Source: a virus (Duplodnaviria > Heunggongvirae > Uroviricota > Caudoviricetes). From it: a DNA stretch of 4,619 bases. Position numbers and translations under genes: made by a program. Below the pieces are notes generated by a model, which had not been told where the DNA came from, ran no database searches, and saw nothing but the letters and a program-made list of their open reading frames with translations. How positions within the stretch are numbered: the stretch's first letter is position 1; every line of letters starts with the position of its first letter. This document shows positions 1 through 4,619 of this stretch, piece by piece. The stretch is taken from positions 1 to 4,619 of IMG/VR virus record IMGVR_UViG_3300039330_000026; one strand, given 5' to 3'.

Positions 1-29
1 GCTGTCATAACACTGTGTTACCTGGCTAA

Positions 30-629
30 TCAGAATTTATAACCGACACCCACGATGAAACCGTCAGTGCGCCAGTCGCCACTGCCGGAGCCTTCATAAG
101 CAATATCAATGGCCACGGATTCGGTCGGGTTAAACTGCACGCCAGCTCCCCACGCCAGAGACGTGTTGCTGTGGCGATCGTCATCACTTCCGGTCAGCAC
201 ATCGTGCGTTTTCCCCTTGTTGTCAGTTACGCGGAGATAATCCCCGGAGAACGTCGAAACACGGCTGTAAGCCACACCTGCCATCGCATAAGCACTGAAC
301 CATTCATTCACGCGTACAGATGGCCCCGCCATCATGCTGAACCAGCGGTTACGCACTGAATCTTCATGCCAGCGGGTATCGCTGTAATGCGTTTTTTGCT
401 CATCTTTGGCATTGGCATAACTGAATGACGTCACCAGCCCCAGCGTGTCCGTAAATTCATAACGGTATTTCACGTTAATGCCCTTCAGGTCATCGCTGCC
501 TGGCATATCAGTATGGGTCTGAAGATACCCGGCGCTTAGTGTGGACTGATGCTCTGCTGCGCTCGCTGGCGTACCAGCGGCAACCAGCCAGACTACTGCG
601 GACAGAATAACAGCACATAATTTACGCAT
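30..629 (-). CDS. lom: Lom-like outer-membrane beta-barrel protein (Ail/Lom/PagC/Rck family), phage lysogenic-conversion moron
   Basis: Complete 199-aa ORF (ATG at 627-629, TGA at 30-32). The N-terminus MRKLCAVILSAVVWLVAAGTPASA-AEHQ looks like a Sec signal peptide: basic start, hydrophobic core, A-x-A cleavage motif. The C-terminus ...IAYEGSGSGDWRTDGFIVGVGYKF ends in an aromatic residue, as in outer-membrane beta-barrel signals, and matches the C-terminus of lambda Lom as I recall it. Internal blocks (KGINVKYRYE, SAYAMAGVA) are also lambda-Lom-like. It sits directly downstream of J, as in lambda. A GAGAGG Shine-Dalgarno lies 5 nt upstream of the ATG. Confidence 0.9.
   Translation of the reverse strand: MRKLCAVILSAVVWLVAAGTPASAAEHQSTLSAGYLQTHTDMPGSDDLKGINVKYRYEFTDTLGLVTSFSYANAKDEQKTHYSDTRWHEDSVRNRWFSMMAGPSVRVNEWFSAYAMAGVAYSRVSTFSGDYLRVTDNKGKTHDVLTGSDDDRHSNTSLAWGAGVQFNPTESVAIDIAYEGSGSGDWRTDGFIVGVGYKF
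558..629 (-). other. Predicted Sec signal peptide of Lom (residues 1-24, cleavage after A-S-A)
   Basis: Read from the translation: MRK, then hydrophobic CAVILSAVVWLVAAG, then TPASA followed by AEHQ. The cleavage position is inferred from the AxA rule, not computed. Confidence 0.6.
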
Positions 630-634
630 AATTA

Positions 635-640
635 CCTCTC
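635..640 (-). promoter_or_regulatory. Shine-Dalgarno for lom (GAGAGG on the minus strand)
   Basis: Minus-strand sequence GCGAGAGGTAATT-ATG; the purine-rich core ends 5 nt before the start codon. Confidence 0.6.
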
Positions 641-653
641 GCTTTTCTGCAAT

Positions 654-678
654 AAAAAAGGCGCCATTTCTGGCGCCC
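654..678 (-). terminator. Rho-independent terminator candidate between J and lom
   Basis: The minus strand reads GGCGCCA-GAAA-TGGCGCC followed by TTTTTTATT: a 7-bp GC-rich stem, a GNRA-type tetraloop and a U-tract. It lies 19 nt after the J stop codon. Confidence 0.7.
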
Positions 679-696
679 GTATTGGGGTTATAAAAT

Positions 697-3600
697 TCAG
701 CTAATCGTGATGCCTGCAGTGGCTTTCTTCATCACAACAACCAGCAAATCGCTGATACTTGCTGTGGGATACCAGCCATTTACCCACCATGCTGATACAG
801 AAAACTCCAGCGTCATGTCGCCGCGACCAGCAGGCATATCAATAACACCACTGTAAACCAGCGTATTATCCATCGCGGTACGGTTATAAATTTCAGCACC
901 GTTTTTCTTCACTATCAGGCGGCATGACGAATAAGTATCGCTGTTCTCCCGCTCATGTCTGGCACCGCTGAAAGCCACCGCCGGAATAACAATCTGCCGG
1001 TTAAACGGCTGATCGTCATAAACCCTGACGGTAATGGTTCCTGATGGCCAACGCTTCGGTGCACGGGAGTCACGAGGGAAAGCCTTACCCACTGTTTTAA
1101 CGAGATCGCCTTCAATCTGGTTTGCAGACAGTTTCCCTTTAATCTGACAGTTCTCATTTATCGTAACGTTGTTGAGCGTCCCGGCGTTCGCATTCACACT
1201 GCCACTGATATCCGCATTTTTCGCCGTCAGTCGCCCGTCCGGTGTCAGGGAAAATGCCGGAGGATTACCGCCGCTGGTAATGGTGGGAGCCGTCAGATAT
1301 TTCAGGAACACGTCATTCATGAATATCTGATCGCCCTGACCAACAAACATCGGCTTTGTGTTGCCATTCGCAGGATTAATCATCGCAATCCTGTCTGCCG
1401 CCAGCAGCACCTGACTCTGCATGCCGTCGGGGGTGTTCTCAATACCGGCACCGATACCCGCAATATAAAGGCGTCCGTCCTGCATCTGCTGCAGCTTCAC
1501 TGCCCACATGCTGTTCAGGTTATTATTTGTATCAACCTGAACCTTCTGTATCTGCTGGATCGCTGCACTCTGGTCTTCCAGTTTCTTATTGACGGTCTGT
1601 GTTATTTCATTGCTGACATCCGTTATGGACGTCCTGATTTCAGTCAGGTCAGGCGCAAGCTGACCGTTATCAATCTGCGTCCACAGCTCCTGAGCCAGAT
1701 GGGTTTTCCCTATCTCGCCTTTGAAAAAATCCAGATAGCCGGATGCATCATCACTCGGCTGACCAACAGCCTCCACGAATGCCGATTTGCCAACGGTGTT
1801 CACACTGCGAACGTAAAAATAATAATCATGGCCCGGTTTGATATTGATACTGGCGGCTATCCAGTACAGCGCCGTACCAAGATAACGCGCGCTGGTTTCA
1901 ACCTGCCTGATATCAGCAATCCGTTTTTCCGAGAACCAGAACTCAAACTGTACCGTCGGATCATAAACCGCAAGATGCGGCGTGGCGGTTATCTGAAAAT
2001 AGCCCGGCGTCAGCTCAATCCGCGACGGCGCTGCCGGTGCGGCAATCCGGAACGATACCGACGCCGGATCGCCCTGCTGCCCCCACGCATTTACTGCCCG
2101 GACTGTCAGCCTGTAGTTCCCCAGAGCCAGTTGTGTGAAGCGGTAAGTGGTTTCCGCCGTCCGGGCCGTGCTGACCAGCCGCTCACTGCCGTCATCCGCT
2201 GTTACGGTCAGACGGAGCAGGAAGCTCACGCCCTTCACCACCTTCGGCGTGTCCCAGCGCGCCAGCACCTGATATTCCCCGCTGTCTGCGGTGACTTCGG
2301 CGGTCAGGTGCTGCACCGCTGGCGGCGTGACACCATTCACCGTGCCGCTCTGGTCGCCGTCAAAGTGCGCTCCGTTATCCACGATGGCCTCTTTTTCCGG
2401 TACATGCTGCACGGCGGTGATGGCATACGCACCATCATCGTTCTCCCGGATACTCACACAGCGGAACAGGCGCTGGCGCAGCGTCGGCAGCTTCAGCCCC
2501 CACACGCTGTATTCGGCAACGCCGTCAGGAATACGGCTCACTTTCACCTTCACGCCGTCGGTGACGGACTGGACCTCCACGCTGACCGGATTCCCACTTC
2601 CGTCAACCAGGCTTATCAGCGTGGTGCCGGAGGATGACAGCATGATTTCACGGTCGAGCGTCAGCGTCCGGGTCTGGCTGTTCACCGCCAGCACGCGACC
2701 ACCGGTGCTGATACCGGCATAGTCATCATCACAGATTTCAATGACATCGCCCGGCACATGGCGAAGCCCTTCTGCGCCGACGCTGAAATCCACGGTCTGC
2801 GTTTCCAGCAGTTCTGTTTTAATCAGCCACAGCCCGGCGCGGTGTGCCTGCCCCCGACTGGTACAGCCAAAGGCATCCATCTTCGTGACGTTACGACCGT
2901 AACGGGCAATGGCCTGCGTGTCCTCCACAAGCTCTGTCGCCGTCTCCCAGCCGTTATCCGGGTCAATCCAGTTCACCTCAACGGCATTATGGCGGTCCTT
3001 CAGGGCGCTGAAGCTGTAGCGGAACGGCGCGCCATCATCCGGCATCACCACATTACTGCGGTTATAGGTCCACACCTTATCCGACGGTCGGTCCTGCACG
3101 AACGTCAGCGTCTGCCCGTTCCATACCGGCATACAGCGCATCGCCGAGCAGAAATCACTGAGCACATCCCACGCCTTGCGCTGTGTGGTCAGGTACGCAT
3201 TACAGGTAATGCGCGGCTCCGTGCCGCCAAAGCCGTCCGGCACCGACTGGTCGCAGTACTGGCCGATGACATACAGCGCCCATTTATCCACATCCGCCGC
3301 ACCAAGACGTTTCCCCATGCCGTAGCGCGGATGGGTCAGCATATCCCACAGACACCAGGCCATGTTGTTGCTGTATGCTGGTTTTAACGTTCCGTCCCAG
3401 ATACCGCTGTATTGTCGCGTCTGCGGGTTATAGTTCGACGGCACCTGCAGAATGCGCCCGCGAAGATGATAATTACGACTCACCTGCTGGCTGCCGAACT
3501 GCTCCGAGTCCACCTGTACGCCGACCAGTGCCGTGTTCGGGTAGCACTGTTTCACATCGATGATTTCGGTGTATGACGACCAGAGCGTTTTGTTCTGCAG

Positions 3601-4176
3601 CTGGTCTGTAGTGCTGTCCGGCGTCATCCTGCGCATCCGGATACTGAACGGGCGCGGCGGCAGGTTACCCACCACCACCGAGGCCAGATACTGTGAGGTG
3701 GTTTTGCCTTTAATGGTGATGTCTTTTTCCGTCACCCAGCCACCGTTACGTTGTATCTGAACCAGCAGGCGGACTTCCGACGGATTCCGGTCACCCTTTG
3801 AGGTGGTTTCCACCAGTGCCTGCACACCAAAGGTAAAGCGCAGACGGTCGATATTTGCAGACGTGATGGTGCGGGTTATCGGCGTGTCGTATTTCACTTC
3901 CGTACCCAGCACCGTCTCGGAACCGGAGGATTCAAATCCCTCCGGCGGTGACTGCTCCTGCTCGCCTGCCCGGAACACCACCGTGACGCCGGAGATATTG
4001 GTATTCCCCTCACTGTCCAGCACCGGCGTACTGTTCAGCAGCACGCTTTTTAATCCATCCACCGGACCTTCAATCGGCCCTTCGCTGATGGCATCAATCA
4101 CACTCAGCAGTTGCGTGGACTTCAGGTTGTCCTTCGCTTCGCGCGGGGTATGCCCCTTACTGCTTCCTTTGCCCAT
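697..4176 (-). CDS. J: Central tail fibre / host-specificity protein J (lambda gpJ family tail-tip protein)
   Basis: Complete 1159-aa ORF (ATG at 4174-4176, TGA at 697-699). The N-terminus [54 protein letters not shown] and most of the first ~820 residues match lambda gpJ as I recall it. The length is typical of the family (lambda gpJ is about 1130 aa). The gene sits between I and lom as in lambda. A GGAG Shine-Dalgarno lies 8 nt upstream of the ATG. Confidence 0.95.
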
Positions 4177-4184
4177 TCGTCATG

Positions 4185-4189
4185 CTCCA
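4185..4189 (-). promoter_or_regulatory. Shine-Dalgarno for J (TGGAG on the minus strand)
   Basis: Minus-strand sequence TTTATGGAGCATGACGA-ATG; the GGAG ends 8 nt before the start codon. Confidence 0.55.
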
Positions 4190-4198
4190 TAAACGACA

Positions 4199-4218
4199 AA
4201 ACCGCCCGGAGGCGGTTT
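4199..4218 (-). other. Intergenic stem-loop between I and J (8-bp stem, 4-nt loop)
   Basis: The + strand reads AAACCGCC-CGGA-GGCGGTTT, a perfect inverted repeat. On the minus (mRNA) strand it is followed by a broken U-rich run, TGTCGTTTAT. It lies about 19 nt after the I stop and about 22 nt before the J start. Confidence 0.5.
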
Positions 4219-4236
4219 CACATGAAATATTTTGCA

Positions 4237-4619
4237 TCAGCGGCCAATCACCACAACCTGACCACCGTCCCCTTCATCTGCCGTGCTGATCTCCTGAGAA
4301 ACCACACGAGACCCCACGCGCATTTCACCGTACAGAACAGGCAGAACATTGCCCTGGGCAACCATGTTATCCAGTGATGAGAAATAGGTGTTCTGCTTAC
4401 CGTTATCCGTGCTGGTCGCTGTGGGCGTCCGGGCTTTCGGTGCCAGCATCTGGGCCACACCACCCAGGATCATACTGGCCCCTGCCGCATACATGCCCGA
4501 TACAGCCGCGGCACCCAGCCAGCCCACAGGGTTCCACCATGCCACCGCAATCAGCGCCGCCCCCAGCACCACCTGAAACACACCGCCACTTTTAGCTCCC
4601 GCCAGACGCGGCACGATGT
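4237..4619 (-). CDS. I: Tail-tip assembly protein I (lambda gpI-like), C-terminal part; 5' end lies beyond the window
   Basis: The minus-strand frame is open from the window edge to TGA at 4237-4239. The ORF track's 'M' at 4612-4614 is actually a GTG codon, so the real start is almost certainly upstream, outside the window. The Gly/Ala-rich hydrophobic C-terminus (GGVFQVVLGAALIAVAWWNPVGWLGAAAVSGMYAAGASMILGGVAQ) and the position immediately upstream of J fit lambda gpI; identity to gpI itself is from position and composition, not confirmed residue by residue. Confidence 0.75.
   Translation of the reverse strand, partial: IVPRLAGAKSGGVFQVVLGAALIAVAWWNPVGWLGAAAVSGMYAAGASMILGGVAQMLAPKARTPTATSTDNGKQNTYFSSLDNMVAQGNVLPVLYGEMRVGSRVVSQEISTADEGDGGQVVVIGR

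What the first reader, a model, noticed from the sequence alone, without database searches (positions are those of the whole stretch)
30..629. Lom variant: conserved C-terminal strand, diverged N-terminal two-thirds
The last ~25 residues (DIAYEGSGSGDWRTDGFIVGVGYKF) match lambda Lom as I recall it. The mature N-terminal portion (AEHQSTLSAGYLQTHTDMPGSDDLKGINVKYRYEFTDTLG...) keeps the family pattern of alternating beta-strand residues but differs at many positions. Lom family proteins (Ail, PagC, Rck) are expressed from prophages in lysogens and have been linked to adhesion and serum resistance. Divergence would be expected to fall in the surface loops, where the host or immune system selects. 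This makes the gene a candidate lysogenic-conversion factor of this prophage.
Basis: partly seen in the sequence, partly recalled or inferred. Interest (0 to 1): 0.4.

Follow-up and report, generated by a model that had tools for sequence, protein, structure and literature searches.

The report
Common-type lom gene of lambdoid prophage
This is an ordinary, intact copy of the most common version of lom, a small outer-membrane barrel protein that lambda-like phages encode just after their tail-tip gene. It looks like a "variant" only because phage lambda's own copy is the rare one.

Summary
Window 30-629 (minus strand) encodes a 199-aa Ail/Lom protein (Pfam PF06316, 423 bits, end to end). Its last 25 residues are identical to lambda Lom, and the whole protein is 45% identical.

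The framing is inverted. This 199-aa form is the majority allele in E. coli prophages: one 90% cluster has 24,859 members, and phage 434 and many Stx phages carry it. Lambda's 206-aa allele was found essentially only in lambda itself.

The conserved C-terminus has two causes:
- **Protein constraint.** The YEGSGSGDWRT motif and the ...GVGYKF end survive in Salmonella relatives despite saturated synonymous change.
- **A DNA mosaic junction.** Among E. coli phage alleles, synonymous difference is 0.16-0.32 there against 0.68-0.78 upstream. The non-coding DNA after the stop codon is identical.

Compared with lambda, substitutions do concentrate in the extracellular parts (about 33% identity versus 67% in membrane strands), and all indels fall in loop 1. 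No positive selection was detected.

Function is inferred only. The adhesin/lysogenic-conversion reading remains possible. A 2025 preprint (lambda Lom blocks lambda) and PDB 9wso (lambda Lom deposited with LamB) point instead to receptor masking. Strict pairing of Lom with the J receptor-binding end is not seen. Already known; low interest.

The parts
30..629 (-). lom coding sequence: 199 codons plus the TGA stop at 30-32
   Evidence: ORF list. Pfam PF06316 423 bits, 1-199/199. PHROG 108. Ten fetched viral contigs encode the identical protein.
558..629 (-). Signal peptide, residues 1-24 (MRKLCAVILSAVVWLVAAGTPASA, then AEHQ). Basic n-region, hydrophobic core, A-S-A cleavage motif, no lipobox.
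   Evidence: Read directly from the sequence. The model has a helix at 2-18. This is the most variable segment among window-type alleles, in two haplotypes.
33..557 (-). Mature eight-stranded beta-barrel, residues 25-199. Model strands: 31-38, 51-60, 65-81, 86-106, 111-135, 141-166, 172-182, 187-198. There are long extracellular hairpins at about 75-96 and 121-156.
   Evidence: AlphaFold2 model, mean pLDDT 62.9. Foldseek top hits are Ail 3qrc/3qra and OmpX 1qj9, E about 4e-9. phmmer to OmpX and Ail gives E about 1e-18.
1..113 (-). Conserved 3' mosaic block: lom codons 173-199 (strand 7, loop 4 GSGDWR, strand 8 with the ...GVGYKF end), the stop codon, and 29 nt of downstream spacer
   Evidence: About 93-95% nucleotide identity to lambda here, against about 50% upstream. 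pS is 0.16-0.32 against 0.68-0.78 in the core, p 0.0014 to 4e-7. The 29-nt spacer has at most 1 mismatch in 96/112 window-type, 25/33 T3 and 10/10 lambda-type loci.
114..1740 (-). Block diverged from lambda (about 40-60% nucleotide identity, apart from an island of 83-88% at window ~1142-1321): the C-terminal third of J including its receptor-binding domain, the J-lom spacer, and lom codons 1-172
   Evidence: Sliding identity against lambda. J is 83% identical overall, with the differences concentrated after residue ~820. The last 157 aa of J are 44.6% identical to lambda.
634..640 (-). Ribosome-binding site GAGAGGT, 4 nt before the lom ATG
   Evidence: Read from the sequence. Conserved in window-type and lambda spacers.
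649..678 (-). Intrinsic-terminator-like hairpin (GGGCGCC-AGAAAT-GGCGCC) plus T-run, between J and lom
   Evidence: Terminator scan: 8 pairs, 6 of them G-C. Three of 8 pairs keep pairing through changes on both sides across loci.
697..4176 (-). Tail-tip attachment protein J, 1159 aa, the upstream neighbour in the late operon
   Evidence: NCBIfam lambda_TipJ 2377.9 bits against a cut-off of 1950. Pfam J domains.
4237..4619 (-). 3' part of tail assembly gene I; runs off the window
   Evidence: ORF list. Collinear with lambda I at about 95% nucleotide identity from window ~4380 downwards.

Best explanation
**What it is (shown).** The ORF is a functional lom gene, the small eight-stranded outer-membrane beta-barrel of the Ail/Lom family that lambdoid phages encode between tail-tip gene J and the side-tail-fibre gene. 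It belongs to the 199-aa allele class that dominates in E. coli, Shigella and Escherichia prophages, including phage 434 and many Stx phages.

**Why it looks half-conserved against lambda (shown).** The genome is a mosaic. A block made of the J receptor-binding end, the J-lom spacer and lom codons 1-172 is mostly only about 50% identical to lambda at the DNA level. DNA on both sides is about 95% identical. The right-hand junction falls inside lom at about codon 173.

The junction sits there because this stretch (strand 7, the short loop 4 YEGSGSGDWRT, and strand 8 ending in the barrel-assembly signal GVGYKF) is under strong protein constraint. That constraint keeps enough DNA similarity for homologous exchange.

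**How it is made (inferred).** The protein is exported by its signal peptide and inserted by the Bam machinery. It is made abundantly late in lytic growth, when Q-modified polymerase reads through the J-lom terminator, and weakly in lysogens. This is reported for lambda and not tested here.

**What it does (inferred).** My preferred function, at roughly 45%, is that its long extracellular hairpins act on the cell surface for the phage's benefit. They would mask an outer-membrane receptor, so that infected or lysogenic cells adsorb fewer phages of the same kind. An adhesin or host-interaction role, at roughly 30%, is not exclusive of this.
For: **Identity**
- Pfam 423 bits, full length; PHROG 108.
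- Ail/OmpX fold.
- Position 68 nt after J, with the spacer downstream identical to lambda's.

**Commonness**
- A 95%-identical cluster has 24,859 members.
- 112 of 155 lom-bearing sequences analysed (154 fetched loci plus the window) are this type; 10 of those 112 sequences (one being the window itself) have the window's exact protein.
- Phage 434 carries an 86%-identical copy.
- Of 398 phage records with a Lom homologue, only 21 are at least 99% identical to lambda's and 357 are below 60%.
- Lambda-type copies in 'genomes' of unrelated taxa are 100% identical lambda contamination.

**Mosaic junction**
- Identity profile against lambda.
- pS 0.16-0.32 in the last 27 codons against 0.68-0.78 in the core.
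- Identical 29-nt non-coding tail.

**Protein constraint**
- The Salmonella homologue keeps the motif with pS 0.83 and unrelated downstream DNA.

**Intact and selected**
- pN 0.17 against pS 0.57-0.65 versus the Salmonella and Citrobacter copies.
- pN/pS is below 1 in every segment versus phage 434.

**Function lead**
- Overexpressed lambda Lom protects against lambda-vir but not T7. It is expressed in lysogens and rises late in infection (bioRxiv 10.1101/2025.02.28.640651).
- PDB 9wso holds lambda Lom and the same maltoporin sequence used in the J-LamB structure 8xcj.
Against: **Function is not shown for this allele**
- Everything functional is transferred from lambda Lom, which is only 45% identical and differs most in the exposed parts.
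- No paper describing 9wso is held. That Lom and LamB form a complex there is my inference from their co-deposition.
- The preprint itself notes that Lom levels in a lysogen do not block lambda-vir.
- PADLOC has no model that matches.
- No sigma-70 consensus was found on the lom strand within about 470 nt upstream, so lysogenic expression has no sequence support here.

**Limits of the structural argument**
- The structure model is only of moderate confidence (pLDDT 62.9). Loop and membrane boundaries are therefore approximate, although the result holds for spans of 8-12 residues.
Confidence: 0.85

Rival explanations
1. Lysogenic-conversion adhesin or serum-resistance factor. Lom is made in the lysogen, and its exposed hairpins bind host-cell or complement components as Ail and Rck do. 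Loop divergence reflects selection by the animal host.
For: Family membership and the Ail/OmpX fold. Divergence from lambda concentrates in extracellular parts. Lambda lom has been linked to adhesion of K-12 to buccal cells (Vica Pacheco 1997, as cited). Lom is reported to be expressed from the prophage.
Against: There are no data for this allele. It scores below NCBI's Rck (121.5 of 258) and OmpX (104.9 of 176) equivalog cut-offs. Within the allele class, most of the large hairpin 3 is invariant. Variation sits in a few two-state patches that also have high synonymous divergence, and pN/pS is below 1 everywhere. That pattern indicates exchange of old haplotypes, not an arms race. The same loop-biased pattern is expected for any surface interaction, including one with phage receptors.
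Confidence: 0.3
2. The identical C-terminus is explained entirely by purifying selection on the last strands and the barrel-assembly signal, with no recombination involved.
For: YEGSGSGDWRT and the GYKF/GYRF end are kept in Salmonella and Citrobacter homologues at about 70% identity. In Salmonella the synonymous sites there are saturated (pS 0.83). OmpX and Ail share the ...GVGYRF end.
Against: Among the E. coli phage alleles, synonymous difference in these 27 codons is 3-4 times lower than in the core (Fisher p 0.0014, 4e-7, 0.0015). The 29 nt of non-coding DNA after the stop are identical across all three classes, and the similarity continues into the terminator and the start of the fibre gene. 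Protein selection cannot preserve synonymous and non-coding sites.
Confidence: 0.1
3. Lom alleles are receptor-matched masks inherited together with the cognate J receptor-binding domain as one cassette. Each Lom class would then block the receptor its own phage uses.
For: Against lambda, the diverged block covers exactly the J receptor-binding end plus the Lom exterior, flanked by about 95% identical DNA. Lambda Lom is deposited with LamB and blocks lambda but not T7. Long-loop-1 alleles (lambda, T3) and the short-loop-1 window type share only one of 11 J-end clusters. Sub-haplotypes in loops 1 and 2 track the J type: 60/79 'A' with J0 and 12/16 'B' with J4.
Against: The genes are 68 nt apart, so linkage alone predicts association. 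The window-type core occurs next to at least 6 J-end clusters that are less than 80% identical to each other. One J cluster occurs with two Lom classes, and many sub-haplotype and J-type combinations occur. Phage 434, with a J end only 41% identical to the window's, carries an 86%-identical Lom.
Confidence: 0.18
4. A decaying prophage remnant or pseudogene with no current function.
For: Many database relatives are partial or fused ORFs. One locus has an IS transposase directly upstream (L070).
Against: The ORF is intact, with a ribosome-binding site, a signal peptide and a full-length profile match. There are ten identical copies and thousands of near-identical ones. Purifying selection is clear.
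Confidence: 0.03

Closest known systems
Lom of phage 434 (UMO75363.1, annotated 'Ail/PagC/OmpX porin') and the 'Ail/Lom family outer membrane beta-barrel protein' of E. coli prophages and long-tailed Stx phages
   Same: Same 199-aa allele class, same length, same position after J, and the same 3' end and downstream spacer. Identity is 86% to phage 434, 95% to the 24,859-member cluster P0006, and 99% at the DNA level to phage 2G7b.
   Different: There are only sub-haplotype differences, in the signal peptide, loop 1 (LQTHTDMPGSDDLKG versus LHASTNVPGSDDLNG), the hairpin-2 tip (ANAKDEQKTH versus AGDKNRQLTR) and position 151.
Lambda Lom (NP_040601.1; PDB 9wso chain C)
   Same: Positional orthologue with the same fold family. 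It shares an identical last 25 residues and downstream spacer, and the conserved islands LKGINVKYRYE, MAGP and SAYAMAGVA.
   Different: Only 45% identical overall. Lambda's loop 1 is 8 residues longer. The extracellular parts are about 22-40% identical. Lambda's allele is rare in nature. Whether the window protein binds LamB as lambda Lom appears to do is unknown.
Ail (Yersinia, PDB 3qra/3qrc), OmpX (E. coli, 1qj8/1qj9) and Rck (Salmonella plasmid)
   Same: Eight-stranded barrel of the same superfamily, with about 29-32% identity in the structural alignment, the same periplasmic turns and the same C-terminal ...GVGY(K/R)F.
   Different: Below the equivalog cut-offs. Lom has longer extracellular hairpins 2 and 3, shown as gaps in the OmpX alignment, and a short, invariant loop 4 (GSGDWR) that these proteins lack. 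It is phage-encoded in a tail operon.
Cor (phi80, N15, HK022) and Llp (T5): receptor-blocking outer-membrane lipoproteins encoded next to the receptor-binding protein gene (my own knowledge, not tested here)
   Same: A possible work-alike: a small envelope protein encoded beside the tail-tip or receptor-binding gene that inactivates the phage's own receptor. The lambda Lom data point the same way.
   Different: Unrelated in sequence and fold: those are lipoproteins that block FhuA, whereas Lom is an integral beta-barrel. No blocking activity has been shown for this allele.

Membership tests
Ail/Lom family (Pfam PF06316; PHROG 108) | Full-length match to the family profile above the curated threshold | tested here: met
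   423.3 bits against a cut-off of 23, residues 1-199 on profile positions 1-199/199. phrog_108 at 358 bits, 1-199/199.
Ail/Lom family (Pfam PF06316; PHROG 108) | Eight antiparallel beta-strands forming an OmpX-like barrel | tested here: met
   The AlphaFold2 model has exactly 8 strands, at moderate confidence (pLDDT 62.9). Foldseek top hits are Ail and OmpX at E about 4e-9, with TM-scores 0.45-0.62.
Ail/Lom family (Pfam PF06316; PHROG 108) | Cleavable Sec signal peptide and a C-terminal barrel-assembly signal ending in an aromatic residue | tested here: met
   By inspection of the translation: MRK-hydrophobic core-ASA, then AEHQ, and the C-terminus GVGYKF (G-x-x-aromatic-x-aromatic). No dedicated predictor was available.
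Ail/Lom family (Pfam PF06316; PHROG 108) | Localisation in the outer membrane | not testable with these tools
   Needs cell fractionation or surface labelling.
Lambdoid phage lom (positional orthologue) | Lies in the late operon, on the same strand, between tail-tip gene J and the side-tail-fibre gene | tested here: met
   J (lambda_TipJ, 2378 bits) ends 68 nt upstream. The window ends 29 nt after lom, but those 29 nt are identical to lambda's lom-stf spacer. Loci with the same Lom continue into the MAVKISGVLKDG... fibre gene.
Lambdoid phage lom (positional orthologue) | Short invariant loop 4 and strand 8: YEGSGSGDWRTDGFIVGVGYKF | tested here: met
   Identical in the window, lambda and T3 alleles, and nearly so in Salmonella and Citrobacter. 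Replaced by a longer, variable loop in relatives at 30-40% identity.
Lambda-type Lom allele (the one with functional and structural data) | Close identity to lambda Lom, including the long loop 1 | tested here: not met
   45% identity, with loop 1 eight residues shorter.
Rck (NCBIfam NF011777) and OmpX (NF006917) equivalogs | Score at or above the curated equivalog cut-off | tested here: not met
   121.5 against 258, and 104.9 against 176.
Catalogued anti-phage defence proteins (PADLOC-DB 2.0) | Match to any defence-system model | tested here: not met
   No family at E <= 0.01 for either the window Lom or lambda Lom. The library predates the 2025 report.
Lysogenic-conversion factors | Expressed from the repressed prophage and changes a host phenotype | not testable with these tools
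   No promoter consensus was found on the lom strand in window 1-1100. Expression is reported only for lambda.

The most novel reading that the evidence does not exclude
Lom allele classes, and perhaps the loop-1/loop-2 sub-haplotypes within them, are receptor-specific masks that travel with the matching J receptor-binding domain as one exchangeable cassette. Conserved DNA in mid-J and at the lom 3' end would serve as the crossover sites. On this reading the window carries a J0-type tip plus its cognate Lom, which would block a still-unidentified receptor other than LamB.
Probability: 0.17. Interest if true: 0.55.

Novelty: already known. Interest (0 to 1): 0.18.

Why it matters
On its own, little: the gene is routinely annotated and present in most E. 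coli genomes.

Three points are useful.
- Lambda's textbook Lom is an atypical allele, so results obtained with it (LamB association, protection against lambda) should not be assumed to apply to the common prophage form.
- The apparent "conserved strand" is a good example of a recombination joint located inside a gene, at a stretch where protein constraint preserves DNA similarity.
- If Lom does mask phage receptors, the J-end/Lom block would be a natural specificity cassette. That would matter for understanding superinfection exclusion among the many lambdoid prophages of pathogenic E. coli.

Tried and rejected
**Leads that went nowhere**
- My own recollection of "lambda Lom" was in fact the phage 434/common allele. 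I replaced it with the fetched record.
- The literature search for 9wso returned nothing. A search for Lom with LamB and cryo-EM found only a bioinformatic paper. The Liu et al. 2013 ribosome-profiling paper is not held. The PhiR phage paper has no receptor data.
- Rfam found no RNA family in the window. PADLOC gave no hit. The promoter scan found nothing on the lom strand.

**Hypotheses rejected**
- Strict one-to-one pairing of Lom class with J receptor-binding type: the window-type core sits next to at least 6 J clusters.
- Positive selection on the loops: pN/pS is below 1 in all segments, and the variable patches have high pS.
- General loop enrichment of variation within the allele class: a Mann-Whitney test of extracellular against membrane entropy was not significant (p = 0.41). 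Variation is patchy rather than loop-wide.
- Pseudogene.
- Short antisense ORFs on the plus strand over lom (26-187, 109-240, 171-359). I treat them as chance ORFs; none was examined further.

**Other negative result**
- No fetched locus matches the whole window. The best is 96.2% over 3.6 kb and 96.6% in complete E. coli genomes, so the exact source was not identified.

Full report
**What is in the window.** All long ORFs lie on the minus strand and are collinear with the end of the lambda tail operon:
- the 3' part of gene I (4237-4619);
- J (697-4176, 1159 aa; NCBIfam lambda_TipJ 2378 bits against a cut-off of 1950);
- a 199-codon ORF at 30-629.

The finding's ORF matches Pfam Ail_Lom end to end (423 bits, 1-199 of 199) and PHROG 108 "Lom outer membrane protein". 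It has a ribosome-binding site (GAGAGGT, 634-640), a typical signal peptide ending in A-S-A, and a C-terminus ...GVGYKF. An AlphaFold2 model of moderate confidence (pLDDT 62.9) gives eight strands. Its best structural matches are Ail and OmpX (E about 4e-9).

**Checking the observation.** My own memory of the lambda Lom sequence was wrong, so I fetched the record. Lambda Lom is 206 aa and is 45% identical to the window protein (94/207). The diverged part is residues 1-172 and contains conserved islands: LKGINVKYRYE, MAGP and SAYAMAGVA.

**Which copy is the variant?** The window's form is the common one.
- A cluster 95% identical to it has 24,859 member sequences.
- 112 of the 155 lom-bearing sequences analysed (154 fetched loci plus the window) are this 199-aa type. 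Ten of those 112, one being the window itself, have the identical protein.
- Phage 434 carries an 86%-identical copy. Phage 2G7b is 99% identical in DNA, and VT1-Sakai and many Stx phages are 88-93% identical.
- 4982 of 5426 complete E. coli genomes match some part of the window.

Lambda's allele, by contrast, appears only at about 100% identity. That covers ten IMG/VR loci, 21 of 398 phage records (lambda, HK630, DN1 and similar), and low-coverage contigs of about 48 kb in assemblies of Neobacillus, Kitasatospora, Pseudomonas, Shewanella and others. Those contigs are 100% nucleotide-identical to lambda, so they are contamination. A third class (T3, 207 aa; 61% identical to lambda, about 46-48% to the window) also exists.

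**Why the C-terminus is identical.** Two layers of explanation apply.

The first is DNA mosaicism. A sliding comparison with lambda gives about 95% nucleotide identity across J codons 1 to about 810. Identity falls to mostly about 40-60% from window ~1740 down to ~113, with an island of 83-88% at window ~1142-1321. It returns to about 93-95% for lom codons 173-199 and the 29 nt after the stop.
- Between the three allele classes, the proportion of synonymous differences is 0.16-0.32 in the last 27 codons and 0.68-0.78 in codons 25-172 (Fisher p = 0.0014, 4e-7 and 0.0015).
- The 29-nt non-coding tail is identical or one base off in 96/112 window-type, 25/33 T3 and 10/10 lambda-type loci.
- Where more sequence is available, the similarity continues through a terminator into the start of the side-tail-fibre gene (MAVKISGVLKDG...).

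Protein-level selection cannot explain conserved synonymous and non-coding sites, so this is a shared block bounded by a recombination joint inside lom.

The second is protein constraint. In a Salmonella homologue (70% identical) the same 27 codons are synonymously saturated against the window (pS 0.83) and the downstream DNA is unrelated. Yet YEGSGSGDWRT and the GYRF end persist. In relatives at 30-40% identity, loop 4 is longer and variable. The constraint presumably keeps enough DNA similarity to make this a preferred crossover site.

A second such site probably exists at LKGINVKYRYE. Synonymous difference is lower there. The database protein P0058 is a hybrid whose first 59 residues resemble T3 (58%) and whose remainder is 95% window-type.

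**Where the substitutions fall.** I took the model's strands and counted 10 membrane residues from each periplasmic turn. The turns align with those of OmpX.
- Window against lambda identity is 67% in membrane segments, 33% in extracellular parts and 29% in periplasmic turns.
- All 8 indel columns lie in loop 1 (p = 3e-5).
- The contrast holds for spans of 8-12 residues, and with the identical C-terminus excluded (58-60% against 22-32%).

Within the common allele class the picture differs. Variation sits in a few two-state patches: the signal peptide, loop 1 at positions 37-49, the hairpin-2 tip at 73-81, and position 151. Most of the long hairpin 3 is invariant. Between the window and phage 434, these patches also have high synonymous divergence (pS 0.56-0.81, against about 0.2 elsewhere and 0 at the 3' end). 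pN/pS is below 1 everywhere. This is exchange of old haplotypes, not detectable positive selection.

**Function.** Nothing here tests function directly.
- The traditional view holds that Lom is a lysogenic-conversion adhesin. It rests on family resemblance and one adhesion report for lambda (cited). The protein fails the Rck and OmpX equivalog cut-offs.
- A 2025 preprint found that expressing lambda Lom gives strong protection against lambda-vir but none against T7. It proposes superinfection exclusion, or prevention of wasteful adsorption late in infection, when Lom expression rises.
- I also found that PDB entry 9wso contains lambda Lom (449 bits, full length) together with the same 422-residue maltoporin sequence used in the lambda J-LamB structure 8xcj. 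No paper for it is held. That the two proteins form a complex is my inference.

Together these suggest receptor masking. It would be analogous in logic to Cor and Llp, which are encoded beside the receptor-binding genes of FhuA-dependent phages (my own knowledge).

**Testing the cassette idea.** Against lambda, the J receptor-binding end and the Lom exterior are replaced together, which fits a matched pair.
- Across 143 loci, however, the window-type Lom core lies next to at least six J-end clusters that are less than 80% identical to each other (J0 79, J4 16, J2 3, J3 2 and others).
- T3 Lom lies next to two clusters, and cluster J2 occurs with both Lom classes.
- Sub-haplotypes associate with J type (A with J0 in 60/79; B with J4 in 12/16), but many other combinations occur too.
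- Phage 434 has a J4 end, only 41% identical to the window's, and still carries a window-type Lom. From memory, 434 uses OmpC.

With only 68 nt between the genes, linkage alone can explain the association. I give the matched-cassette reading about 17%.

**Expression signals.** Between J and lom there is a G+C-rich hairpin followed by a T-run (649-678). Its stem keeps pairing through changes on both sides at 3 of 8 pairs across loci, so it is likely a real terminator. Q-modified polymerase would read through it late in infection. No sigma-70 consensus was found on the lom strand within 470 nt upstream. No Rfam family matches the window.

**Verdict.** The gene is a well-known, routinely annotated, very common allele. 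The pattern that drew attention comes from comparing it with an atypical reference across a mosaic joint. Novelty: already known. Interest: low. There is a modest open question about whether Lom classes are receptor-specific.

Noticed in passing
window 649-678 (minus strand): The terminator-like hairpin between J and lom keeps its stem through compensatory changes across related loci (GCGCC/GGCGC, GCGTC/GACGC, GCACC/GGTGC). It is therefore probably a functional terminator sitting just before the lom ribosome-binding site.
   Followed up: partly
window 697-1740 (minus strand), C-terminal third of J: J is about 97% identical to lambda J up to about residue 810. A diverged stretch follows that is 27 residues longer, and then a receptor-binding end only 44.6% identical to lambda's. 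That end is 98.7% identical to phage PhiR40_1 and 88-89% identical to many long-tailed Stx2a phages. Its receptor is unknown to me.
   Followed up: partly
window ~4380-4619 (minus strand), gene I: Another mosaic joint lies inside gene I. Identity to lambda is about 95% below window ~4380 and falls to 22-77% towards the window end.
   Followed up: no
L178-L187 (genome-contig loci): Lambda lom that is 100% nucleotide-identical to lambda appears on low-coverage contigs, several of about 48.4-48.5 kb, in assemblies labelled Neobacillus, Kitasatospora, Leeuwenhoekiella, Pseudomonas, Desulfosporosinus, Shewanella and Oceanobacillus. This is lambda DNA contamination of those public assemblies.
   Followed up: yes
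PDB 9wso: One PDB entry holds both lambda Lom (2 chains) and the maltoporin sequence used in the lambda J-LamB complex 8xcj. This implies a Lom-LamB assembly has been solved. No paper describing it is in the held library.
   Followed up: partly
protein P0058 (207 aa): A hybrid Lom. Its first 59 residues, including a long loop 1, resemble the T3/lambda classes (58% and 51%). The remainder is 95% window-type. This indicates a second intragenic crossover point at the conserved LKGINVKYRYE stretch.
   Followed up: partly
L070 (IMG/VR locus), directly upstream of lom: An IS-type transposase-like ORF replaces the end of J immediately upstream of an intact window-type lom.
   Followed up: no
L220 (phage 434, OL657227.1 18988-19587): Phage 434's lom is annotated only as 'Ail/PagC/OmpX porin'. 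It is the 'B' sub-haplotype of the window-type allele (86% identical) and sits beside a J end of cluster J4 (95%).
   Followed up: yes

What the first reader, a model, noticed from the sequence alone, without database searches (positions are those of the whole stretch)
697..1719. C-terminal ~340 residues of J diverge from lambda gpJ: a presumed receptor-binding variant
Up to about residue 820 (...GYLDFFKG, nt 1717-1740) the protein follows lambda gpJ nearly residue for residue, as far as I recall that sequence. After that the two stay alignable in blocks ([38 protein letters not shown]) but differ at many positions, and the extreme C-terminus is different: here it is ...[38 protein letters not shown]. 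In lambda the C-terminal portion of gpJ binds the LamB receptor and sets host range. A diverged C-terminus on a conserved N-terminal scaffold is the usual sign of modular exchange among lambdoid phages and suggests a different receptor or a different LamB allele specificity. This is a known kind of variation, not a new system.
Basis: partly seen in the sequence, partly recalled or inferred. Interest (0 to 1): 0.5.

Follow-up and report, generated by a model that had tools for sequence, protein, structure and literature searches.

The report
Mosaic lambda-like tail-tip protein J
The tail-tip protein J of this lambda-like prophage has a lambda-type body joined to a swapped shaft and a swapped receptor-binding tip of a very common, already characterised type that most likely binds the porin OmpC instead of LamB, so it is ordinary phage mosaicism.

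Summary
J (697-4176, minus strand, 1159 aa) is 97% identical to lambda gpJ up to residue 820 and 49% identical after it. The best breakpoint falls exactly at GYLDFFKG.

The divergent 340 residues are two modules that are exchanged independently, not one receptor-binding block.
- Residues 821-975 are a helical shaft plus the upper beta-prism. This part is the phage 21 / VT1-Sakai allele (97% identical) and is 27 residues longer than lambda's.
- Residues 1027-1159 are the receptor-binding domain (Pfam Ig_GpJ_C). It is 100% identical to phage PhiR40_1, 89% to VT1-Sakai, 60-63% to phage 21 and A8, and 41% to lambda and 434.
- A stretch conserved in all these phages (about residues 940-1010) joins the two modules.

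The engineered lambda chimera gpJ "1A2" (Brödel et al. 2024) carries the VT1-Sakai-type tip. It delivers DNA through EDL933-type OmpC but not K-12 OmpC, in cells lacking LamB. OmpC is therefore the most likely receptor here. This is not proven: 14 substitutions, mostly in loops, separate the two tips, and phage 21 (LamB) and A8 (OmpC) differ in receptor at 81% identity.

This tip class occurs in about 62% of complete E. coli genomes. The feature is known and of low novelty.

The parts
697..4176 (-). Gene J: tip attachment protein / central tail fibre, 1159 aa plus stop codon; intact ORF
   Evidence: ORF. Pfam Phage-tail_3, FNIII-A_GpJ, Ig_J, Ig_J_second, Phage_Tail_Tip and Ig_GpJ_C all match above their cut-offs; 95% nucleotide identity to J of phage PhiR55_1.
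1717..4176 (-). J residues 1-820: hub domains and two FNIII/Ig domains, lambda-type scaffold
   Evidence: 97% amino-acid identity to lambda, phage 21, 434, 2G7b and PhiR55_1. dS to lambda 0.16, dN/dS 0.08. Pfam Ig_J_second ends at residue 818.
1513..1716 (-). J residues 821-888: alpha-helical shaft, phage 21 / VT1-Sakai allele, 27 residues longer than lambda's
   Evidence: Residues 821-885 are 97% identical to phage 21, 98% to PhiR55_1 and 95% to VT1-Sakai, but 30% to lambda, 434 and 2G7b. The AF2 monomer model is helical over residues 811-888, with pLDDT 70-87 for the long helix. The domain name comes from the lambda structure paper.
1252..1512 (-). J residues 889-975: upper part of the beta-prism (central straight fibre), same donor allele as the shaft
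   Evidence: 97-98% identical to phage 21, PhiR55_1 and VT1-Sakai; 69% to lambda. Pfam Phage_Tail_Tip covers residues 872-1000.
1147..1359 (-). J residues ~940-1010: stretch conserved in all alleles ([53 protein letters not shown]); the likely recombination joint between the shaft and tip modules
   Evidence: Conserved across lambda, 21, 434, 2G7b, PhiR40_1, VT1-Sakai and A8. Nearest-relative identity switches from phage 21 / PhiR55_1 to PhiR40_1 across nt ~1120-1220. The engineered 1A2 junction (NADISG|NVNAN) and A8 junction (SGTL|NNVTI) both lie here.
700..1098 (-). J residues 1027-1159: receptor-binding domain (Ig-like / jelly-roll), VT1-Sakai / 1A2 class, PhiR40_1 subtype
   Evidence: Pfam Ig_GpJ_C covers residues 1029-1159. 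100% identical to PhiR40_1, 91% to 2G7b, 89% to VT1-Sakai and PhiR55_1, 63% to phage 21, 60% to A8, 41% to lambda and 434. In the AF2 model, blocks of 10 residues across this domain have pLDDT mostly 80-96, falling to about 71 near residues 1130-1139 and 47 for the last 10 residues. The best PDB matches are 9wca/9wcb (A8 gpJ, the latter with OmpC) and 8xck/8xcj (lambda gpJ, the latter with LamB). The 1A2 tip equals the VT1-Sakai tip.
659..678 (-). Terminator-like hairpin (GGGCGCC-AGAAAT-GGCGCC followed by a T-run) between the J stop codon and lom
   Evidence: Phage 21 has an annotated terminator at the equivalent place after J.
30..629 (-). lom (Ail/Lom outer-membrane beta-barrel, 199 aa); context gene downstream of J and a separate mosaic module
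   Evidence: Pfam Ail_Lom, E = 1.7e-127. 47.5% amino-acid identity to lambda Lom and 96% to PhiR55_1 Lom.
4237..4619 (-). 3' part of gene I (tail tip assembly protein I), cut by the window edge; context gene upstream of J
   Evidence: 97.6% amino-acid identity to PhiR55_1 gpI and 80% to lambda gpI.

Best explanation
The region is the 3' third of gene J of a lambda-like (pro)phage. J forms the trimeric tail tip and central fibre. Here it is a recombinant of at least three old alleles.

1. A lambda-type hub plus two FNIII domains (residues 1-820).
2. A phage 21 / VT1-Sakai-type helical shaft and upper beta-prism (residues 821-975). This is 27 residues longer than lambda's and is structural, not receptor-specific.
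3. After a universally conserved joint (about residues 940-1010), a receptor-binding domain (residues 1027-1159) of the VT1-Sakai / '1A2' class, identical to that of the plaque-forming phage PhiR40_1.

By analogy with lambda gpJ-LamB and A8 gpJ-OmpC, three receptor-binding domains would insert their distal loops into a trimeric outer-membrane porin. Binding would spread the domains, twist the prism, flip the helical shaft and open the tail tip for DNA ejection.

The porin is most likely OmpC, and probably natural non-K-12 OmpC alleles, not LamB.

Shown here: the mosaic structure, the domain identities, and the identity of the tip class with 1A2.
Inferred: the receptor (OmpC about 0.65, LamB about 0.15, another porin or unknown about 0.2) and the triggering mechanism.
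For: Mosaic structure:
- The breakpoint against lambda is at residue 820, which coincides with the end of Pfam Ig_J_second at residue 818.
- Segment-wise nearest relatives differ. The shaft is 97% identical to phage 21 but its tip only 63%. The tip is 100% identical to PhiR40_1 but its shaft only 45%. 2G7b combines a lambda shaft with this tip class.
- dS to lambda is 0.16 in residues 1-820, against 1.7 in the shaft module and about 2.0 in the tip. dS to PhiR40_1 in the tip is 0.011.
- GC content falls from 0.585 to 0.47-0.49.

Fold:
- The AF2 model of residues 960-1159 matches A8 gpJ (9wca, and 9wcb in complex with OmpC) and lambda gpJ (8xck, and 8xcj in complex with LamB) best.
- A PDB sequence search ranks A8 gpJ (E = 1.7e-120) above lambda gpJ.

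Receptor:
- The printed DNA of chimera GpJ 1A2 encodes, from NADISG onward, the VT1-Sakai tip. 160 of 173 residues are covered by exact 5-mers or longer; I attribute the uncovered stretches to frameshifts introduced by machine reading of the PDF, but did not verify this separately.
- 1A2 transduces lamB-/ompC- K-12 cells only when EDL933-type OmpC is supplied, and not with MG1655 OmpC.
- The 1A2 producer strain needed only lamB-, whereas the A8 producer strain also needed an ompC deletion.
- All six PhiR phages with this tip class list ECOR13 or E. coli C as host, and none lists MG1655.

Mechanism: the lambda gpJ structural work.
Against: - The window tip differs from the 1A2 tip at 14 of 133 residues, and 10 of these lie in predicted loops (binomial p = 0.023). 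These are the likely contact regions.
- Receptor choice in this family is labile. Phage 21 (native receptor LamB) and A8 (OmpC) are 81% identical in the tip. A single substitution outside the loops, I1025T, lets phage 21 use OmpC; the window has L at that position. So 89% identity does not prove the same receptor.
- No receptor experiment was found for PhiR40_1 or any phage with this exact tip.
- The host-listing argument rests on six phages.
- The 1A2 sequence was read from machine-read PDF text that contains frameshifting errors.
- The monomer AF2 models cannot show the trimer or the receptor interface.
Confidence: 0.7

Rival explanations
1. The tip still uses LamB, as lambda and phage 21 do, and the sequence difference reflects an alternative way of binding LamB or specificity for other LamB alleles.
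For: Phage 21 has the same shaft allele and a tip 63% identical to this one, and it natively uses LamB. Receptor choice among LamB, OmpC and OmpF changes with very few J mutations.
Against: The closest characterised tip (1A2, 89% identical) worked in a lamB- background and depended on the OmpC allele supplied. Identity to the lambda tip is only 41%.
Confidence: 0.15
2. The tip binds another outer-membrane protein (OmpF, or another trimeric porin or beta-barrel), or a set of OmpC alleles that does not overlap with that of 1A2.
For: 10 of the 14 differences from 1A2 lie in predicted loops. Within-class variation is concentrated in the same loops. Evolved lambda and phage 21 reach OmpF.
Against: No member of this tip class is reported to use anything other than OmpC. 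The 89% identity and the absence of indels relative to 1A2 argue for the same receptor protein.
Confidence: 0.12
3. The C-terminal divergence arose in place, by accelerated point-mutational evolution under diversifying selection, rather than by recombination.
For: Receptor-binding proteins are known targets of diversifying selection. dN/dS is higher in the tip (0.13-0.30) than in the N-terminal part (0.05-0.09).
Against: The boundary is sharp at residue 820. Synonymous sites are saturated (dS 1.7-2.0) only beyond it. Near-identical copies of each segment exist in phages whose other segments differ. There are indels of 27 and about 73-100 residues between shaft alleles, and GC content shifts.
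Confidence: 0.02
4. J is a decaying gene of a defective prophage, so the odd C-terminus has no function.
For: Many E. coli J genes are remnants. The VT1-Sakai J is frameshifted, and many database hits are fragments.
Against: The ORF is intact at 1159 aa with all six J domains complete. The tip is identical to that of a plaque-forming phage. dN/dS is well below 1 in every segment.
Confidence: 0.03

Closest known systems
Chimeric lambda gpJ '1A2' (Brödel et al. 2024, Nature, PMC11338833), whose donor tip equals the J C-terminus of phage VT1-Sakai (Sp15) of E. coli O157:H7
   Same: Same receptor-binding-domain class: 89% identity over residues 1027-1159 with no indels, and the same C-terminal ...[18 protein letters not shown]. 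1A2 shows that about 167 C-terminal residues of this class, grafted onto lambda gpJ at NADISG, are enough to retarget lambda to OmpC.
   Different: 14 substitutions in the tip, 10 of them in predicted loops (for example GRGDM against GHGHM, WWVNGW against [15 protein letters not shown] against KHEKEHTDI). 1A2 keeps lambda's short shaft, whereas the window J has the phage 21-type long shaft. The OmpC-allele range of the window tip is untested.
J of Escherichia phage PhiR40_1 (PV340560), with PhiR55_1 (PV340571) as the closest full-length relative
   Same: The PhiR40_1 tip is 100% identical in protein and 99-100% in DNA over nt 620-1119. PhiR55_1 J has the same length (1159 aa) and architecture and is 95% identical in DNA across the whole window.
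   Different: PhiR40_1 has a third shaft allele about 73 residues longer (J is 1232 aa) and is only 45-60% identical over residues 821-975. The PhiR55_1 tip is the VT1-Sakai subtype (89%).
Phage 21 J (OL657228); native receptor LamB, evolvable to OmpC and OmpF
   Same: The N-terminal 820 residues and the shaft/prism module (residues 821-975) are 96-97% identical, and the length is almost the same (1160 aa).
   Different: The tip is only 63% identical and has two indels. Its receptor is LamB.
Lambda gpJ (NP_040600; PDB 8xck, 8xcj, 8iyk); receptor LamB
   Same: Same protein family, same domain order and same I-J-lom context. 97% identity over residues 1-820. Same fold of the receptor-binding domain.
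   Different: The shaft is 27 residues shorter and 30% identical. The tip is 41% identical. The receptor is LamB.
A8 gpJ chimera (PDB 9wca, and 9wcb in complex with EDL933 OmpC) and phage 434 J (OmpC)
   Same: These are alternative gpJ tips that bind OmpC on the same scaffold. A8 is the best PDB match by sequence and by fold.
   Different: The A8 tip is 60% identical and belongs to the phage 21 class (81% identical to phage 21). The 434 tip is 41% identical.

Membership tests
Lambda gpJ tip attachment protein / central tail fibre | Full domain series: hub (Phage-tail_3, FNIII-A), two FNIII/Ig domains, tail-tip fibre prism, C-terminal Ig-like receptor-binding domain | tested here: met
   Six Pfam J domains, each above its curated cut-off and in the lambda order. 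97% identity to lambda gpJ over residues 1-820.
Lambda gpJ tip attachment protein / central tail fibre | Genomic context: gene I upstream, lom downstream, within a lambda-type tail gene block | tested here: met
   The window carries I'-J-lom. The same order, with K, L, M and H upstream, is seen in the nearest phage PhiR55_1.
Lambda gpJ tip attachment protein / central tail fibre | Forms a trimer that seals the tail tip and opens on receptor binding | not testable with these tools
   Only monomer AF2 models were possible. Inferred from lambda structures.
VT1-Sakai / 1A2-class OmpC-binding gpJ tip | High sequence identity, without indels, to the 1A2 / VT1-Sakai receptor-binding domain | tested here: met
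   89% identity over 133 residues with no gaps. 1A2 equals VT1-Sakai at all legible positions.
VT1-Sakai / 1A2-class OmpC-binding gpJ tip | Same residues in the exposed loops that would contact the receptor | tested here: inconclusive
   10 of the 14 substitutions fall in predicted loops. The true contact residues of 1A2 are unknown, because no structure exists for this class.
VT1-Sakai / 1A2-class OmpC-binding gpJ tip | Infection or delivery that depends on OmpC and is independent of LamB | not testable with these tools
   Shown for 1A2 only. No data were found for this tip or for PhiR40_1.
Lambda-type LamB-binding tip | Close sequence similarity to the lambda receptor-binding domain, including its loops L1-L4 | tested here: not met
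   41% identity over the domain. The lambda positions I recall as host-range sites (for example S1012 and D1107; from memory, not checked here) align to different residues.
Phage 21 / A8-type tip | Shared indel pattern (PRN-G----SYASG and the NFNSNNQQSYW insertion) and at least ~80% identity | tested here: not met
   60-63% identity, and both indels differ.

The most novel reading that the evidence does not exclude
Two readings are not excluded.

1. The loop substitutions that separate the window / PhiR40_1 subtype from the 1A2 subtype may retarget the tip to a different set of OmpC alleles, or to another porin.
2. The shaft-length polymorphism may be a second host-range determinant, independent of the tip. 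There are three alleles, +0, +27 and about +100 residues relative to lambda, and they assort freely with the tip classes. Shaft length could set how far the tip reaches through O-antigen or capsule, or how the opening signal is transmitted.
Probability: 0.15. Interest if true: 0.4.

Novelty: already known. Interest (0 to 1): 0.15.

Why it matters
The practical value is modest. This J gives a natural example of three independently exchangeable modules (scaffold, shaft, tip) joined at conserved sequences. It also identifies a subtype of an OmpC-binding tip class that has already been used for engineered DNA delivery to gut E. coli. Because the class sits in roughly 62% of complete E. coli genomes, knowing its receptor helps predict prophage host range and superinfection. 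Its loop variants could widen the panel of OmpC alleles that lambda-based vectors can reach. It opens no new question about phage biology.

Tried and rejected
- My first alignment with lambda gpJ was wrong, because my script read the wrong record from a multi-record file. I fixed this.
- An exact-sequence look-up of the 1159-aa J found nothing on record, so the source genome remains unknown. The best complete E. coli genome is only 96.6% identical over the window.
- Literature searches for a receptor of the PhiR phages, 2G7b or VT1-Sakai found none.
- The paper that describes the PhiR collection (Brenes & Laub 2025) is not held.
- The OmpC-using siphophage phi330 was not compared with this J here. 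Residue numbers cited in that paper suggest a shorter fibre protein. It was not pursued.
- tblastn of J proteins against the printed 1A2 DNA gave broken, low-identity alignments because of frameshifts in the machine-read text. I replaced it with exact 5-mer coverage across three reading frames.
- The AF2 monomer models were confident only for the helix (shaft model) and for the receptor-binding domain (tip model). The beta-prism parts of both models are unreliable and were not interpreted.
- Pairwise dN/dS gave no gene-wide sign of positive selection in the tip (0.13-0.30). Site-wise tests were not run.
- Rfam found nothing in the window.
- The overlapping and antisense ORFs inside the region (707-856, 915-1157, 1169-1330 and 1699-2637) have no supporting evidence and were set aside.

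Full report
**What is in the window.** All three genes lie on the minus strand: the 3' part of tail gene I (4237-4619), an intact J (697-4176, 1159 aa) and lom (30-629). The whole window is 95% identical in DNA to the I-J-lom block of the temperate phage PhiR55_1. It matches hundreds of lambda-like phages and prophages and 4982 of 5426 complete E. coli genomes. The best genome match is 96.6%, and the exact J protein is not on record.

**Checking the observation.**
- Aligned with lambda gpJ, residues 1-822 are 97.3% identical and residues 823-1159 are 49.3% identical.
- A maximum chi-square scan places the breakpoint at residue 820 (chi2 = 401, against a permutation maximum of 18; Fisher p = 8e-84).
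- The breakpoint coincides with a domain boundary: Pfam Ig_J_second ends at residue 818.

**Anatomy of the divergent part.** I use the domain names of the lambda gpJ structures: hub domains, FNIII-1 and FNIII-2, alpha-helical shaft, beta-prism or "central straight fibre", and receptor-binding domain. A multiple alignment with J of lambda, 21, 434, 2G7b, PhiR55_1, PhiR40_1, VT1-Sakai and the PDB chain of A8 gpJ splits the 340 residues into separate modules.

| Residues | Module | Closest relatives | Lambda / 434 / 2G7b |
|---|---|---|---|
| 821-975 | helical shaft + upper prism | phage 21 97%, PhiR55_1 98%, VT1-Sakai 95-98% | 30% (shaft), 69% (prism) |
| ~940-1010 | conserved joint | conserved in every allele | conserved |
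| 1027-1159 | receptor-binding domain (Pfam Ig_GpJ_C, 1029-1159) | PhiR40_1 100%, 2G7b 91%, VT1-Sakai and PhiR55_1 89% | lambda and 434 41% |

- Lambda, 434 and 2G7b have a shaft 27 residues shorter. PhiR40_1 has a third shaft allele, about 73 residues longer.
- An AF2 monomer model is helical over residues 811-888.
- The tip is 63% identical to phage 21 and 60% to A8.
- The DNA shows the same switches. The nearest relative is phage 21 / PhiR55_1 over nt 1220-1719 and PhiR40_1 (99-100%) over nt 620-1119. A short patch in between (nt 1120-1219) is about 80% identical to all of them, and its protein sequence ([10 protein letters not shown]) matches A8-donor-type sequences.

**Recombination, not divergence in place.**
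- Shaft and tip alleles occur in many combinations:
  - lambda shaft with lambda, 434 or this tip;
  - phage 21 shaft with the phage 21 tip, the A8 tip or this tip;
  - long shaft with this tip.
- Synonymous divergence from lambda is 0.16 over residues 1-820, but 1.7 in the shaft module and about 2.0 in the tip. dS to PhiR40_1 in the tip is 0.011.
- GC content drops from 0.585 to 0.47-0.49.
- These are old alleles reassorted at conserved joints.
- dN/dS stays below 0.3 everywhere, so all parts are under purifying selection and the gene looks functional.

**Fold.** The AF2 model of residues 960-1159 has blocks of 10 residues across the receptor-binding domain with pLDDT mostly 80-96, falling to about 71 near residues 1130-1139 and 47 for the last 10 residues. 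Its best matches in the PDB are the A8 gpJ fibre (9wca closed; 9wcb open, with EDL933 OmpC) and the lambda gpJ fibre (8xck; 8xcj with LamB). A sequence search of the PDB ranks A8 gpJ first.

**Which receptor.**
- The characterised tips are lambda (LamB), 434 (OmpC), phage 21 (native LamB, with OmpC gained through the single change I1025T) and A8 (OmpC).
- Phage 21 and A8 are 81% identical in the tip yet use different porins. Similarity of 60-63% therefore says nothing about the receptor.
- The useful comparison is the second engineered chimera of Brödel et al., "1A2". Its DNA is printed in the Supplementary Information.
  - From NADISG onward it encodes the VT1-Sakai C-terminus. 160 of 173 residues are covered by exact peptides of five or more residues. 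I attribute the uncovered stretches to frameshifts from machine reading of the PDF, but did not verify this separately.
  - 1A2 therefore carries the same tip class as the window.
- 1A2 delivers DNA into lamB-/ompC- K-12 cells only when EDL933-type OmpC is supplied, and not with MG1655 OmpC. It also works on many other natural OmpC variants. Its producer strain needed only lamB-, whereas the A8 producer also needed an ompC deletion.
- Consistent with this, all six PhiR phages with this tip class list ECOR13 or E. coli C as host, and none lists MG1655.
- I therefore put OmpC at about 0.65.
- Caveats:
  - The window tip differs from 1A2 at 14 of 133 residues, 10 of them in predicted loops (p = 0.023). 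Variation within the class is concentrated in the same loops.
  - The window has L at the position of phage 21 I1025.

**How it probably works (inferred from lambda and A8 structures).**
1. The trimeric tip inserts its distal loops into a porin trimer.
2. The three domains spread apart.
3. The prism compacts and twists.
4. The helical shaft flips.
5. The FNIII strings dissociate and the hub opens, releasing gpI, gpH and the DNA.

The longer shaft would add about 4 nm if it is fully helical. This is my estimate from 0.15 nm per residue; what it changes functionally is unknown.

**Distribution and novelty.**
- The tip DNA (483 nt) is found at 80% identity or more in 3390 of 5426 complete E. coli genomes. 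It occurs in many Stx-phage and other prophage records.
- In a collection with one genome per species, this tip class (86-94% identity) appears only in Escherichia and Shigella.
- Modular exchange of J tips is textbook lambdoid mosaicism, and this tip class has already been grafted onto lambda. The finding is real, correctly interpreted and ordinary.

Noticed in passing
window 659-678 (minus strand): A terminator-like hairpin (GGGCGCC AGAAAT GGCGCC followed by TTTTTT) sits between the J stop codon (697-699) and the lom start (629). Phage 21 has an annotated terminator at the equivalent place.
   Followed up: partly
window 30-629 (minus strand): lom is a separate mosaic module. It encodes 199 aa and is only 47.5% identical to lambda Lom (206 aa), but 96% identical to PhiR55_1 Lom in protein and 99-100% identical to 2G7b in DNA.
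   Followed up: partly
window 4420-4619 (minus strand): The hydrophobic segment of gpI is a different, shorter allele than lambda's. In lambda this segment is proposed to form membrane-inserting helices H1 and H2. DNA identity to lambda is 60-73% here against 90-95% further downstream, and the segment is PhiR55_1-type.
   Followed up: no
window 1120-1219 (minus strand; J residues ~986-1019): A short patch is only about 80% identical in DNA to every phage compared. Its protein sequence ([24 protein letters not shown]) matches fragments of the A8-donor type (P0010, P0079, P0080), which suggests a third, very small recombination tract at the joint.
   Followed up: partly
L006 2042-5514 (VT1-Sakai): The J gene of VT1-Sakai is annotated as two truncated pieces because of a frameshift. 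Even so, its tip sequence is the one used in the functional 1A2 chimera.
   Followed up: no
proteins P0012, P0013, P0024, P0029, P0064, P0097, P0117: Some database proteins join unrelated N-terminal domains (for example a GntR-type HTH, terminase or Nu1, ClpP, transposase-like) to a J C-terminus. P0012 and P0013 visibly switch from unrelated sequence to J sequence at [10 protein letters not shown]. These are probably assembly or gene-calling chimeras, or J remnants at prophage ends.
   Followed up: no
L014 1286-1768; L020-L022: A contig labelled 'MAG: Clostridiales bacterium' carries a J tip 64% identical to this one, which is most likely a mis-binned Enterobacteriaceae contig. Gilliamella genomes carry partial, distant matches of 41-56%.
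   Followed up: no
window 1699-2637 (plus strand): A 312-aa ORF runs antisense to J in the GC-rich part of the gene. It has no start context or homology evidence and is most likely a by-product of composition.
   Followed up: no
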